Notes under the pieces: generated by a model
What the model saw: only the letters and a program-made list of their open reading frames with translations
The model's database searches: none
Told to the model about the DNA's origin: nothing
Position numbers and translations under genes: made by a program
IMG/VR virus record: IMGVR_UViG_3300022561_000009
DNA length: 64,000 nt
Source: a virus
Direction: 5' to 3' (one strand)
Shown: piece by piece, positions 1 through 64,000 of the stretch
How positions within the stretch are numbered: the stretch's first letter is position 1
Layout of the letters: each line of letters opens with the position of its first letter

Positions 1-194
1 AAGTGCATGATGCTATAGTTACCCTTTGTGTATTTTGTACCAAAGTGGATGCCTATTATTTCATTTATTGCGTCAGTGTCTATTTCTGTGTCATCATCAT
101 AATCACGGTCGATAGTCAGCCATTCGTCTACAACTTGCTTCCATTGATAGATTTGTAATTTAGGATGTTCTTCTCTCTTATACTTCTTATACAT
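1..194 (-). CDS. hypothetical phage protein, N-terminal part only (gene runs off window start)
   Basis: ATG at 194..192 opens an ORF (MYKKYKREEHPKLQIYQWKQ...) that is still open at position 1. No recognisable motif. Confidence 0.4.
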   Translation of the reverse strand, partial: MYKKYKREEHPKLQIYQWKQVVDEWLTIDRDYDDDTEIDTDAINEIIGIHFGTKYTKGNYSIMH

Positions 195-237
195 CAGAAT
201 GTAATAACCAATGCTTTTCTTTATATCCTCGTCAAAC

Positions 238-795
238 CTAAACAGTTCCGTTAGTTCCAAAAAAAGATATGACAGAAGTTTTGTCGCCAGACAAACTTCC
301 CATAATATCAGTTTCATTACTTTCAGTCTCAATAGAGTCAGTATTACTACTCTTCGTATTTAACTTCTCTAGACATTCATTTTTAACATCTCTAGAACTA
401 CATAATACGCAGTTCCCTATAAACACTGGCTTTACCTTGCCTATAAAGATCATATTAGGCTTATTTAGTCCCTGTCTGACTTGCTTTATTAGCCCGAACA
501 GTTCAAGTTGTTTAAATGATTTGTAAACGGTTGTCTCTGATATGCTTAAAATATTAGAGACGTTTTCTTTTGTGTAGAGGAGATATATCTCACTTGCTTT
601 ATTTACCCAACCATTCTTGCGAGATAATTCCATTCTGTCTAAAAGCATTGCGTAAATTAGTTTTGCATCAGAAGTAAGGTTTACCCTATAGCATCGGTTA
701 TCACATAGTTCTTTAGGAATCTTGTAAAACTTATGCGAGTTATCTTCTGATAAATGGTAGAGGTCTAGAGTGACTATCGGTTTAACCTTACTCAT
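238..795 (-). CDS. RepA_N-family replication initiator (winged-helix DNA-binding)
   Basis: FYKIPKEL...LTSDAKLIYAMLLDRMELSRKNGWVN...IYLLYTKENVSNILSISETTVYKSFKQLELFGLI matches the Firmicute plasmid/ICE/phage RepA N-terminal domain pattern. ATGA overlap with the upstream RHH gene. Confidence 0.75.
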   Translation of the reverse strand: MSKVKPIVTLDLYHLSEDNSHKFYKIPKELCDNRCYRVNLTSDAKLIYAMLLDRMELSRKNGWVNKASEIYLLYTKENVSNILSISETTVYKSFKQLELFGLIKQVRQGLNKPNMIFIGKVKPVFIGNCVLCSSRDVKNECLEKLNTKSSNTDSIETESNETDIMGSLSGDKTSVISFFGTNGTV

Positions 796-926
796 TTATT
801 TTTTTTCCTCCATTCATCAATGATCCTTCGCAATGTCTCTGATTTTCCCGACAAACCTAACTTCTTATTCTGCTCAATTAACCACTTCTCTTGTTCCTCT
901 GTAATATATAAATTAACCCTTTTCAT
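792..926 (-). CDS. small ribbon-helix-helix (CopG/Arc-like) protein, 44 aa
   Basis: Manual ORF MKRVNLYITEEQEKWLIEQNKKLGLSGKSETLRRIIDEWRKKNK with a beta-strand/helix/helix pattern. RBS GGAGGTGG upstream. Translationally coupled to RepA_N. Confidence 0.6.
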   Translation of the reverse strand: MKRVNLYITEEQEKWLIEQNKKLGLSGKSETLRRIIDEWRKKNK

Positions 927-945
927 CTATCCACCTCCTAGCACT

Positions 946-954
946 ATTGTATCA
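946..954 (-). promoter_or_regulatory. extended -10 promoter element (TGATACAAT) for the RHH-RepA_N operon
   Basis: Reverse complement reads TGATACAAT about 20 nt upstream of the RHH start. Same TGnTAyAAT type as the homing-endonuclease promoters. Confidence 0.5.
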
Positions 955-1002
955 CTTATGTAGGCGACATACAAGCTATATATTTTCCATATTTAAGGAC
1001 AT

Positions 1003-1035
1003 AAAAAAGCCCTGCTCAAATTAATGAACAGGGCT
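1003..1035 (-). terminator. rho-independent terminator
   Basis: AGCCCTG/CAGGGCT stem followed by a U-run on the minus strand, directly after the holin-like ORF. Confidence 0.6.
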
Positions 1036-1056
1036 TCATGGCAGAAACATATTAGA

Positions 1057-1236
1057 CTAGAATTTTGTTGAGTCTGACGGGTTGTTAATTATTCCTAGCA
1101 ACACAACAACGGGAAGGATTAATTCTAACAGGCGATCTACCCCGGGGATTGTATAGCAAAAATAAGTTTGTGATGTGTATGTGACAAGGGCAACTATTGC
1201 CAGCCATAAAGGCCATGATCTTAATCTACTTTGCAT
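1057..1236 (-). CDS. holin-like small membrane protein (phi LC3-type), 59 aa
   Basis: Manual ORF MQSRLRSWPLWLAIVALVTYTSQ...VVVLLGIINNPSDSTKF. Strong RBS GAAAGGAGGTG. N-terminal basic segment plus TM and a C-terminal LGI..(D/N)P..DS tail as in LC3-family holins. Confidence 0.55.
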   Translation of the reverse strand: MQSRLRSWPLWLAIVALVTYTSQTYFCYTIPGVDRLLELILPVVVLLGIINNPSDSTKF

Positions 1237-1285
1237 TGTTAATTCACCTCCTTTCCTTTCTTATTTGAACAAAATTATAAGCAGG

Positions 1286-1447
1286 TCATTTTCCTGCTTT
1301 ACTGTACTGGCATCCTAAATGCCCGGTTATCTTGTCACATTTAATACATCCTGCATATTTACAGTCAGCTGCTTTAATCCCACACAGCATACATGTACAA
1401 CGGATGTTGCAGTCACATCCAAAAATAATATAAGGATAATTTGCCAC
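1286..1447 (-). CDS. Cys-rich small protein, 53 aa
   Basis: Manual GTG-start ORF (M)ANYPYIIFGCDCNIRCTCMLCGIKAADCKYAGCIKCDKITGHLGCQYSKAGK. RBS GGAGGGG. 11 Cys. Confidence 0.5.
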   Translation of the reverse strand: MANYPYIIFGCDCNIRCTCMLCGIKAADCKYAGCIKCDKITGHLGCQYSKAGK

Positions 1448-1471
1448 TTCATCCCCTCCATTAAATTAAGC

Positions 1472-2167
1472 TTATGCCAACTCAAGTCTTTTGGCAGCAA
1501 AGCCAAGTTTGTTAATGTCCTTGATCGCTTGGTCTGCTAAAGATTCTCGAACGCGCACGCTCAAATAAATGTCGTCTGGCGCTATTACTTTTTTAACCAC
1601 CACAGGAGTCACGGGAGGGGCTGCAGGTTGTGCAATGGTCAAAGCCCTGTAATCATACCCATAGTAATCACAAATGCCCTTGTAAAGCATTTCAGCTATC
1701 TGTTGGTGGTTGTTGTGTATCCATGCCGCGTCTGTAGTGTTATCGTGGAAGGCTAACTCAATCAAGGCGGCTGTCGCATTGACCCGATCACCTACCTCGT
1801 AAAGCCCTTTGTTGAACTTAACCCCTCGATCCTCGCTAGGAGAAAGAGGGGCTATCTGATTGTATAGACACTGTGCTAGTTTAGCTGAATTTGTCCCTGC
1901 AGCATAAGCGTAGATTTCCGTTCCCTTTCCTCCACCGGCATTACTGTGAATAGGAATATGGATATCTGCTTTGAAGTTGTTTGAATCTGTCGCCATTTGT
2001 CCAACTTCCATAGCAGGAGAATTGCGTTTGACTATGAATCGACCATCTTTAATTAACAGAGGTACCAAGACATCAGCTATTTTATTCATTTCAGCTTCTT
2101 CTGTCCCGAATGGCAATAATCCAGCATTATGTTCTTGGGAACTTGGACTAATATATACTTTTGGCAT
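1472..2167 (-). CDS. endolysin, N-acetylmuramoyl-L-alanine amidase (Amidase_3 type) with C-terminal wall-binding tail
   Basis: MPKVYISPSSQEHN...HIPIHSNAGGGKGTEIY...ALIELAFHDN motifs typical of MurNAc-LAA amidases. Start moved to ATG 2167 behind RBS AGGAGG. Confidence 0.9.
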   Translation of the reverse strand: MPKVYISPSSQEHNAGLLPFGTEEAEMNKIADVLVPLLIKDGRFIVKRNSPAMEVGQMATDSNNFKADIHIPIHSNAGGGKGTEIYAYAAGTNSAKLAQCLYNQIAPLSPSEDRGVKFNKGLYEVGDRVNATAALIELAFHDNTTDAAWIHNNHQQIAEMLYKGICDYYGYDYRALTIAQPAAPPVTPVVVKKVIAPDDIYLSVRVRESLADQAIKDINKLGFAAKRLELA

Positions 2168-2178
2168 GATAAATCCTC

Positions 2179-2451
2179 CTACTTTGCTTTTAGATTCTCT
2201 ACATCCCTTTGTAAATAACACATACTCTTATCTATGGTGTTCAACGTCTCACCTATCTTAGCTAAACTAGCCGCGAATTGATTAAGGGTTTCATCTGATT
2301 TTGCGATATGTTCCATGAGTTGCTGCTCGCGTGTCTGTGAACTTTCCCTAGAAATCTTGTGCTCTTTCTGGTTATTAAATAATAGCCAAATAAATAGACC
2401 AGGTACTACACCAAATTGCAAAATAAGTTGAGATATAACCTCTGTTGTCAT
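2179..2451 (-). CDS. bhlA: BhlA/UviB-family holin-like protein
   Basis: Single N-terminal TM (VVPGLFIWLLFNNQKE) followed by a coiled coil, as in Bacillus BhlA. Sits directly upstream of the amidase. Confidence 0.7.
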   Translation of the reverse strand: MTTEVISQLILQFGVVPGLFIWLLFNNQKEHKISRESSQTREQQLMEHIAKSDETLNQFAASLAKIGETLNTIDKSMCYLQRDVENLKAK

Positions 2452-2711
2452 TTAACTACCACCTTATCTATTATTTTTTCAATCGTCTTAGGTCCAATTC
2501 CCTTAACTCTGTCAAGCTCGTATACGTCAACGTAGGGCCTATCCTGTATGATTCGTACCGCTAACACATTCCCGATGCCTGGTAGCGCCTCTAGGGCCTG
2601 TACGGATGAAGTGTTAATGTTTATCTTAGGGGTATCTCGACTGTGGAAGAATAGGAAAAGGGATGTACACAATGTGATGATTAACATGGTAACGATTAAA
2701 ATCTTCTTCAA
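2448..2711 (-). CDS. membrane-anchored ComEA-like helix-hairpin-helix DNA-binding protein
   Basis: N-terminal TM plus SSVQALEALPGIGNVLAVRIIQDRPY..VYELDRVKGIGPKTIEKI (two HhH motifs). TTG start behind AGGAGGTG. ATGA overlap with the holin. Confidence 0.75.
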   Translation of the reverse strand: MKKILIVTMLIITLCTSLFLFFHSRDTPKININTSSVQALEALPGIGNVLAVRIIQDRPYVDVYELDRVKGIGPKTIEKIIDKVVVK

Positions 2712-2885
2712 TAGCGCACCTCCTAAAATGGAATAGGAAAGAGCCGCTAGATTTCTCTAACGACTCTTATTGGTGCGTCCTGCACCCTTTTCCCAATGGG
2801 TATGCCCGTAATACTAGGAGAACGCTTGGGCAGCGTTTGTCGCATTAGCAGTCCGGCCGGACTAACTGATGTCTATTCTCCTAGT
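2712..2885 (-). ncRNA. structured 5' leader of the lysis operon (three-way junction plus terminator-like hairpin)
   Basis: Outer stem CTAGGAGAA/TTCTCCTAG (2813-2884) encloses two hairpins. An 11-bp GNRA-capped hairpin (2741-2766) followed by U-rich tract lies just before the RBS. Confidence 0.4.
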
Positions 2886-2891
2886 TAAAAC

Positions 2892-2900
2892 AGTGTACCA
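2892..2900 (-). promoter_or_regulatory. candidate extended -10 promoter (TGGTACACT) for the lysis leader
   Basis: Reverse complement TGGTACACT lies about 7 nt upstream of the first base of the three-way junction. Confidence 0.35.
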
Positions 2901-3003
2901 CGGATGCCACCTCGATTCCAGTTTAAAGTTGTAAAAAAAATAATCTCCACAAGGAAGATTAAAAGTTGTATAATAATGTTAAAAAAATAGGGAGAGTGAT
3001 AAT

Positions 3004-3714
3004 ATGAATTTTGGTAAAAAGCTACTTATTGGGTTTGGGACATTGGCGGTAATATCTTTAATCATTGGGTTTGCAGTGAGCAACGCTTCGGCCAAGGCAG
3101 AGGTTAAGGTTAGAGAAGCCGCGCAGGTACAACAGAAGTTAGTTAAGGATACAGCAGATGCAGAGTTAAAAGTTAAACAGGCAGAGCAAGACAAGGTAGT
3201 TGCTGATGCTAAGCCAGCCGCTGATGCAGTTGCCGTAATCGCAGAGGGTGCAAAGGTAACTAAGTCCAATGAGACTAATGCAATCCAAGTGCCTATCGCC
3301 AACCAAAATAAAACAACTTCTAGCAACCCTGCACAGATTGTGCCAGCACAAGTTGCCCCTGCGCCAGTTACTACGAAGCCAATAGTTAAAGCAACTCCTG
3401 CTCCTGCTCCTGCCCCTGCTCCTGATATGTCAGGACAAATTGCAGCCATGAGGAAATCTCAAGATTCAAGGGGTCCTGGGATTTCCTTTAATAGCAGAAT
3501 ACTTAATCTGACTATTGAATTACAGATTCATAAATTAAGATCTGAATCGGGATCTACTTTTAAAAGCATAGTCCAAGGAATGATGTTTCAGGAAAACTTA
3601 GGTACGCTATCCTTAAAGGCTAGACAGTTTAATAGTATTGCTACTCAGGCTATATATGGGTCCATAAGTGATGATACTGCTATATCACAATTGCAAACAC
3701 TAAGTTGGTCTTAG
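3004..3714 (+). CDS. membrane-anchored protein with Ala/Pro-rich linker (moron, function unknown)
   Basis: N-terminal TM (LLIGFGTLAVISLIIGFAV), coiled-coil/AP-repeat linker, ~90-aa C-terminal domain. Own TATAAT promoter (2969-2974). Opposite strand to flanking modules. Confidence 0.7.
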   Translation: MNFGKKLLIGFGTLAVISLIIGFAVSNASAKAEVKVREAAQVQQKLVKDTADAELKVKQAEQDKVVADAKPAADAVAVIAEGAKVTKSNETNAIQVPIANQNKTTSSNPAQIVPAQVAPAPVTTKPIVKATPAPAPAPAPDMSGQIAAMRKSQDSRGPGISFNSRILNLTIELQIHKLRSESGSTFKSIVQGMMFQENLGTLSLKARQFNSIATQAIYGSISDDTAISQLQTLSWS

Positions 3715-3745
3715 ATGAAGGTGGGGGAAAAGGAGAGTGGGGAGA

Positions 3746-4003
3746 ATGAGAATATACAGTCAAGGTGTTAAGGACATAGCCCTTTGGATTGTTTTTATAT
3801 TATATCTTTTTGCTCTAGCTTATATTGGGGATGGAGGGCAAAGTCTATTAATATTATTGTTTGTGATTGCCTTTAGTGCGCTTGTCGCTGTGGGAATTTT
3901 GCAAAGCCTAAGTGAATCCCTTGAAGAATATTACTGCGAGAAAAGGCGCAAACGAGAGTATGAAAAACACTATTCCGAGATAACTAGTCCACCAAAGTAT
4001 TGA
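3746..4003 (+). CDS. small two-TM membrane protein
   Basis: Hydrophobic segments IALWIVFILYLFALAYI and LLILLFVIAFSALVAVGIL. ATG 3746 is 10 nt after GGAG (GTG 3737 is an alternative start). Confidence 0.6.
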   Translation: MRIYSQGVKDIALWIVFILYLFALAYIGDGGQSLLILLFVIAFSALVAVGILQSLSESLEEYYCEKRRKREYEKHYSEITSPPKY

Positions 4004-4017
4004 AAGATAAAAGATGG

Positions 4018-4048
4018 AGCAGAGGATTATTTAAGTCCTCTGCTTTTT
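4018..4048 (+). terminator. rho-independent terminator of the plus-strand moron pair
   Basis: 9-bp stem AGCAGAGGA/TCCTCTGCT followed by TTTTT. Confidence 0.75.
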
Positions 4049-7000
4049 AGTATCTCCTTCTTGGCTATTGCCTTTGCATCTGCGATTGCGTTTGACAATA
4101 GATCAGCCCTAACTTCATCGGCAGACTTACCTTTTATCTTATTGGCTTTTGCGTTAGTGTAAGATCCTTTGCCAATTGTTTTGCTGAACGAGGATTCTGT
4201 TAACGAACCTACACGCTTTTGATATTGAGTTGCTTCATCAGGGGTTAGTGTGATTCTTGGATGAGTTTGAGTTTTTTCAATGTAGTTAGGAACAATTGTA
4301 GGAAATTGCTTTGTTAGTCCCTCTACATTGTTTAATCTTCTCAACTCTGTATCTATTTTGGGATTAATGCCCTGATCCTTTGTTATAATACCAGGACTTA
4401 AGAATTGTGAAAAAGCTCTACCAACTGGATTCTCTATTTTCTTCATGTCCTGTCCGAATGGGGTTTGTTTTGGCTGTAGAGTCTTGCTAATGACAGGTAT
4501 TCTTGACACTAAGGCATTTTTAAAGGATTGAGGCATGTCTCCCTTTACATATGTTGACCTTACCAATGGATCAACTTCCCCAGCTATTTGGCTTAGCGCT
4601 GTAGGGATAAACTGTGTTGCATAGTTCTGCGGAAGTTGCGACAATCCTTCCATTACCCCCTGTTGACCGCCTAGTAAAGTCTTAACCCCTTTCATGATAG
4701 AGAGATTAAAGACAGTGTCACCAGATGCGTTCATCCCATCAATTATAGCACTTGAGGCATTAGCGGCTAGTTTCTCAAGTTTTTGAATATTATTACTCGT
4801 TACGATGTTGTTCATTTTATCCGTATCTTCTGGACTATCCTTTATTGAATTATAAATTTCTACCCCCACGGCTAGTGGTATTGACAGTGGAGCCGCCCAA
4901 TCGAAACTGTACTTTCCTAATATGGAAAACGGCGAATGCCCCGTGTTGCTGTTGTAAGCCTTCATGTCAACATCCTTAGATGCCTTGCCAGTCAGTATTC
5001 CTTTACTCGCCAAGAGATATCCTAGGCCTAGTACCCCGGTACCAGTTAATCCTTTGGCCAATTCATCTATAGCGGCCGCTGCTCCCTTAGAAGACTTTAT
5101 TCCAGACAAGCCATTTGCCACACCAATTGGCGAAAATTGAATCCCTCTTTTAACCACGTTAAGGGGCGTTTTTGCGAAAGGGATAGCTGCCTCGACTAAT
5201 CCTGCTCCTATTTTCCTTGCAATCCCTGCGTCTTTTGCAGGACGTTTAGCCTTATTTATAAAATCGGCAATGATTGAACTATCCTTATACGTAGCCTGTT
5301 CAGCTTCTAATCTTGCGGTATTAAACGCCTCTTGTGGTAACTGCGAGAAATCCTTTATACCCTTCGATTGAGCATACGATCCGAGTCTGTCAATATAGGC
5401 ATTTTTAAAGAAAGGCGAATCACCTTTTTGTAACAATGCATAGGTGAATTTACGAGTTTTCTCAAGAGTATCAATGTCAACACCTATCTTTTCGCCAATA
5501 CGACTTTTTCGGAATACCCTTTTGTCGGGCATGTTCAAACTTATTCCTTCTTGGAATTTATTTGATCCACTTAATAACTCTTTGCTGTTAGCCTCAAAGT
5601 GTTCCGTTGCTAAGTTTTTGTATTCCTTGCTAACAAAAACGGCCTGTGTTCTGTCTGCTTCTTTCAAGAATGTCTTTTGGATTACGCCAGACGTTCTCTG
5701 CGCTGCCCTTCTCATAGCCATCATAATCGTATTCCCGCCGATATTCCTTACGTTGGATTTAACTGATAAAAGCATGGATATATGCCTCCACGCATTGACC
5801 TTCTCCATTACAGTAGCCGGCATCTCATTAGCTATTCTTGCGTGTATCTGTTCAAATGCCGAATCATAACTAGCTTGATTGCCTCTCTCAATATTTCCAA
5901 TCATTGTTAATTCGTCAGGAGTCAAATCAACATTATTCCACTTTTTGCCGTATGTTTCCAACCCTTCCTTATTTAATTTCGCCAATTGCTTGTCGAATAC
6001 CATCATCATGGTAGGCGCATCTGCATCTCTCAATATTCTAAACGCTTGCCCAAACTGACCTGATTCAGTTGCTCTATTTGCAGCATTGGACATTAATTCC
6101 CTAGCTCTTACAATATTTCCATCTTTAGTAAGTTGATCTGCTAACATCTTGACTAATGGAGCAGCTTCAGGCTTCAGGTCCTTAATCAGTCCATCAAGTT
6201 CTGTAATCGCAGGTTCAATACCCTTGCCGAAAATTCCTTGTGCCTTAGCGAGAGTCTCCTTGTTTCCAAGTTTCTGATATGCCAACGGATCAACAGAATA
6301 ACTATCGCGCAATGCATCAGGACGGTTAGCATCTGTTCTGATGTTTTTAGATACGCCTCTTTCTGTTAGTCCATCGGGAATTATGGGTTCTGCGCCTACA
6401 GTCTTAGATCCACCGGGTAAATTGTTTACAGGAGCAACCGACAAGTTAGGAGTAGGATTACGCCCTATCGCTGCCGTAACTTCTCTAGCTGGACCTATGG
6501 GAGCATCTACAATATTAGACGTAATAGGTTGAACATCTTTAGGCGCACCGATTGGAGCATCGATAATAGGATTTGGCGTAATCGGTTGAACTGCTTTACT
6601 ATTCGGCATCCCTCCCGGTAGATGCCTAACATTATCAGCAGTAATAGACCTAATTGGCAATGGTCCTGCATCTTGCACATCTCGATTGGTCCATGTTAGG
6701 CGTTCAGATTCGGGTAATATTCTCTGTGGTAAAGGCGGTTCTATATTTGGACGTTCAATAGGGAATCCTTCTCGTTGTTTTAATGGAGGTATTACGCCAG
6801 CCTGTCTCCCCATTATTCTTTCTTGCTGAGTTAATGGGCCTCTCACATTTTGAGTCTTTTCATAATTAGACATTAATTTTGGGAGGTCAACTCCCGTATT
6901 CTTCAACACGTCATTATACGCTTGTTCAACCGTTGTCCCTGCTGGGTATCCTGCTAAAACATCGGTATGTTTGACAAAGTTTTGTGCTTCCGTGATACCA

Positions 7001-8004
7001 TCTTGAAGTTCCTGGAAAGCTCTTTGTTCTCCTGTTGTAAAGCTACCGCCCTTTATCTCCCTTGGTCCACCAAACGCACTCTGAGCATCTAATTCTCTCT
7101 GCGCTAAGGATTGTGAGGACAGGGGGCTCCTAACGCCCACGGCATCATCTACACCCTTCTGTAGGGGTTTCAGTTTGACAGATTCCATGAGGTTTTGAGT
7201 ATTGGCAAAGGTTTCACTTAGGCGAGCCTGTGTTCCCGAACGAGTATTTGTGGGATTAAAAAAAGCGCTCTGGAAATCTTCGGCAGGAGTAGACATATTT
7301 GCAACTCGTTTATTAGCTGCAAGGTTTGACTTTAGGAATGATCCTTCTTTAATTCCCTTTCCAATAAGCTGACCGCCACCATGTAACACTGACCCTCCAA
7401 GACCCATTAACGGAGCTTGCTTGAGCCTATCAGTGAAACCCTGTACCCCGTCACCATTAACAGCTGTTTCAACTGCGTTAAGAGGACCACCAAAAGTTGT
7501 GGCAGCCCTTACGCCTGTTCCAAGGGCAGGAGTAATTTTAGGAAAAACACTAGCCACTTTTGCAATGGGAGCAGTTTTAGCCAACATACTCAATGGTTTA
7601 GCGAGTAAAGCATCACCGCCAAGCCACAGTGGTAAATCTGCACCCAAGCTACCCAGCATTCCTACTGCCTTTTCACCTAAAGTTTTAGATTCTGGCAAAG
7701 TTGAGAGATCTACCTTTCTTCCTGATAACTTCTCAACTAATGGGGTTACCGCACGACCGAGCAATGAACCAACTGTACTTTTTATAAATGCTGATTTATA
7801 GTCTGGCTTTTTCACAGGTGCAGGGGTAGCATGAGAAGAAGGCATTTTAATCGGTGTAGCAGATGGCAATGGTGCAGTGTTTGGTTGTTGAAATCTTCTC
7901 TCTAATGGTAGGGGTTCCACTGGCTTAAAGTCAGGATTAAATGTCTGACCGTATAAGCTGCTTTTCTTTTTCTTTTCATCGAACGTACTGCCGTATAAGC
8001 TCAT
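4027..8004 (-). CDS. very large virion protein, probable internal/ejection protein (T7 gp16-like by size and position)
   Basis: 1325 aa with Gly-rich hydrophobic segments near both ends. Last gene of the virion module, after three smaller internal-protein paralogues. Assignment by synteny only. Confidence 0.45.
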   Translation of the reverse strand: MSLYGSTFDEKKKKSSLYGQTFNPDFKPVEPLPLERRFQQPNTAPLPSATPIKMPSSHATPAPVKKPDYKSAFIKSTVGSLLGRAVTPLVEKLSGRKVDLSTLPESKTLGEKAVGMLGSLGADLPLWLGGDALLAKPLSMLAKTAPIAKVASVFPKITPALGTGVRAATTFGGPLNAVETAVNGDGVQGFTDRLKQAPLMGLGGSVLHGGGQLIGKGIKEGSFLKSNLAANKRVANMSTPAEDFQSAFFNPTNTRSGTQARLSETFANTQNLMESVKLKPLQKGVDDAVGVRSPLSSQSLAQRELDAQSAFGGPREIKGGSFTTGEQRAFQELQDGITEAQNFVKHTDVLAGYPAGTTVEQAYNDVLKNTGVDLPKLMSNYEKTQNVRGPLTQQERIMGRQAGVIPPLKQREGFPIERPNIEPPLPQRILPESERLTWTNRDVQDAGPLPIRSITADNVRHLPGGMPNSKAVQPITPNPIIDAPIGAPKDVQPITSNIVDAPIGPAREVTAAIGRNPTPNLSVAPVNNLPGGSKTVGAEPIIPDGLTERGVSKNIRTDANRPDALRDSYSVDPLAYQKLGNKETLAKAQGIFGKGIEPAITELDGLIKDLKPEAAPLVKMLADQLTKDGNIVRARELMSNAANRATESGQFGQAFRILRDADAPTMMMVFDKQLAKLNKEGLETYGKKWNNVDLTPDELTMIGNIERGNQASYDSAFEQIHARIANEMPATVMEKVNAWRHISMLLSVKSNVRNIGGNTIMMAMRRAAQRTSGVIQKTFLKEADRTQAVFVSKEYKNLATEHFEANSKELLSGSNKFQEGISLNMPDKRVFRKSRIGEKIGVDIDTLEKTRKFTYALLQKGDSPFFKNAYIDRLGSYAQSKGIKDFSQLPQEAFNTARLEAEQATYKDSSIIADFINKAKRPAKDAGIARKIGAGLVEAAIPFAKTPLNVVKRGIQFSPIGVANGLSGIKSSKGAAAAIDELAKGLTGTGVLGLGYLLASKGILTGKASKDVDMKAYNSNTGHSPFSILGKYSFDWAAPLSIPLAVGVEIYNSIKDSPEDTDKMNNIVTSNNIQKLEKLAANASSAIIDGMNASGDTVFNLSIMKGVKTLLGGQQGVMEGLSQLPQNYATQFIPTALSQIAGEVDPLVRSTYVKGDMPQSFKNALVSRIPVISKTLQPKQTPFGQDMKKIENPVGRAFSQFLSPGIITKDQGINPKIDTELRRLNNVEGLTKQFPTIVPNYIEKTQTHPRITLTPDEATQYQKRVGSLTESSFSKTIGKGSYTNAKANKIKGKSADEVRADLLSNAIADAKAIAKKEILKSRGLK

Positions 8005-8016
8005 AGCTACCTCCTA

Positions 8017-8859
8017 TCAAGGATTCCACTGGAATGTATTCTCTGCCCATTTCCCGAATGTCGAGACATTCACCTTGTTCGCAGTTAATTCTCCCGAGTT
8101 ATCTTTTACCCATTGCTGTATCTCATCACTTGTCGCCCTTGGCTTCAATTGTCCGTAATCATCCCTCGCTGTTCCTGATGCCCATTTATTGAGATAATCT
8201 TGAGCTTGACCCGTTGCGGCAGCTACTATATCAGATTGAGTTGGATTATCCCCTGCCGTTGCCTTTGCCGCATTTGTGTTTGCGTTCTGCTGATCAATGG
8301 TTCTATTCGCCGCTGAATTGTAATTATTAGATGCCAATGTTCTGTCAAATTGTGATGCTCCCTGAGTTAAACCGGCTGCATTCTGTGCATTTTTTATGTC
8401 CTGCGCTCGCTGAGCTAGGGTAGCATTTCCTCTATATTTCCCCATCATATTTCCTACGTTATATTCGTTTGTAAAGGCGTCTTGGGATACTCCTTGGTCG
8501 AAAGTATTCTGAGCTAGATTGTTAGCTACTGAATCCTGAGCTTGGCCAATCTCCATTGCTTGTCGTTCCATCGAGGGAGTTCCTCTGCTTGCATCTGCCC
8601 TTGGCGCCGCGTTTTGAGCTATTGCTGCCCTAATTTGAGAAGAAAGGTCTTGGGTGTAGTTTTTGAGAGCGAGAGAGGTTTTTTTTCGGTCTTGGCCCCA
8701 AACACGAGTCGATCCATTTAATTCAGCATCACTCACACCCGTTGCTGGTCCACCTAAGAATACATCTTGAGCAGTTAGTTGAGTTTTTCCAGGAGTGAAC
8801 AGCACTATGTTCTGGCCAGGATTTGCCGAAACGTCGGCTTGAAGTCCATAAATTGCCAT
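8017..8859 (-). CDS. virion protein with conserved ~70-aa N-terminal module, Q/N/A-rich body
   Basis: MAIYGLQADVSANPGQNIVLFTPGKTQLTAQDVFLGGPATGVSDAELNGSTRVWGQDRKKT. N-terminal ~190 aa paralogous to 8873..9817. RBS AAAGGAGG. Confidence 0.7.
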   Translation of the reverse strand: MAIYGLQADVSANPGQNIVLFTPGKTQLTAQDVFLGGPATGVSDAELNGSTRVWGQDRKKTSLALKNYTQDLSSQIRAAIAQNAAPRADASRGTPSMERQAMEIGQAQDSVANNLAQNTFDQGVSQDAFTNEYNVGNMMGKYRGNATLAQRAQDIKNAQNAAGLTQGASQFDRTLASNNYNSAANRTIDQQNANTNAAKATAGDNPTQSDIVAAATGQAQDYLNKWASGTARDDYGQLKPRATSDEIQQWVKDNSGELTANKVNVSTFGKWAENTFQWNP

Positions 8860-8872
8860 GAAGCAACCTCCT

Positions 8873-9817
8873 TTAGTATCCTATATATTTACCACCGTTT
8901 TTTAGGCTCTTAATGCCAGGGACATTTCCAAGGCTACCGTATCGAGAAACGGCATAATTGATAGCCGCGATTGCATTGTCTACAGGGTTCCAGATGTCCT
9001 TGTGACCGGCCATAGCGTACTTAGAAAATGTTGAGTCGATGGTCTGCATCAACCCCTTAGATGGATGTCCAGCCTTAGCATTTGAATCCCAATTATTGAT
9101 GGCGGCGGGATTACCTGAGCTTTCATGCTGTACAATTGTTGCTAAATATGGCAGTACACTAGCATCTTGTCCCGTTGCCTGTAATGCTTGTTGGAGCCAT
9201 GACGATACATTACCGCTTACTTTACCTGATGCCGTATCAGCATTTTGTTGAGCCACAGATCGGTCTGCTGATTTATTTGCATTATCAGATGCTAATGTTC
9301 TGCCATACTGAGACTCGCTCTGAGCCAGAGAAGCTTTTGCCTGAGCATTCTGTATGTCTTGTGAACGCTTGGATAATGTGCTCAATCCCCTGTAATTCCC
9401 CATCATGTTTCCGACATTGTACTCATTAGCGAAATTGTCCTGAGCAACATTGTGGTCAAAGGTATTTCTGGCTAGATTATTAGCCACCGAGTTTTGCGCT
9501 TGGCCAATTTCCATAGCTTGTCTAGCTAGAGATGGCGTTCCTCTGCTCGCATCTATCCTATACCCGCCATTAGTTGCTATTGCAGCTCTAATCTGAGAGG
9601 GTAAGCTCTGTGTGTAGTCAGTAAGGGCTTGAGCAGTTTTAGAACGGTCGCTTCCGAAGATACGAGTCGATCCATTTAGGTTGGCATCGGTTACGCCCGT
9701 AGAAGGCCCCCCTAGAAATATGTCTTGTGTGGTGAGCTTAGTTTGGCCGGGTACATAGAGATTAACGTTCCGTGTTGGATTTTGGGCTACGTCTGCCGCA
9801 AGCCCGTATATAGCCAA
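8873..9817 (-). CDS. virion-associated lytic transglycosylase (same N-terminal module plus C-terminal SLT domain)
   Basis: C-terminus IVQHESSGNPAAINNWDSNAKAGHPSKGLMQTIDSTF...AINY shows the ES/GLMQ/AxxY SLT signature. N-terminus paralogous to 8017..8859. TTG start. Confidence 0.8.
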   Translation of the reverse strand: MAIYGLAADVAQNPTRNVNLYVPGQTKLTTQDIFLGGPSTGVTDANLNGSTRIFGSDRSKTAQALTDYTQSLPSQIRAAIATNGGYRIDASRGTPSLARQAMEIGQAQNSVANNLARNTFDHNVAQDNFANEYNVGNMMGNYRGLSTLSKRSQDIQNAQAKASLAQSESQYGRTLASDNANKSADRSVAQQNADTASGKVSGNVSSWLQQALQATGQDASVLPYLATIVQHESSGNPAAINNWDSNAKAGHPSKGLMQTIDSTFSKYAMAGHKDIWNPVDNAIAAINYAVSRYGSLGNVPGIKSLKNGGKYIGY

Positions 9818-9840
9818 ATTACATCATCCTTTCTATCGGC

Positions 9841-9871
9841 ATAAGAAAAGACACTATACAAGTATAGTGTC
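9841..9871 (-). terminator. rho-independent terminator after the homing-endonuclease gene
   Basis: GACACTATAC/GTATAGTGTC 10-bp stem then UUUUCUUAUGCC on the minus strand. Confidence 0.75.
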
Positions 9872-9908
9872 GGCGAAAACATAATTAGTATGGTCCATTG
9901 TCCATACG

Positions 9909-11375
9909 CTAATCCTCACAATATGCCCACTCAAGCTTCTCTCCCGTTTCCGGATGAAATCCGCTATGGGATCTTTTACCCTTACAACATTTTGATACAT
10001 CCCATGCGCCATATTTTTTACTAGCATCATACTGAGAGCTGAAAACCTCTCCTGTTGTTAAGCAAATTGCCTTCCTTCTATTGATTGCTGGTGTTGCCCG
10101 CATTAACGTGTATACTTTTTTCATCTGGTCCCCAGGGCTGTAGTCACACCATCCAGACATAGCTCCTTGCTTTAAATATCTAATAACAGTTCCTCGAGAT
10201 ACACCTAGTTTCTCTGCTATCTTAGATGTATTTTCAGTTCCATCATTCCATAAGTCACATGTTTGCTTAACCATGCTTGAGCATGCAGACCCATGACATT
10301 TTAGCCAATTAATATCAGATTCCTTAAATCCTAAAAGTTTCGGTAAAACGCTTTTTAATATGCCATTTTTAATGAAATCGATATTAGAGTATCTGCAATC
10401 TAAGATTATATAATTGTTAATTCCATTCTTCCTAGCAACCTGTTCCTTGTGATTATCGTTATCGTGTATTTCGCTCAATGTCCCCCAGTTGCCCCCCCTG
10501 ACATCCTCGTAGTGCTGTGAACCATGAGTCTCGATGATGCAATTTGTGTTGTCTAAATAAAAGTCATATAAATAATTTTTGCACCAGCTGAACATAGTTT
10601 TTGATAACTGCGGTCTGAAGCTAACCCCAATCTGTTCTAACACGTTAAGAATAAATTTCTCTGGGTATGAGAAACCATCGGAGCATTTAGTACAACCAAA
10701 ACCCGATCTTGCCAATATATGAATATCCATACTCTTTTCATATCCACAATTGGGGCATTTTACAGGAATTTGTTTGTGTGATCCGATGGAACATCTTAAT
10801 GCATCCTCCTTGTTTACTAAGTATTTTATAAAATGAGGATGAGTTACCGATATTGTTTTACACAGATTACACTTAATACTCCCTGTTTGCCCGTTAGAGG
10901 TAAAATCATGAATCCTCTTTTGTTCCGGCATATGGTCTACGTGCTCTAGGCATTTGAACCAATAAGTCTTATATGAACCATGAGAAATGTCCTTAGGAGT
11001 TATCTTGTTTCCAAGGTTATCAACATTCATATCGTTATCCCAACGCAATATTATTTCGTCTGCCTCTTTGTCTGATAAGTTGTCGTGACACCAGTCGTAA
11101 AACGAGACCCATTTTATGAAACCTGCCCTAGAACATTTCTGGCAATAATGGCTCTCATCCTTCTTTGTACATTTTCTGTAATCCCTCCAACCTATTTTCA
11201 TTGTCTCCCTGCACCCGCTACATTCATACTCAACTAATAAACTGGATCCGGAGCTTAAGTCTCCTACTTTAACATCGAACCTATCTCCAAAATTTGTAAA
11301 AATGTATCCCTTTTCTTCATAATGCCTTTTTGTCCTAGCATTCCATTTCATGGTAACCTTTTCTGTAAGTAGCAC
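9909..11375 (-). CDS. free-standing homing-endonuclease-like protein (zinc-ribbon repeats, restriction-endonuclease-like core, C-terminal HTH)
   Basis: Many CxxC pairs. FYLDNTNCIIETHGSQHYE...HKEQVARKNGINNYIILD resembles Vsr/PD-(D/E)xK-type cores. TSKIAEKLGVSRGTVIRYLKQG is an HTH. Sits between two structural paralogues. Confidence 0.6.
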   Translation of the reverse strand: MLLTEKVTMKWNARTKRHYEEKGYIFTNFGDRFDVKVGDLSSGSSLLVEYECSGCRETMKIGWRDYRKCTKKDESHYCQKCSRAGFIKWVSFYDWCHDNLSDKEADEIILRWDNDMNVDNLGNKITPKDISHGSYKTYWFKCLEHVDHMPEQKRIHDFTSNGQTGSIKCNLCKTISVTHPHFIKYLVNKEDALRCSIGSHKQIPVKCPNCGYEKSMDIHILARSGFGCTKCSDGFSYPEKFILNVLEQIGVSFRPQLSKTMFSWCKNYLYDFYLDNTNCIIETHGSQHYEDVRGGNWGTLSEIHDNDNHKEQVARKNGINNYIILDCRYSNIDFIKNGILKSVLPKLLGFKESDINWLKCHGSACSSMVKQTCDLWNDGTENTSKIAEKLGVSRGTVIRYLKQGAMSGWCDYSPGDQMKKVYTLMRATPAINRRKAICLTTGEVFSSQYDASKKYGAWDVSKCCKGKRSHSGFHPETGEKLEWAYCED

Positions 11376-11402
11376 TTGACCATCTCCTTCTCATCTAGTA
11401 TA

Positions 11403-11411
11403 ATTGTATCA
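11403..11411 (-). promoter_or_regulatory. extended -10 promoter (TGATACAAT) of the endonuclease gene
   Basis: Reverse complement TGATACAAT about 30 nt upstream of GTG 11375. Confidence 0.5.
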
Positions 11412-11460
11412 TATTACTAGCAATACTGCAATATATTAATACAAGAAAGAAGGAATAATT

Positions 11461-11589
11461 ATGAAGGCTGTCACAGTACGTTTGCCAGAAGAACTGATTA
11501 AGGAAATTAAGATAATTTGCATCAACAAGGAGATGGAGTTTCAAGTTGCAGTTAGGGAGAGCCTAGAACTCTGGAAGAAGACCAAATAA
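11461..11589 (+). CDS. small ribbon-helix-helix protein, 42 aa, divergent from the endonuclease
   Basis: Manual ORF MKAVTVRLPEELIKEIKIICINKEMEFQVAVRESLELWKKTK. RBS GAAGGA. Confidence 0.55.
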   Translation: MKAVTVRLPEELIKEIKIICINKEMEFQVAVRESLELWKKTK

Positions 11590-11608
11590 GAGAGCCGAAG
11601 CCCCCTTA

Positions 11609-12772
11609 TTAAGGTACATAATAAACAGGACTACCAGTAGAGGAAGTAAAATTGTAGCCATTGGCTGTCTTAACTACATTCGTTGCACCAGGGTATTGAT
11701 AAGCGAGCGAAGAAGGTAACGCGGCTGGTGATGCTGAGTTTCGCTGTTCTAAATATTTAGTATATTCTTTGGCAGTGTCTTGTCTGTTATTACCCCATAC
11801 TCTCTGTGCACCGTTAAGTTTGTCATTGCTTAATACTGCTGTGCCTCCGAGGAATACATCACCTGCACCCATTTGAGTCTGTCCTGGCACATATAGCCGT
11901 ATGTTCTTCCCTGGATTTGCGTTAACGTCAGCCTGAAAACCATACGTATCGTTTGATGTAGTAGGAGTTTGCGCAACGCCATTATTGTAATCAGTCCCAT
12001 GCCAGTAATTGTCGAATTGACTTTGGTTAAATGCATTATTAGCTGCATCTTGTGCTTTCTGTTGGTCGAATGATTGTTGCCATTGCGTATTTTGATTATC
12101 TGTAGACTGTTGTTGCCTAACCGCTGCATTGTAGTCAATCGCGCTTTGAGCCTGAGCTGTAGCTATCTTGTCAGCAAAACCCGCGTCAAGTGCTTGTTCT
12201 TGAAGATTGTTTGCGTTGATATTACTCGCTGTTCCTACATCATTAGTAAGCTGTTGTGATGCTGATTCACCTGATTGCAGTAATCCCATTTGAGATAACG
12301 CATTTCTAATGTGGTCAGCGTTTACCATCCCCTGTGAGGACGCTTGGTTATTTGCTACAGTAGTTTGTCCCGGTATAGCCGCCCTTTGTGTGGCATATGT
12401 TCCTATTTGAGCTGCAAGCTGATTATCATATGCCGCCTTCGTGGTAGCTGCCGCTGCTGACTGAGCTGCCTTTATTGCATCAGCTTGGGTTGAAGTCGTA
12501 TCGGTCACGATTGCAGGAGTAGGTGTAACCGTTGTGCTAGGGACGGAAGACGCATTATTAATATTATTAGCTTGATAAGCATTGTAGGCAGATTGAGTAC
12601 CAAGCCTAGTATCTCCCGCTACACGAGTGGCTGGACCAATCATTGCGTCCGTTACGCCTGTTCCTGCGCCTCCCAGAAAGACATCTCCTGCATTCATCTT
12701 TGTTTGTCCTGGTATATACAACTGAGAACCCTTATTTAGCTCCTGGTCTGCTTGTAATCCATATACTGCCAT
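11609..12772 (-). CDS. virion protein carrying the conserved ~70-aa module at both N- and C-terminus
   Basis: MAVYGLQADQELNKGSQLYIPGQTKMNAGDVFLGG... at the N-terminus and TYGFQADVNANPGKNIRLYVPGQTQMGAGDVFLGG...RVWGNNRQDT near the C-terminus. Start set to ATG 12772 by paralogue alignment and RBS GAAAGGA. Confidence 0.7.
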   Translation of the reverse strand: MAVYGLQADQELNKGSQLYIPGQTKMNAGDVFLGGAGTGVTDAMIGPATRVAGDTRLGTQSAYNAYQANNINNASSVPSTTVTPTPAIVTDTTSTQADAIKAAQSAAAATTKAAYDNQLAAQIGTYATQRAAIPGQTTVANNQASSQGMVNADHIRNALSQMGLLQSGESASQQLTNDVGTASNINANNLQEQALDAGFADKIATAQAQSAIDYNAAVRQQQSTDNQNTQWQQSFDQQKAQDAANNAFNQSQFDNYWHGTDYNNGVAQTPTTSNDTYGFQADVNANPGKNIRLYVPGQTQMGAGDVFLGGTAVLSNDKLNGAQRVWGNNRQDTAKEYTKYLEQRNSASPAALPSSLAYQYPGATNVVKTANGYNFTSSTGSPVYYVP

Positions 12773-12793
12773 ATTTATCATCCTTTCTACGGC

Positions 12794-12824
12794 ATAAGAA
12801 AAGACATCGTATAAATACGATGTC
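12794..12824 (-). terminator. rho-independent terminator after the HNH gene
   Basis: GACATCGTAT/ATACGATGTC stem then UUUUCUUAUGCC. Covaries with the terminator at 9841-9871. Confidence 0.75.
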
Positions 12825-12832
12825 AGATTTGG

Positions 12833-13540
12833 TTACATTAAGGATAGCTGTTGATTTCCATTGTTGGCGTACCCTAGGTATTTATAAATATTAGTTTCTC
12901 GTTTCTTATTATAGAAACTCTGTCTTAAAAACCATTCTGTGAAATCGTTGTTATTTCTTGAACAGTTACAAGATAAGCAGATAGGCAATACATTGTTTAT
13001 GGTCAGTTCTCCTTGTTTGCTTAAAGGTATGAAATGTTCTATCGTTAATTTTTTAGTTTCACCGCAATAGGCACACTGCCCATTAAAATCTTGTTGTATT
13101 CTTCCCCATTGTTTAGCTGTTAGGGTATGAGGTAGATCACGTACTCTAGCCCTGCGCATTTGGCGGCTTACACGTACTTTATCTTTATTTTTTAGTAACC
13201 ATATCCTATCGGTTATTTTATTGGCCCCTTTGTTTTCTTCCCTATGTCTTAAAATTTGTTCTCTATGACTTATCTGATATTCCTTAGACCTTCTGGAGAT
13301 TTTTTCTCTGTTTTTTTGTGTATATATCTTTAGTTTTTCTGCTATAGTTTCCTTATTGGACTCTCTCCATATCTTTACAGTAGCCTGATTTTTAACCTTG
13401 TTTTTCTGCTTGCTTATTTTTGCTCTTATTGAAAAACACTTTTTACATTCCCTCCTAAATCCGTCCTTTCTACTCCTGTCCTTCTGGAAGTTTTCGCTAG
13501 TCAAAGGGTATAAATTACCGCATATTGAACAGTTTTTCAT
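12833..13540 (-). CDS. HNH homing endonuclease (zinc-finger N-terminus, basic repeat region, C-terminal HNH)
   Basis: LTAKQWGRIQQDFNGQCAYCGETKKLTIEHFIPLSKQGELTINNVLPICLSCNCSRNN. Paralogous to 27411..28373 and 43963..44601. Start at MKNCSICG. Confidence 0.85.
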   Translation of the reverse strand: MKNCSICGNLYPLTSENFQKDRSRKDGFRRECKKCFSIRAKISKQKNKVKNQATVKIWRESNKETIAEKLKIYTQKNREKISRRSKEYQISHREQILRHREENKGANKITDRIWLLKNKDKVRVSRQMRRARVRDLPHTLTAKQWGRIQQDFNGQCAYCGETKKLTIEHFIPLSKQGELTINNVLPICLSCNCSRNNNDFTEWFLRQSFYNKKRETNIYKYLGYANNGNQQLSLM

Positions 13541-13637
13541 AAGAAAAAAATACCTCCCTCGTATTTGTCCCATTTACAAGGTGGGAAGCAAGTTGGGAAA
13601 CTCGCTTGTCGTGTTGCAACACTATCCCACTCCCTAT

Positions 13638-13646
13638 ATTGTACCA
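13638..13646 (-). promoter_or_regulatory. extended -10 promoter (TGGTACAAT) of the HNH gene
   Basis: Reverse complement TGGTACAAT upstream of the HNH start. Confidence 0.5.
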
Positions 13647-13701
13647 TAATTTAGGGTTATTATCTACTAAGTAAAGTCATTGTCTCAACTCCTTTTTCAG
13701 A

Positions 13702-13731
13702 TATAAGAAAAGAGAGGTTTTATCCTCTCTC
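13702..13731 (-). terminator. rho-independent terminator after the receptor-binding protein gene
   Basis: AGAGAGG/CCTCTCT stem then UUUUCUUAUAU on the minus strand. Confidence 0.65.
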
Positions 13732-13771
13732 GTTTGAATTGTATTATTGCGCATCATGCGTCAAATACGAA

Positions 13772-16159
13772 CTAAACCCCCATCGTAGCCAATAAACCAT
13801 CTAAGGTAATATCAGCCGTTGCAACCGATAACTTAAAAGTCGCTTTTCCAGGGTTATTATTATTTGCTGCATAATAAAGATATAACTTACCATTTGCTTC
13901 AATTAAACAAGGATCTGCCATTTGGTCTACCTCGTAAACATCAGACCAATTAAGCAATGGATTTGCAGGGGCCTTTCCCCAATTCAATCCGTCATTCGAG
14001 AATAGCAGAATAGGAACACTTGGCAATGAGCCTGTCATACTTTCGTGTGCAATCATATAATGTTTTCCACCATGTAGAAATGGCTGTGGTCCACCAAGCC
14101 CGATTTGTTTTTCGTAGGGTGCTATTCTTGGCCATACTGTATCTATCGTCCATGTAACTAGATCGGGACTTGTTATCCTACCTAAATTCCACGTAGCAGA
14201 ACCACCCTTAGACTCTACCCACATTACCCATTGCGACCCATCAAAATACACACCAAGATTACCCAATGCTCCAGCATCAACAGCCCAACCAGCAGAATTT
14301 AATTGTGTTATTGTGAATATATCGCCTTGCTTTGTCCAGTTAATACCATCCGAACTGGTTGCATAGGAAATAGTATTTGCACTATTTGAAGCATAAACCA
14401 TGTAATATGTCGTTCCATTTTTAAATACATAGGATAGTCTAGCGTATCCTGATTCACCACCTACACCATTTCCGAAAACTTTCGTAGCAGTGCCAAAATT
14501 AATACCGTCTGTACTTGTAGCGTAATAAATGCTTGGCAACGCATCTTTCGTACACCATAACTTAAATACACCATTTTCATAGATACATGTAGGTTCCTGC
14601 GCACCGTCTAATATACCTATATTTTTCTTTGTAAATAAGTCGGATACTGTCAGGTTTACTTTTGGGTTCCCTGCAACTTGCAAACTCTTTCCACCCAAAG
14701 GTAGTACGAAAACAGTAGATTTGCGGCTATCACCTACATACAAACAACCATCATAAAAACTTATTCCACCCTCACATTGCACGGGCAATACTATAGTTTC
14801 TACCACTACGCCTGTCTTTGTGTGGATGCGATAAACAGTGCTGCCCTTATCACTGACAAAAATACTATACCCATCGGTACACATACCTGACGCATTAATT
14901 AACCCTGTAGGATAAGCGAAACTATAATTTACTGCACCTGTAGAATAGTTGAGATTATAAATGAGCCGGGTTGAATCACATGCGACAAACATGGTTGTTA
15001 AAATTACCGCACTGGCCCAGGGGTAAGTAAATATGCACATAGCATTGACCACAGCAGGGGCAGTCAGTGTCAAGCCTGAACTCCATGCGCCACTATTGCT
15101 AAATTGATAGATAAAACCATCACCTTTTGCCATCAGGAACCGACCGTTCATAACATCCGAATAAGCTATTGCTGTAATGTAAAAACCAGCAGTAGCATGT
15201 ATATAATTTTTGTTGTACTGCTGTTTTTCATAGACGGCTATCATGTCATCATACATGCTATTCATTCGAGCAATCAAAAATCCACCTGGCCCGAGTATTA
15301 TCCTTCTGTCTATGGGTCTTAGCCAATAGGACATATCATAGGATTTTATCGGTAATTTACCCGTATTACTAATTGTTAAGTTCGCAGTTTGCGCCTTATC
15401 CGACAGACGGTCCTGCTCAATTTCCTCAAATCTACCACCAAGGTCGGTAAAAGTTTTAGCCTTAACCGCAGAAATGTGAGCACTACCAACTTCGGCATTT
15501 GCATTAACTCCGATAAATGCCTTTAGTTCAGTTTCGGCTTGTGCGAGTGCTTGCTGAACTGTTGTTCCTGTCAACTTGGTCATTCCGGTATTATCAAAGG
15601 GTATTTTGGTAGCAGTATGATCTAGGCTTAGCTTATGAGTAGTCAATGCTAGTGATTGAGCCGTATCAACTCCATTTAGAATATTGATTGCTGTATCAAT
15701 CTCAGTTTTTAAATAATATATTCCGCTATGATCTCCACTTGATTTATGAGCATTTAGTGCATTACTTTGAGCCGTGTTGTATCCATCAGCCAAAGTCTTT
15801 AGTGCGGTTAGAAGTACTTGTACGTCATTGCCTGTCAACCCTGCTATAGTTTCTACCCCGATAAACTTTGCACCGCTTAAACTAGCCGTGACAGCCTGTA
15901 GTCGTGTTACTATCGCTTCTACTACGGTCTGTACATTAGCCTGTGTGCCAATAGCAGGAATTGGAGTCATAGCTGTATTATTTGCTCCGCTTACTCCTGC
16001 TCCTGTAGCGTTGAGAAGATTAACGACTGCGTTTAAGGCTAATCGCAATTCTTCGCTTGGTGCTTGCATATTTGTTTTAGTTACAGAAGGTATCCAGTTT
16101 GGATAATCTGGTTGTGCTGTATGGTCAAATGTGAAAGTGTCTTTTGTTACAAATGGCAT
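13772..16159 (-). CDS. tail fiber / receptor-binding protein with beta-propeller glycosidase-like C-terminal domains
   Basis: N-terminal fiber repeats (QSNALNAHKSSGDHSG / QSLALTTHKLSLDHTA). Repeated SxDGxNW/F blades (STDGINF, SSDGINW, SNDGLNW) as in BNR / GH32-43-type propellers. Confidence 0.65.
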   Translation of the reverse strand: MPFVTKDTFTFDHTAQPDYPNWIPSVTKTNMQAPSEELRLALNAVVNLLNATGAGVSGANNTAMTPIPAIGTQANVQTVVEAIVTRLQAVTASLSGAKFIGVETIAGLTGNDVQVLLTALKTLADGYNTAQSNALNAHKSSGDHSGIYYLKTEIDTAINILNGVDTAQSLALTTHKLSLDHTATKIPFDNTGMTKLTGTTVQQALAQAETELKAFIGVNANAEVGSAHISAVKAKTFTDLGGRFEEIEQDRLSDKAQTANLTISNTGKLPIKSYDMSYWLRPIDRRIILGPGGFLIARMNSMYDDMIAVYEKQQYNKNYIHATAGFYITAIAYSDVMNGRFLMAKGDGFIYQFSNSGAWSSGLTLTAPAVVNAMCIFTYPWASAVILTTMFVACDSTRLIYNLNYSTGAVNYSFAYPTGLINASGMCTDGYSIFVSDKGSTVYRIHTKTGVVVETIVLPVQCEGGISFYDGCLYVGDSRKSTVFVLPLGGKSLQVAGNPKVNLTVSDLFTKKNIGILDGAQEPTCIYENGVFKLWCTKDALPSIYYATSTDGINFGTATKVFGNGVGGESGYARLSYVFKNGTTYYMVYASNSANTISYATSSDGINWTKQGDIFTITQLNSAGWAVDAGALGNLGVYFDGSQWVMWVESKGGSATWNLGRITSPDLVTWTIDTVWPRIAPYEKQIGLGGPQPFLHGGKHYMIAHESMTGSLPSVPILLFSNDGLNWGKAPANPLLNWSDVYEVDQMADPCLIEANGKLYLYYAANNNNPGKATFKLSVATADITLDGLLATMGV

Positions 16160-17973
16160 TATCTCATCTCCGTTCCTGCGTCGAATTCCACGCGCAAAGA
16201 AATTACGCTCATGCCTTCGTCTAAAATGCTATTGCCGAATCTGAATTGAAAGTAGTTGGCTCGTTTAGCCATACGTTTACGCTTTACTACTGGATAAAAT
16301 GAAGTGTTATAAGTGAAGTTTTTATAGCTGAATTCGGCATAACTGAATGCGCTCGTTTGCATATTCAAGGCGACTGTCATGTTACTTCGACGTGAACGGA
16401 AGGACAGCTCCACCGAACCAGATCTCATAGGCTTTGCCACCAGATTAACGCGATTAACAACCTTGACCATTGTTGGCGTACCGGCATTTTCTTCCCTAGT
16501 GTCATACCATGCGTCAATTGCCGTAACATCATCGTTCAATAGTAACGGATCGAACTGATAAACAATTCCCTCGGCATTACTACCAAAGCAAAGTGTTTCG
16601 TTTATTACAGCAAAACAACTAGCTGGAATATTTGTGTCGTACAACCATGCGTTAGTCTTGAAATCCCAAACATAGCAGACATCGTTGACGCAAAGGCCGT
16701 AGTAACCATTGAAGTTGTACGAAACGGCGTTTACAAGATTAGTTTCATAAAGCAAGCCTAATCCTATATCCTCTGCGCTTCTGTTGATTAAATCGCTCAA
16801 GTCATTTACACTAAGGAAATTATTAACGGTAGTATCTGAAGTGGCTTGCATTATGCCACGTTCCTTAGACGCAAATACGACTGAGTTATTAACTTCCTGA
16901 ACTGACCCTGGGATATTACTTCCCTTTGCGCTATTAATATCCGCGTAGGGGAACACGGGATAAGATCCCGGACCGTCAATATAACTTAACGCTCCATGTC
17001 CCTTGCTATGGATTACAAGAAGATAATCATACAAGTGACTTAATCCGACGACATTACCAGGGACCTTCTGCCAAGCATCATCAGGCCAGTAATCAGGACT
17101 GAAATTTTCTCCATACAAACGGCTATGCCATACTTGGTCAGGAAAGTTTGGATTACCAGTAAAGAATACGGTAGCGCTTGTCTTGCCACCATATACCTCA
17201 GCAATCGTGCAATTCTTGATATACTCAGGATGGGCTAGGGAAGCCTTATAACAAGTTATAATCACATTGTCAGGGTTTCCTTTTATTGGAGCGATTAAAA
17301 ACGTCACTACCCCGGTTACTCGATTGACAGTGAAATCAGTTGTTTCTAATTTAGTTACGCCATCGACCACAGCTACCATTGTTGCTGAGTCAAGGTTGGT
17401 GTACGGAATAGTGTAGGCGGCCGTACCATCAGCGGTAAACGAAATCTTAAATCCAGAACTAATCAGGTTGAAGTTCTCGTAAACTTCCCCTGCATTTGGC
17501 GCACCCAAAGGACTCCTACCAACCAAAACAGTTGGTGCATAACCAACTACATCAACGCAAGTAACCCCATTGTACGAGAGATAATTAGCCCCGTTGAGCA
17601 TATACGAAATATCAGCAAGGGTAAAAAAAGTAGCCTTACTATTTGTAAGACCACTTTTTATCTCTGCCGGTTGTAGATTATTATCTTGGGTATAAAGCTT
17701 GGTACCATGTGCAATAAGGCGATAATCTGTTCCATCCGACTTATGATAGGTCCCTAAGCCCATAATTTTACCAACACCAAGTGAGGTATCGTAGAGCTTT
17801 CTGTAGCCTGGACGTTGAGTTATGGTTCTATCCCTTACCCTAACATTCTGCATTTGTGGGGAAAAGTTAGGACCAATAAGGGATGGAGAATCTTTCAAAT
17901 TCAAGCCGCCACTAAAATCTGAATAAGTCAACTCGCGTGAAGTATTTTGAAATGAAGGCATTTTTAACTGCAA
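16159..17973 (-). CDS. tail structural protein (nozzle/tubular-protein candidate)
   Basis: 604 aa, between two fiber genes in a podovirus-like gene order. No motif recognised; call by position only. Confidence 0.35.
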   Translation of the reverse strand: MQLKMPSFQNTSRELTYSDFSGGLNLKDSPSLIGPNFSPQMQNVRVRDRTITQRPGYRKLYDTSLGVGKIMGLGTYHKSDGTDYRLIAHGTKLYTQDNNLQPAEIKSGLTNSKATFFTLADISYMLNGANYLSYNGVTCVDVVGYAPTVLVGRSPLGAPNAGEVYENFNLISSGFKISFTADGTAAYTIPYTNLDSATMVAVVDGVTKLETTDFTVNRVTGVVTFLIAPIKGNPDNVIITCYKASLAHPEYIKNCTIAEVYGGKTSATVFFTGNPNFPDQVWHSRLYGENFSPDYWPDDAWQKVPGNVVGLSHLYDYLLVIHSKGHGALSYIDGPGSYPVFPYADINSAKGSNIPGSVQEVNNSVVFASKERGIMQATSDTTVNNFLSVNDLSDLINRSAEDIGLGLLYETNLVNAVSYNFNGYYGLCVNDVCYVWDFKTNAWLYDTNIPASCFAVINETLCFGSNAEGIVYQFDPLLLNDDVTAIDAWYDTREENAGTPTMVKVVNRVNLVAKPMRSGSVELSFRSRRSNMTVALNMQTSAFSYAEFSYKNFTYNTSFYPVVKRKRMAKRANYFQFRFGNSILDEGMSVISLRVEFDAGTEMR

Positions 17974-18159
17974 TTTATTCGCATCTCCTTTCTTTTATTT
18001 AAGATGTTAACTATTCGCTGATATCTTTCTCGCCGTCTGCGTTAAGTCTGGAAATTTCCGCATTAAGTAATTCTATTTGAGATTCCTTAATGGCAATTGC
18101 CTTAGCCATTTCTTTGATTTGATTACCTAATTTATCAATGACCGAATTCGCGTCTACGT

Positions 18160-19440
18160 TCATGTTGCCATTCCCCCTAGTCTTAATTTTAAATATTCAA
18201 TCTCAATTTGCATTTCTTGTATTGCATGGGTTATGGTTGGAATTAATACAGGAATATTTGGTTGATAAAGTGATGGTTTTTGATTTCCTGCTTCGTCCAA
18301 TCCCTGTTTTACTTCAAATGCAAAATCAGAGTCTATCTCCATTAATTCCTGAGATATTACCCCTACTTTTTCATGTCTATTTCCATCCTTCCAATCGAAT
18401 TGACGATGCTTTATTAACAATATTTTAGCTAGAGAACTTTCTGTTGTGTCAACGATATTTTTCTTCAAGGAACGATCAGATGCATAAATACTAACTCCCC
18501 AACTACTACTACCAGTATTAACAGACATATATGGTGGAGGCCCAGAGGCAATACCTATATGGGTTATTCCAGAAGTAAAACCAGTATCTGTGGGGACAGC
18601 TCTTGAAGAGCCAAGATATGATAATGTCGAAGCAGATGTGGCGTAGTTTGAATTTGTGGCATAGTTAGCATCTTGTGCATAGTCTGCTGTACCGGATGAT
18701 GTGGCATAACCTGCACTTGTGGCATAATTTGCATTGCTAATTGTTCCATATATTGTACCTGTTACAGTTAGATTGCCATACACACTAAGGTCATTCTCAA
18801 TAGAATCGATATTTGCTGTAAGTTGTCCTGCAGAGGATAAACCAATTACCTTAGCGGGAGCACCTTCATACATCCCCGCTATAAACTTAATATAAGGTAA
18901 GTTATATGAGCCATTTATTTGTACGCCCACATCTAATGCCAAATCTGTTCCATTATACCCCTTCATTGATGAGCCACTGACAGACAGGTAGTTAACGGTA
19001 TTGGTCTTGAGCGTGACCCCAGTGATTGTCCCTGCTGATATTTGATTCGCTGCTATTTTACCTGTGACAATATAATCTTGGCCTAATTTTGTAGTTAATG
19101 CAGTTGTTGTAAGATAGCTTCCTAATGAAGTTGACATAGCACCAGTTGTAACATAACTTGATAAATCAGTTTCCCATCCAGCAGGAATAGTAGCTGGAAT
19201 ACCCTGTAGGCTATTCCATTCGATAACGGCGTTAGCTCCCAGTACAATCCCCTGCACGGCATTAATCTGTTCAGCAATCAAAGTTCCCGTGTAGATACCA
19301 GTTTCGCCTATATAGGTAAGATAAGTTCCGATATGCTCAGAAAGATTCTTTACTGCAACAAGTGGATCGTTGTGCTCAATGATTTGGCCTTTAGCTTTTT
19401 GCGCCCACATCTTCTCATAGAATTCGTTTTCGCTAGTCAC
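18160..19440 (-). CDS. tail fiber with C-terminal intramolecular chaperone (Peptidase_S74-type)
   Basis: C-terminus ASDRSLKKNIVDT...LIKHRQFDWKDG...VGVISQEL...LIPTITHAIQEMQIEIEYLK is the typical S74 auto-cleaving chaperone signature. Confidence 0.8.
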   Translation of the reverse strand: MTSENEFYEKMWAQKAKGQIIEHNDPLVAVKNLSEHIGTYLTYIGETGIYTGTLIAEQINAVQGIVLGANAVIEWNSLQGIPATIPAGWETDLSSYVTTGAMSTSLGSYLTTTALTTKLGQDYIVTGKIAANQISAGTITGVTLKTNTVNYLSVSGSSMKGYNGTDLALDVGVQINGSYNLPYIKFIAGMYEGAPAKVIGLSSAGQLTANIDSIENDLSVYGNLTVTGTIYGTISNANYATSAGYATSSGTADYAQDANYATNSNYATSASTLSYLGSSRAVPTDTGFTSGITHIGIASGPPPYMSVNTGSSSWGVSIYASDRSLKKNIVDTTESSLAKILLIKHRQFDWKDGNRHEKVGVISQELMEIDSDFAFEVKQGLDEAGNQKPSLYQPNIPVLIPTITHAIQEMQIEIEYLKLRLGGMAT

Positions 19441-19444
19441 AACA

Positions 19445-20068
19445 TCACCATCCCGTTGAGTTAATGATGCCTGTTCCCGAATCCCCTACGTTAGGCCTGC
19501 TCTCGTTCATAAAGTTGTCAAAACGATTGAGCAAAACAATTCCAGGTGCTTGAGAACCAGTATCAAATAACCATTCTCCTGCACAAAAATATGCAAGATA
19601 GTTATGAAATCTACTTGATATCTCGGGAACATCAGTGTCAAGAACCAATGGGGTTGGGGTCTTCCAGTAATAAATTGTGAACGTCCCATCATAAACCCCG
19701 TCAATGACGATGTTTCCCTTTTCAATCGTGTAATCTGAAAACAGGACACGATGTTTATAATCATCTGAGCTATTAACAAATATTATCTTATTAACACCGA
19801 TAAAGTCCGTTGGTAGAGGGTTAAGAATATAGCCGACATTTGATCCAACTTGGATGATGGTTAATATCGCTTCTATTTTATCCCTTTCAGCAAACTTGTT
19901 CTGCGCTGTATTAAGGTAATCAACGAAGGCAAGGCGAATGTCTGCCGTGTCGTTGAGGTCTAACGTCACGCCATCTGCGCTGTAAATGTTAGCTAACTTA
20001 AGAGTTAAGTCCCTTATTTCAGATAGGTTCAAGTGAAGTTCCTCCTTCGCCATCATAAGTAAAACCAC
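19445..20068 (-). CDS. head-tail adaptor candidate (hypothetical virion protein)
   Basis: 207 aa. Position equals T7 gp11 in a portal-scaffold-capsid-adaptor order. Start uncertain (GTG 20068 or ATG 20056). Confidence 0.3.
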   Translation of the reverse strand: MVLLMMAKEELHLNLSEIRDLTLKLANIYSADGVTLDLNDTADIRLAFVDYLNTAQNKFAERDKIEAILTIIQVGSNVGYILNPLPTDFIGVNKIIFVNSSDDYKHRVLFSDYTIEKGNIVIDGVYDGTFTIYYWKTPTPLVLDTDVPEISSRFHNYLAYFCAGEWLFDTGSQAPGIVLLNRFDNFMNESRPNVGDSGTGIINSTGW

Positions 20069-20091
20069 ATAATAAAAGATTCCCTAAGCCA

Positions 20092-20733
20092 TTACTTTAT
20101 TTTTTTCAACGTAGTGAGTGCTCTTTCCGTATCCCATCCGCAAGTTCCTATCCTGTCGCGCAACGTGTTATATCCAACTACACACCGCTCATCCTTACTC
20201 CACTGAGCTAAGGTCTTTATTTCCCCGAACGCTGTCCCTAGATGATTATTTCTCTTATTGTTGCAATTAACCGTAAATGTTACCCACTGACAATTATCGG
20301 GTTCATAATTTCCGTTATTGTCTTTGCGGTCTATTGTAAGCGTTTCATCGTATCCATTTGCAATCGACCATTCCCTAAATTTCTCAAACGAGTCCGACCA
20401 TTCTTCGCAAATTGTTATCCCCCTACCTCCATAATTTCGATAGTCATCCCTATTTTCGTTTGAACAACGTGTTTTAATTCCCGACCACGTACGATACAAT
20501 CTTGATCCGTATCCACTATGTTTTGTGTGTGAACGTACCGCACTCTCGATCTTTAAGCAGCCACAACTCTTAGAGTTCCCGCTACGCAAATTAGAGCCAC
20601 TTACAATTAGTTCACTACCACAAGTACACCTACACAGCCATACTGTATTTGAATTTCCATAGGGGTTCTTAGCCCTAGCAATAACTTCCAATCGTTCAAA
20701 ACTCTTACCCGTCAAGTCCATAAATTTTTTCAT
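20092..20733 (-). CDS. free-standing homing-endonuclease-like DNA-binding protein (zinc ribbon, AP2-like core, C-terminal HTH)
   Basis: LTGKSFERLEVI...WLCRCTCGSE...SCGC, YRTWSGIKTRC...YRNYGGRGITICEEW, TLAQWSKD...LRDRI..GWDTERALTT. A pattern common in phage-encoded endonuclease-like proteins. Confidence 0.55.
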   Translation of the reverse strand: MKKFMDLTGKSFERLEVIARAKNPYGNSNTVWLCRCTCGSELIVSGSNLRSGNSKSCGCLKIESAVRSHTKHSGYGSRLYRTWSGIKTRCSNENRDDYRNYGGRGITICEEWSDSFEKFREWSIANGYDETLTIDRKDNNGNYEPDNCQWVTFTVNCNNKRNNHLGTAFGEIKTLAQWSKDERCVVGYNTLRDRIGTCGWDTERALTTLKKIK

Positions 20734-20757
20734 GATATTCCTTCACCCCTTGATCCT

Positions 20758-20766
20758 ATTATACCA
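20758..20766 (-). promoter_or_regulatory. extended -10 promoter (TGGTATAAT) of 20092..20733
   Basis: Reverse complement TGGTATAAT 25 nt upstream of the ATG, inside an intergenic block repeated at 44602-44692. Confidence 0.55.
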
Positions 20767-20837
20767 TTAAGTCCAATGACTTACAAGGACTTGCAAGCAT
20801 CTGCTTTATGATATATAGTATCCTTGAGGTGATATTT

Positions 20838-20996
20838 ATGGCGAACAAGGAACTCAAAACAAGGACACCCATTTCAAACGCAGTTGACATTGCTTTATGG
20901 GAGAAACTAAAGAATTACTCCGAGAAAACAGGAATACCATTATCAAAGTTGTTAGATAAATCCATAGCCCTTTACCTTGAGTCTGTTAGTAAATAA
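20838..20996 (+). CDS. small ribbon-helix-helix protein, 52 aa, divergent from the endonuclease-like gene
   Basis: MANKELKTRTPISNAVDIALWEKLKNYSEKTGIPLSKLLDKSIALYLESVSK. About 70% identical to the 44693..44851 product. RBS GAGGTG. Confidence 0.7.
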   Translation: MANKELKTRTPISNAVDIALWEKLKNYSEKTGIPLSKLLDKSIALYLESVSK

Positions 20997-21005
20997 CAGG
21001 CTCTT

Positions 21006-21278
21006 TTATATGTCTAGGATTAGCACAGCGATACTAGTTCCTGTTGCGTTAGATATTACTGACAAATTATTCTTCACTGTTATTTTTATTTGCAAGGTTG
21101 TCATAGCAGGGACTAGGAAGCCGTTTGATGTCGTTGCTGTCGTTGTGGGATGAAAATATAGAGGTTGTGCGCCTGTATTAGAAATCAGGCAGGGTCTTCC
21201 ATTTATCGGGATATCGGTCGCCAACGCTACTAGGGCTGGAACTACTAGAACGTCGAGTGCTCTTGCTACGTGTGCCAT
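21006..21278 (-). CDS. hypothetical virion protein (beta-rich)
   Basis: Strong RBS AAAGGAGG 8 nt upstream of ATG 21278. 90 aa. Confidence 0.6.
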   Translation of the reverse strand: MAHVARALDVLVVPALVALATDIPINGRPCLISNTGAQPLYFHPTTTATTSNGFLVPAMTTLQIKITVKNNLSVISNATGTSIAVLILDI

Positions 21279-21471
21279 TTGTTTTGACCTCCTTTGATTT
21301 TGGCTTTGGTTTTGGTTTTGGTTTAACTACTTTTGGCACTGTATCCTTCGCGATTGGACGCAGGACTTCGAGAAGTTGAGCAAGTAGGGAATTGTTAGTA
21401 CGCATTTCTGCGCGAATGTCGTAGAGTAGTTGGCGATCCGATGTGGACCTGTCAATCTGTTCTTCTAGCAT
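21178..21471 (-). CDS. hypothetical protein with (KP)n tract
   Basis: ORF overlaps the next gene by 101 nt in another frame, so the true 3' end is uncertain. RBS GGAGGAAAC upstream of ATG 21471. Confidence 0.45.
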   Translation of the reverse strand: MLEEQIDRSTSDRQLLYDIRAEMRTNNSLLAQLLEVLRPIAKDTVPKVVKPKPKPKPKSKEVKTNGTRSKSTRRSSSSSPSSVGDRYPDKWKTLPDF

Positions 21472-21511
21472 GTTGTTTCCTCCAAAAAAGGGAGAGAGCC
21501 GAAGCCCTCTC

Positions 21512-21676
21512 TTATACTTGAAATATTAAATTGAGTTTGGCTTTGATTTCGTTGAGAAGTAGGACCGCAGCGTCAAATTCGGGCTTCGTAGGAACTCCGA
21601 CTGATGGTGATGCATTTGGTGAAGTTACCTTTGCTGTTTTATCGAGAATGAGAGTGTCAAAATTAGAGTTTCCCAT
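21512..21676 (-). CDS. small head-associated protein, 54 aa
   Basis: Manual ORF MGNSNFDTLILDKTAKVTSPNASPSVGVPTKPEFDAAVLLLNEIKAKLNLIFQV. RBS GGAGGTG. Directly downstream of the capsid gene and followed by a hairpin terminator. Confidence 0.55.
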   Translation of the reverse strand: MGNSNFDTLILDKTAKVTSPNASPSVGVPTKPEFDAAVLLLNEIKAKLNLIFQV

Positions 21677-21726
21677 TGTTTCACCTCCATAAAGATAAGG
21701 CGAGTATTACTACCCGCCTAGTTGAA

Positions 21727-22728
21727 TTAGAAGCTTGTTGCGCCAGCAAGTCCTGGGGCAGAACAGAGGACAGCCTTCCAAGAATTGCAAGCAGCAGCGT
21801 ACCTCGATCTGCCCTTCATGATATTCGCATCACTTGTCTCGTCAATATAACTCTTAGTCGTTAATGGGATGCGGTCAAGCCAAACGAGGGCTTGGTATGC
21901 TTCGTTGTATGCAGAGTCCATAAGCATCCAAGATTCCGCACCTGCGGTTGTTCCGGCAAGTGCTGTAAGATAGGGACTGAGGATTATCGTCCAGCGCCCG
22001 AAGTGGATCGACGCAGCGTTATTACTAGTCGTTGGGTTCATATCAGACCCTACGGCCTCAAACACTAGCTTCTTGATGCTTGCTTTGTCAGGGATGATGA
22101 TTGTATCAGGGGTGCAGGAAAGAAGATTTGAGTCATCGTCTTTAAAATAATGCATTTTCTCTTCTGCGTAGCTGAGGTTATCGTAAGAAAAAGCACCATT
22201 ATAAAGGTTGGACTGAGCAGGTGTTCCACCAGTAATTGAAGGATGGTCAGTTGCGAACATAGCTTTTTTGTCTGCCCCTGAAATGTCGAAGTTCTTGCCC
22301 ATGAAAGTCATATTAGCTAAGTTACCGTTATTAAGAATACCTGCTGCAAAAAGCTCCTTCGTGCGATTATAAGAAAGCATAAAGGCAGAAGCACGGCTCT
22401 TGATCTTACCGATTTTAGCATCCTCAACCATTTCCTGCGTAACGCTGAATTGATTCTTCCAAGTCTCAGGCTCAATTACCTTTGAGTAGCCTTCCTGCAT
22501 GGAAGATTCTGGGTACTTTCCGTTCTCTCCGGTTGGCAAAAAGTTACCGAGACTTGTTTCACTGGTGTACTTATTAGCGAAGTCCTTTGTTTCGTCCATA
22601 TAGAAAACCTTATCAATGATAGACATTTTTTGAAAGGCTTCCTCGGCCTGTTCCAGCATCATTTTAATAGGCTCTTGCGATTTTCCATAGATACTGTCAT
22701 TCACTCCACTTGCTTTAGAAAAAATCAT
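21727..22728 (-). CDS. major capsid protein
   Basis: ~333 aa, after the scaffold and decoration genes. Start moved to ATG 22728 (8 nt after AAGGAG). Call by size and position. Confidence 0.7.
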   Translation of the reverse strand: MIFSKASGVNDSIYGKSQEPIKMMLEQAEEAFQKMSIIDKVFYMDETKDFANKYTSETSLGNFLPTGENGKYPESSMQEGYSKVIEPETWKNQFSVTQEMVEDAKIGKIKSRASAFMLSYNRTKELFAAGILNNGNLANMTFMGKNFDISGADKKAMFATDHPSITGGTPAQSNLYNGAFSYDNLSYAEEKMHYFKDDDSNLLSCTPDTIIIPDKASIKKLVFEAVGSDMNPTTSNNAASIHFGRWTIILSPYLTALAGTTAGAESWMLMDSAYNEAYQALVWLDRIPLTTKSYIDETSDANIMKGRSRYAAACNSWKAVLCSAPGLAGATSF

Positions 22729-22806
22729 TTCTTTCACTCCTTAAATTTGCTCATAATAAAAGGACCCCTCATTTCGAGAAGCCCAACCGATTCAACTAAC
22801 TATGAC

Positions 22807-23199
22807 CTATCTCCTAAAATAGCCCGAGACAGCATTAGCACCATCAGTCGCACTAATCTCAAACACTCCCGAAGTAACAGTCGCCGTTGCCAGCAATCCT
22901 GTAGCATCAATCGTAACCTTCGATCCAATCAATGTAGCTGCTACTACAGCAGAACTTGTGGTAGAGAACTCAGTACCCTCTTTAACGCGTGTGACAGGCA
23001 ATGGTGTAACAGAAGTAGCCTCTGCCACTCTACTTGCTACAGCGATAAACTCAGGGGTTGCAGTAGCCCCACACTTAGTCAATCTCCCAGCTGTCTGTAC
23101 CAATGCTTCCCCAAGGGTCGCGCCCTCTGCATTAGTTAAAAGATAATACTCGAATGGATCTTGCGCTCCGTCAATATTTCCTACTCGTTTAAAAGCCAT
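22807..23199 (-). CDS. head decoration/cement-type protein candidate
   Basis: 130 aa, Ala/Thr/Val-rich beta protein between scaffold and capsid genes. RBS AGGAGTG. Confidence 0.45.
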   Translation of the reverse strand: MAFKRVGNIDGAQDPFEYYLLTNAEGATLGEALVQTAGRLTKCGATATPEFIAVASRVAEATSVTPLPVTRVKEGTEFSTTSSAVVAATLIGSKVTIDATGLLATATVTSGVFEISATDGANAVSGYFRR

Positions 23200-23214
23200 T
23201 TAAAATCACTCCTA

Positions 23215-24165
23215 TTATTTATTACTTGCTTTGTAATGTTTTTTGAACTGTTCGTCAGTCCCTTTGGGGTTAAATCTACGGTACTGCTCCATTACATCAT
23301 CGGGCACAACAGTCATATCAGAATCCGTTCCCTTACCATTGCCCTTCACGTGAGCCTTACCCTGGATACTGTTCAGCGTGGCTTGCCGAGTGGCATCAGT
23401 TTGTTTAGCCGCAATCTCTTTGCGTTGCGAAGTGTAGTAGGCATCCACTAATGAAATGCCTGATTGACCGCCTTTCCATAACTGCCAAACTGCTTGAGGT
23501 ACATCGTTCGCTTCAGCCATATCAGGAAATTCCTTGGTTAGTTCGCCAAAACTGTCCACAAGGAATCTGTCATGTTGTTCTTTTTCCGCGACTTTTTGAG
23601 TTTCAGCAAATGCTTCGTTGTTCTCTCTCGCCCGTTTAACGTCAGGATGTTCGGCAACAATCTTGTTAATCACTTCGGGGTCAATTCCCTTGTCTTTGTA
23701 CTCTTGAAGTAAGGCTTCTTGTTCCTCACGTTTCAACGCTACATCAAGCTCTGCAAGCGTCTTAACTCCGTGGCTTTCACCATACTTTTCAGCGACATCA
23801 GCATCCGAGTAAACGCCATATTGACCATACTTCTTGGCTATCTCTCTATCTGATGTTCGCTGGGCTTCGATTTCAGTTACTCGTTTTTCCGCCGCTTCTA
23901 GCTTGCGCCTGTTATCAGCGAAGGCACGATCTTGTTCAGGGGTTTGCTTCGTTTGAGTGGCGGGCTCATCCACACTTTTTTCAGTGTCGGTTACGCCTTC
24001 CATTGGCTCTGCTTTTGTTTCCGGATCCGCAGTTTCTTCTACGGGTGATTCTGTTTCTAATGGTTCGGTTGAGACTTCATCTTGGGGTGCAGCGGAATCC
24101 CCTCCTACGCTACTATCCTCAGCAAAAAGCTGTAAGTTCATTGGGATAAATGATGTCTTAAACAT
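23215..24165 (-). CDS. scaffolding protein
   Basis: Acidic, helical/coiled-coil 316 aa. N-terminal NLQLFA motif common in phage head-assembly proteins. Located between portal region and capsid. Confidence 0.7.
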   Translation of the reverse strand: MFKTSFIPMNLQLFAEDSSVGGDSAAPQDEVSTEPLETESPVEETADPETKAEPMEGVTDTEKSVDEPATQTKQTPEQDRAFADNRRKLEAAEKRVTEIEAQRTSDREIAKKYGQYGVYSDADVAEKYGESHGVKTLAELDVALKREEQEALLQEYKDKGIDPEVINKIVAEHPDVKRARENNEAFAETQKVAEKEQHDRFLVDSFGELTKEFPDMAEANDVPQAVWQLWKGGQSGISLVDAYYTSQRKEIAAKQTDATRQATLNSIQGKAHVKGNGKGTDSDMTVVPDDVMEQYRRFNPKGTDEQFKKHYKASNK

Positions 24166-24279
24166 TATTGTTCTCCTTGCGTTTGCACCCGCCGGCGTAT
24201 TACCTGTCTAATTCCAGGAGCCATCCACTACTAGGCAAAGAGAAAAGGCGACTCGTATTGCCGCCTTAATATAAATAAA

Positions 24280-24399
24280 TTATTTACCGGAACGAAGGTC
24301 TTTACCGGTGGATTTGATTGGCTTGGCGTTTGATTTATTGATGTTCGTCGCTTTGATGTAACCTGCGCTGTTTTGGGGGATCTTAATTTTCTCACTCAT
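24280..24399 (-). CDS. small basic protein, 39 aa
   Basis: Manual ORF MSEKIKIPQNSAGYIKATNINKSNAKPIKSTGKDLRSGK. RBS GGAAGGGAGG. Confidence 0.45.
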   Translation of the reverse strand: MSEKIKIPQNSAGYIKATNINKSNAKPIKSTGKDLRSGK

Positions 24400-24518
24400 G
24401 TTGTTGCCTCCCTTCCTTAAAGATGGGCATATAATAAGAGCCGTTTTTTACGACTCGTCAGCTGGCATTTATTAAATTAAAGCAATGGCATCAACTACTT
24501 TCATAGCGTTAGATTAAT

Positions 24519-24809
24519 TTAGCACTTCTTACCTTTCTTCATTGCCTTTTTCTTCGGCATCGCCACCCCAGGCATTCCGATACCTGGCATCGCCTTCGCC
24601 AACATCATGTCGATTTTGGCAGAGGTTTTCTTTTTGTCTGTAGGCTTCTTTGGGGTTTGTCCTTTTTTAGCAGGACCGCCAACCATTTCCCCTGAGCTTC
24701 CAATACTGTTAGGAGTTTTGTTTGCAGGATTAACCGCCTTGCCCTTTTTCCCTGCGAGCATTGCCTTGAATGCATTTTGTGCGGCCTTTTGTTTTGGTGT
24801 TGATGCCAT
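24519..24809 (-). CDS. highly basic Lys-rich protein (possible packaged DNA-binding protein)
   Basis: MASTPKQKAAQNAFKAMLAGKKGK...PKKPTDKKKTSAK...MPKKKAMKKGKKC. Start ATG 24809 overlaps the upstream stop (TAATG). Confidence 0.6.
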   Translation of the reverse strand: MASTPKQKAAQNAFKAMLAGKKGKAVNPANKTPNSIGSSGEMVGGPAKKGQTPKKPTDKKKTSAKIDMMLAKAMPGIGMPGVAMPKKKAMKKGKKC

Positions 24810-25237
24810 TATTCGTTTCCTTCTTTCAATAAATCTTTTACCGAGTAAACAGAACAAAATATCTTGGATAAATTAACTACCATTGATTCAACGAATTGCA
24901 TTTTCTGTCTCCTAACAATTGTGGGAGAATCTATTTCATCCATTAAATCATCTGCCATATCGCTTATATCACCTACGACAATGTGATAGAGCTCATGGGT
25001 AATTGATTCCTCCCAATGCTCATCTAACGCCGAATGGTCCTGATTAACGTGGATGATCGCTTCTTTTCTCAGTCTGTTTCTCTCACACATCATGGCAGTA
25101 TCTAGGTTATCTGAATCGAAGATATGTTTCATTTCGTACTGGCTTATATAATCGACCGAAATATCCCAATTCTGAATACGCATTATTTTAGCGAGAGACT
25201 TTACAATTTCTTCGAGCTTTTCTTTTGAAGGTAGCAA
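24809..25237 (-). CDS. hypothetical head-module protein with HExxH motif
   Basis: ITHELYHIVVGD contains a possible zinc-metallopeptidase motif. TTG start 9 nt after AAGGAGGG, immediately after the portal stop. Confidence 0.5.
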   Translation of the reverse strand: MLPSKEKLEEIVKSLAKIMRIQNWDISVDYISQYEMKHIFDSDNLDTAMMCERNRLRKEAIIHVNQDHSALDEHWEESITHELYHIVVGDISDMADDLMDEIDSPTIVRRQKMQFVESMVVNLSKIFCSVYSVKDLLKEGNE

Positions 25238-27343
25238 TTATTGTTGCCCTCCTTGACCTTGCATCATCTGTTGAATTATCTCAATCTTTTTATCATCTGG
25301 TAGCTGAGCGAACGCTTGTTGCTCTTCTGGTGTCATATTTTGCATAGCACCTTCTAGCAACTTTTGAACATCCACCTGTGCGTTTGTCCCATCTTGCGGT
25401 TGCTGTGGCTGTGGAGGTTGTTCTGTCCCCTGTGGTGGAACTTGTTCCGGTTGCCCGTGATCTACTTGTGACTGATATGTTTGCTCTTGTCCGGATGGCA
25501 CTAATGGTTGACCGCCATTGGACTTAATACCGAGTTTTTGTAGGAACTGAGCTTGAGCGTCCGGCATCATATCTTTGTAATTTGTCGTGACCTTCGGAAC
25601 GGTAGGCGGCGTTTTCGCCATGTTCTCCATTTGCTTATTGATGGTGTCGAGAATAATTTTAGCATTAGGGTATTTCTGAGCAACCATCTGAGTCCAAAAG
25701 ATTACACTCGCAGGAGTGGCATTGAACCCGCCATATTTAAGTTGTTCGTTCGCTTGAGAAAATAGCCACATCTTGTCTCTTGGAAGTCCTGAACCCGCAT
25801 CTGCTTGAAAGATAAAGTCTGTGTTGTAGTAAAGTTCTCCTGCTTTGTCTCGAACTAAGAAAGCATATTTATTAAAATCGCCGAATGAATCTTGACCGTT
25901 CGCATCTTTTGTAACATAGGGGCGAAGTTCATCATAGAAAGCGAGTTTAAACTCAAACATGGTTTCGTACATTTGCTTAAACGCTGCATACTTGTTTGAT
26001 TCCTTAGAGCGCAACCGCCCGCTTGCTTGCTGAACTTGAATTTGTTTAGCGACTCCGCTTGTTGCCGTTGTGTCTGCCTTACCTTGGAAACTATTTGTAA
26101 TACCGAGGGTTGACTGTGCCGACCTGTATTGCTGTTGAGCGAACGCCATATCATTGCTGATGTCGGCTTGTAGGTTCTTGACACCAAGAGCACTTAGTTC
26201 TGATTGCGTACCTCTTATAATCGCGTAAAGTTCATTTGTGAGATTGAGCCTGTGACCTTCTAACGCTGTGACGATAGCACTACCGCGCAGGATCTTTTCC
26301 TCAATGGTACTTACGACACGTTTCATTGCATCTTGTTGGTCACGAATAGCGTCTACGTCCGACTGACCACCAAACGCAAAGTTGAGAGGAATATTTTCTC
26401 GGACAATTAACGGGTATCGAGTAGGAGTAAAGTAGGGAACCTTTTCTCCTGCTTTTATGACTTCACCATTCGATATAGTTATGTCACTGTCGAGAGTTTC
26501 TTCTGTAACAATCTTTCCGTCAATACGCCTTGCATAAAAATTCGGCAAATCTTCTAGGACGGTATCATCACACCAAGTAAACTTGCTAACCTCACCATCG
26601 TCATTCTTATACCAGCAAACAACTTCTGTTACCATATCTGGATTGTTAGGCTGTGACGAATTGCCGACTAAACTATTCATATCAGGAAATTCTTCTCCGG
26701 CAGTATCCAGTTCAACGTCATAGCGCTTTTTGATAAATGCTTTTGTAACAGAAGAAACAATGAAGAAGTAATCCATCTTTTGAAGGTCCCATACGCCAAT
26801 CTGCGGGATAATTCGTTTCGGATGAATTGATTCTAACGATAATTCCCCACGGTAAAGATGATGTTTGAAATCAGGATTCCAATTAACGAGCATTGAAGAA
26901 AATCCCTGGACAGGAGTTATTCGCTCATTGACATCGTTTATGGCAGTGATTCCCAACTCCGTTATGTCTGCCGTTAAACTGTCCTCAATCATTCCTGCTT
27001 GAACTTCAAAGCCAGGTAGTTTAGTTCTGACGGACGGTTTAGGGATTGTTGAGTCTACCATCGTTTCAATGAATTCAAGGACAAGGTTTACAACGTTGTT
27101 GGCCTTTTTCCTTACGCCTTGTGAGTTGGAGGAATTGATATTTGCATCGACGATGGGTGTTCCAAGATAAATCATTTCGCGTTCGTCACGCAAGGTTGTG
27201 CAAGTTCCCGTTTTCGATATAGAGAATTTATCCTGCCATTTTTTTAAGTCTGAATTTTGTTTTGATTCTTCCTTGGCCGTTTGGATAGTGCTTTTAACTT
27301 TGTCCACTATTTTACCTCCGATCTCTTTTAGTTTTTCTAACAA
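25238..27343 (-). CDS. portal protein
   Basis: ~700 aa downstream of TerL with a Q/P-rich C-terminal tail. Start set to TTG 27343 (6 nt after AAGGAGGTG); the upstream in-frame ATG 27370 lies in the U-tract of the preceding terminator. Confidence 0.7.
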   Translation of the reverse strand: MLEKLKEIGGKIVDKVKSTIQTAKEESKQNSDLKKWQDKFSISKTGTCTTLRDEREMIYLGTPIVDANINSSNSQGVRKKANNVVNLVLEFIETMVDSTIPKPSVRTKLPGFEVQAGMIEDSLTADITELGITAINDVNERITPVQGFSSMLVNWNPDFKHHLYRGELSLESIHPKRIIPQIGVWDLQKMDYFFIVSSVTKAFIKKRYDVELDTAGEEFPDMNSLVGNSSQPNNPDMVTEVVCWYKNDDGEVSKFTWCDDTVLEDLPNFYARRIDGKIVTEETLDSDITISNGEVIKAGEKVPYFTPTRYPLIVRENIPLNFAFGGQSDVDAIRDQQDAMKRVVSTIEEKILRGSAIVTALEGHRLNLTNELYAIIRGTQSELSALGVKNLQADISNDMAFAQQQYRSAQSTLGITNSFQGKADTTATSGVAKQIQVQQASGRLRSKESNKYAAFKQMYETMFEFKLAFYDELRPYVTKDANGQDSFGDFNKYAFLVRDKAGELYYNTDFIFQADAGSGLPRDKMWLFSQANEQLKYGGFNATPASVIFWTQMVAQKYPNAKIILDTINKQMENMAKTPPTVPKVTTNYKDMMPDAQAQFLQKLGIKSNGGQPLVPSGQEQTYQSQVDHGQPEQVPPQGTEQPPQPQQPQDGTNAQVDVQKLLEGAMQNMTPEEQQAFAQLPDDKKIEIIQQMMQGQGGQQ

Positions 27344-27370
27344 TCTGACCACCTCCTTAAAAGTTGGCAT

Positions 27371-27396
27371 AAGAAAAAGCACCCTGTGTAGAGTGC
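27371..27396 (-). terminator. rho-independent terminator after the HNH gene
   Basis: GCACUC/GGGUGC stem then UUUUUCUUAUGCC. Same 3' flank as the terminators at 9841 and 12794. Confidence 0.6.
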
Positions 27397-27410
27397 TTTG
27401 AGTTTCGTTA

Positions 27411-28373
27411 TTAGATTAAGGATAATTGCTGTTGATGGTTTTTATCGTAATTAAGATGGGTTAGTATTTTTTGCTCACGTTGTTTTGAGTAGAAAGGTTG
27501 GCGTGGATACCAAGTGAAGAAGTCCTGTGTGTGTTTACTTGCATTGCATGATCGGCAAGCGGGCAGAATATTGTCACGGCTAAACTCTCCTCCCTTTACA
27601 AGCGGAACCATATGTTCTTGTTCTAATGGTTTTTCCTTTCCACAGTAACAACACGAGTTATTGAAGTGTTTTCTTATATATGCCCACTGTTTAGCGGTTA
27701 ATGTTGATGGTAGATTCTTTTTTAATGTTCTATGCCTTTGTCCATATGTCTTAATTTCTTCTCGATGACATTCTCTATATTTTGTAGCTTGTACTTTTCT
27801 AACAACTTTGTTCTTCTGATAGCTTATCTTTCCCATGTCGGCTAAATGTTCCTTGTTGTCAATCCGATACACGCGTGAGTATTCTGCGCTTGATTCTTTA
27901 TGCTCTGAGCGATATTTCTTTTGGGCTGCATATACGGAAGGTTTGTTGTTTTCTCGATATAACTTTGACCTTTTGATTATAGGGTCTTTGTTTTCTCGGT
28001 AGAACTGTTTACTATAATTTGATTTTTCGTCCTTATGCCCAGCACGATATATTAAGTTTATAGCCATTATTGCTTCTTTATTATCTCTAAAATACTCTTG
28101 GTCACTCTTGGCAGTACATACCCTGCATATCCCCTTTAGTCCATCTTTACTATCTTTCCTTGGGCCAAAGTTCGTTGCTAGAAGTTCGTCTCCACACTCG
28201 GAACATATCTTAAAACCTTCCTTCGCAATAGGTTTTAGAGTTGTAAAGTTGCGCCCCCTACACTCTTTGCACATAGGGCATAGTCCATCTTTCTTAGCCG
28301 ATTGCGTACTGAAATGGTTTTTATCAGCAGGTAATTCTCGTTTGCACATGGAACACGTTTTTATTTCGGACAT
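27411..28373 (-). CDS. HNH homing endonuclease inserted between TerL and portal
   Basis: LTAKQWAYIRKHFNNSCCYCGKEKPLEQEHMVPLVKGGEFSRDNILPACRSCNASKH. CxxC fingers and YRxxNK basic repeats as in 12833..13540. Confidence 0.85.
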   Translation of the reverse strand: MSEIKTCSMCKRELPADKNHFSTQSAKKDGLCPMCKECRGRNFTTLKPIAKEGFKICSECGDELLATNFGPRKDSKDGLKGICRVCTAKSDQEYFRDNKEAIMAINLIYRAGHKDEKSNYSKQFYRENKDPIIKRSKLYRENNKPSVYAAQKKYRSEHKESSAEYSRVYRIDNKEHLADMGKISYQKNKVVRKVQATKYRECHREEIKTYGQRHRTLKKNLPSTLTAKQWAYIRKHFNNSCCYCGKEKPLEQEHMVPLVKGGEFSRDNILPACRSCNASKHTQDFFTWYPRQPFYSKQREQKILTHLNYDKNHQQQLSLI

Positions 28374-28481
28374 AAAAATTAATACCGCCTTTCGTATCTA
28401 TGCCTTAACTGATTAATGTGGAAGGTATTAAGGCAATACCTTGTTGGAAAGAGTAATTAATTCCTCCCTATCCACATCTAT

Positions 28482-28490
28482 ATTATACCA
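28482..28490 (-). promoter_or_regulatory. extended -10 promoter (TGGTATAAT) of the HNH gene
   Basis: Reverse complement TGGTATAAT just after the TerL stop. 5' UTR contains an AAGGTATT/AATACCTT hairpin. Confidence 0.5.
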
Positions 28491-28503
28491 TTTTGCGGGG
28501 ACT

Positions 28504-30345
28504 TTATCTACCGATTTTTTTTAAAATATAGACTCTTTCTTCCGCCGAAGCGTGGTTTAGGTCCTCAATAATATCGTCTGGAAGCTTAGAGTAATCGTGA
28601 TTCTCTTCTTTATACATGCTCATTTTCTGTTGGCTTCTTGACTCATTAGCTATCATATCGCTGAAAATCAAATCATCATGTTTACCGGGTTGTGCATCGG
28701 GTCGATTATTCTTGTCATAGACAAAGGTAAGGCACTCTCCGAGCATTTGTATATCCGTGAATAGCTCTATATGGTTTTCTAGCAAATCTACTAATTTATC
28801 TATAATGATAGGTCTGCTATTCCCATCAGTTTTAAAACCAAATTTACGTTGTATATCCTTTGCGATTTTATCATAACTTTCACGCATGTACTGCTTAGGG
28901 TATCTTAACCTTTCAAGCTCTTCAATAGGCGAGCTATTAAAGTTAACTTCCACGGAAATCAATGCCGAGTTAAAGTGTAATCCCAAGCAATACATCTGAT
29001 GCGTATATGGCTTACTATTGGTTGATTGCATATGGAGGGTTGCCACTCTTTTACCGGTGATGTTATTCAGCATTGTCCCAGTGAAGGCATCTCTCCCTTC
29101 TCCACTCGTATCACCACCAGCAACATAATGGTAATCCCTCTTAACATCTTCATAAATTGTAATCGTACCACTAGGGTCATCAATCCACTTAATCGAATCC
29201 TGCTTAATCTGATCTTGTGTTTCTCCATCCACCCACTCAAAACTAAAGCGTCCAACTTTCGGAGGATGTTCTTTGTATAACTTTTTAAGTTGGTTGATTC
29301 TTATTTTAATCAGTTCATTGGCGAACACAGGGCGGCCAGTTGCGAGGAAACTTTCCTCTGCGAACGATGGATTTTCTTGTCGCATAAGGTCCCTATCGTT
29401 GTTACAGTCATTCCTTAGCTTCCATCTATACCATGCTATTTGTTCAGCAGTTAAGTTATATAAATCAATGATATTCCGTTCATAACAAAAACTACATTTA
29501 CAATCCTTTTTATGGCCCCTTGATTCCTCTATACTTTCCTCTATGGCCTTTCTTTCCGTATCAGTCACAGGCATTTGATACAACGGGTAATCATGCCAAG
29601 CAAAGAACATAGGAACGAAGTCGTTTTCTCCTGCTACGGCCATATCCCATAGGTCCATAAATGAATTAGTTCCATTCGCGGTAGATTCTATAAGGACTAT
29701 CGTTCCCGGTACGTTAGGGACCGATTGTAGTATCCCTGCTAAACTTCTCAACGGATCACCTGAGTAAAACGCAAACTCTGATAGGTGAACATAATGATAG
29801 GTGTCAGACCGTCCAATACCATCACTACCGGCGGTCTGGACTTTTATCATTGAGTTAAGTCCTTGTTTCTTACCTTTGTGATTAGGAGGTGCATCAAAGA
29901 TTAACTCACGCGCATTAGAAGCCTTCTGCAATGGCTTGATATGTTCCGGTAGCGCATTGTACATATATTTTGCCTTACCAAAGATCGAGGACGTTGAATC
30001 GTCTCTGTGGGCGACTACTAAAGCGTTTCTGTTTTTATTTTTAACGGCTCCGCAAAGTATCTTCGCTTGAGTATACGTTGAACAGCCTTCCTGTCTAGCC
30101 TTCAGCACAATGATTCTAGCAGGGATTCCTTTTGACTCAAGTTCTTTAATCTTATCGTCAATCTGTTTTTGTATTGGGTTATATTCAAAGGGAACTTGTT
30201 GACCTTCTTTGTTGACAATCTTGATATAGTATTTGCAAAAATAAAAGTCGTCACGTTTCGCTTGTTCTTCATGTATCTGTGCCAGTGTTGGCATATCACT
30301 CGCTTTAAGTTTAGGCTTCTTGACAGGTTCCTTTGCGACTACCAT
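28504..30345 (-). CDS. terL: terminase large subunit
   Basis: 613 aa. VLKARQEGCSTY ATPase-type motif, acidic nuclease half. Position upstream of portal. Confidence 0.8.
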   Translation of the reverse strand: MVVAKEPVKKPKLKASDMPTLAQIHEEQAKRDDFYFCKYYIKIVNKEGQQVPFEYNPIQKQIDDKIKELESKGIPARIIVLKARQEGCSTYTQAKILCGAVKNKNRNALVVAHRDDSTSSIFGKAKYMYNALPEHIKPLQKASNARELIFDAPPNHKGKKQGLNSMIKVQTAGSDGIGRSDTYHYVHLSEFAFYSGDPLRSLAGILQSVPNVPGTIVLIESTANGTNSFMDLWDMAVAGENDFVPMFFAWHDYPLYQMPVTDTERKAIEESIEESRGHKKDCKCSFCYERNIIDLYNLTAEQIAWYRWKLRNDCNNDRDLMRQENPSFAEESFLATGRPVFANELIKIRINQLKKLYKEHPPKVGRFSFEWVDGETQDQIKQDSIKWIDDPSGTITIYEDVKRDYHYVAGGDTSGEGRDAFTGTMLNNITGKRVATLHMQSTNSKPYTHQMYCLGLHFNSALISVEVNFNSSPIEELERLRYPKQYMRESYDKIAKDIQRKFGFKTDGNSRPIIIDKLVDLLENHIELFTDIQMLGECLTFVYDKNNRPDAQPGKHDDLIFSDMIANESRSQQKMSMYKEENHDYSKLPDDIIEDLNHASAEERVYILKKIGR

Positions 30346-30411
30346 TTTGGTTTCCTCCTTTCCTCAAGGCTTTATTTATAAAATTAATTGGCAAGGGCAT
30401 GCCAAAATTAG

Positions 30412-30675
30412 TTATTCACTAATGGTTGTATGTGTCTCACCTTTCGCTCTATTGCTGAACGATATTTCATAATACGGAACTTGCGAAAAGGTGAAGTTTA
30501 ATTCAATGGCCGCCGTTCTTTTCATGTTTTCAAGGCACTTTAAAAATGGGTTCAACAGTCTAGGTTCTAAGATAAACCTCTTTTTCTCAAGGGAAAATCT
30601 TACAGCTTCTTCAATGCTTTGGGCGGGAATTATCATACTCTCTGAAGTACACGGGATATCATTTATGTTTAACAT
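30412..30675 (-). CDS. hypothetical protein
   Basis: Start moved to ATG 30675 (RBS GAAAGGA); the upstream part of the track ORF is low-complexity (GIGIGIG) without an RBS. Confidence 0.45.
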   Translation of the reverse strand: MLNINDIPCTSESMIIPAQSIEEAVRFSLEKKRFILEPRLLNPFLKCLENMKRTAAIELNFTFSQVPYYEISFSNRAKGETHTTISE

Positions 30676-30809
30676 ATTACCACGTCCTTTCTTAGCCTTA
30701 CCAATACCAATACCAATACCATTACCGTTTGCCCTTGCCAAAATTAAACTTGCGTTAGATATTCCTTGTAATCGAATATTTAATCAACAATTCAACCCCT
30801 CTGCCCCTG

Positions 30810-31202
30810 CTATATACCAGCCAATAGTAACTTGGGTTTCTCTACCCACCAAGTATCGGGACAAAACTTTAAATCAATATGTACTTCTTCTAATATTTCA
30901 TCTGCTTCAAAATAATACTGAACATTCTTTTTCCAAACTTCGTACATATATTTATTACGTTCAATCTGTTCATCGGGCCATTTTACATATAATCGTTCAT
31001 ATTCTTCAAAGGGCATAATGACTGATATATCAATATCCCTTGGTACTTCTTTTTCTAAAGTTGAACCGACAAGATATACTTTATACCCAGTACGATTAGC
31101 AACTTGTTCAGCCCACTTTCTAAGTTTAATAAACATTAGCCAAGTCATAGGTTTATAGTCATAACCATGAGGTGGCCTTTTGCTCAATATAGGTTCATTC
31201 AT
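30810..31202 (-). CDS. minimal nucleotidyltransferase-fold protein (Pol-beta superfamily)
   Basis: KVYLVGSTLEKEVPRDIDISV shows the G-S ... D-x-D signature of minimal nucleotidyltransferases. 130 aa. Confidence 0.6.
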   Translation of the reverse strand: MNEPILSKRPPHGYDYKPMTWLMFIKLRKWAEQVANRTGYKVYLVGSTLEKEVPRDIDISVIMPFEEYERLYVKWPDEQIERNKYMYEVWKKNVQYYFEADEILEEVHIDLKFCPDTWWVEKPKLLLAGI

Positions 31203-31440
31203 TAACTACCCTCAGCTTCCTTCTCCTACTATCCGCTTCGTATCCAGCATAGAAGGCTTTCTCTTTAGCAGTAGCGGAACAGGTTATTGCAACGGTATCT
31301 TTCTCAATCTCCATGTTCTCATCATAAAACTGAACGTACACATTGACGGAACCAACCATCTTCCCATGCTCTTGAATAAGTCCAAGCAAGGTATTTGCCA
31401 TCACTTCAGGCGTTATTCCTTTTTCAAACTTAATTCGCAT
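31195..31440 (-). CDS. hypothetical protein
   Basis: 81-aa ORF, overlaps both neighbours by a few codons (operon-like coupling). Confidence 0.5.
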   Translation of the reverse strand: MRIKFEKGITPEVMANTLLGLIQEHGKMVGSVNVYVQFYDENMEIEKDTVAITCSATAKEKAFYAGYEADSRRRKLRVVNE

Positions 31441-31982
31441 GGTATCGACCTCCCTTTAGCAAATAGATTGCCGGTCATTTTATAACCAAGTTTGTCATGT
31501 TTCATTAGCCCCAACTCGACTAACTTCTTGGTAAACCGTTTTACACTCGAAGTACTTACTCCAAGTGCTTGCGTTATATCCCCTTGGTTCATGTTTCTCT
31601 TTTTCTTTCCTCTACCTGTGGTCAATGTCCCTGTATCCCATTCCACAGAAGGGGTTAGTCTGACACACATACCGATATGTTCATTGCTCAGTTTATCTTT
31701 TGGGTATTTGTCTATTTCACTAATGAAGATTTTCGCATACGAAAGTTTACCGCCTGTATGTTTCGGTTTTACGGCTTCATCATCTTTTGACTTTCGTTTC
31801 TGTTGCGGGTTATTCCAAAACCCATAAGTCGGTGATTCTGTTTGAAGTTGATTTATCTTTATTGTCACAAACTCTCTACTAGCATCGAGTCTATCAACGC
31901 CAATAGAGCACATTGTATCGACAACACTAACTTCTTTGTTCATAAATTTAAGTAGTTGTTTGTCCATATATTGACGTTTCAC
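31413..31982 (-). CDS. winged-HTH DNA-binding protein (RepL-like pattern)
   Basis: NMNQGDITQALGVSTSSVKRFTKKLVELGLMKHDKLGYKMTGNLFAKG resembles the wHTH of RepL-type replication/regulatory proteins. Start uncertain (GTG 31982 or ATG 31967). Confidence 0.45.
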   Translation of the reverse strand: MKRQYMDKQLLKFMNKEVSVVDTMCSIGVDRLDASREFVTIKINQLQTESPTYGFWNNPQQKRKSKDDEAVKPKHTGGKLSYAKIFISEIDKYPKDKLSNEHIGMCVRLTPSVEWDTGTLTTGRGKKKRNMNQGDITQALGVSTSSVKRFTKKLVELGLMKHDKLGYKMTGNLFAKGRSIPCELSLKKE

Positions 31983-32120
31983 CTCACTTTATTTTGGGTC
32001 AAATCTGACCCTTTTTAAATTGGCCTTATCCTTACTCCCCCTAAGCGTTCAGCGATTCGGTGGTTACAGCCGTTTATAGTACCTATTATTTTGTCGTTAG
32101 CAACGCTCATTTGAACAACA

Positions 32121-32159
32121 CAAAAACCCCTCATAAAATATATATGGGGGGTCTGTTTT
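32121..32159 (-). terminator. bidirectional hairpin terminator
   Basis: AAAAA-CCCCTCAT...ATGGGGGG-TCTGTTTTT, downstream of 32205..32423. Confidence 0.55.
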
Positions 32160-32204
32160 TATTTAAGTACCTAAGCTAATTTATGGGTAGTAGGGGGTGC
32201 TTTT

Positions 32205-32423
32205 TTATTTACACAATCCTTCGTACACGGATTTGTATTCTAGTAACTCATTGTACTCTTTGAGCGTTAAACTCCTACGCTCTCCTGTATCCGTATAAAC
32301 TGTAGGTAACACATTCTTAATTCCCTCAATATCTTTTAGTGACTCTCTGATTTTCTCAGTTAATTCATTTAATGTTTCCGGTGTATTGTCAATGTCTATT
32401 TCTAAGATGTATTTGTAAAGCAT
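32205..32423 (-). CDS. hypothetical protein
   Basis: 72-aa ORF. RBS AGGAGTTG upstream of ATG 32423. Confidence 0.55.
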   Translation of the reverse strand: MLYKYILEIDIDNTPETLNELTEKIRESLKDIEGIKNVLPTVYTDTGERRSLTLKEYNELLEYKSVYEGLCK

Positions 32424-32754
32424 TTAATCAACTCCTAAAAGTATTTGAAGGGTTGTTATAACTTTGTAGATAAATATATATACACAAGCCCCTTTACTCC
32501 GCTGGTAAATCCGTGCCCATGGGGGGGTCGAATTCTACTTTCTCAATTGGTCCAAGCATCCAGTCAGGCAAGGCAGATCAAGAGGAAGAGCGGGCAAAAG
32601 CAAAGGCCTGCCTTATGGGATGAAGCAGAAATGATGCATTGATATGGCAAGGCATACAATAGATACAGCCGGCAGCATATCAGATTGGATGCCAGGTGAA
32701 GGAATAAGGGATAGAATAAACTTATGAAAATGTACGTTTTCTATAGTTTTACTA

Positions 32755-33264
32755 TCATTCAGGCAATAGTACTTGGCTTTTCTCCATAATGTCAGCTACT
32801 CTCAATAGATCATCATTACTGAGATTAGCTATATTAGTAAGCGCAATGGGACCGCCATCTAGCCCAGTTATCTCAGTTTCAGTCTTATCCTTGTATCCAA
32901 GGCAATTCTTACCGAAGAACTGAGCGAATTGTGAGTTATAGAGATTTGACATGCCATTAACTAGCCAGATATGCTCTTGAAGTTGCTTGGCCCGCGCGTA
33001 TGCTTCGGAGAAAGCTTCATTATCATCCTTCCATCTATGCAAAGTATCAACATGAACCCCTATTTTATCGGCAAAGTCCTGAAAAGTTGGAAGGTCTGCT
33101 GCAACTGGGTATTCTTCCTTAGATTTTAATGTACCATCAGCATAGAAAGTTTCTTTGCTCTTCATTACTTGAGCTGGAACTCTAAAATGTTCTATAATCA
33201 GATCACAATATTCCGGCTTATACTTCGTTGGTTGTCCTTGTCCTGCCATCTTAAACAGCTCCAT
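32755..33264 (-). CDS. terS: terminase small subunit
   Basis: GQPTKYKPEYCDLIIEHF...FQDFADKIGVHVDTLHRWKDDNEAFSEAYARAKQLQEHIWLVNGMSNLYNSQFAQFFGKNCLGYKDK is the typical gp3-like small-terminase pattern. Alternative start ATG 33249. Confidence 0.8.
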   Translation of the reverse strand: MELFKMAGQGQPTKYKPEYCDLIIEHFRVPAQVMKSKETFYADGTLKSKEEYPVAADLPTFQDFADKIGVHVDTLHRWKDDNEAFSEAYARAKQLQEHIWLVNGMSNLYNSQFAQFFGKNCLGYKDKTETEITGLDGGPIALTNIANLSNDDLLRVADIMEKSQVLLPE

Positions 33265-33793
33265 TCATCCATTGTTTAATCTTAATCAATCTATCTTCAT
33301 CAAAGAACGCTATCTCTTTCCTATACCATTCTTCCATATCATTATTGCTCTTCCATATATTAAGCGGAGCGTCACACGGTAACACGTTGCATTTTTCATG
33401 CCCTCCATACTTCTTTAATGGCTTAATATGGTCCATTGACATGTGAATCATTGGCCTGCCTGAATAAGCGTCAAGTCCATCAAAGAAATCAATACACTCT
33501 ATCCATTCAGCAGTTGTTAAGGTATTCGGCGCGCCTGGTAATACTCGCTTACTATGAACAGTCACTAAACCTTCTTTGTGGTTGTATCCAATCTGCCTAT
33601 TGAGCATAATTTCTCGATGATCTAAATATCTCTTAGCTCCATATTCAGCGGTGCAGGTTTTACATTGAGAGAATAACTTATCTGTTTTATTGTAGGATCT
33701 GGCGAAGAATTCATTCGTTGCAGGCTGAACTACTTTACATTTGGTGCACCTCTTCATGCCTTCGGGTAATTCTTCCTTGATGTGTTTTGTCAT
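33251..33793 (-). CDS. HNH endonuclease adjacent to terS (packaging-associated type)
   Basis: CxxC N-terminus. MSMDHIKPLKKYGGHEKCNVLPCDAPLNIWKSN is an HNH core. Overlaps terS. Confidence 0.8.
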   Translation of the reverse strand: MTKHIKEELPEGMKRCTKCKVVQPATNEFFARSYNKTDKLFSQCKTCTAEYGAKRYLDHREIMLNRQIGYNHKEGLVTVHSKRVLPGAPNTLTTAEWIECIDFFDGLDAYSGRPMIHMSMDHIKPLKKYGGHEKCNVLPCDAPLNIWKSNNDMEEWYRKEIAFFDEDRLIKIKQWMNGAV

Positions 33794-33838
33794 TCTTAAA
33801 TCACTCTCCTACTATTATTTTCTCCTACTAGCGAACAC

Positions 33839-33875
33839 AAAAAAGGAACCTGGCCCATAGGAGGAAACCAGGTCC
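33839..33875 (-). terminator. rho-independent terminator upstream of HNH-terS
   Basis: GGACCTGG...CCAGGTTCC stem followed by UUUUUU on the minus strand. Confidence 0.7.
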
Positions 33876-34225
33876 ATATATAATCTGCTTGCTTATGGCA
33901 GAAACTTAGCTACCTTCTATAAGCTCACAAATAGCGCATCTAATACATTTATACTAAATGAGCTATTACTAAGCTCATACAGCTCCACAGAGTCTACACG
34001 TCGAATATAAGTAATATGTATAGCGCATCTACTCCCCATGAAGCAGTTTATCATTCTGCTGTGCGCTCCTCATGTTTGCGGTCCCTCCCCGTTTGTCACC
34101 TTCCGTTCTCGTCTTGCCTTCTTGATCCATTTAGATATCATTACACGCACCTCCTTCTCTATCATCTCTGCCGGCGAAGTTATCTCTATTAATAAGAGAG
34201 TGCCGTGCAAACAGATTTTATTGAC

Positions 34226-34240
34226 ATATGTCTTGACATC
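34226..34240 (+). promoter_or_regulatory. operator/-35 box copy 1 (ATATGTCTTGACATC)
   Basis: 15-mer identical to 34491-34505. Overlaps a TTGACA upstream of the RHH gene. Confidence 0.55.
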
Positions 34241-34275
34241 GTGATACCATTACACATAAAGGAGTTGAACTAATA

Positions 34276-34434
34276 ATGGCAGAAATAGACACCCGCGAGC
34301 GCATGACGTTGCGAATAACAGAGGACATCTGGCGACTAATCAAAATTGATCTAATGGACAAAAAGGAGCCATCAGCCAACGAGCTAATCACCAAGCTACT
34401 ATATAAGCATTACAACTTACCTCAGCCGGAATAG
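34276..34434 (+). CDS. ribbon-helix-helix regulator, 52 aa (first gene of the plus-strand block)
   Basis: Manual ORF MAEIDTRERMTLRITEDIWRLIKIDLMDKKEPSANELITKLLYKHYNLPQPE. RBS AAGGAG. Flanked by two copies of the same operator. Confidence 0.65.
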   Translation: MAEIDTRERMTLRITEDIWRLIKIDLMDKKEPSANELITKLLYKHYNLPQPE

Positions 34435-34445
34435 CTGGGGTTTTT
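34420..34445 (+). terminator. rho-independent terminator after the RHH gene
   Basis: CCUCAGC/GCUGGGG 7-bp stem followed by UUUUU. Confidence 0.6.
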
Positions 34446-34490
34446 CTATGCCCTAAATTGTGTGTGAAAATAGTACAATGAATTACTATA

Positions 34491-34526
34491 ATATGTCTTG
34501 ACATCAAGACATCATGGTAGTAGTAT
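34491..34526 (+). promoter_or_regulatory. promoter with palindromic operator (ATGTCTTGA-CA-TCAAGACAT)
   Basis: -35 TTGACA 34498-34503, 17-nt spacer, -10 TAGTAT 34521-34526. A perfect 9-bp inverted repeat spans the -35. Confidence 0.6.
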
Positions 34527-34564
34527 AAGTGACAAGAAGTAAAACATTTGAGGGGGAAAACAAA

Positions 34565-34843
34565 ATGACAAAGAGCGAAATGAAGCAAGAATACAACGAG
34601 CTCTGGGCATTATCCAACAACACAATGAACGATATCAGGGACACAGACACCTACACTAAAGACAATAAGTATTACGAATACATTGGGAGAAACGATCACA
34701 GCCTCTATTGTCTCGGAGGATCAGGAAGTTGGAGAATGAATAAACTCACCAAAACAGAACTAGCCAAAAAGATTATCCTGATAACTGAACAGCTCGGAAT
34801 ATTCAACACGATGCTCACTCAGCAATTAGCAAAAATAAACTAA
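34565..34843 (+). CDS. hypothetical protein
   Basis: 92 aa. ATG 34565 follows GAGGGGGA. Confidence 0.6.
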   Translation: MTKSEMKQEYNELWALSNNTMNDIRDTDTYTKDNKYYEYIGRNDHSLYCLGGSGSWRMNKLTKTELAKKIILITEQLGIFNTMLTQQLAKIN

Positions 34844-34887
34844 CTATCACAAGCGAGCTGGCGCATCCAGCGTAAGGAGGAAATAAA

Positions 34888-35052
34888 ATGGGTAAATGGA
34901 TAACAGGTGTTTATAAGAGTGAGCTACATTTTACCAGTGTTTATGTGGAGGATGGCCAAGATGAATTAGACGTATTATTTCCCGAAGGATATGAGGGAGA
35001 AATGTGGATATCTGATTTAAAAATAACCTCAGAACAACTAGACGAAGAATAA
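34888..35052 (+). CDS. hypothetical small protein, 54 aa
   Basis: Manual ORF MGKWITGVYKSELHFTSVYVEDGQDELDVLFPEGYEGEMWISDLKITSEQLDEE. RBS AAGGAGG. Confidence 0.55.
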   Translation: MGKWITGVYKSELHFTSVYVEDGQDELDVLFPEGYEGEMWISDLKITSEQLDEE

Positions 35053-35154
35053 TAGAATCCCGTTATCATTCTGAGAGCTTGTGCTCTCGTCCATACTTCC
35101 TAAAACTAGGGAGCGTGGACGAACGCAGAAACTAAATGAAAGAAGGCAAAACAC

Positions 35155-35322
35155 ATGAAAAACTTAATCTATATTCCTGGTTGGGGCCATTGCCAATTAA
35201 AAGAAACTATCAAGTCAATTCCAGTCAAGGCGCATTATTGCGGGACCGCAGAAGGCGAAGATGAGTCGAGCGAATACAGCATCTACGAAAAAGACAATAC
35301 ATTCTACTGCCTAGCTGAATAA
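35155..35322 (+). CDS. hypothetical small protein, 55 aa
   Basis: Manual ORF MKNLIYIPGWGHCQLKETIKSIPVKAHYCGTAEGEDESSEYSIYEKDNTFYCLAE. RBS GAAAGAAGG. Confidence 0.55.
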   Translation: MKNLIYIPGWGHCQLKETIKSIPVKAHYCGTAEGEDESSEYSIYEKDNTFYCLAE

Positions 35323-35329
35323 CATCCCT

Positions 35330-35382
35330 TCCCACCTGATGAGCTGGAAACAGCGAAACACGGTCAAAGCCGTGTCGTGGGA
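35330..35382 (+). ncRNA. hammerhead self-cleaving ribozyme (stem I open, type I topology)
   Basis: UCCCAC-CUGAUGA-GCUG(GAAA)CAGC-GAAA-CACGG(UCAAAG)CCGUG-UC/GUGGGA. Complete conserved core, G10.1-C11.1, A15.1-U16.1, GUC triplet. Predicted cleavage after C35376. Confidence 0.8.
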
Positions 35383-35410
35383 TAAACCACAAACGAAAGG
35401 AGCCAACACC

Positions 35411-35731
35411 ATGTCAAATGAATTCTACGACTACACCAACCAAGCTTGGGTAGTAAACGGTCACTACATCAAATGCGGTCATCCTGATTCAATGGATTGC
35501 GATTGCTACGGTAAACTACACGCCGGCGAAAAATGCACCGAGGAAACATACTTGGAAACACACCCAATTAAAGAACGCCCAGCAAAGGTATTTGAGATCC
35601 GCGGCGTTAACACTTGTAACTGCTTAGAACTTTCAGTAACAACCACAAGGAGAGAAGCAAACGAGATCGCAGAAGGCCGGCGGTCATGGGGTCATACTTC
35701 AATAACTATTGAGGAAGTCGAAAACGATTAA
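35411..35731 (+). CDS. hypothetical Cys/His-rich protein
   Basis: 106 aa. ATG 35411 follows AAAGGAG. The track ORF's N-terminal extension (from 35339) is the ribozyme, not coding. Confidence 0.6.
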   Translation: MSNEFYDYTNQAWVVNGHYIKCGHPDSMDCDCYGKLHAGEKCTEETYLETHPIKERPAKVFEIRGVNTCNCLELSVTTTRREANEIAEGRRSWGHTSITIEEVEND

Positions 35732-35749
35732 GAAAGGCGGCGCTACATT

Positions 35750-36217
35750 ATGAAATGGTTCAACGGCATTAACACGATTGAGGAATTAAAAAAAGCATTC
35801 CGCGCACTTGTAAAAAAGAATCATCCTGATGTTGGCGGCAATGAACAAGACATGAAGGACATTAACAACGAATACGAGATCATGTTTGCATACATCGAGA
35901 AGCACGGCGGCCAAAGTAAAAATCACAGTGTCAACGATGGATTCCGTGAGGCAATGGAAAAGGTAATAGACTTAGAAGGTTTAAACATTGAAATTTGTGG
36001 TAGTTGGATATGGTTAAGCGGTAACACCTACCCATACAAAGCCGTAATTCGTGAAGCCGGTTTTAGATGGGGAGCAAAGAAGAAAATGTGGTTCTGGCAT
36101 AGCGAAACCGAAACGAGCAACAACCGCAAAACAATGTCAATGGATAACATCCGATCCCTGCACGGGTCCGAAGTTATCAAGGGAACTGTAAGAACCGAAA
36201 AGAAGGCCATAGCATAA
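35750..36217 (+). CDS. J-domain (DnaJ-like) protein with GFRW-type C-terminal domain
   Basis: ELKKAFRALVKKNHPDVGGNEQDMKDINNEYEIMF carries the HPD motif. C-terminus ICGSWIWLSGNTYPYKAVIREAGFRWGAKKKMWFW. Confidence 0.8.
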   Translation: MKWFNGINTIEELKKAFRALVKKNHPDVGGNEQDMKDINNEYEIMFAYIEKHGGQSKNHSVNDGFREAMEKVIDLEGLNIEICGSWIWLSGNTYPYKAVIREAGFRWGAKKKMWFWHSETETSNNRKTMSMDNIRSLHGSEVIKGTVRTEKKAIA

Positions 36218-36218
36218 A

Positions 36219-36269
36219 GGGAGCTTATTCTCCCGTCAATGCACCTAATAAATTTAGATGTATTGACGG
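36219..36269 (+). ncRNA. conserved double stem-loop element, copy 1
   Basis: GGGAG(CUUAUU)CUCCC immediately followed by GUCAAUGCA...UGUAUUGAC long hairpin. Homologous to 36727-36784. Confidence 0.45.
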
Positions 36270-36302
36270 AGGAACAAACCACAAAGAAAGAAGGCACTTG
36301 AA

Positions 36303-36569
36303 ATGAACAAAGACACGAAGAACCTAAAACCTTTATACATCCCGCGCGAAGGTAACTGGAACTATTTCTTGGACCCTACATTTTTTAACACCGTCTTTTG
36401 TATCGCTAAACCTGGTACCGATTGCAAGTCTAGCATGTTCGGAAATGTTCAATACTTTACTAATTGGCTAAGACGCGAACTTGAAAAAGATCCAACCATT
36501 GACGGACGCTTTACCGCTTTATGTTTCGGATTGCTGGACGAAGCACAAGGAAAGGCGGCGAGAGTATGA
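36303..36569 (+). CDS. hypothetical protein
   Basis: 88 aa. RBS GAAAGAAGG. Confidence 0.6.
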   Translation: MNKDTKNLKPLYIPREGNWNYFLDPTFFNTVFCIAKPGTDCKSSMFGNVQYFTNWLRRELEKDPTIDGRFTALCFGLLDEAQGKAARV

Positions 36570-36721
36570 ACGACTACAATTACAAGGAACTAAACGCCCT
36601 CCTAGCTAAGGAGAAGCTAACACCGAAGGAGAACAAGAGAAAGCACTCACTATTAGATCAGTACGAAGAAGAACAAGCGACAAGGGATTACAAGTCATGG
36701 TGCAACAATCAGCCAATTTAA
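36566..36721 (+). CDS. hypothetical small protein, 51 aa
   Basis: ATG 36566 after AAGGAAAGG. Overlaps the upstream stop (ATGA). MNDYNYKELNALLAKEKLTPKENKRKH... Confidence 0.5.
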   Translation: MNDYNYKELNALLAKEKLTPKENKRKHSLLDQYEEEQATRDYKSWCNNQPI

Positions 36722-36726
36722 ACAGT

Positions 36727-36784
36727 GGGGATTTTTCCCCCGTCAATACGCCAACCACACAAACCCAGGCGGGCGCATTGACGG
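36727..36784 (+). ncRNA. conserved double stem-loop element, copy 2
   Basis: GGGGA(UUUU)UCCCC followed by CCGUCAAUACGCC...GGCGCAUUGACGG. Shares CCGUCAAU/AUUGACGGA with copy 1 while the distal stem differs. Confidence 0.45.
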
Positions 36785-36817
36785 AAGAGAAAGCCGAAGG
36801 AAAGAAGGAAAATTATT

Positions 36818-37315
36818 ATGAACAAAGCCGAAAACCTAAACGTACTGAAAACCCTGGAAACATTCCGCGTTAAACTTGCAACCGGAGCAATGTCAGGGGA
36901 TGCAGAATGGGCCGTAAGAATCTGCCAGGCACATATAGCAGCGGAACATTTTAACAGCCGCTCCGATTGGACCGAGCTCCTAAGAGAAGCGGCGGAACCG
37001 GTAAAGGAAATCAAACCCATTAACCCAGCCGTGAAAACCTATGAGCAATGGAGCGAAAGCCGGCAGGACCTTTCAAAGTTTTTACAAATTGGGGACCTAG
37101 TTGACGAAGAAATAGCAGAGTATTTTATAAACGTATTACCGCCCGCGTGTATGTCCGGCGGAATCGTACAAATTGGTGAACCTAGTGACCATGTAGAAGG
37201 CCACGCAACTTATGAAACACTTAAGCGAACGTCTGACGGTTGGCAGTATGCCGGAACTTGTCACAGAGGACAAACGGAACACAAAGCAGGGGAAACAATC
37301 ACCTGGAACAGCTAG
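36818..37315 (+). CDS. hypothetical protein
   Basis: 165 aa. RBS GGAAAGAAGG. Ends in TAG followed by the conserved ACCAAGCAAUGGAAUCA motif. Confidence 0.65.
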   Translation: MNKAENLNVLKTLETFRVKLATGAMSGDAEWAVRICQAHIAAEHFNSRSDWTELLREAAEPVKEIKPINPAVKTYEQWSESRQDLSKFLQIGDLVDEEIAEYFINVLPPACMSGGIVQIGEPSDHVEGHATYETLKRTSDGWQYAGTCHRGQTEHKAGETITWNS

Positions 37316-37377
37316 CACCAAGCAATGGAATCACAAAGCGAGCCGGCGCAATCCGGCGAAGGAAAGAAGGTAACAAC

Positions 37378-37845
37378 ATGACAAGAAAATTTTCACCTGC
37401 TCAAATGAAATACATGAAAGCGAAGGCCATGCACGAAACTATTGTAAACCTCGAAAAGCAATGTAAAGAAAAGGTATTAGAGCAAAACGACTTCTGGAGT
37501 GTACCTGTTGAAGGCATCGACGAGAAAACAGAACGAATTTTAAAACCTGGTTACGACTTCACAATGTCAGACAAAGATTTTATAGAGTATTGCAAACTAG
37601 CCCGCGAACAATACCAAGCCATAGGAATCGAAACGCCAGACTATAATACTAGCCCTACTTATAAATCAAGGCCGGCACTAAAGAAGGCCGAAAGAGAATT
37701 AATCGAATGGGGTTGGTTAATACTTCGATCACATCCTAAGTATTCAGCAGTAGCCGCAGGCATCGAAAACCTGAAAAAAGAAATAACCCATAATACAGAA
37801 ATACGCGAAAAGGTAATTGACTTAACTTTAAGCCTAGTAGCATAG
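37378..37845 (+). CDS. hypothetical protein
   Basis: 155 aa. ATG 37378 after GGAAAGAAGG. Ends in TAG followed by the conserved motif. Confidence 0.65.
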   Translation: MTRKFSPAQMKYMKAKAMHETIVNLEKQCKEKVLEQNDFWSVPVEGIDEKTERILKPGYDFTMSDKDFIEYCKLAREQYQAIGIETPDYNTSPTYKSRPALKKAERELIEWGWLILRSHPKYSAVAAGIENLKKEITHNTEIREKVIDLTLSLVA

Positions 37846-37948
37846 GACCAAGCAAGGGAATGACTAAAAGCAGCTTATTCCCCTGCTTTGGGATCCTGCA
37901 TCATAACAGGGTAACAAAGCGGAAGAATAAACGAAAGAAGGCCAACAC

Positions 37949-38872
37949 ATGAACATTATCAACGAGCAACTAGCCAGACGCAGTAAAGAAAATATGAGCT
38001 TTTCAGACTACACACCAGGCAGTGCAACCGCAGAGTACAATCAACTAATATCTGATGCTACCGAAAAGATTGAGGAGGCGAAGGAAAGAGTATCTGACGA
38101 AGGCAAGCAACGACTAGACACCCTGTTAGCACGTTACTCAGCTAATTATGCTAGCTGGATAAACAGACAGAACAAAAACGGCGCCGGCCATGTCAGCGTA
38201 ATGCTTGCAGGACCTAGTAACTACAACATGAGAGCCCACGAAAAATATATGAGCAGGGAATCTAAACTGTGGGCCGAGTATGACGAATTGAAAAATTATA
38301 TTGAGAATGGAATCTACAGTATAATAAATGGTGACAGAATCATAAAATCAAATGATGTTAACGCCATCGACAAACTGAAGGAGAAACTAGCCAAGCTGGA
38401 AGAAATGCAGAACCTAATGAAATCAGCTAACAAAATAGTGAAGAACAAAAAGTTTACGGATGATGTAAAAATTGAGCTACTTGTAGAAATGGGAATAAGC
38501 GAAGCGAAAGCAGCCAGCCTATTACTTCCCAGTCATTGTTGCGCATGTGGTTTCGCGTCCTACGAGCTAACAAACAACAACGCCACAATCCGAAACACCA
38601 AGCAACGTATTGCGCACCTTGAACGGCTTGCAGCGCAGGAAACGAAAGAAATCATCATTGAAACGGAATCAGATGAAAGCAACGGAATCAGGATCGTTGA
38701 CAATGTAGCGGCGTGTCGCTTACAAATATTCTTCAACGGCAAACCTTCCGCAGAAACCAGGACCGCATTAAAGAAAAATGGATTCAGATGGACACCATCA
38801 ATAAGCGCATGGCAATCATACCGGAGCGATCACGCAAACACCGCAGCGCAGGAAATAGTTAACGCCATGTAG
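37949..38872 (+). CDS. DUF3560-like protein with GFRW-type C-terminal domain
   Basis: HVSVMLAGPSNYNMRAHEKYMSRE and C-terminal RLQIFFNGKPSAETRTALKKNGFRWTPSISAWQ match my recollection of DUF3560 proteins of plasmids, ICEs and phages. Confidence 0.6.
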   Translation: MNIINEQLARRSKENMSFSDYTPGSATAEYNQLISDATEKIEEAKERVSDEGKQRLDTLLARYSANYASWINRQNKNGAGHVSVMLAGPSNYNMRAHEKYMSRESKLWAEYDELKNYIENGIYSIINGDRIIKSNDVNAIDKLKEKLAKLEEMQNLMKSANKIVKNKKFTDDVKIELLVEMGISEAKAASLLLPSHCCACGFASYELTNNNATIRNTKQRIAHLERLAAQETKEIIIETESDESNGIRIVDNVAACRLQIFFNGKPSAETRTALKKNGFRWTPSISAWQSYRSDHANTAAQEIVNAM

Positions 38873-39008
38873 AACCGAGCGGTGGAATCAGACCGACGCG
38901 CAAAAATATTAGCGGGGGAATCAATAAAGTATTTCCCCACTTCTGCGCCTAAACAAAAAAAGATTAGACGTACAAGTGAGGGAATATCATTAAGGAGGAA
39001 TCAGTGGA

Positions 39009-39899
39009 ATGACAGAAAATGAATTAATGCCTATTGAACTTTCGATCATGCCAACGAGTAAAGTCGTTGAATACTTCTTAGGCCAACAATCAGAAGGAAC
39101 CGCCAGGACATATGGCAGTGCAATTCGTGGGTTTGTCGCTTGGTCATGTAATCAGGACTACAGAACAATTACACCGTTTCAAGCAATGGATTTCAACGAG
39201 CATCTAAAAGCTACCTGTTCGCCAGCCACGGTTCAGCGTCAAATTGCAACACTCAAGATGTTTTTCAAGTTTGCACTCGAATGTGGACTGATTACAAAAA
39301 ACCCATTCGCATTAATTAAGCAACACGGAGCAGTTAGCACAGCAGGTCAAAAGTTTCTAACAGTCAAAGAAATTGACTTCTTGCTTGCAGAACTTGAGAA
39401 AGCTGGACCACGCCAGCACATTCTAGGTCTTATACTCGTTTATACAGGCATGAGAATCAGTGAAGTGGCTGGACTCTCATGGTGTGACGTAACCGAGATG
39501 CCAGGAGGCGAAATATATCTAAATATTTTACGCAAAGGTGATAAACGCCAAATGCTCTATCTTCGACCTGATGTAACAAAGGTCCTTATGGAGTACATGG
39601 ACCGGCCATTAAACCAATTAGACCACAGTCCGTTGTTCCTGAACCCGCAGGGGAATCGCGTGAGTGACGTGAGCTTGCGTACCTGGATTATAAAGGCCGG
39701 AAAAAAGGCAGGAATAAAAAAGCATTGCAACCCCCATATTTTACGGCATACGTTTGTTTCTCACTGTATTGCCAATAATGCTGATATGAGAGCAGTACAA
39801 CAGTATGTCGGACACGCGCAAATCACAACCACACAAATCTATTGGCACAGTGATAATGACAAGGTTTCCGACTTCATGCCGAATAAGATAAGTGAGTAG
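39009..39899 (+). CDS. tyrosine recombinase, XerC/D-like (second recombinase of the element)
   Basis: N-terminal SAM-like core-binding domain. Catalytic pattern GMRISE ... HILRHTF ... GHAQITTTQIYWH (R, H-x-x-R, H, Y). Confidence 0.85.
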   Translation: MTENELMPIELSIMPTSKVVEYFLGQQSEGTARTYGSAIRGFVAWSCNQDYRTITPFQAMDFNEHLKATCSPATVQRQIATLKMFFKFALECGLITKNPFALIKQHGAVSTAGQKFLTVKEIDFLLAELEKAGPRQHILGLILVYTGMRISEVAGLSWCDVTEMPGGEIYLNILRKGDKRQMLYLRPDVTKVLMEYMDRPLNQLDHSPLFLNPQGNRVSDVSLRTWIIKAGKKAGIKKHCNPHILRHTFVSHCIANNADMRAVQQYVGHAQITTTQIYWHSDNDKVSDFMPNKISE

Positions 39900-39904
39900 A
39901 TATT

Positions 39905-39934
39905 AAAAAGGCTTCCCATTTCGGAAGCCTTTTT
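39905..39934 (+). terminator. bidirectional rho-independent terminator ending the plus-strand operon
   Basis: AAAAA-GGCTTCC(catttc)GGAAGCC-TTTTT. Confidence 0.8.
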
Positions 39935-39961
39935 GTTTATCTTACCCCCAGGAAAAATAGC

Positions 39962-40120
39962 TTATTGTGGAATATAAACGCTAGCGTTTTCCTGCATCAT
40001 TCTTTCAAATATCTTAAAGCTAGAATCTTCATCGTACACATCAAATTCACTGCATAACTCTTTTTGTGGCTTATCTTTTTTAGGACAAGTCTTTACATGA
40101 ACACAGTTTTTACACAACAC
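39962..40120 (-). CDS. Cys-rich small protein, 52 aa
   Basis: Manual GTG-start ORF (M)LCKNCVHVKTCPKKDKPQKELCSEFDVYDEDSSFKIFERMMQENASVYIPQ. RBS AGGGGGA. Confidence 0.4.
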   Translation of the reverse strand: MLCKNCVHVKTCPKKDKPQKELCSEFDVYDEDSSFKIFERMMQENASVYIPQ

Positions 40121-40147
40121 ATACAATTCCCCCTAAAATTAAATAAG

Positions 40148-40195
40148 AAAAAGGACCCGCAGTGAACCGTTTATTAGACGGGGGCAGGTCCTTTT
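40148..40195 (-). terminator. bidirectional hairpin terminator after the ArpU-like gene
   Basis: AAAAA-GGACCCGC...GCAGGTCC-TTTT. Confidence 0.6.
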
Positions 40196-40284
40196 GTTGT
40201 TAAATACTTACATCTTATATGATATCATCTTGATTTCACTATAACCATATGCTTATTAGGTAAAAAACTGGTAATCAATCAATA

Positions 40285-40812
40285 TTACTTCCTAAAGTAT
40301 AAATATCGTTGAAATAATGGCCCGAGTATTTGCCACAGAATTCCTAACGCCTCTTTATTTATCTTGCGTATTCCCTCTGACATAATGTAAACCCTGCCGA
40401 CTGAATGGCGCTCATTAAACGTTATTTCTATGTTTCTCCATGACTCAGACTCAAAATACTTTGCTCTGATAACCGTTTCTTGCTCCCTAGTCAATGCCTT
40501 CAATGCAACGTCAATCTGTTCTATCTCTATCGATTTATAGCGCACCTTGGATTTATCCTCGTCAATCCATTCTTGCACCATTTCAGTAGTAACTTCCCTT
40601 TGTACCGCTATGTGTTCAGTGGGAGAGGTTGTCGTAGTCGCGTGAGGCATACCTGGTATTATGCTAACAGAGTTCTCGAACAGCCACATTTGCCCAGCTT
40701 TCAGAGCTTCTTCCCATACTTCTACTCTTTGAGAGGTTGTAATGACTTCGGCTTTGTGCTTTTTGTAAAGTTTCAAGCGTTCTTCTAGTATGTTTTGACT
40801 TTCCTTTATCAT
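40285..40812 (-). CDS. ArpU/RinA-family late transcriptional activator (sigma region-4-like)
   Basis: LKALTREQETVIRAKYFESESWRNIEITF...VGRVYIMSEGIRKINKEAL fits ArpU-family regulators. Last gene of the early/middle cluster. Confidence 0.65.
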   Translation of the reverse strand: MIKESQNILEERLKLYKKHKAEVITTSQRVEVWEEALKAGQMWLFENSVSIIPGMPHATTTTSPTEHIAVQREVTTEMVQEWIDEDKSKVRYKSIEIEQIDVALKALTREQETVIRAKYFESESWRNIEITFNERHSVGRVYIMSEGIRKINKEALGILWQILGPLFQRYLYFRK

Positions 40813-40966
40813 TGCCGTGGTGATTCACCCCTTTAATTCTTACAAATATAAGTGTCCTCGCCCTTTTGTACTCTGTAAATATTGTTTGTGTATGGGTCCA
40901 AAATCATTATGTCAGCACCGAAAATCAGTTTTACGATGTCGCTAAACTTTAGGCGTAGTTTTAAGT

Positions 40967-41242
40967 TCAATTGTTTCCCTCCCCAGTGACTGTCATTGCC
41001 ATGAAGAAAGGCTTTTGTACTGTGTAATTCTCCATTATGACACGTTGGGCATCCAATAAGTATTTACTTCCCTTATTGGGAATAAGGCAACTTGTACAGT
41101 ACATATCATCGTCGGATGCAGTTTTTTCTTTGAGATAAAAGCTCATCAGCATTTGTATATCGTTGGCTTGGCAAATCTCAATGATCTTAGTCATCAATGG
41201 AGATATTTGTTCATCATAGATTTTCTCTTTGTCGTATTTCAT
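40967..41242 (-). CDS. hypothetical protein
   Basis: 91-aa ORF tightly packed with neighbours. Confidence 0.55.
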   Translation of the reverse strand: MKYDKEKIYDEQISPLMTKIIEICQANDIQMLMSFYLKEKTASDDDMYCTSCLIPNKGSKYLLDAQRVIMENYTVQKPFFMAMTVTGEGNN

Positions 41243-41479
41243 CTAATTCTTTTCCTCCCTCAACATAAATTCGCTCAATCCTTCACAGCAATCTTTGCAT
41301 AGTTCCCATTTACCTGTAGCGGTTTTAAGGAGATGGTCGTAATCGTTAATGCCTTCCCGTTTCCTTTGAATAATAATGTCAATATTATTGATAAACTGTC
41401 TGAAATTTAGCGTAAATTTTACAACCGCCATTTCATTTTTATTAATTGGTTTATCGCATCTATCGCAACATTTAGCCAC
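41243..41479 (-). CDS. hypothetical zinc-ribbon protein
   Basis: CCDRCDKP ... CKDCCEG, two CxxC pairs. Confidence 0.55.
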   Translation of the reverse strand: MAKCCDRCDKPINKNEMAVVKFTLNFRQFINNIDIIIQRKREGINDYDHLLKTATGKWELCKDCCEGLSEFMLREEKN

Positions 41480-41480
41480 T

Positions 41481-41702
41481 TTACTTTTCCTCCCTCAGCT
41501 TCAACCCGATCCCCTTCAACAGCCTAACAATTTCCTCAATCGTCTTTCTAACGACATTTCTCATAGATGCCAGGTCATTCCAACTAAATTGTATTAGCTC
41601 ACCTACAGTCTCTATTCCAGCTCTTCTCAAACAGTGAAATGTTCTTTCCGTTGGGTTTAGCTCTTTTATTGTTAAGGCTTTTAGGATTTTTAGTTTAGAC
41701 AT
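41481..41702 (-). CDS. free-standing RNA polymerase alpha-subunit C-terminal-domain (alpha-CTD) homologue
   Basis: IKELNPTERTFHCLRRAGIETVGELIQFSWNDLASMRNVVRKTIEEIVRLLKGIGLKL aligns residue-for-residue with the RpoA alpha-CTD HhH pattern (L.vRs.NCLk.agI..igdLv..te.eLl...NlGkKSl.EI...L...GL.L). Confidence 0.75.
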   Translation of the reverse strand: MSKLKILKALTIKELNPTERTFHCLRRAGIETVGELIQFSWNDLASMRNVVRKTIEEIVRLLKGIGLKLREEK

Positions 41703-41847
41703 ATTGTTCCCCCTCTATCACCCGTTGGTGCTTACTGCATCCATATAAGCAACACATTTTGCAATCCTTAGGGCGTTCCTGACATGCTATACATTTGCAC
41801 TTTCCTAGCTCGTGGCACATTTCAACCTCTACGCATAATTTACTCAT
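41695..41847 (-). CDS. Cys-rich small protein, 50 aa
   Basis: Manual ORF MSKLCVEVEMCHELGKCKCIACQERPKDCKMCCLYGCSKHQRVIEGEQYV. RBS GAGGGGGAAAC. Overlaps the alpha-CTD gene start. Confidence 0.5.
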   Translation of the reverse strand: MSKLCVEVEMCHELGKCKCIACQERPKDCKMCCLYGCSKHQRVIEGEQYV

Positions 41848-41981
41848 GTTTCCCCCTCATTCCCCAGCAATAACTCAGCAAGTTTTTTCCGAATAACCCT
41901 ATCCTCATAGTTAGAAACTATGTCCTTAAGAATTTCGTTTTCTGCTCGAAGGGATTTGTTTTCTTTTTCAAGTCCCTTCAT
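41844..41981 (-). CDS. small coiled-coil protein, 45 aa
   Basis: Manual ORF MKGLEKENKSLRAENEILKDIVSNYEDRVIRKKLAELLLGNEGET. Weak RBS. ATGA overlap with the next ORF. Confidence 0.35.
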   Translation of the reverse strand: MKGLEKENKSLRAENEILKDIVSNYEDRVIRKKLAELLLGNEGET

Positions 41982-42006
41982 TCGTCCATTAACGCATCGC
42001 CCTTCG

Positions 42007-42153
42007 TTAAACAATCTTGTTACCCCCTCTTACCCATATCGCCAAGACTACAGCAAATATAGAATCTGCTACGTTATTTTGAGCGAACAATACAAGAGCA
42101 ATTCCCACTAAGGATATGCTCAGTGAATCAATGATAATGTTTAGTAATTTCAT
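42007..42153 (-). CDS. small membrane protein, 48 aa
   Basis: Manual ORF MKLLNIIIDSLSISLVGIALVLFAQNNVADSIFAVVLAIWVRGGNKIV. ATGA overlap with the upstream gene. Confidence 0.45.
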   Translation of the reverse strand: MKLLNIIIDSLSISLVGIALVLFAQNNVADSIFAVVLAIWVRGGNKIV

Positions 42154-42506
42154 CCCCACACCACTTTCTTTTTAATATTCAGTTTTTCCAGCCACTTATA
42201 AAACTGTGGCTTTCCTATTCCCAGCCTATCTGCTGTAGCGACCACGCTTGCTCCGTTATTTAGCATCTTGAGGATTACTTCTTTTGCCGATGACTCATAT
42301 TCTTGTTCGACGTATGCCATCTTTGGAGATTTTGTTTGTAGACAAATATTGGAACAAAATCCGCGATTTCTTATTCTCCTGCCATCTTTACCGATAACAT
42401 TATTTAGAGTTTTTCCGCAGTTTAGACAAGTTGTGGTTTCTTTCATCATCTTTTGGATTTCAGGAGGATAATGAGCATCGTTGGAATAGTTTGGAGTTCT
42501 CTTCAC
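42150..42506 (-). CDS. zinc-ribbon plus HTH DNA-binding protein
   Basis: CLNCGK...CSNIC and ASVVATADRLGIGKPQFYKWLEKL (HTH). Confidence 0.55.
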   Translation of the reverse strand: MKRTPNYSNDAHYPPEIQKMMKETTTCLNCGKTLNNVIGKDGRRIRNRGFCSNICLQTKSPKMAYVEQEYESSAKEVILKMLNNGASVVATADRLGIGKPQFYKWLEKLNIKKKVVWG

Positions 42507-42593
42507 TCTTTTTCTTCCTTCTTCCCATCAGCATCAACCTTTGGAGCAGTTAAATAATACATCCAAAGAAATCTAATTCGCTCAAGGTCGCGC

Positions 42594-42884
42594 TCAGTCT
42601 GTTCCTTTTCTGTCAATGTTCTGCCCCTCATTCCACTCTATTAGTTTTTGCGCGAATCGTTCTATCGCGCTTACTAATGATTTGATACCGTCACTGTTTG
42701 CAAATACAATGTTAATTCCTTTTCCGACTTCCTCTTCTTCATCTACTGATTCCCCTATTTCACGGCATCCGTCTAACTGATTAAATGAAATTCCTACCGG
42801 CCTTTCCTCGTCAAAGGCTATTCCGACCCCTACGTCACCCTCGCCTAGCCATATATTAGTCTGTTTATCATTAACTCTTATCAC
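42594..42884 (-). CDS. hypothetical acidic protein
   Basis: 96 aa. GTG start 8 nt after AGGGGG. Confidence 0.5.
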   Translation of the reverse strand: MIRVNDKQTNIWLGEGDVGVGIAFDEERPVGISFNQLDGCREIGESVDEEEEVGKGINIVFANSDGIKSLVSAIERFAQKLIEWNEGQNIDRKGTD

Positions 42885-42899
42885 TTGTTCTGCCCCCTA

Positions 42900-43031
42900 T
42901 CAATTATTAATCCTTATCCATAACCCGGCTAACCATTTCTCCCTAGCTGCGCATATATCCAACGATTCACATTTTCTGCATTGTTCTTCTCCGTTAAGGT
43001 ATTGAGCAAGGGTTATTGCGCATTTCTTCAT
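42900..43031 (-). CDS. small Cys-containing protein, 43 aa
   Basis: Manual ORF MKKCAITLAQYLNGEEQCRKCESLDICAAREKWLAGLWIRINN. ATGA overlap with the MazG-like gene. Confidence 0.4.
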   Translation of the reverse strand: MKKCAITLAQYLNGEEQCRKCESLDICAAREKWLAGLWIRINN

Positions 43032-43489
43032 TTGAGATAGCCGCGCTGCCTGAGCTTTTCTTCATGCAATGCCTGTTGTTCAATAATATCTATATCGTAT
43101 TTGTCAGCTATGGTGTGAATCATCGTTACCGCGCTCTGCGCTACGTCAAAGGATTCCTCTATCAATCTCAGAGGGTTTCTTTCGCCTGTTTTCAGTCTCG
43201 GCAATTCTCCACTCATTTGATTGCACTTTCCTATGATTTGAAGGAGCTCACCTAATTCTTCAATCAGCTTCATGGTGCATGATTCTATTGTTGGGGTGAG
43301 ATTATTTAAGATTGGAAATACTATTCCAGCCTGCAATGTCCTTGGTGCCCATGAACTAAAGTTTAGATTACATATTATGTCTCCACAATGGTACTGATGG
43401 TTGCATGTATCACAGTTCTTTTCTATCATCTCGCTACCTCCTACCATACCTTTTCCTGTTGTCGCTGGTATTCTGTCTCTTCCGTTCAT
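43028..43489 (-). CDS. MazG-like nucleotide pyrophosphohydrolase
   Basis: LIEELGELLQIIGK...LIEESFDVAQSAVTMIHTI...EKLRQRGY fits the all-alpha MazG pattern. Two in-frame starts (43489, 43429), each behind an identical AGGAGGTAGCGAG RBS repeat. Confidence 0.6.
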   Translation of the reverse strand: MNGRDRIPATTGKGMVGGSEMIEKNCDTCNHQYHCGDIICNLNFSSWAPRTLQAGIVFPILNNLTPTIESCTMKLIEELGELLQIIGKCNQMSGELPRLKTGERNPLRLIEESFDVAQSAVTMIHTIADKYDIDIIEQQALHEEKLRQRGYLK

Positions 43490-43526
43490 CTCGCTACCTC
43501 CTGTTTTACCTTCTTCGCCCTCTTTT

Positions 43527-43997
43527 TCACTTATTGTTTATATACAGATCCGCATAGGTCACCCCAACAGCAACGGCAGACCATACATCTTTACTCACTC
43601 CGTAGAACCAACCTGGGGACTTCTTAACTCCAACCGGTCCGAATCTATCTATTAATGCCTGACGAATGTTTGAATCCTTTGCTTTCATGCTGTGGCATAG
43701 ATTCATTTTTTCATCTTTTCGGTAAATGTAAGATACCTTGTGATTATTTCTTTCGATCTCTTGATGGAATCTGCCAACCCATATACAGGTTTCAAATACA
43801 GTTGCCCCAACGGCCATTCCGTAGGATGCAATAGCCTCAATAGCTATATGAGTTACCTCATATTCATTTATAAATAAAAGGAGATTCGTAATTAATTCTT
43901 CGTTCTTACATTTCTTAAACTTGATAAGCTCCAGCCCATCTCCGAGAACCGCATATGCTGATTCAATATTGCCTGGGTCTATGGCCAAGATACTCAT
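43527..43997 (-). CDS. RuvC-like Holliday junction resolvase
   Basis: MSILAIDPGNIESAY...VTHIAIEAIASYG shows acidic catalytic motifs of the RuvC/RNase H fold. Confidence 0.65.
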   Translation of the reverse strand: MSILAIDPGNIESAYAVLGDGLELIKFKKCKNEELITNLLLFINEYEVTHIAIEAIASYGMAVGATVFETCIWVGRFHQEIERNNHKVSYIYRKDEKMNLCHSMKAKDSNIRQALIDRFGPVGVKKSPGWFYGVSKDVWSAVAVGVTYADLYINNK

Positions 43998-44601
43998 AAT
44001 ATTCTTCCTCCGTCTTTCTCCCCTTTTGTAAATTGCACTTAGAACACGATATTACAATATTTGTTTTTGTATTGTGCCCCCCTCTGGTCAGAGGGGTTTT
44101 ATGTTCGATGTGTCCTCTCCCTTTATTATCTAATTCTTGCCTGCAGTAATAGCATTTTCCCCCTTGGAGCTCCCTTTGGGTCAGTATGTCTGCCTGAGTT
44201 AAATCGCTAGATCCCTCGGACTTTCCACATCTTCTCTTTTGATAATACTGAGCTAGTTTGTCTGGATTTATATGAGCCCATTTTTTACGATAAATATTAG
44301 CCCTTACTCTGCGTTCGGCAAGGTTACTCCTATTGGCCTCGTTCCTTTTAACTGATTCGGGGTTAACTTTTCGATATATTTTCATTCTCAAGGCAAGGCG
44401 TACCCTGTTTTTATCTCTCCACTCCTTGTTTACTAATTTCGTTCTAACTGCATTTTCTTGCAGATATTCTGCTATATGCTCAGAGTTATTTGCTCTCCAC
44501 TTTTTTGCCTTAGAAGCAAATTTCTCTTTGTTACTGTTGTAATATTCACGCTGCTTTTCCCTTATTTCTTCTCGATGTTCTTGATAATATTTAGCGTTCA
44601 T
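43963..44601 (-). CDS. HNH homing endonuclease
   Basis: LQGGKCYYCRQELDNKGRGHIEHKTPLTRGGHNTKTNIVISCSKCNLQKG. Basic YR..N repeats. Start ATG 44601 behind AAGGGGAGTG. Confidence 0.85.
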   Translation of the reverse strand: MNAKYYQEHREEIREKQREYYNSNKEKFASKAKKWRANNSEHIAEYLQENAVRTKLVNKEWRDKNRVRLALRMKIYRKVNPESVKRNEANRSNLAERRVRANIYRKKWAHINPDKLAQYYQKRRCGKSEGSSDLTQADILTQRELQGGKCYYCRQELDNKGRGHIEHKTPLTRGGHNTKTNIVISCSKCNLQKGRKTEEEYYEYLGHRPRQY

Positions 44602-44623
44602 TTCTTTCACTCCCCTTAATACT

Positions 44624-44632
44624 ATTATACCA
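44624..44632 (-). promoter_or_regulatory. extended -10 promoter (TGGTATAAT) of the HNH gene
   Basis: Reverse complement TGGTATAAT, in an intergenic block homologous to 20734-20837. Confidence 0.55.
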
Positions 44633-44692
44633 TTACGTCCAAGGACTTGCAAGGACATTATTAATGATATACAATACATTTGAGGTGATTTT

Positions 44693-44851
44693 ATGGCTAA
44701 CAAAGAGTTGAAGACGAGAACTCCTTTCTCAAATGCTGTTGATACATTGTTGCTAGAGAGATTAAAGAATTACTCAGTAGAAACAAGTATTCCAATTTCA
44801 AAGCTCTTGGATAAATCGATTTCCCTTTTTCTGAAGTCTGTTAATAAATAA
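44693..44851 (+). CDS. small ribbon-helix-helix protein, 52 aa, divergent from the HNH gene
   Basis: Manual ORF MANKELKTRTPFSNAVDTLLLERLKNYSVETSIPISKLLDKSISLFLKSVNK. Paralogue of 20838..20996. Confidence 0.7.
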   Translation: MANKELKTRTPFSNAVDTLLLERLKNYSVETSIPISKLLDKSISLFLKSVNK

Positions 44852-44923
44852 CAGACTTCTTTTTTAGATTTTCATCAAGGATTACGTATGCCGTTTCTGA
44901 ACTTCCAGGGTCTACGCCCATTA

Positions 44924-45577
44924 TCATTGTTTTTCCTCCACCCTCTCAAACTCAACAACCCATACCCAAGGATTTAGGTCCCATCCACCTGGATTGATAC
45001 TGTCCCATAACTGCCGGAATGTTCTGTGCCACCCGTTTTCATCTTCACGCCAATCTTTTGCATTTCCATCGATGGACGGTCTAACTCCTTCGGCTTCGCA
45101 ATCCTCATCAGTCATGAACTGCAATCTTTCAACTCGAATATCTTTCACTTTGAGGAATAATCTAGCTGCTGAGCGTGGCATATGGATTGAGGGTTTCCAC
45201 CTCACCCTTTCCTCGGGAGATTCGCAATCATTTGCAAAGTCAGTATCCGGATCCGCCTTATACATAAATTTTTCACAGTTACAATCATAGTTGCAGGGGC
45301 AATTAATACCTTTCCACTCAGCCCACGTCTCTCGCACCCAAAGAATATCGCCAACTTTTCCGTATGGACAATTTATAGGACCACCGTATTCATGACCATT
45401 TTCAAGACGTAAAAATTGATATTTTCCTCTGATCTCAGGGACCGATCTCGACAAATCACCATAGTTATCAGCAGGATAATGCTTTAAGGGGAATACCCTT
45501 CGTGTCATAGTCTTCTTCCCTGCCAGAATCGCCTGAACCATTTCAGTCTTGAATAGAATCGGCTTTTCTTTCCTCAT
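44924..45577 (-). CDS. ASCH/PUA-like domain protein
   Basis: KPILFKTEMVQAILAGKKTMTRRV...GDILWVRETWAEW is the pattern I associate with phage ASCH-domain proteins. Confidence 0.5.
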   Translation of the reverse strand: MRKEKPILFKTEMVQAILAGKKTMTRRVFPLKHYPADNYGDLSRSVPEIRGKYQFLRLENGHEYGGPINCPYGKVGDILWVRETWAEWKGINCPCNYDCNCEKFMYKADPDTDFANDCESPEERVRWKPSIHMPRSAARLFLKVKDIRVERLQFMTDEDCEAEGVRPSIDGNAKDWREDENGWHRTFRQLWDSINPGGWDLNPWVWVVEFERVEEKQ

Positions 45578-45792
45578 TTTCTTTCCCCTCCATACGCATG
45601 ATCTAGCACAGATTCGGCCGTTCTAATCGCTCTAACTACCGACATACTCCAAGGCGCACGATGTAATTCAACTAAAATATCAATTAGACCCGCCTGTAAG
45701 TCTTTTTCCTTCCCCAAGGTGAACATTGAGAACAAAACCATTGCGACTATAAAGCCTACTGTTACGCCAATACATAATCCTGCTATTAACAT
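45574..45792 (-). CDS. small membrane protein
   Basis: N-terminal TM LIAGLCIGVTVGFIVAMVLFSMF. ATGA overlap with the next gene. Confidence 0.55.
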   Translation of the reverse strand: MLIAGLCIGVTVGFIVAMVLFSMFTLGKEKDLQAGLIDILVELHRAPWSMSVVRAIRTAESVLDHAYGGERK

Positions 45793-45798
45793 TTCTTT

Positions 45799-46665
45799 TT
45801 ACCCCCTCTTTTTATAATCCGGCCATGCCACCGTTTTGAATATTGCTTTGAAATTGCACCATCTAGCTAAACGTCTTTGGTATTCGCTCGTTTTGTCGTA
45901 AACCATGACAAACGGATCAATCTTATAGCTTCTTAGAATCTCAATTCTGTATAAATCTTCATCCTCTGTTGTGTCCCATCCTACTAAGACATAGAACATC
46001 AAACGACTAGCTGGCATGTATTTTAGTAGTATCTCGATCCCTGCTCTGACTTCCGTTTCCAGATCCAACGAATCAAAGGCGAAGTGTATCTGCTTCCATA
46101 GCCTTACTTTGGATAATAGCTTTGCTTTTTCATCATCGATAAGGCGAATATCTAAGCCCTGATTGAAGTCTGTTTTGATTTTGTACTTGATTAACTGATT
46201 GAGAATTAGATTAAAATGCTCTGTATCCCCTGTGAGATTGTTGTCCATGAGGAATAACTCTTTCTGTCCATTCCAAAACTGATGAATGTCTGCTACCGGA
46301 TGGAGTTTGCCTTCTTTCTTTGGAACGATGCAAAACCCACATTCCCTGGTGCATCCTCTTGTTGTAAACCCAATAGCATAATTGCAGTTATAGAGAGAGT
46401 AATCAGGGTACATTGTTTCGACTTCATCAGGTAGTTTGATTGTTAGGTCGTGACCGCTGCCCCCTTGGATAACTTCACAATCTTTAGGGAAATATCCGAA
46501 TTTATCAGAGGACTTAAAAACCTTGGATGAATATATGCGGTCTGGATGGTCAAATAAGGGATCGTATATTTTCACAGAATCGCCAACGCTTTTATGAAAA
46601 GCCGATAGTTTCATTAATGCTAAGTTCGGCATGCGACTATCAATATCAACTATTCCTATCCTCAA
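45799..46665 (-). CDS. radical SAM enzyme (small, phage type)
   Basis: GFTTRGCTRECGFCIVP contains the CxxxCxxC [4Fe-4S] motif. N-terminal Rossmann-like IGIVDIDSRMPNLALMKLSAF. TTG start. Confidence 0.7.
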   Translation of the reverse strand: MRIGIVDIDSRMPNLALMKLSAFHKSVGDSVKIYDPLFDHPDRIYSSKVFKSSDKFGYFPKDCEVIQGGSGHDLTIKLPDEVETMYPDYSLYNCNYAIGFTTRGCTRECGFCIVPKKEGKLHPVADIHQFWNGQKELFLMDNNLTGDTEHFNLILNQLIKYKIKTDFNQGLDIRLIDDEKAKLLSKVRLWKQIHFAFDSLDLETEVRAGIEILLKYMPASRLMFYVLVGWDTTEDEDLYRIEILRSYKIDPFVMVYDKTSEYQRRLARWCNFKAIFKTVAWPDYKKRG

Positions 46666-46755
46666 GGTTTCTAACTACCTTCCGTTTCTATATCACACAG
46701 GTCACACAAGCTCGATCTGAGCTGTTTAAGGAATTGATTGGTGTATTTGTATCTG

Positions 46756-46947
46756 TTAGGATTTTGGAAGGCTTATAGAGTGTTTGTCCCATTCACTTCT
46801 GTTGCCGACATTGAATCCTTCTTTCCAGCCTCTATCCTCCGCATGGGTTATAAATCCTTGAATAGCTTCATTAGTTTCATTAAGAGTAGCAGAGCCTTCG
46901 ACTAACCCCTGCAACCAACCTCGAATTGGATATTTAGGCTTTTCCAT
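46756..46947 (-). CDS. hypothetical protein
   Basis: 63-aa ORF overlapping the upstream gene end. Confidence 0.45.
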   Translation of the reverse strand: MEKPKYPIRGWLQGLVEGSATLNETNEAIQGFITHAEDRGWKEGFNVGNRSEWDKHSISLPKS

Positions 46948-47284
46948 TATTCTTACGCTTCCTTTCCTCGTTAAGTAACTTTCTCTGATAGCCTAGAGAG
47001 ACACCGATTTGAACGTGATACATACGGCTAATGTCCCGATAACTTCCAATATCACTAAACTCCTGAATGGTCTTAATTTCATCCTTCATTCGCTGCTCGT
47101 TTTGCAACTCTAATGTCGGATAGGATTCAACACCCGCATTTATGTAGCGGATTTTTCCAGTATTTTTATAAAACTCAGAATCAAATTTCCGAGTGACCAT
47201 TTTCGTTTTTGTTACTTCTCGGTTTGGTACGCCCATTAAAACCGTTCCATGCGTTCGGAGCCCATTCCCACCCTCTGTCCTCAT
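46934..47284 (-). CDS. hypothetical protein sharing a ~50-aa module with the sigma factor C-terminus
   Basis: LELQNEQRMKDEIKTIQEFSDIGSYRDISRMYHVQIGVSLGYQRKL versus sigma LSIEQRENKFKLQQEVTTTEQFNEIGSPADVARLYGVNYGTAFGLKKKL. Confidence 0.6.
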   Translation of the reverse strand: MRTEGGNGLRTHGTVLMGVPNREVTKTKMVTRKFDSEFYKNTGKIRYINAGVESYPTLELQNEQRMKDEIKTIQEFSDIGSYRDISRMYHVQIGVSLGYQRKLLNEERKRKNNGKA

Positions 47285-47646
47285 TTTTCTTCACCTTCGT
47301 CTTTAAATATCGGTTTGGAATAAGTCTCATCTGTGCGTTCAAACGACCCCATGATGACAAACTTTCTATTGTCTCCTAAGCTTTTATATGCTTCCATGAA
47401 TCTTTCATCTGCAATTATCGTTATGGCGTTCTTTATTTCCTTGCCGTTTTCAGTAACCACAAATTTGTTAGCAACCTCTTTGGTGAATACACCTAAAATG
47501 TTTCCCCCTTCTCCTTTTGTTCCTTCAAATACTTTTTGTGATATTTCAAGCTGCTTCAAGACTCGTTCCCCTACTTGGGCTAACGTTTCCGAGTAACTCC
47601 GAGCCTTATCTAAATTACAAAGAATACTATAAATCTTTTTAAGCAT
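47281..47646 (-). CDS. hypothetical protein
   Basis: 121-aa ORF. ATGA overlap downstream. Confidence 0.55.
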   Translation of the reverse strand: MLKKIYSILCNLDKARSYSETLAQVGERVLKQLEISQKVFEGTKGEGGNILGVFTKEVANKFVVTENGKEIKNAITIIADERFMEAYKSLGDNRKFVIMGSFERTDETYSKPIFKDEGEEK

Positions 47647-47797
47647 TTTTTTCTTCCCCCTCTAAGAATTCCAATCTTTTTACGTATGCCTTTTGGTTTG
47701 CATTGAAGTCCTGGTGTTGGAGAATAATCTCAAAATTCAAGAGGTCAAGCGTCTCTTTTGATTCAGCGGTTTGGATTCTTTCGATTAGTGGTGTCAT
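47639..47797 (-). CDS. hypothetical small protein, 52 aa
   Basis: Manual ORF MTPLIERIQTAESKETLDLLNFEIILQHQDFNANQKAYVKRLEFLEGEEKNA. ATGA overlap with the sigma gene stop. Confidence 0.45.
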   Translation of the reverse strand: MTPLIERIQTAESKETLDLLNFEIILQHQDFNANQKAYVKRLEFLEGEEKNA

Positions 47798-49050
47798 ACT
47801 GCTAACCCCCGCATCATTTCTTCTAATCGTTCGTCAAACTCTTTAGCGGCCTTATCCATATGTGCCTTTCTTAATTTGGAAATTGACTGTTGAATGTATG
47901 ACCATTTTTCTTCGATGAAGTCCGGTTCGTTCGTGATTGGTTCTGTCCATTCAGGCTTTATTTTTACTTCAATTTCCATATCGTCGATGGTTTGTGTTGG
48001 GGTTGGTGTTTCAATTGGCGCATTAGTTCCTTGTAGGATAACATTTTCACCCCACGAATCATCTTCACAAGAATCATCGTCGTGCGTTACCGTTTCCGTT
48101 TCGCTAGGGTGCGAGAGAATTGTATCTATTTCCTGACCCGCAAGTTTTTTCTTTAGTCCAAAGGCTGTACCGTAATTAACTCCATACAACCTAGCTACGT
48201 CTGCCGGACTTCCAATCTCGTTAAACTGTTCAGTTGTCGTAACCTCTTGTTGCAATTTGAATTTGTTTTCACGTTGCTCAATGCTCAACATTTTCTTTTC
48301 CTCCTCGTTTTTAATTGGTCCAGCGTATCCGTGATCTATCCGGTCCCTTTCTCTTTGCCCATATTGTTTAGCAATTCTCATAAGTTTTGTTTTAAGTCTG
48401 GATAAATACGATTGAGAAATTCCCATTATCTCTGCCGCTTTACGTTGCGTCATTCCTTCAACTACGCACAGCCTACAGACTTCTCGAAGCTGTTCGGGCA
48501 ACTCTGACATTAAATCTCTGATTACTTCTTGGTCCTCGTTACTCTCATCATTACTTCCTAACATATCAGCCAAGTGTAGACTTCCATCTTCTGTATTAAT
48601 TTCTCTGTCTATGCTGTCGGTGTTCACGGCAATACTCGCCAAAACTGCTTCTTTTGCATCATCAAAACTAATGCCGGCCTTATCCGCAATTTCCTGAATT
48701 GTTTCGTTTCCGTTTAATCCAGCGGCGTTAATCTTTGCAATTAAGTTAATTCCCCTACACCCTAGATGAATCGGACGGTCCGTTTGGCGAATATATGTCA
48801 TAAGGTAACCTGTAATCATTGACCCCGCATATGTGCTGAACTTTATTGGTTTATCGTCTATGCCGAGACGGTTAGTTGGGTCAAAGCGTTGGTATGATTT
48901 AACTAAGCCGTGATAAGCAATTCCTCTTAGGTCATCAATATCTCTATCTTTTGAAGCATTGAAGAATTTCCAAGCGATTGAATGAGCTAATCCCATATTG
49001 GCTTTTATATAATCATCAGCGGAGCCTGGTAGATGCGGGTTTTTATCCAT
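47794..49050 (-). CDS. sigma-70 family RNA polymerase sigma factor (group 3 / SigF-SigB-like) with ~165-aa C-terminal extension
   Basis: Region 2 (YHGLVKSYQRFDP...FSTYAGSMITGYLMTYIRQ), region 4 (LPEQLREVCRLCVVEGMTQRKAAEIMGISQSYLSRLKTKL). Internal in-frame ATG 48291 is preceded by GAGGAGG. Confidence 0.8.
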   Translation of the reverse strand: MDKNPHLPGSADDYIKANMGLAHSIAWKFFNASKDRDIDDLRGIAYHGLVKSYQRFDPTNRLGIDDKPIKFSTYAGSMITGYLMTYIRQTDRPIHLGCRGINLIAKINAAGLNGNETIQEIADKAGISFDDAKEAVLASIAVNTDSIDREINTEDGSLHLADMLGSNDESNEDQEVIRDLMSELPEQLREVCRLCVVEGMTQRKAAEIMGISQSYLSRLKTKLMRIAKQYGQRERDRIDHGYAGPIKNEEEKKMLSIEQRENKFKLQQEVTTTEQFNEIGSPADVARLYGVNYGTAFGLKKKLAGQEIDTILSHPSETETVTHDDDSCEDDSWGENVILQGTNAPIETPTPTQTIDDMEIEVKIKPEWTEPITNEPDFIEEKWSYIQQSISKLRKAHMDKAAKEFDERLEEMMRGLAV

Positions 49051-49065
49051 CCTCTTCCCCTTTCT

Positions 49066-49371
49066 TTATCCCCTATAAGCCGTGATACATTTCAAAACGT
49101 CCACTTGTACCCCTGCCTGCTTTGCAATCGCTGAGCATCGTTCTAACGCCCCTAGGAATGCACCCGCTGCTCTTATCTGTTTTGGAGTTAAAGCCAATTG
49201 TTTGGTTGGTTTAGCTTTTTCGACTAAGTACAGGCTCGGCAGGTTTTTTCTTCTTCTCCAACACGCAATGGTATTTGGTGACTTGCCTACTGCTTTACCT
49301 ATTTGGGTATCGTTTTCAAAGGAGTTGTAATGTTGGTAGGCTAGTGGTTCATTAAATGTCATTGTTCTCAT
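49066..49371 (-). CDS. hypothetical HTH protein
   Basis: IGKAVGKSPNTIACWRRRKNLPS is HTH-like. 101 aa. Confidence 0.5.
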   Translation of the reverse strand: MRTMTFNEPLAYQHYNSFENDTQIGKAVGKSPNTIACWRRRKNLPSLYLVEKAKPTKQLALTPKQIRAAGAFLGALERCSAIAKQAGVQVDVLKCITAYRG

Positions 49372-49385
49372 GTGGTTGTTCCTCC

Positions 49386-50141
49386 TTATAAATAAAAGTT
49401 GTCATACTTGTTAGGTGGTGTTTTAGGTGGTTTTGCTTGCCCTTTTAATAGTTTTTCATCAACTTGGTTAAGGTAGTTTTCAAAGTTTGTAGGACTGAAT
49501 AATGTATTTGGTCTGAGGAAATTATCTAAGGACTTTCCATCTCTATCTTTTTTCCCAAGCCACTCTTTGCACTTAGTATCAATTACCTGTTTGAAGTCCT
49601 CTATGGTTCTACCCTCGTCCCATCTTCCATTTATAAATTTGACTGTGGCATCTGTTTTAGGAGAAAAGCTTTTACCTGTTTTTTCATTTAAATAGTTGAT
49701 GATTTCGGAGTACGGTATACCTTCTTTACCTTCTTTACATTCTTTAGTATTCTTGTTTGTGTTACTTTGTTGTTCCTTTGTTGTTACCTTGTTGTTACTT
49801 TGTTGTTCCTTCTCTAAATCTTTAGCCTGATAAATGCAGTAGTTAAGCACCTTTACGACACTAAATCTGTTGTTACTTTTTACCGAAATCATGTTTAACT
49901 TTTCTAAAACTTTTAATCTTTTGTATGTTGCTCCTTCTGTCTGGCCAACTTCTTTTGCCATGACCTTTCTTCCAGTAATAAAACTACCTTTTTCAACCGT
50001 TTCTTCCTTGTTATTCCATATGATCTTCTGTTCAATATTGTTAGCTTTCAGTAGGCAATAATGAAATAGTTGAAATAGGAATGGCTTTAGAAAAATTGGG
50101 TTATCTAATATTTTTCTGTGCAGTTTTATCCATCCTGCCAT
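49386..50141 (-). CDS. replication initiation / replisome-organiser protein (DnaD-like N-terminus plus conserved phage C-terminal domain)
   Basis: GWIKLHRKILDNPIF... N-terminus and IPYSEIINYLNEKTGKSF...INGRWDEGRTIEDFKQVIDTKCKEWLG...FLRPNTLFSPTNFENYLNQ C-terminal domain typical of phage replication proteins. Confidence 0.7.
   Translation of the reverse strand: MAGWIKLHRKILDNPIFLKPFLFQLFHYCLLKANNIEQKIIWNNKEETVEKGSFITGRKVMAKEVGQTEGATYKRLKVLEKLNMISVKSNNRFSVVKVLNYCIYQAKDLEKEQQSNNKVTTKEQQSNTNKNTKECKEGKEGIPYSEIINYLNEKTGKSFSPKTDATVKFINGRWDEGRTIEDFKQVIDTKCKEWLGKKDRDGKSLDNFLRPNTLFSPTNFENYLNQVDEKLLKGQAKPPKTPPNKYDNFYL
49761..49811. repeat. direct repeats inside the organiser gene (candidate origin iterons)
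   Basis: GTTACTTTGTTGTTCCTT occurs at 49761-49778 and 49794-49811 with TTGTTGTTAC variants between. Confidence 0.4.
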
Positions 50142-50218
50142 TGTTTCCGCACCTTCTAACTTTGAGTGGGGCAGCCGTGACCACTCCTTACTATTTCAAA
50201 ATGCCCAACCTTGGGTAT

Positions 50219-50527
50219 TTACTCGATTAGCCATTTACCATTGATCCTATCTAATGCAAGATCCCAATATTTCCAATGCCGATACTCAAATGATTCCTTA
50301 ACATCGAATAGCTTTACTAACTTTCCGCTATTTATCGCAGTCATAAAGTCCACGGGTTCACGAACTAACTCCCATTCATCATCTAATCTTGGAATGGTTT
50401 GTGCTTTTCTACTTCCAAAGGCTAACTCTCCCGACTCGTCAAAATGATAAACAATACGGTTGTCCTTTTTTATAAAGTCAGCATTTGGATTCACTAAAGC
50501 ATAAGCATACATTTCGCCTGTTTTCAT
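50219..50527 (-). CDS. hypothetical protein
   Basis: 102-aa ORF. Confidence 0.5.
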   Translation of the reverse strand: MKTGEMYAYALVNPNADFIKKDNRIVYHFDESGELAFGSRKAQTIPRLDDEWELVREPVDFMTAINSGKLVKLFDVKESFEYRHWKYWDLALDRINGKWLIE

Positions 50528-50609
50528 TTATCAGCACATCCTATCTGTTTTATGAGGGACCCTGAATTTATGTAAGTGGTCCCTTTTGATGTCTGGATGT
50601 TGTCGGGCA

Positions 50610-51044
50610 CTAGAAAGGCAGGGCGTTCGGATCATCACATAAAAATACTTCGTGCATACCTTCGCCTGTTACTGGTGTATCTTCCCCTTTATCCTCCGGT
50701 GCATAGTGTGAATTCTCATTTTTGGGCGGAAAGTCGAAACCATCAACGATTATTTCTGTGATGTAAACCTTCACACCGTCTTTGTTTGTGTAATTTCTGT
50801 TTTGAACCTTTCCCCATATCGGGAATAATGCTCCCTTTTTAACAAATTCTGAAATCAATTCCCCTGTCTTACCAAATGCAATGCAGTTAAAGAAATCGCT
50901 TTCGTAATTGCCAGTTTCCTTATCTTTGAAATCCCTGCGTACTGCCATGGTGAAATCGCAAACCGCCGTACCTGATTGAAGAAATTTAATGGAGGGCTCC
51001 TTTGTTGTGCGTCCCGAAAATTGACATTTATTAATAATAAACAA
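50610..51044 (-). CDS. ssb: single-stranded DNA-binding protein
   Basis: OB-fold pattern (NKCQFSGRTTKEPSIKF...FFNCIAFGKTGE...GKVQNRNYTNKDGVKVYITEII) and acidic C-terminal tail ending DDPNALPF. Start codon uncertain. Confidence 0.8.
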   Translation of the reverse strand: MFIINKCQFSGRTTKEPSIKFLQSGTAVCDFTMAVRRDFKDKETGNYESDFFNCIAFGKTGELISEFVKKGALFPIWGKVQNRNYTNKDGVKVYITEIIVDGFDFPPKNENSHYAPEDKGEDTPVTGEGMHEVFLCDDPNALPF

Positions 51045-51057
51045 CTCCCTTATTTTT

Positions 51058-51801
51058 CTAGAATGGATAAAGATTTAATGGTATATCCAACCCAGCATCA
51101 GCAATGACGACTTCCTTACCTGTCAACTCTGTAATTTCTCGGACCATTCTTTCGGAATTGCTGTTACTATCTGACAGATGCAAGAGTACGATTTGTTCAA
51201 CCCACGTTAAATCGTTGGCAGCTAGAAAATCTTTAACATGCTCTAATGAAAAATGGCTTTCAAGTAATCTGTTTTTCATGCCTTGAGCGATAAAACCATC
51301 TTTTATGTTTTGGTCTAGGGTATCTTTGCAGAAATTCGATTCTATAAGAACATAATTAAGGTTTTTGAATTTGTTCCGGATGAAATAGGTATCTGTTGCA
51401 AAGAGAACTCGTTCACGTGTTGGTTTATAGTAAATTAAATAACCTAATGGATTAACCGCGTCATGCTCTGTTTTGAAAGGCAAAATGATGAAATCTCCTA
51501 TTGAAAACTGAACACCATCGTCAACCATTTGCGTTCTGTGGCTCTCAGTTATACCTATTTCCTGTGCGGTTTGCAAACTAGTGTAAACGTCTATCCCTGC
51601 CCTAATTACGTCTTTAACTGCCTTGCAATGGTCCTTGTGTTCGTGAGAAATTAGACAGGCTTGAATGTTGGATAAGTTGAAATCTAATGCTTGCTGTATC
51701 TTCCGGAAAGGAAGACCGCATTCAATCATCAGACTTCCCGTTTCCGTTTCCAAAATATATGCGTTTCCCGAACTTCCGCTGCCAATTACTTTAAGATTCA
51801 T
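51058..51801 (-). CDS. metallo-beta-lactamase-fold hydrolase (probable recombination nuclease partner of RecT)
   Basis: LISHEHKDHCKA is the HxHxDH motif. Directly downstream of recT. Confidence 0.7.
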   Translation of the reverse strand: MNLKVIGSGSSGNAYILETETGSLMIECGLPFRKIQQALDFNLSNIQACLISHEHKDHCKAVKDVIRAGIDVYTSLQTAQEIGITESHRTQMVDDGVQFSIGDFIILPFKTEHDAVNPLGYLIYYKPTRERVLFATDTYFIRNKFKNLNYVLIESNFCKDTLDQNIKDGFIAQGMKNRLLESHFSLEHVKDFLAANDLTWVEQIVLLHLSDSNSNSERMVREITELTGKEVVIADAGLDIPLNLYPF

Positions 51802-52704
51802 CTAAAAGCCGGGGCCCTTACTCGCTTTTTCCTCAGCCTTCTTATCCATCTCAACTATTTCCGCATCGGTAATGCCCTCTGGCCCATAATCCTCTTGAAC
51901 ATCAATGTCAATAAGCTCCCCGTTGGCGTTGTCCTCAATCTCAACGTCAACCCTGGCTTCTGTAATTGCATCGTCAGTTTCCTTGGCAAATTTTCCAACA
52001 ATGCTTTTGTCATTCGAGCTATTAATCACCATCTTGCAAGCTTTATTAATAACCGTCTTGACGCACATATCAGCCGTGAATTTGTCATGAACACTGTTGG
52101 GTTTGATGTGGCCAGCTCCATCTACCGGATTCATTTTGCTTTGCTTCCACGCTTGCTTGATTTGGTCAATAGATAAGACTGTTGATTCTTCTTTGCCTGA
52201 GAAATAAAGGATCGTCGCGTATGCAGCAATGATTTTATCCTTATTAACATTTTCAATCTTTTGGTTATGCTTAGTGATAATAGTCTTGCCGTGAACCTTT
52301 GAATACTCAAACTCATCGTCGGCGTAAACCGGCTCACCATAAATGTCCTTAATATCCGGATCAACCATCTTCGCAACGGCCATACTCCCGAAATAACTTC
52401 TTTGCATCATCAGCTTTTGACCGTATGCGATAAAGTAGCATTGCTTTTTATCAGGATTCAAACCTTGAACAACCATACTAAGCAGAGCGTTTGCAATACT
52501 ATCCTTCGTGCAAGTATCAAGAACAAACTTATGGTCCAAGTTTTGAGTTTCTTGAATGATTAACCACGCTGACTTCAAGGCGTTTTGTGGGATGTAATTG
52601 GTGGGGAAGGTTAATTCCCCGTTGCTTTCAAAATCCTTAACTCGGCTTACCACAATGTCCACTGTTTCTCTTTTAACCGTTAATGCTGTACTCGTGTTAG
52701 CCAT
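51802..52704 (-). CDS. recT: RecT-family single-strand annealing protein
   Basis: 300 aa. QCYFIAYGQKLMMQRSYFGSMAVAK core resembles RecT. Context SSB/nuclease. Confidence 0.7.
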   Translation of the reverse strand: MANTSTALTVKRETVDIVVSRVKDFESNGELTFPTNYIPQNALKSAWLIIQETQNLDHKFVLDTCTKDSIANALLSMVVQGLNPDKKQCYFIAYGQKLMMQRSYFGSMAVAKMVDPDIKDIYGEPVYADDEFEYSKVHGKTIITKHNQKIENVNKDKIIAAYATILYFSGKEESTVLSIDQIKQAWKQSKMNPVDGAGHIKPNSVHDKFTADMCVKTVINKACKMVINSSNDKSIVGKFAKETDDAITEARVDVEIEDNANGELIDIDVQEDYGPEGITDAEIVEMDKKAEEKASKGPGF

Positions 52705-53443
52705 CTAAATTTCCCCCTCTTATTCGTATATTTGACATATCAACATACTGAGCTTCCTTCTCAATTCCGATAAAATGACGTCCGGTATTCATTGCCGCAA
52801 TCGCTGTCGTTCCGCTTCCTATGCAGTTATCAAGAACTGTCTCACCTTCGTTTGTGTAGGTTTTAATTAAGTATTCAAAGAGTGATATAGGCTTTTGAGT
52901 AGGGTGTAGCGCGCCCTTTTGCTTGTCAGTGGAGAATGTCAATATGCTTGTTGGATATCTTTCCGTGCTGTCGTAGTCGGTTAAGCCATGTTTCCCATAA
53001 TCCTCCGTCTTGATGCAGTTTTCCTTATGCTTGGCTGAACTAACTTTCCTTTTATGGCCTAAAGTTTTCTGAGGGTTATATGTCGGAAGTTTTTTATAAA
53101 AAACCAAGATGTCTTCATGCGTTCTCATTGGCATCCTCTTAGCATTTAGAAATCCTGTAGGCGTTGTTTTCTGCCACACTAGGGAATACCTAAATAATTT
53201 CTTATTACTCATTAGAAGCATGGATGTGAACGGCTGACTGCAGGTTAAGACCATTGCTCCATTTGGCTTGATTATCCGTTCATATTGTTCCCATAGGCTA
53301 ACTTCCGGAATTACAACATCCCACTTGTTTCTAGTTACTCCATAGGGCAAATCGCAAAGGATCATATCAATACTTCCTGCAGGTATTTCTCTCATTACAT
53401 CTAAGCAATCACCCTGAATAATTGAATCTAGCACTTTATTCAC
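52697..53443 (-). CDS. DNA methyltransferase (N6-adenine/N4-cytosine, beta class)
   Basis: IQGDCLDVMREIPAGSIDMILCDLPYG (DPPY-type motif IV) and VLDNCIGSGTTAIAAMNTGRHFIGIEKEAQY (AdoMet motif I). Confidence 0.9.
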   Translation of the reverse strand: MNKVLDSIIQGDCLDVMREIPAGSIDMILCDLPYGVTRNKWDVVIPEVSLWEQYERIIKPNGAMVLTCSQPFTSMLLMSNKKLFRYSLVWQKTTPTGFLNAKRMPMRTHEDILVFYKKLPTYNPQKTLGHKRKVSSAKHKENCIKTEDYGKHGLTDYDSTERYPTSILTFSTDKQKGALHPTQKPISLFEYLIKTYTNEGETVLDNCIGSGTTAIAAMNTGRHFIGIEKEAQYVDMSNIRIRGGNLDG

Positions 53444-53446
53444 CCT

Positions 53447-53611
53447 CTAATTTTCTTCTGCGCATCTATCGCATATTGGGCCACTCGCATCATCTACGGA
53501 TTTTTGGAGATAAAGTGCTTCGTCTGGATGAACCGGTTCACCGCAAATACAACATTCTTCTTTCTCCATGCAATAAGAGCATGGAGGGTTTATATGGCAC
53601 GAACAACCCAT
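53447..53611 (-). CDS. Cys-rich small protein, 54 aa
   Basis: Manual ORF MGCSCHINPPCSYCMEKEECCICGEPVHPDEALYLQKSVDDASGPICDRCAEEN. Confidence 0.45.
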   Translation of the reverse strand: MGCSCHINPPCSYCMEKEECCICGEPVHPDEALYLQKSVDDASGPICDRCAEEN

Positions 53612-53623
53612 ATCTGTTCCCCC

Positions 53624-53893
53624 TTAATCACAATAACTTCTGTGGCAATGTGGGCAACCAGTCACTAATGAGGTTGCCGCCCTTTCCACCGTGACCCCTG
53701 TAAAATGTTTTGCATCCGGTGAATCTAATGGCACTTCGATAGCTCTGCCATTCTCAATTTTCCAACCTATTTTCCGATAAATATCCCTGTTACATTTCCA
53801 GCACCGTCCACTACCTGGAGCAAAGTGCGGACCGTTTTCCACGCAATACTCGGCTTGTTTTAGCCTGGCTAGGTCTGAATTGTACTCATCCAA
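53624..53893 (-). CDS. zinc-ribbon protein
   Basis: CWKCN ... CPHCHRSYC. TTG start 7 nt after GAGGGGGA. Confidence 0.55.
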   Translation of the reverse strand: MDEYNSDLARLKQAEYCVENGPHFAPGSGRCWKCNRDIYRKIGWKIENGRAIEVPLDSPDAKHFTGVTVERAATSLVTGCPHCHRSYCD

Positions 53894-53918
53894 TTAAATT
53901 TCCCCCTCATTTTTGGTA

Positions 53919-54245
53919 TCAAGCGAATCCTTGACACTTTTCATATAAAATCCATTGGTTGTCTCCTTGACGCTGGTAATGTCGTTCACTCAATGGGGCC
54001 ACAAGATGTATACGCCAATCGTGACTAGGATCTTTTAGGGCTTCATTCTCTACCATTTCAGCCGTCCAAAATTCATCTTCGTCAACTTGATTCTCGTCAT
54101 AAACTACTTCATGATCCTTGGTCACCGTCGCACCCCCGATACCTACCGCAATAAGCGCATCCATCGGTAAAATATCATACTGATAACCGCAGTTAAGGCA
54201 ACCGCTATGACCGCCTTCAATTGGCTTTAATCTCTCGAAACTCAT
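53919..54245 (-). CDS. hypothetical protein
   Basis: 108-aa ORF. ATGA overlap with the upstream ATPase gene. Confidence 0.55.
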   Translation of the reverse strand: MSFERLKPIEGGHSGCLNCGYQYDILPMDALIAVGIGGATVTKDHEVVYDENQVDEDEFWTAEMVENEALKDPSHDWRIHLVAPLSERHYQRQGDNQWILYEKCQGFA

Positions 54246-56242
54246 CCGTTTACCTCCACTCTCAATACTGAATCCTTCTCACTGACAACCAACTTAATAA
54301 CCTGCGACTTAATTTCCACAAACCCCGTAACAGACTCAGCATTGTCAACAAATATCGGACACGTAACCCCGTAAAACTCCGACAACATCTGGATAATTGA
54401 TAATCCGGCGTTAATCTTCCCGCCGTTGTTTGCCCCGTCGAATTCAACCCAAACACCATTTGTGTTAACAAGCGTCTTGCAGACTTCTTTCTCAGTCCCA
54501 TCATTCAGCACATCAAACAACTTGAACTTAACCGTCTCAAACCTGTTATTAATGCTATCCTCTAGCATTTTCACCTTTGCGCTAGTGAATTGTTTAATCA
54601 GGGAATCTTGACGTTCGTATTCACTAAGCTCCCCAGCCAACTTGCTTTCTTCTGCTTTGAGTTCATCAATGCGCACCTTGGCTTTTTCGACGACTTCCTT
54701 TTGATTGAGCGTTCTATTTAATTCCTCGATAAGTTCGGTAGTTTCTTTTCTTCTTGCCAGGACTTCTGAACTTGTGTCCTCAATGGGTTTATTTAATTCG
54801 GTATTCAAGGACTCAAGTTCGGCAGTTAAGGTCGTGTACTTTTCATCAAGTTCATAATCAGTAAAGCTGCCGTGTTGCTTCTGCTCGACTTCAATTTCCC
54901 TTTCGAGTTCAGCAAGGCGTTCGTTTGTCTTATTCAACGATGCTTCAAGCGTGGAAAGTACCACATCATCTGCAACCTTTTCCCCATTGATAACCTCGCA
55001 TCGTTCCGTTGCATCTATGCCCTTTTTGCTAATAGAAGCAAGCACTTGAGCTTTGTTCTTGTCAAAATTGGCCTTTAACTTGTCGATCTTTTCTTGAGTT
55101 TTACCTTCGGGCAATGCTTGTTCGCAAGTTGGGCAATTAAAGCCTTCGGGAGAAACAAACTGTTTCACATTTTCCTCTTTCCATGTGTCACGAAGTTCGA
55201 TGATTGATTTAGCAATTGCGTCAAGCTCTGCAAGTCTTGATTCAGACTTACCACCCAACCCTTTAACTTCTAAGGAAATGCGGTATTTATCGCCATCAAG
55301 TTTAGATTTTTCATCAATAGCCATCTTCAAGCCAGCCATTGAATAATCGTCAAGTTCCTTTTTACGAGCAACTATCTTGTCATTCAACCTAAATGCCTGT
55401 TGCTGTTTCTGGCGGTACAAATTTGCTCCGTTGGCATTCGTAGCAAGTTCGGATTCAATGCCTTCCAGCGTGGTCTTGTGACCTGTCAACGTGTTTTCTA
55501 TTGCCGTGTAATCAACAACATCTGTTGGGATAGTTCGTTTCTGCTCATCAATGCGTGAAGGTATTCCCTCCATGCTTGATTTACTGTTTTTGATCTTCTC
55601 GGCAACAACTAATTTATGGTTGTCAATTGTTCTGCCGGAATTTATGACCATTTGCAAATCGAGCATACTTTTGTCGCCAATTGTTACGAGAGAATCAATA
55701 ACATCCGAATCCGATAAATCACCGGATATTTCAAACAGAATCTTACGCCGTTCCTGCCATCCAAATCCTTTACCGTCCGTATTGAAAAAGAGGGGATTTG
55801 TTAAGAGCTTGAATATGTTTTCCTTGATAATCATGTTAATTTCAAGTGCATATTCGCTGGCCTTTACCGGAACATCATCCACCCAATATGAAGTTTCATT
55901 GCCTTTAAATACCTTTTCTTCAACGCCTCGAACTTTTGTCCATTTTTCCATTAATGCTCTTTTGAGCCTCAACGGCTTACCGCCTACCAATAAAATGCCC
56001 TCAACGATGCTTTCTAGGTGGTGTCGTTCATTTCCATCCTCATCCTGAGGTTTGATATTGAAATCGCTACGGTTGAAACTGTCTTTTCCGAATAATAGGA
56101 ACAGAAACGCATTATAGATGCTGGATTTTCCCGTTGCATTTTTTCCGTATATATCCGCATTTTTACCGTCAAGGATTAGCGAAAAATCCTCAATACCTTT
56201 AAAGTTTTTAAGATTAAGACTCTGTAACGTGATGTTTGTCAT
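54242..56242 (-). CDS. SMC/Rad50/SbcC-like AAA ATPase with long coiled coil
   Basis: N-terminal Walker A (LKNFKGIEDFSL...IYGKNATGKSSIYNAFLF), central coiled coil with CPTC hook-like motif, C-terminal Walker B-like FVDNAES. Confidence 0.8.
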   Translation of the reverse strand: MTNITLQSLNLKNFKGIEDFSLILDGKNADIYGKNATGKSSIYNAFLFLLFGKDSFNRSDFNIKPQDEDGNERHHLESIVEGILLVGGKPLRLKRALMEKWTKVRGVEEKVFKGNETSYWVDDVPVKASEYALEINMIIKENIFKLLTNPLFFNTDGKGFGWQERRKILFEISGDLSDSDVIDSLVTIGDKSMLDLQMVINSGRTIDNHKLVVAEKIKNSKSSMEGIPSRIDEQKRTIPTDVVDYTAIENTLTGHKTTLEGIESELATNANGANLYRQKQQQAFRLNDKIVARKKELDDYSMAGLKMAIDEKSKLDGDKYRISLEVKGLGGKSESRLAELDAIAKSIIELRDTWKEENVKQFVSPEGFNCPTCEQALPEGKTQEKIDKLKANFDKNKAQVLASISKKGIDATERCEVINGEKVADDVVLSTLEASLNKTNERLAELEREIEVEQKQHGSFTDYELDEKYTTLTAELESLNTELNKPIEDTSSEVLARRKETTELIEELNRTLNQKEVVEKAKVRIDELKAEESKLAGELSEYERQDSLIKQFTSAKVKMLEDSINNRFETVKFKLFDVLNDGTEKEVCKTLVNTNGVWVEFDGANNGGKINAGLSIIQMLSEFYGVTCPIFVDNAESVTGFVEIKSQVIKLVVSEKDSVLRVEVNG

Positions 56243-56757
56243 TTATTTTCCCCCTCAACATATTCTTCATGACACAAAGGACATTCAAGCCATTCCCTAC
56301 CTGGATAATCTCTTGTTTGTTTCTCGATCTTCGCCTCAAGTTCACGCCCATCGTTCGGGCATCTATCCTCAGCCAAGGCATCATCATGGACTAAATCTTC
56401 TAAGACTGAGTACAAATGTGCCCCAACCCATTCCATAGCAGACCATTCTTTTCCGTTTGCCTCACGACCCTTTGACTGATTAAGTATCGTTAATTGGTCC
56501 AGTACATCTGCCCAACCGATGCTGTCAATAATTGCCCCTGCTAGAAATCTGATTGCAATATCGACGCTTTGCTTTGTGTGGGTATCGTCAAATAATTGGT
56601 TGATTTCCTTCATAAACTTACCGCATTTATTTTCAGCCATTGGGTAATTACATATAAAACATTTCGAGCATGGCTTTGGTTCTGGCCTCGGCCTATTAAC
56701 TGGGCAATCTGGATGACACCCGCCGCAAGTTGATATTCCTAAACAACTGTTGTCCAT
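56239..56757 (-). CDS. hypothetical Cys-rich protein
   Basis: N-terminal CGGCHPDCP...CSKCFIC cluster and C-terminal CPLCH. 172 aa. Confidence 0.55.
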   Translation of the reverse strand: MDNSCLGISTCGGCHPDCPVNRPRPEPKPCSKCFICNYPMAENKCGKFMKEINQLFDDTHTKQSVDIAIRFLAGAIIDSIGWADVLDQLTILNQSKGREANGKEWSAMEWVGAHLYSVLEDLVHDDALAEDRCPNDGRELEAKIEKQTRDYPGREWLECPLCHEEYVEGENK

Positions 56758-56772
56758 TTTGATTGCTCCTTT

Positions 56773-57633
56773 CTAATCTTCATCATCATAAAACTCCATA
56801 TCCAGTTGTCCCTCTACTCCGTCCCTCTTGGTTCCGTATATCCACCAATCCATCATTTCGTCAGGCGTGGTAAACTGTGGCCTTATCCCCTTTTCCTTAG
56901 TCTTTTCTAAGTACGCTGGGAGAAACTTGCCTATTGCTCTTTTGTAATTTGCTAAGTATTTAGGGTAACGCTCAAATTCTATAATCCGTTTCTTATCTGC
57001 CATTGGACAACCAATGCAACCGATCCGCGTAAATCCTTGATCGTACAGAACACAATACTTTAATCCGCGACCCTTAATGAACTCCCATACATCCTCGTCT
57101 TCCCAATCGATAATAGGGTTAATAACACGTTTGCCCTTTTGCAAGCAGTTCTCGAACATCATGCGCCCTTCATCGTTATCATTGAATAGTTTTGCATCTT
57201 TAAACTTCTTAGCAACAACCTCAAAAGGCCTTCTTGCACTTCTCGCGTTACTCTCTGCCCACCTAACTCCTGTCACGCATATCCTACCTTCGCCACCGCC
57301 CTCCTTAAGTATTGAGCAGCACCATCTCCTCAATCTTGTCGGCAATCCCTTTCTAGCAATTAGTTTCCACATTGACTCTTTGGGTTTATCTATAATCACA
57401 TCTGGATAATTGTCTTTAATGAAGTGGACTAACTCGGGGGGGTCAACTGTGGTCAGATTGTAGTGAGCATCAAACTTCACTCCTGCTTCTTTTGCTAAGT
57501 GGTAGATTGTTTGCGAATCCTTTCCCCCTGAGAAGGCCAGATAATAGCCCTCAGGGGGTTCAAAGTATTGTAGGCGGTCAATGGCTACAGCTACGCGGTC
57601 TACTGTGTCAAACAGGTTTTTGTCTATTAACAC
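56773..57633 (-). CDS. PAPS-reductase-family (IbrA/DndC-like) ATP-pyrophosphatase-fold protein
   Basis: YLAFSGGKDSQTIYHLAKEAGV is the SGGKDS PP-loop. C-terminal RIGCIGCPMA Cys pair. Confidence 0.8.
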   Translation of the reverse strand: MLIDKNLFDTVDRVAVAIDRLQYFEPPEGYYLAFSGGKDSQTIYHLAKEAGVKFDAHYNLTTVDPPELVHFIKDNYPDVIIDKPKESMWKLIARKGLPTRLRRWCCSILKEGGGEGRICVTGVRWAESNARSARRPFEVVAKKFKDAKLFNDNDEGRMMFENCLQKGKRVINPIIDWEDEDVWEFIKGRGLKYCVLYDQGFTRIGCIGCPMADKKRIIEFERYPKYLANYKRAIGKFLPAYLEKTKEKGIRPQFTTPDEMMDWWIYGTKRDGVEGQLDMEFYDDED

Positions 57634-58055
57634 CCTTCACATTCCTCCCGATCATCATCCACATTCCCGCCATCCAAAAACTTAGGCTTCATCGAATGTC
57701 CTTGCCCTTGAATACTCGTGTTGCGAGATAAACTCATTAGAGTTGGTATCTTTGTGCCGCCGAGTTTGGAGCATCCGTAGCCGTGAAATCGAATACAACT
57801 AACTAGGAAATATTGACAATTTTCTTTAAAACATTGACTCTTCCTCTCCTGCTCAATTGTCATTTGGTATATCTCACTCCTTTTCGTGCTATAATTACCT
57901 TGAACAATTTTCTTCGCACCCAGCTCGTTAATGTTTGCAGCATTGACGAGCTCTTTCTTTGTCGCCAGACATAAATCTCCATAGCCACTTGAGCAACAAT
58001 ACAGAAGGCTAAACCATGAGCCAAGAACACATTTTGAGTGTGACTGATATGTCAT
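57627..58055 (-). CDS. hypothetical Cys-rich protein
   Basis: 142-aa ORF; start uncertain. Confidence 0.4.
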   Translation of the reverse strand: MTYQSHSKCVLGSWFSLLYCCSSGYGDLCLATKKELVNAANINELGAKKIVQGNYSTKRSEIYQMTIEQERKSQCFKENCQYFLVSCIRFHGYGCSKLGGTKIPTLMSLSRNTSIQGQGHSMKPKFLDGGNVDDDREECEGC

Positions 58056-58061
58056 TCCTCC

Positions 58062-58319
58062 TTAGAGTTTCGGTAGTCGCTTGAGGTCAATGTCCTTAAA
58101 TTCCAGACCACTGATTCTGACATTTCCATTCGTGTGACCGTAAATGTTGAAATATTCCGTACAGGCACCACCCCCAATGTCATGTCCCTGCATAACCATT
58201 TCGTTCATCAACTTATTGACCAAATACTCGATCTTGGCTTCATCAGGTAAATTAGCCACTTTGACAGTGATTCTTTTAGTAAATAAGTTGAACGCCCATT
58301 CGCGGATTGCTTTTTTCAT
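58062..58319 (-). CDS. hypothetical protein
   Basis: Start moved to ATG 58319 (MKKAIREW...) behind AAGGAGG. Confidence 0.5.
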   Translation of the reverse strand: MKKAIREWAFNLFTKRITVKVANLPDEAKIEYLVNKLMNEMVMQGHDIGGGACTEYFNIYGHTNGNVRISGLEFKDIDLKRLPKL

Positions 58320-58435
58320 TGGGCTTGACCTCCTTCTCCATTCGCTGGGCAATTAGAACAACATGTTCCAATGCAATCCTCTGCTTTGATATCTTCGCAT
58401 GTGATAGTTTTCATTTCTTCACCGCTGATGCTCAT
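58316..58435 (-). CDS. Cys-rich micro-protein, 39 aa
   Basis: Manual ORF MSISGEEMKTITCEDIKAEDCIGTCCSNCPANGEGGQAQ. RBS AAGGAGG. ATGA overlap downstream. Confidence 0.4.
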   Translation of the reverse strand: MSISGEEMKTITCEDIKAEDCIGTCCSNCPANGEGGQAQ

Positions 58436-58450
58436 TGACTTAACCTCCTT

Positions 58451-58594
58451 CTACTTAACAAGCTTGGATGCGAAACTCTTTAGCTGACCTTCTGACAACT
58501 TGAAGCCATACTCGTTAGCTGGATTTTTGATTGCTTTACTTTGGATGCGTTGAGCTTCTTGGTACTTTAAACGGCGCGCCTGGTCTTTACGCAT
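58451..58594 (-). CDS. small basic protein, 47 aa
   Basis: Manual ORF MRKDQARRLKYQEAQRIQSKAIKNPANEYGFKLSEGQLKSFASKLVK. RBS AAGGAGAATC. Confidence 0.45.
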   Translation of the reverse strand: MRKDQARRLKYQEAQRIQSKAIKNPANEYGFKLSEGQLKSFASKLVK

Positions 58595-58608
58595 TGTGAT
58601 TCTCCTTT

Positions 58609-58902
58609 CTACTCCACAAACGCAACTCCGATATCTTCGAGAAAGTCTATGAACTTGGACTCAAATGTCTTTTGATTTTTCACTGCGCCTTCTGAATCTT
58701 TTCCCTTTTCTCCGTATCCCTCAGTCACCAAACCTTTCTTTTCTAGGCATCCTCTGCAAACATCTTTTTGGCATGAGGCAAGATGATTTGTCCTGTAATT
58801 TACTTCTTGTTTAGGGAATTCCAAATTAGTAGTAGCCTTAAATAGATCAAACTCCCCCACGCTTTTTTTACATACATCACAGATAAAAGTTGTTGTTCTC
58901 AC
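58609..58902 (-). CDS. hypothetical zinc-ribbon protein
   Basis: CDVCKK ... CRGC. GTG start. Confidence 0.5.
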   Translation of the reverse strand: MRTTTFICDVCKKSVGEFDLFKATTNLEFPKQEVNYRTNHLASCQKDVCRGCLEKKGLVTEGYGEKGKDSEGAVKNQKTFESKFIDFLEDIGVAFVE

Positions 58903-58962
58903 TTTTAATTCACTCGCTTTCTTTTTTTTGCTACTTTGCTAACTTTTTAGCAAGCGCACGTT

Positions 58963-59208
58963 TTAATATTGTGAATTTCCCTTGAGTATTGTCCTCAATT
59001 GCCCCATAACCCTCATTACTGGATGATTATAAGTTGCCATTGCTGACATGAGTTCATCATTTTCCTCACGCTTTTGCTTGCGTGTTACCTTTTTAACTCC
59101 CCATGCAAACTTTTGAACGATGCTAGGACGCTTTTTCTCCATGTACCCCCAATAGGTTAGGCCAGCTTTCTTGGCGGCTTGGCTGATTTCGTTTGATGGA
59201 TTTGGCAA
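58963..59208 (-). CDS. hypothetical protein
   Basis: 81-aa ORF, TTG start. Confidence 0.45.
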   Translation of the reverse strand: MPNPSNEISQAAKKAGLTYWGYMEKKRPSIVQKFAWGVKKVTRKQKREENDELMSAMATYNHPVMRVMGQLRTILKGNSQY

Positions 59209-59214
59209 TTTTAT

Positions 59215-59391
59215 TCACTCACTTTCTTTTAAACGCTTTGGACACCATTTAGGGCTTGTTCTTGCTTCATTACCTGTTATGTATTTAGGCAATAACCAAG
59301 TAACGTGACACCAACGCTCCATGGCACTTGAATAATCCCTTATTGGTTCTGTTCTATAGGCTTCGCATTCCTTGCACCTTGGCACGCTCAT
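59215..59391 (-). CDS. hypothetical Cys-containing protein
   Basis: Start moved to ATG 59391 (MSVPRCKECEAY...) behind AAGGAGG. Confidence 0.45.
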   Translation of the reverse strand: MSVPRCKECEAYRTEPIRDYSSAMERWCHVTWLLPKYITGNEARTSPKWCPKRLKESE

Positions 59392-59396
59392 TTCAC

Positions 59397-59561
59397 TTAT
59401 CCTCCTTGTAAAAATAACCATGCTGCCAAAACAATCACCGCTACCCCAGATAATGTAATCCCCCAAGCGAACAAGTTGCTTTTACGTGCCTTTGCGACAA
59501 TGCGATCATGGTTGAACGCGATTACTGCGGCTGCCCCGATTGCGATTAATCCTCCGAGCAT
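59397..59561 (-). CDS. small two-TM membrane protein, 54 aa
   Basis: Manual ORF MLGGLIAIGAAAVIAFNHDRIVAKARKSNLFAWGITLSGVAVIVLAAWLFLQGG. RBS GGGAGGAA. Confidence 0.5.
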   Translation of the reverse strand: MLGGLIAIGAAAVIAFNHDRIVAKARKSNLFAWGITLSGVAVIVLAAWLFLQGG

Positions 59562-59589
59562 ATCAATTCCTCCCTTTTCACAAGTGCGT

Positions 59590-60549
59590 TTAGTGACAAA
59601 CAGGGTTAATCGAATTAATTACGCTTGCCCAGTCCGTATTACTGAATTTGTGTCTTTTGAGTCCTTTAAAATCGAAAGCTGCATCCGATTCCGTATGTTT
59701 TATTCCAGCCTTACGGCAACCTTCATCCTCCGGGGAAAAATAAAGATTATAGAACCCTACTTGATTTTTTTCTATGCTTTTAAGCGTTTCCGAGAGCTTG
59801 TTATACTTTCTCCCTAAGAAATCAAGGGGAGAGTGGTTCTCCTTAATGCCTAACATTTCTTTGATTTCGAAGTCATTCATTGTGTAATCTTTAGTTACTT
59901 TTTTGAAATACTGATATTCATACTCCGTGTAATCAATCAATACATCATTAATAAACTCGAATTGATCCGTGCATGGTAATATCTCATTGAAAATATCCTC
60001 TTTGGTTATGTCGAACCACTCGCCAATGCGTCTCTTCCCCTTAAACCTTTGGTGAAAATAACTTTCCATTTGTCCCATGTATTTTGGGAAAGTCAAGACA
60101 ATGCTAATAAGTTGAAGCTTAGGTTCCATCCCCACATGGAGAAAACTACCCTTGAGTTCAGCAAAGCGTTCTTTGATGTTGTTTGTACGTCCAATTTTGA
60201 TCATGTTGTTGTATTCGTTTTTAATGAAATAAACGCCACCCAACATATTAGAATTAAATACTTCCGCTGTAGCACAGATGCTGTCTAGACAAGAACCTGG
60301 AATTTTTGAGAAAAGTTCTCTAAGACTTTCTTCTCTCCTTTTCTTTTGCGAAGATACAGTTTCGCCGATTTCCTCTTCTTGATCCCTAGAAATTTCCGCC
60401 ATGATACTGTCGATTAATCCCTTGTCGGGGCAAGCGTTTACTATTCTTCTGAGATTTTCCTCGATATCCCGCGAACTATCATGAGCGCATAATTTGATCT
60501 CGTGCCTGATGAGCATTTTTAGCTCGTCCTTGTTAATTAAATTGTTCAT
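59590..60549 (-). CDS. T5orf172 (GIY-YIG-like) domain protein, first gene after cro
   Basis: GGVYFIKNEYNNMIKIGRTNNIKERFAELKGS...MESYFHQRFKGKRRIGEWFDI is the T5orf172/MUG113 signature. Confidence 0.8.
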   Translation of the reverse strand: MNNLINKDELKMLIRHEIKLCAHDSSRDIEENLRRIVNACPDKGLIDSIMAEISRDQEEEIGETVSSQKKRREESLRELFSKIPGSCLDSICATAEVFNSNMLGGVYFIKNEYNNMIKIGRTNNIKERFAELKGSFLHVGMEPKLQLISIVLTFPKYMGQMESYFHQRFKGKRRIGEWFDITKEDIFNEILPCTDQFEFINDVLIDYTEYEYQYFKKVTKDYTMNDFEIKEMLGIKENHSPLDFLGRKYNKLSETLKSIEKNQVGFYNLYFSPEDEGCRKAGIKHTESDAAFDFKGLKRHKFSNTDWASVINSINPVCH

Positions 60550-60587
60550 AAGTCCTCCTTATCATTTTGTGTCATTTCCGCTACTTC

Positions 60588-60809
60588 TTAGCTAAAAAAA
60601 ATCTCTTCCATTGTTTCCTTGAAATAATCTGCAATAACTTTCATTTCAGAAATTTGAAATTCCCTTTGCTTTTTTTCCCTAGCTAAGTACGAACCCTCTG
60701 AAATGCCGATTATCTTTGCCATTCTAGCCATAGATAGCCCGTGTTCTGCCCGCAATCCCTTGAGCCTTGGATACGTTACTTTTTTCACTGCTGTAGTCAA
60801 TTCTGTCAC
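60588..60809 (-). CDS. Cro-like XRE-family HTH regulator
   Basis: LKGLRAEHGLSMARMAKIIGISEGSYLAREKKQREFQISEMKVIADYF. Divergent from the cI-like gene. Confidence 0.75.
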   Translation of the reverse strand: MTELTTAVKKVTYPRLKGLRAEHGLSMARMAKIIGISEGSYLAREKKQREFQISEMKVIADYFKETMEEIFFS

Positions 60810-60847
60810 CCCTATTCCTGCCGTTGTGTATCGCTTACGACACCTTA

Positions 60848-60945
60848 ACTATAGAATAAATACAGGTATTTGTCAACAGGTTTTATAAACTTTATGATAC
60901 AAAATCATAGAAAACGTTTTACATCTGACACATTTTATGTATAAT
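60848..60945. promoter_or_regulatory. divergent immunity-switch promoters with palindromic operator
   Basis: Minus strand: TTGACA (60871-76), 17 nt, TATAGT (60848-53). Plus strand: TTGTCA/TATGAT and TTTACA (60918-23)/TATAAT (60940-45). Palindrome TATGAT-ACAAA-ATCATA at 60893-60909. Confidence 0.6.
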
Positions 60946-60980
60946 AAAGGAAACACGATAAGTTATATGGAGGTTATCTA

Positions 60981-61316
60981 ATGGAAGAGAAATTATTTAT
61001 AAAAAGATTACGTGACTTGAGGGACGAAAAGGGTGTATCTCAGGAAGAAGTTTCCAAAGCCGTGGGCATTACGAAGTCAACGCTGTCAAAATATGAGTTA
61101 GGCAAAAATGAGCCTGGGATGATGGTTGCTAAAAAACTAGCTGATTATTTCCATGTTTCATTTGACTGGCTAGTTGGCTATTCCGATGAAAAACAACCAG
61201 TTATGACTAAAAATGAATTGACGAATTTGTTTTCTAAATTGCAGGAGAAGGACAAGTTAGAGGCTATAAAATATATGGAATACTTATATCTCACTTCCAG
61301 TAAGGAGAAAAAATGA
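60981..61316 (+). CDS. CI-like XRE-family repressor (no peptidase domain)
   Basis: IKRLRDLRDEKGVSQEEVSKAVGITKSTLSKYELGKNEPGMMVAKKLADYFHVSFDWLVGYSD. Co-oriented with the integrase. Confidence 0.75.
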   Translation: MEEKLFIKRLRDLRDEKGVSQEEVSKAVGITKSTLSKYELGKNEPGMMVAKKLADYFHVSFDWLVGYSDEKQPVMTKNELTNLFSKLQEKDKLEAIKYMEYLYLTSSKEKK

Positions 61317-62452
61317 AAGGAAGCGTTTTTAAGGACAAAACTGGTCGTTGGCGTGGCGTGGTGGAACTTCCAAGGGGAGCAGATGGCGCCCGCAAGCAAC
61401 AACCGCTTTATAGTGGCGATACTAAAAAGGGAAGCGCGGCACAGAAAAAAGAGGTTCAGCGTAAAGTTAATGAACTTGTCTATGAGATTGAAAATAACCT
61501 TTACCTAAATGAGTCTAAAGCTACGATGGAACAATATCTAAAGGAATGGCTGAAGATTTATGCTGCTGAAAACTTAGAGGAAACTACTGGAGAACTTTAC
61601 GAAATGTATGTAGAGGTGCACATAAACCCACTTCTTGGAAAATTGAAGATTAAAGAGATAAAGCCTATGCAAATCCAAGAGTTCTATAACGAAAAAATGA
61701 AAGACATTGAGCTTGAAAATGGCAAGATTAAAAAAGGACTGTCAAAAAACACCATAGGAAAATTACACTCTTTTCTCAATCGGGCGTTCGATGATGCAAT
61801 GAGGAATCGGAAGATAAAATACAATCCATGTCAAGGAGTAAATAGGCCTAAGAAGAAGAAATACAAACCGGCTATTTGTAGCGAAGAAAACTTTTATACC
61901 TTGCTTGATAAAACGAAGGGAACATTTGACGAAATAATGATATTGCTCTCAGGGATATGTGGCTTGAGACGTGGGGAGATATTTGGGTTACGATTCATCG
62001 ATGTCGATTTTAAGAACTATAAAATTTCAATCATGCAAACTAAGGTAAGGTTTAAGAAAAAATGGATGATCAAAAAACCTAAAAACGATACAAGTATGAG
62101 AACTATTTCCGTTCCAGAGTTCGTCACGGATACCATTAGCACTTACTTGGCATCACTTAAAGTTGTTCCAGAAACAATTTTCGAAGAGTTTCTACCTGAT
62201 GCTTATAGTAAACATTTCAGTAAACTATTAATTACACACAACATCCCGCACATACGCTTTCATGATCTTCGCCACTTCAATGCAATCATCATGCTAAAAT
62301 ATGGAGTCACTGACAAGGTAGCATCCGGGAGGTTAGGGCATAGCCAAGTGCAGACCACTAGGGAAATATACCAACACGTTCTACCTGATATGGACAAACA
62401 GGCGTCTAATATAATTGAAGGTATCTTTAGTAAAAAAACGAAGGTCAATTAA
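61313..62452 (+). CDS. int: tyrosine integrase
   Basis: GLRRGEIFGL (Arg I), HDLRHFNAI (H-x-x-R), GRLGHSQVQTTREIYQHV (catalytic Tyr). Adjacent to the tRNA-derived att core. Confidence 0.9.
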   Translation: MKGSVFKDKTGRWRGVVELPRGADGARKQQPLYSGDTKKGSAAQKKEVQRKVNELVYEIENNLYLNESKATMEQYLKEWLKIYAAENLEETTGELYEMYVEVHINPLLGKLKIKEIKPMQIQEFYNEKMKDIELENGKIKKGLSKNTIGKLHSFLNRAFDDAMRNRKIKYNPCQGVNRPKKKKYKPAICSEENFYTLLDKTKGTFDEIMILLSGICGLRRGEIFGLRFIDVDFKNYKISIMQTKVRFKKKWMIKKPKNDTSMRTISVPEFVTDTISTYLASLKVVPETIFEEFLPDAYSKHFSKLLITHNIPHIRFHDLRHFNAIIMLKYGVTDKVASGRLGHSQVQTTREIYQHVLPDMDKQASNIIEGIFSKKTKVN

Positions 62453-62458
62453 GTGATT

Positions 62459-62477
62459 TTACACACATTTTACACAC
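62459..62477 (+). repeat. integrase arm-type site candidates, left arm (2 x TTACACAC)
   Basis: TTACACAC at 62459-66 and 62470-77, same orientation as the right-arm copies. Confidence 0.5.
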
Positions 62478-62604
62478 CAACTACCCTACAGTATGTTGAA
62501 ACGTATCATTAAAGACACATAACTTTTCATTCAGAAGTTGAAACCCTGATTATAGAGGGATTCCGCAAACCCAGTAATATCAGCATGTCGCAAGTGACAC
62601 TTCT

Positions 62605-62664
62605 CTAGATTCAGGTTCTAGTGGCTGAAAGGCTGTGAGGGTTCAAATCCCTCCGGCCGCACCA
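62605..62664 (+). other. 3' portion of a tRNA-Leu(CAG) = attachment-site core (not a complete tRNA)
   Basis: Anticodon arm CTAGA-TTCAGGT-TCTAG (CAG at 62612-14), long variable arm GGCT-GAAA-GGCT, T arm GAGGG-TTCAAAT-CCCTC, CGGCCGC-A-CCA. No matching 5' acceptor strand or D arm upstream. Confidence 0.75.
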
Positions 62665-62677
62665 TTCAAAAATAGAA

Positions 62678-62697
62678 TTACACACATTTTTACACAC
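62678..62697 (+). repeat. integrase arm-type site candidates, right arm (2 x TTACACAC)
   Basis: TTACACAC at 62678-85 and 62690-97. Confidence 0.5.
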
Positions 62698-62721
62698 ATT
62701 TGTAACACCGATTCAGATTAC

Positions 62722-62756
62722 AAAAGCCGGGGATATTAAAATCACCCCGGCTTTTG
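62722..62756. terminator. bidirectional rho-independent terminator
   Basis: AAAA-GCCGGGG...CCCCGGC-TTTT. Confidence 0.8.
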
Positions 62757-62761
62757 TTTAA

Positions 62762-62995
62762 TTAAATGGCTATTTTTCTATGCTCACTTATATACTCTGT
62801 TTCAGGTCCTATGAAAATAACACTTGGCGGTAGTCTATATAGATTGCTAACTTTGAGTCCTATACTTATCGGCATGTCTTTGCAATCATTTTCAAATTCA
62901 TTAAACTTATCTGCGGTTATCCCACAAATCACAGCAACTTCTTCAACCGTATACCCACTCAATTTCCTAGCAACTCTTAAACTAATCTTAAACAT
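62762..62995 (-). CDS. XRE-family HTH protein
   Basis: MFKISLRVARKLSGYTVEEVAVICGITADKFNEFEND. Start moved to ATG 62995, 9 nt after AAGGAGG. Confidence 0.65.
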   Translation of the reverse strand: MFKISLRVARKLSGYTVEEVAVICGITADKFNEFENDCKDMPISIGLKVSNLYRLPPSVIFIGPETEYISEHRKIAI

Positions 62996-63196
62996 TCTTT
63001 TCTTCCTCCTTAAATTTTCCACTTGCCAAAGAAGGACAATACCATATACAATTACAATAGCAAAATATTCCTTTCTCTGGAAGTTTTTTTGTGAAGGAAG
63101 TCCGTAACTCTTGTTGGGGTGTGCGGGCTTCCTTATATTTCATTACACGACTACCCTCCTTTTCCCCATACTCGAACGTTCATTTGTTTTATTTTA

Positions 63197-63208
63197 GAAC
63201 ATTTGTTC
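63197..63208. promoter_or_regulatory. LexA (Cheo/DinR-type) SOS box GAAC-ATTT-GTTC
   Basis: Perfect GAACnnnnGTTC palindrome in the 360-bp region upstream of the XRE gene. Confidence 0.5.
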
Positions 63209-63383
63209 TAGCATTTCAAGGGGAAATCTGTCGAAGGGATAGGACAAAGGTCCTGAATATTTAGACAACTTTGTGACAATATTCTCATATTTGTCGCAAA
63301 GCAATTAAGAATGCAAAAAGACCCCAGCAGCAATGCCGGAGTCTTTTTCTTACTCGTTAATGAGCAGGGGTTTTGTTTTGAAA

Positions 63384-63800
63384 TTATAATATTGATTTTA
63401 CCGCATCCCAAAGAGCTACAATAAGTTCCGCGTCCTCAGAAAAACTCAAATCGTCTTCCTGGTCTCTGTGGCTATCATACAGACTAGCTGAATTAACAAA
63501 AATGTCAATAATAAACGACCGCTTCTGCTCTTTGATAATTTGGATGCACTGGCCGATATTCAAAAGGGGCAAGCATTGTCCTTTATCCCATTCATCATAC
63601 TCAATGTAATCGTCAATCGTCGGGTCCTCATAATCCACAACTTTATTATTGCGATACTCTTTAACTAATCCAGAATAGTTTGCTACTGAATTATTCCACC
63701 GGAAGTAGTCACCTTTCTCAGGCTTCCACCACTCTCTAAGCTTTTCTTGCTGTTCAGGAGATAATTTATTTAGTTGCTCTGCGGTTATCCTTTGTTTCAC
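63384..63800 (-). CDS. hypothetical protein
   Basis: 138 aa. GTG start 7 nt after AAGGAGGG. Confidence 0.55.
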   Translation of the reverse strand: MKQRITAEQLNKLSPEQQEKLREWWKPEKGDYFRWNNSVANYSGLVKEYRNNKVVDYEDPTIDDYIEYDEWDKGQCLPLLNIGQCIQIIKEQKRSFIIDIFVNSASLYDSHRDQEDDLSFSEDAELIVALWDAVKSIL

Positions 63801-63818
63801 TTATTCACCCTCCTTATA

Positions 63819-63968
63819 TTAGTCATTCTTGTTTTCAAAATCATCACAAATATGAGAGTCTTTAAATGGGTTAAATGACTCATGCAGTATACATTTCCCT
63901 GCCCTTTGACTATATTCAGGTTCTTCGAATTGCCAACAATTCTCACAGCAAAATTCACTTTCTTCCAT
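63819..63968 (-). CDS. Cys-rich small protein, 49 aa
   Basis: Manual ORF MEESEFCCENCWQFEEPEYSQRAGKCILHESFNPFKDSHICDDFENKND. RBS AAGGAGGGAG. Confidence 0.45.
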   Translation of the reverse strand: MEESEFCCENCWQFEEPEYSQRAGKCILHESFNPFKDSHICDDFENKND

Positions 63969-64000
63969 TACTTATTCTCCCTCCTTATATATCCTTAAAG

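Follow-up and report, generated by a model that had tools for sequence, protein, structure and literature searches.

Genes around the ribozyme

The window, that is, the whole stretch of 64,000 nucleotides (64 kb) of viral DNA analysed here, carries phage genes on both sides of a small structured element that lies in an intercistronic spacer. These include genes for a large terminase, a primase and an integrase; a gp3-like packaging protein is also encoded in the window. The window covers nearly the whole of a JGI metagenome contig of 65,272 bp. The genes and signals around the element are as follows.

28504–30345: large terminase, less than 30% identical to any known one
34464–39935, plus strand: putative early transcription unit (consensus scans, PHROG and Pfam; inferred boundaries)
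34464–34526, plus strand: promoter-like sites (consensus matches only)
35155–35322, plus strand: upstream 55-amino-acid (aa) gene (open reading frame (ORF) list and gene calls)
35395–35413, plus strand: Shine–Dalgarno sequence GAAAGGAG (35395–35402) and ATG (35411–35413) of the 106-aa gene (sequence)
35411–35731, plus strand: downstream 106-aa gene (source-metagenome gene call, JGI 3300010331, Ga0123336_10000178)
35750–36217, plus strand: DnaJ-like gene (PHROG/Pfam)
37949–38872, plus strand: primase (PHROG/Pfam)
39009–39899, plus strand: tyrosine integrase (PHROG/Pfam)
39904–39935, plus strand: terminator hairpin just past the integrase (consensus scan)

The spacer between the 55-aa and 106-aa genes (35323–35410) measures 88 nt, the length given by the first-pass annotation of this DNA. 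The element occupies it on the plus strand: the stop codon of the 55-aa gene lies 7 nt before stem I (at 35330) and 8 nt before the CCCAC motif at 35331, and the predicted cleavage site is 34 nt before ATG 35411. In the mechanical ORF list, the element is read as the start of a 130-aa ORF (35339–35731) that begins at the AUG inside the ribozyme core motif CUGAUGA, as had been pointed out at first pass; the gene call of the source metagenome is 106 aa. ATG 35411 is preceded at a distance of 8 nt by GAAAGGAG, and ATG 35339 is without a Shine–Dalgarno sequence. The 106-aa gene should be called from 35411, which removes a spurious N-terminal extension of 24 residues from the 130-aa ORF.

The scan predicted no plus-strand terminator between the promoter-like sites and 39904, and the hairpin at 39904–39935 is the only strong plus-strand terminator that it placed downstream of the ribozyme. 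On the basis of these sites and this terminator, which are consensus matches only, the transcript would measure about 5.4 kb, with the ribozyme about 0.85 kb from its start, and we infer that the operon is transcribed as one unit. Stem III of the element was considered as an intrinsic terminator and rejected, as no U-run follows it and the scan reported no plus-strand terminator there. The integrase gene lies 3.6 kb downstream of the ribozyme; Perreault et al. noted integrases near bacterial hammerheads (PMC3088659).

Sequence and architecture of the ribozyme

The 53 bases from 35330 to 35382 (plus strand) read UCCCAC CUGAUGA GCUG GAAA CAGC GAAA CACGG UCAAAG CCGUG U C GUGGGA. They and the bases that follow contain these features.

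35330–35382, plus strand: type I hammerhead ribozyme (sequence, minimum-energy fold, sole type I descriptor match, covariance model R1)
35330–35335 and 35377–35382, plus strand: stem I, UCCCAC/GUGGGA, 6 bp (sequence)
35336–35342, plus strand: hammerhead core C3–A9, CUGAUGA (sequence)
35343–35354, plus strand: stem–loop II, GCUG-GAAA-CAGC, with a 4-bp stem (sequence)
35347–35350, plus strand: loop II, a GAAA tetraloop; its final base, A35350, has U35383 as predicted tertiary partner
35355–35357, plus strand: hammerhead G12, A13 and A14 (sequence)
35358–35375, plus strand: stem–loop III, CACGG/CCGUG after A15.1–U16.1 (sequence)
35376–35377, plus strand: predicted scissile bond C17/G1.1 (core alignment and established hammerhead chemistry)
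35377–35390, plus strand: alternative hairpin GUGG-GAUAAA-CCAC, predicted at −4.7 kcal/mol
35383–35388, plus strand: conserved 3′ tail UAAACC from U1.7, within a 58-nt module (35331–35388)

All invariant positions of the catalytic core are present by the criteria of the Methods of Perreault et al. 2011 (PMC3088659), and H17 is C35376 (not G). Stems I, II and III measure 6, 4 and 6–7 bp, stem III having 7 bp if a possible terminal U–G pair is counted. All pairs beside the core are Watson–Crick, with no mispair at 1.1–2.1, 10.1–11.1 or 15.1–16.1; the core-adjoining pairs G10.1–C11.1 and A15.1–U16.1 fall at 35343/35354 and 35358/35375. The topology is that of type I: stem I is open, loops cap stems II and III, and the order is 5′-I-core-II-GAAA-III-H17-I-3′. 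The element aligns end to end with R1, a type I covariance model (see below). The base-by-base parse made at first pass (core, G10.1–C11.1, A15.1–U16.1, GUC triplet and coordinates) matches the sequence, as do its helix lengths of 6, 4 and 6 bp in the order I–II–III with stem I open, apart from the possible seventh pair of stem III.

Folded in isolation, the 53-mer has exactly the hammerhead fold as its minimum-energy structure (−22.7 kcal/mol, z = −3.8), and none of 200 shuffles of the 53-mer folded as stably.

Hammerhead cleavage produces a 5′ product that ends in a 2′,3′-cyclic phosphate and a 3′ product that begins with a 5′-OH. From this established chemistry and the core alignment, the scissile bond is placed at C35376/G35377. 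The cut after C35376 that had been proposed earlier fits this alignment; its distance from the next start codon, then put at about 35 nt, is 34 nt.

Descriptor and covariance-model searches

A type I descriptor (CUGANGA, GAAA and UH, with three helices of at least 4, 3 and 4 bp) had a single match on both strands of the 64-kb window, and this match is the element at 35330–35382. In 400 dinucleotide-preserving shuffles of the window there was 1 loose match (about 0.0025 per window), and when helices of at least 6, 4 and 6 bp were demanded there were none in the 400 shuffles; chance is therefore excluded as the origin of the match.

Rfam 15 at gathering thresholds reported nothing in the window, and the element does not reach the gathering score of the Rfam hammerhead families (clan CL00010). 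Its best match is Hammerhead_HH9 (RF02275), which gives 23.3 bits; the gathering score of this family is 52. The E value is 8e-4 when 201 nt were searched and 0.26 on the whole window, and stems I–III are all correctly placed. A cmsearch against the Rfam models had been put forward at first pass as a check on the ribozyme, and its outcome is divided: no match at the gathering score, and an HH9 match of E = 8e-4 on 201 nt. We also ran the models at gathering threshold on ten loci, namely eight with type I hammerheads (including the near-twins of the window's element, L060 and L071), one with three type III copies (L001) and one with a type II hammerhead (L031). All eight of the other viral type I hammerheads and all three type III copies of L001 were missed; the output on the ten loci consisted of two type II matches and one tRNA. 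Because eight other viral type I hammerheads are missed as well, the failure of Rfam on the window reflects the models. The element thus exposes a gap in the coverage of phage hammerheads by Rfam.

Hammerheads on viral contigs were retrieved with the pattern CCACCTGATGAG-N6-24-CGAAAC, and the covariance model R1 (15 base pairs) was built from eight type I examples on five contigs, leaving out the window and its close relatives. With filters off, R1 scores window positions 35331–35381 at 43.4 bits, with an E value of about 2e-10 by a rough calibration; part of this score is sequence similarity in stem I, as the training pattern shares CCAC and the core with the window. The second-best match in the 64-kb window scores 11 bits (E of about 1).

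Across 98 sources, R1 gave 103 matches, 78 of them distinct. In the alignment of the 103 matches, 98.3% of cells are standard pairs and 13 of the 15 pairs have changed on both sides, pairing values that were reached by none of 500 shuffles; the alignment was fitted to the R1 structure, which somewhat inflates the pairing. When the 3′ partners were slid, pairing dropped to 33–53%. One pair in stem III occurs as AU (22), CG (22), GC (20) and UA (12), and fitting to the structure cannot account for the number of pair types per position.

Some of these results bear on whether the element is a consensus match without a catalytic role, located in an ordinary spacer or in extra N-terminal residues of a 130-aa protein. 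The shortness of the motif would permit this, and Perreault et al. caution that large databases contain chance matches to the consensus (PMC3088659); an ORF reads through the motif, and the Rfam gathering scores are not reached. The single loose and zero strict matches in 400 shuffles argue against such an origin, as does the distance between the R1 score of 43.4 bits and the second-best of 11 bits. The protein-extension form is further opposed by the start sites, given that the Shine–Dalgarno sequence belongs to ATG 35411 and that the gene caller took the 106-aa version. Relatives of the element, described next, also weigh on this question.

Near-identical copies in unrelated contexts

An exact query of 24 nt that covers the core and stem II (CTGATGAGCTGGAAACAGCGAAAC) was searched for in IMG/VR, genome contigs and metagenome contigs. 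There were 2 matches in IMG/VR, 20 on metagenome contigs and 7 on genome contigs, the last all of type III and all in Patescibacteria metagenome-assembled genomes. Two of the elements on metagenome contigs are near-twins of the one in the window (L060, 1642–1692; L071, 675–725). In a three-way alignment with flanks of 50 nt, homology is confined to 58 nt (35331–35388), from CCCAC to ACC, and ends abruptly on both sides; the flanks of the three elements are mutually unrelated. Between the window and the twins, the 58-nt module has four differences, two of which form a compensatory change of a stem III pair (15.3/16.3; A35360–U35373 to C–G); the remaining two sit in loop III. Covariation in the helices is seen both in this change at 15.3/16.3 and in the family alignment fitted to R1.

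The L060 contig is phage-like: it has a small-terminase gene on the minus strand, after which the plus strand carries, in this order, a small ORF, the ribozyme and an ArdC-like anti-restriction gene. Its layout mirrors that of the window, in that a plus-strand operon diverges from the packaging genes in both. Another contig, L001, combines these stems I and II with a type III topology (GUC-GUGGGC-UGUAA-GCCCAC-CUGAUGAG...), along with two further type III hammerheads 360–400 nt apart.

The occurrence of the 58-nt block in two unrelated contexts is a further argument against a chance match, and so is the nature of its changes, which are compensatory in the RNA and non-conservative in the peptide (T/V/V to P/D/G). 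In the light of the shuffles, R1 and these copies, a fortuitous match is a very improbable account of the element. Searches aimed at the tail and the peptide gave no additional copies: the tail GTCGTGGGATAAACC had 33 matches in IMG/VR, all coding or chance and many encoding SWDKP, and the spurious peptide MSWKQRN...SWDKP, which was compared with a protein database in search of mis-annotated copies, returned no candidates.

Orthologous loci were sought for comparison. None of 50,697 phage records matches the DNA of the window, and the downstream 106-aa protein is a near-orphan with three database relatives, one of them from the same contig; no hammerhead precedes the gene of either of the two remote relatives. 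The DnaJ-like gene has homologues at 39 viral loci that we examined; a type I hammerhead is missing from all of them, and two carry a type II hammerhead downstream. The ribozyme is not syntenically conserved, and orthologues therefore provide no argument that it is necessary in the operon.

This sporadic distribution (absence from the 39 DnaJ-like loci and from the two remote 106-aa relatives) and the sharp module edges inside unrelated flanks fit a hammerhead that is real by descent and now useless, a selfish or hitch-hiking element passed from one phage genome to another and either neutral or in decay. Hammerheads have often been linked to selfish elements (PMC3088659). A decaying passenger is, however, difficult to reconcile with a core, helices and tertiary pair that are all intact. 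Differences among the three copies are limited to one compensatory pair and bases in loops, which points to purifying selection on the structure. Placement relative to stop and start codons is also non-random across the family of R1 matches: the ribozyme begins a median of 15 nt past a stop codon (8 nt in the window), and the distance from the cleavage site to the next start codon preceded by a Shine–Dalgarno sequence clusters at 31–47 nt (34 nt in the window). The element in the window thus has the placement most usual in this group. We consider a useless passenger unlikely.

A predicted tertiary contact

For activity at cellular Mg2+ concentrations, natural hammerheads depend on a contact of stem I with loop II. 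In one form of this contact, the last A of loop II pairs with a U beside position 1.6 (Chi et al. 2008, PMC2553840; Dufour et al. 2009, PMC2632901), and the corresponding motifs are RNnA in loop 2 and UNmYN in loop 1 (PMC2553840, PMC2632901). The window carries the signature of this contact: loop II ends in A35350, position 1.7 is U35383, and the tail U35383-AAA-C-C fits the U-N3-Y-N half of the motif, so that A35350 and U35383 would be the interacting bases. The tail UAAACC is identical in L060 and L071 despite their unrelated flanks.

An unbiased sample was drawn from IMG/VR as matches to CTGATGAG-N10-CGAAAC (at least 120 loci). Among the matches listed, 97 have a paired stem II, and these comprise 53 type III hammerheads, 42 of type I and 2 with neither topology. 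Stem I is exactly 6 bp long in 33 of the 42 type I examples among the matches listed. In these 42, whose stem II has 4 bp, nucleotide 1.7 covaries with the final base of loop II, and the combinations (loop base first) are A–U in 28, G–C in 7, U–A in 6 and G–G in 1 (again among the matches listed; Fisher's exact test for A/U versus the rest, P = 2e-11, a value that overstates independence because some of the 42 examples are related). Position 1.7 is accordingly U in 28 of the 42 listed, and the window falls in the A–U class. A pseudoknot of at least 3–4 pairs between loop II and the tail was considered for the window and rejected, as UUUC, the complement of GAAA, is absent from the tail AUAAACCACAAAC.

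The identification as a hammerhead made at first pass is thus supported by the core, the helices, the R1 score of 43.4 bits, the twin copies and the tertiary pair. Judged from its sequence, the element is almost certainly a true hammerhead by descent. It is also very probably functional, that is, a self-cleaving type I hammerhead in a polycistronic early transcript of a metagenomic tailed phage.

Proposed role and alternative folding

The most likely role of the element would be to cut its own polycistronic early transcript. Perreault et al. proposed in 2011 that prophage hammerheads act in this way, dividing long phage transcripts into shorter mRNAs (PMC3088659). A 2019 review still termed the role of phage hammerheads hypothetical (PMC6765202). 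In the proposed sequence of events, the 53-nt core would fold as RNA polymerase passes about position 35382, the GAAA loop of stem II would dock on U35383, the unpaired base that follows the 6-bp stem I, and the RNA would cut itself after C35376. The 5′ part would hold three small genes and end in the compact stem II/III structure with a 2′,3′-cyclic phosphate. The 3′ part, which spans the genes for the 106-aa protein, the DnaJ-like protein, the primase and the integrase, would start with a 5′-OH at G35377, and the next start codon would follow 34 nt later. The two halves could then differ in stability or translation rate. Cleavage in vivo would uncouple the upstream small genes from the genes for replication and integration. 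The site is a probable RNA processing point that divides the phage early operon in two.

Fold predictions depend on how much of the spacer has been transcribed. For transcripts that end at 35382–35392, the hammerhead is the minimum-energy fold and the probability of stem I is 0.84–0.99. Once the Shine–Dalgarno region is included, an alternative fold is more stable by 1.2–1.7 kcal/mol, a gap that lies within the error of the energy model and ignores tertiary stabilization of the ribozyme, and the probability of stem I is about 0.1–0.15. This fold pairs 35325–35331 with 35395–35401 and forms the GUGG/CCAC hairpin at 35377–35390. Taken together, the calculations suggest that co-transcriptional folding favours the active fold and provides a kinetic window for it. 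Some molecules might escape cleavage, as the alternative fold is favoured after the Shine–Dalgarno region has been transcribed.

The same calculations raise the prospect of a conformational switch, in which the ribosome-binding site is hidden as long as the RNA is uncut, so that translation of the 106-aa gene would depend on whether cleavage takes place. The minimum-energy fold of the full spacer does pair the 5′ flank CCCUUCC (35325–35331) with the Shine–Dalgarno region, and in the predicted 3′ cleavage product the Shine–Dalgarno sequence is unpaired. This pairing, however, is only 6 bp long with an internal mismatch, is not kept in L060 or L071, the flanks of which are unrelated, and owes its advantage to the energy gap that falls within model error and leaves tertiary stabilization out of account. 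A switch is therefore improbable as the purpose of the element, and cleavage that separates the two parts of the transcript remains our preferred reading.

A further alternative is that the ribozyme forms one end of an excised, spliced or circular RNA released by paired ribozymes. Clusters of hammerheads flank single genes in other viral contigs (three in L001, five in L179 and four in L120), and Perreault et al. raised the possibility of such products; they could not, however, detect spliced or circular ones (PMC3088659). In the whole window there is no second ribozyme of any Rfam class at E < 1, and neither the type I descriptor nor those of types II and III turned up another credible hammerhead, which makes a paired arrangement extremely unlikely here. 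One loose type III descriptor match at 24052–24164 on the minus strand was dismissed as chance; its helices are 5, 4 and 3 bp long, its loops are very long, and it lies inside a coding region.

A predicted hairpin downstream of the cleavage site

The hairpin predicted at 35377–35390 is built from the 3′ strand of stem I and would stand at the 5′ end of the downstream cleavage product. It therefore excludes the active fold and can form only after cleavage or instead of it. Its downstream half is a copy of the 5′ strand of stem I, and we surveyed relatives for such copies, defined as a match, in the 26 nt that follow, to the reverse complement of the product's four leading nucleotides. In the clade of hammerheads with the CCCAC/GUGGG stem I, 54 of 82 distinct members have a downstream copy, compared with 4 of 81 and 5 of 79 in control windows (about 5%). 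About 26 of the 54 copies are distal; in these, the loops span 4–18 nt and many of the hairpins have 5 bp. The copy also tracks variants of stem I, with ACGG occurring with CCGU and GCCGG with CCGGC.

Among the matches listed from the unbiased sample, other type I hammerheads are not significantly enriched in the copy (8 of 41 have it; permutations averaged 3.3 and reached at most 10). We therefore discarded the idea that type I hammerheads in general have the 5′ hairpin; without enrichment outside the clade, it is a clade-specific lead and could be left over from an earlier change, such as a permutation from type III to type I.

A tentative suggestion, which we consider possible and not the likelier outcome, is that the conserved unit is a ribozyme-plus-tail cassette of 58–61 nt (35331–35390) that acts as a cut-and-cap device. 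If so, the released GUGG would refold with the downstream CCAC, and the new mRNA would carry a hairpin from its first nucleotide. Such a hairpin would make cleavage irreversible and shield the 5′-OH end from 5′-end-dependent RNases, as may be expected from the general behaviour of 5′-terminal stem–loops, and would leave the Shine–Dalgarno sequence exposed. The cassette would then be a natural counterpart of RiboJ, the synthetic insulator type that consists of the sTRSV hammerhead and an added downstream hairpin. Both have the order ribozyme, hairpin and ribosome-binding site, which gives the downstream gene a defined, structured 5′ end. By contrast with RiboJ, the hairpin in the window would be made from the ribozyme's own stem I 3′ strand, and the arrangement is natural, not engineered, and of putative function.

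Relation to known hammerheads

Thousands of phage hammerheads have become known since 2011. The element described here is a good annotation and not a discovery; its kind is already known and is no surprise to a specialist. Intercistronic hammerheads in prophages were described in that year by Perreault et al. (PLoS Comput Biol, PMC3088659), and the element shares with them the consensus core, the intercistronic position in a phage operon near an integrase and the proposed cutting of transcripts (PMC3088659). Their Agrobacterium prophage example has an ardA context, which is echoed by the L060 twin before its ArdC-like gene. The window differs in having a single copy instead of a cluster flanking a gene and in using the signature of loop II and U1.7, whereas about 40% of the 2011 set use a pseudoknot. 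It also differs in its host, a novel metagenomic phage that has no match at the DNA level in the 50,697 phage records and a large terminase less than 30% identical to any known one.

Six Rfam families (RF00163, RF00008, RF02275 HH9, RF02276 type II, RF02277 HH10 and RF03152) have the same core as the window. Their models were trained mostly on eukaryotic, viroid and type II sequences. For one simple 14-base pattern in IMG/VR, 95 of the 97 well-paired matches listed are complete hammerheads; this result and the Rfam misses indicate that phage hammerheads are probably heavily under-annotated. As a small, clean, single-copy ribozyme with defined flanking cistrons, the element would be a convenient test case for the role of hammerheads in phages.

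The hammerheads of Schistosoma (Sm-alpha), sTRSV and CChMVd share with the element a GNRA-type loop II that ends in A and a U beside position 1.6 (PMC2553840, PMC2632901). Unlike theirs, stem I in the window is open after 6 bp, with neither a closed loop nor a clear continuing helix.

A further group is the type I clade of viral contigs that has the CCCAC/GUGGG stem I (alignment A5), with which the element shares stem I, topology, the site before a Shine–Dalgarno sequence and the downstream CCAC copy. Most members of this clade differ from it in having a stem II of 5–7 bp and a 7-nt loop that, by eye, pairs with the 3′ tail, whereas the window has a 4-bp stem II and a GAAA loop without complementarity to the tail. 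The loop–tail pairings seen by eye in many clade members include GGU/ACC, GGC/GCC, CAGC/GCUG and UGAC/GUCA.

Recovery of phage hammerheads by Rfam

At gathering thresholds, Rfam 15 failed to recover any of eight viral type I hammerheads in nine loci tested (L060, L071, L002, L150, L107, L110, L078, L109 and L001); the near-identical twins of the window element, on the metagenome contigs L060 and L071, were among those missed. The three type III copies in L001 also went unrecovered, and its only output was two type II copies. Among the matches listed from IMG/VR, 95 of 97 well-paired matches to the pattern CTGATGAG-N10-CGAAAC were complete hammerheads. Given the Rfam misses and the completeness of these matches, phage hammerheads look strongly under-annotated.

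Covariation between loop II and nucleotide 1.7

We compared 42 viral type I hammerheads in which a tetraloop caps a 4-bp stem II (IMG/VR loci L216–L330, among the matches listed). The last base of loop II covaries with nucleotide 1.7 (in the window, the first base past the 6-bp stem I): the pair is A–U in 28, G–C in 7, U–A in 6 and G–G in 1. As read from these sequences, the covariation is Watson–Crick-like; the equivalent bases in the window are A35350 and U35383. Crystal structures have an A–U Hoogsteen pair at this position.

The stem I 5′ strand repeated downstream

Alignment A5 comprises type I hammerheads from viral contigs with a CCCAC/GUGGG stem I (loci L072–L165; 82 distinct members). 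A copy of the 5′ strand of stem I lies 3–18 nt past the stem in 54 of these members, compared with about 5% of control windows, and the corresponding stretch of the window is as follows:

35377–35390, predicted hairpin that ends in the copy

With this copy, the 3′ cleavage product of the clade would gain a 5′-terminal hairpin. Other type I hammerheads show no enrichment (8 of 41; permuted mean, 3.3).

Clusters and topology

The type III hammerhead at L001 10816–10877 and the type I hammerhead in the window (35330–35382) have an identical stem-loop II and what we count as the same stem I (GUGGGC/GCCCAC versus GUGGGA/UCCCAC), which suggests a recent permutation between the two topologies.

Some viral contigs carry three to five hammerheads, spaced from a few hundred nucleotides to around 1 kb apart and often with a small gene behind each:

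L001 10415–11252, hammerhead cluster
L179 528–2592, hammerhead cluster
L120 2067–3364, hammerhead cluster
L109 6686–9831, hammerhead cluster
L153 1415–3965, hammerhead cluster

Tandem units of a hammerhead and an ORF of about 99 amino acids are the apparent arrangement in L080, L094, L115, L120 and L144.

Reading frames at the ribozyme

In all three contigs that carry the element (the window, L060 and L071), translation from the AUG within CUGAUGA yields the peptide MSWKQRN(T/P)(V/D)KA(V/G)SWDKP, which is spurious:

Window 35339–35410, spurious ribozyme reading frame
L060 1650–1727, spurious ribozyme reading frame
L071 683–829, spurious ribozyme reading frame

In the window and L060 this AUG shares its reading frame with the true gene downstream, so naive ORF callers would append a false N-terminal extension. 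The gene immediately 3′ of the ribozyme (35411–35731, +) encodes a Cys/His-rich protein of 106 amino acids (…CGHPDSMDCDCYGKLHAGEKC…) that has no Pfam or PHROG match and only two relatives, both remote, among 5.8 billion proteins.

Other matches in the window and related loci

The window has two further, weak matches:

39902–39994 (−), Phe_leader match (Rfam, 37.4 bits versus 55; E = 0.014)
24052–24164 (−), very loose type III match to our pattern-and-helix descriptor

The first is sub-threshold and overlaps a 13-bp terminator hairpin (39904–39935) that follows directly on the integrase gene and has A and T runs on either side; a bidirectional terminator, not a leader, is its probable identity. 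The second, within a coding region, has helices of 5, 4 and 3 bp and long loops, and was judged to be a chance match, backed neither by Rfam nor by R1, a covariance model built from eight other viral type I hammerheads.

Two viral loci carry a type II hammerhead around 250 nt downstream of a gene homologous to the DnaJ-like gene of the window; the other 37 viral loci with such a gene have no type II hammerhead:

L031 3622–3687, type II hammerhead (Rfam RF02276, 51.9 bits)
L032 2298–2354, type II hammerhead

The exact core and stem II sequence of the window element also occurs in seven species-representative genome contigs (L045–L051), as type III in every case. By title, six are Patescibacteria/CPR metagenome-assembled genomes (Saccharibacteria/Saccharimonadales and Paceibacterota) and the seventh is an 'uncultured bacterium'.
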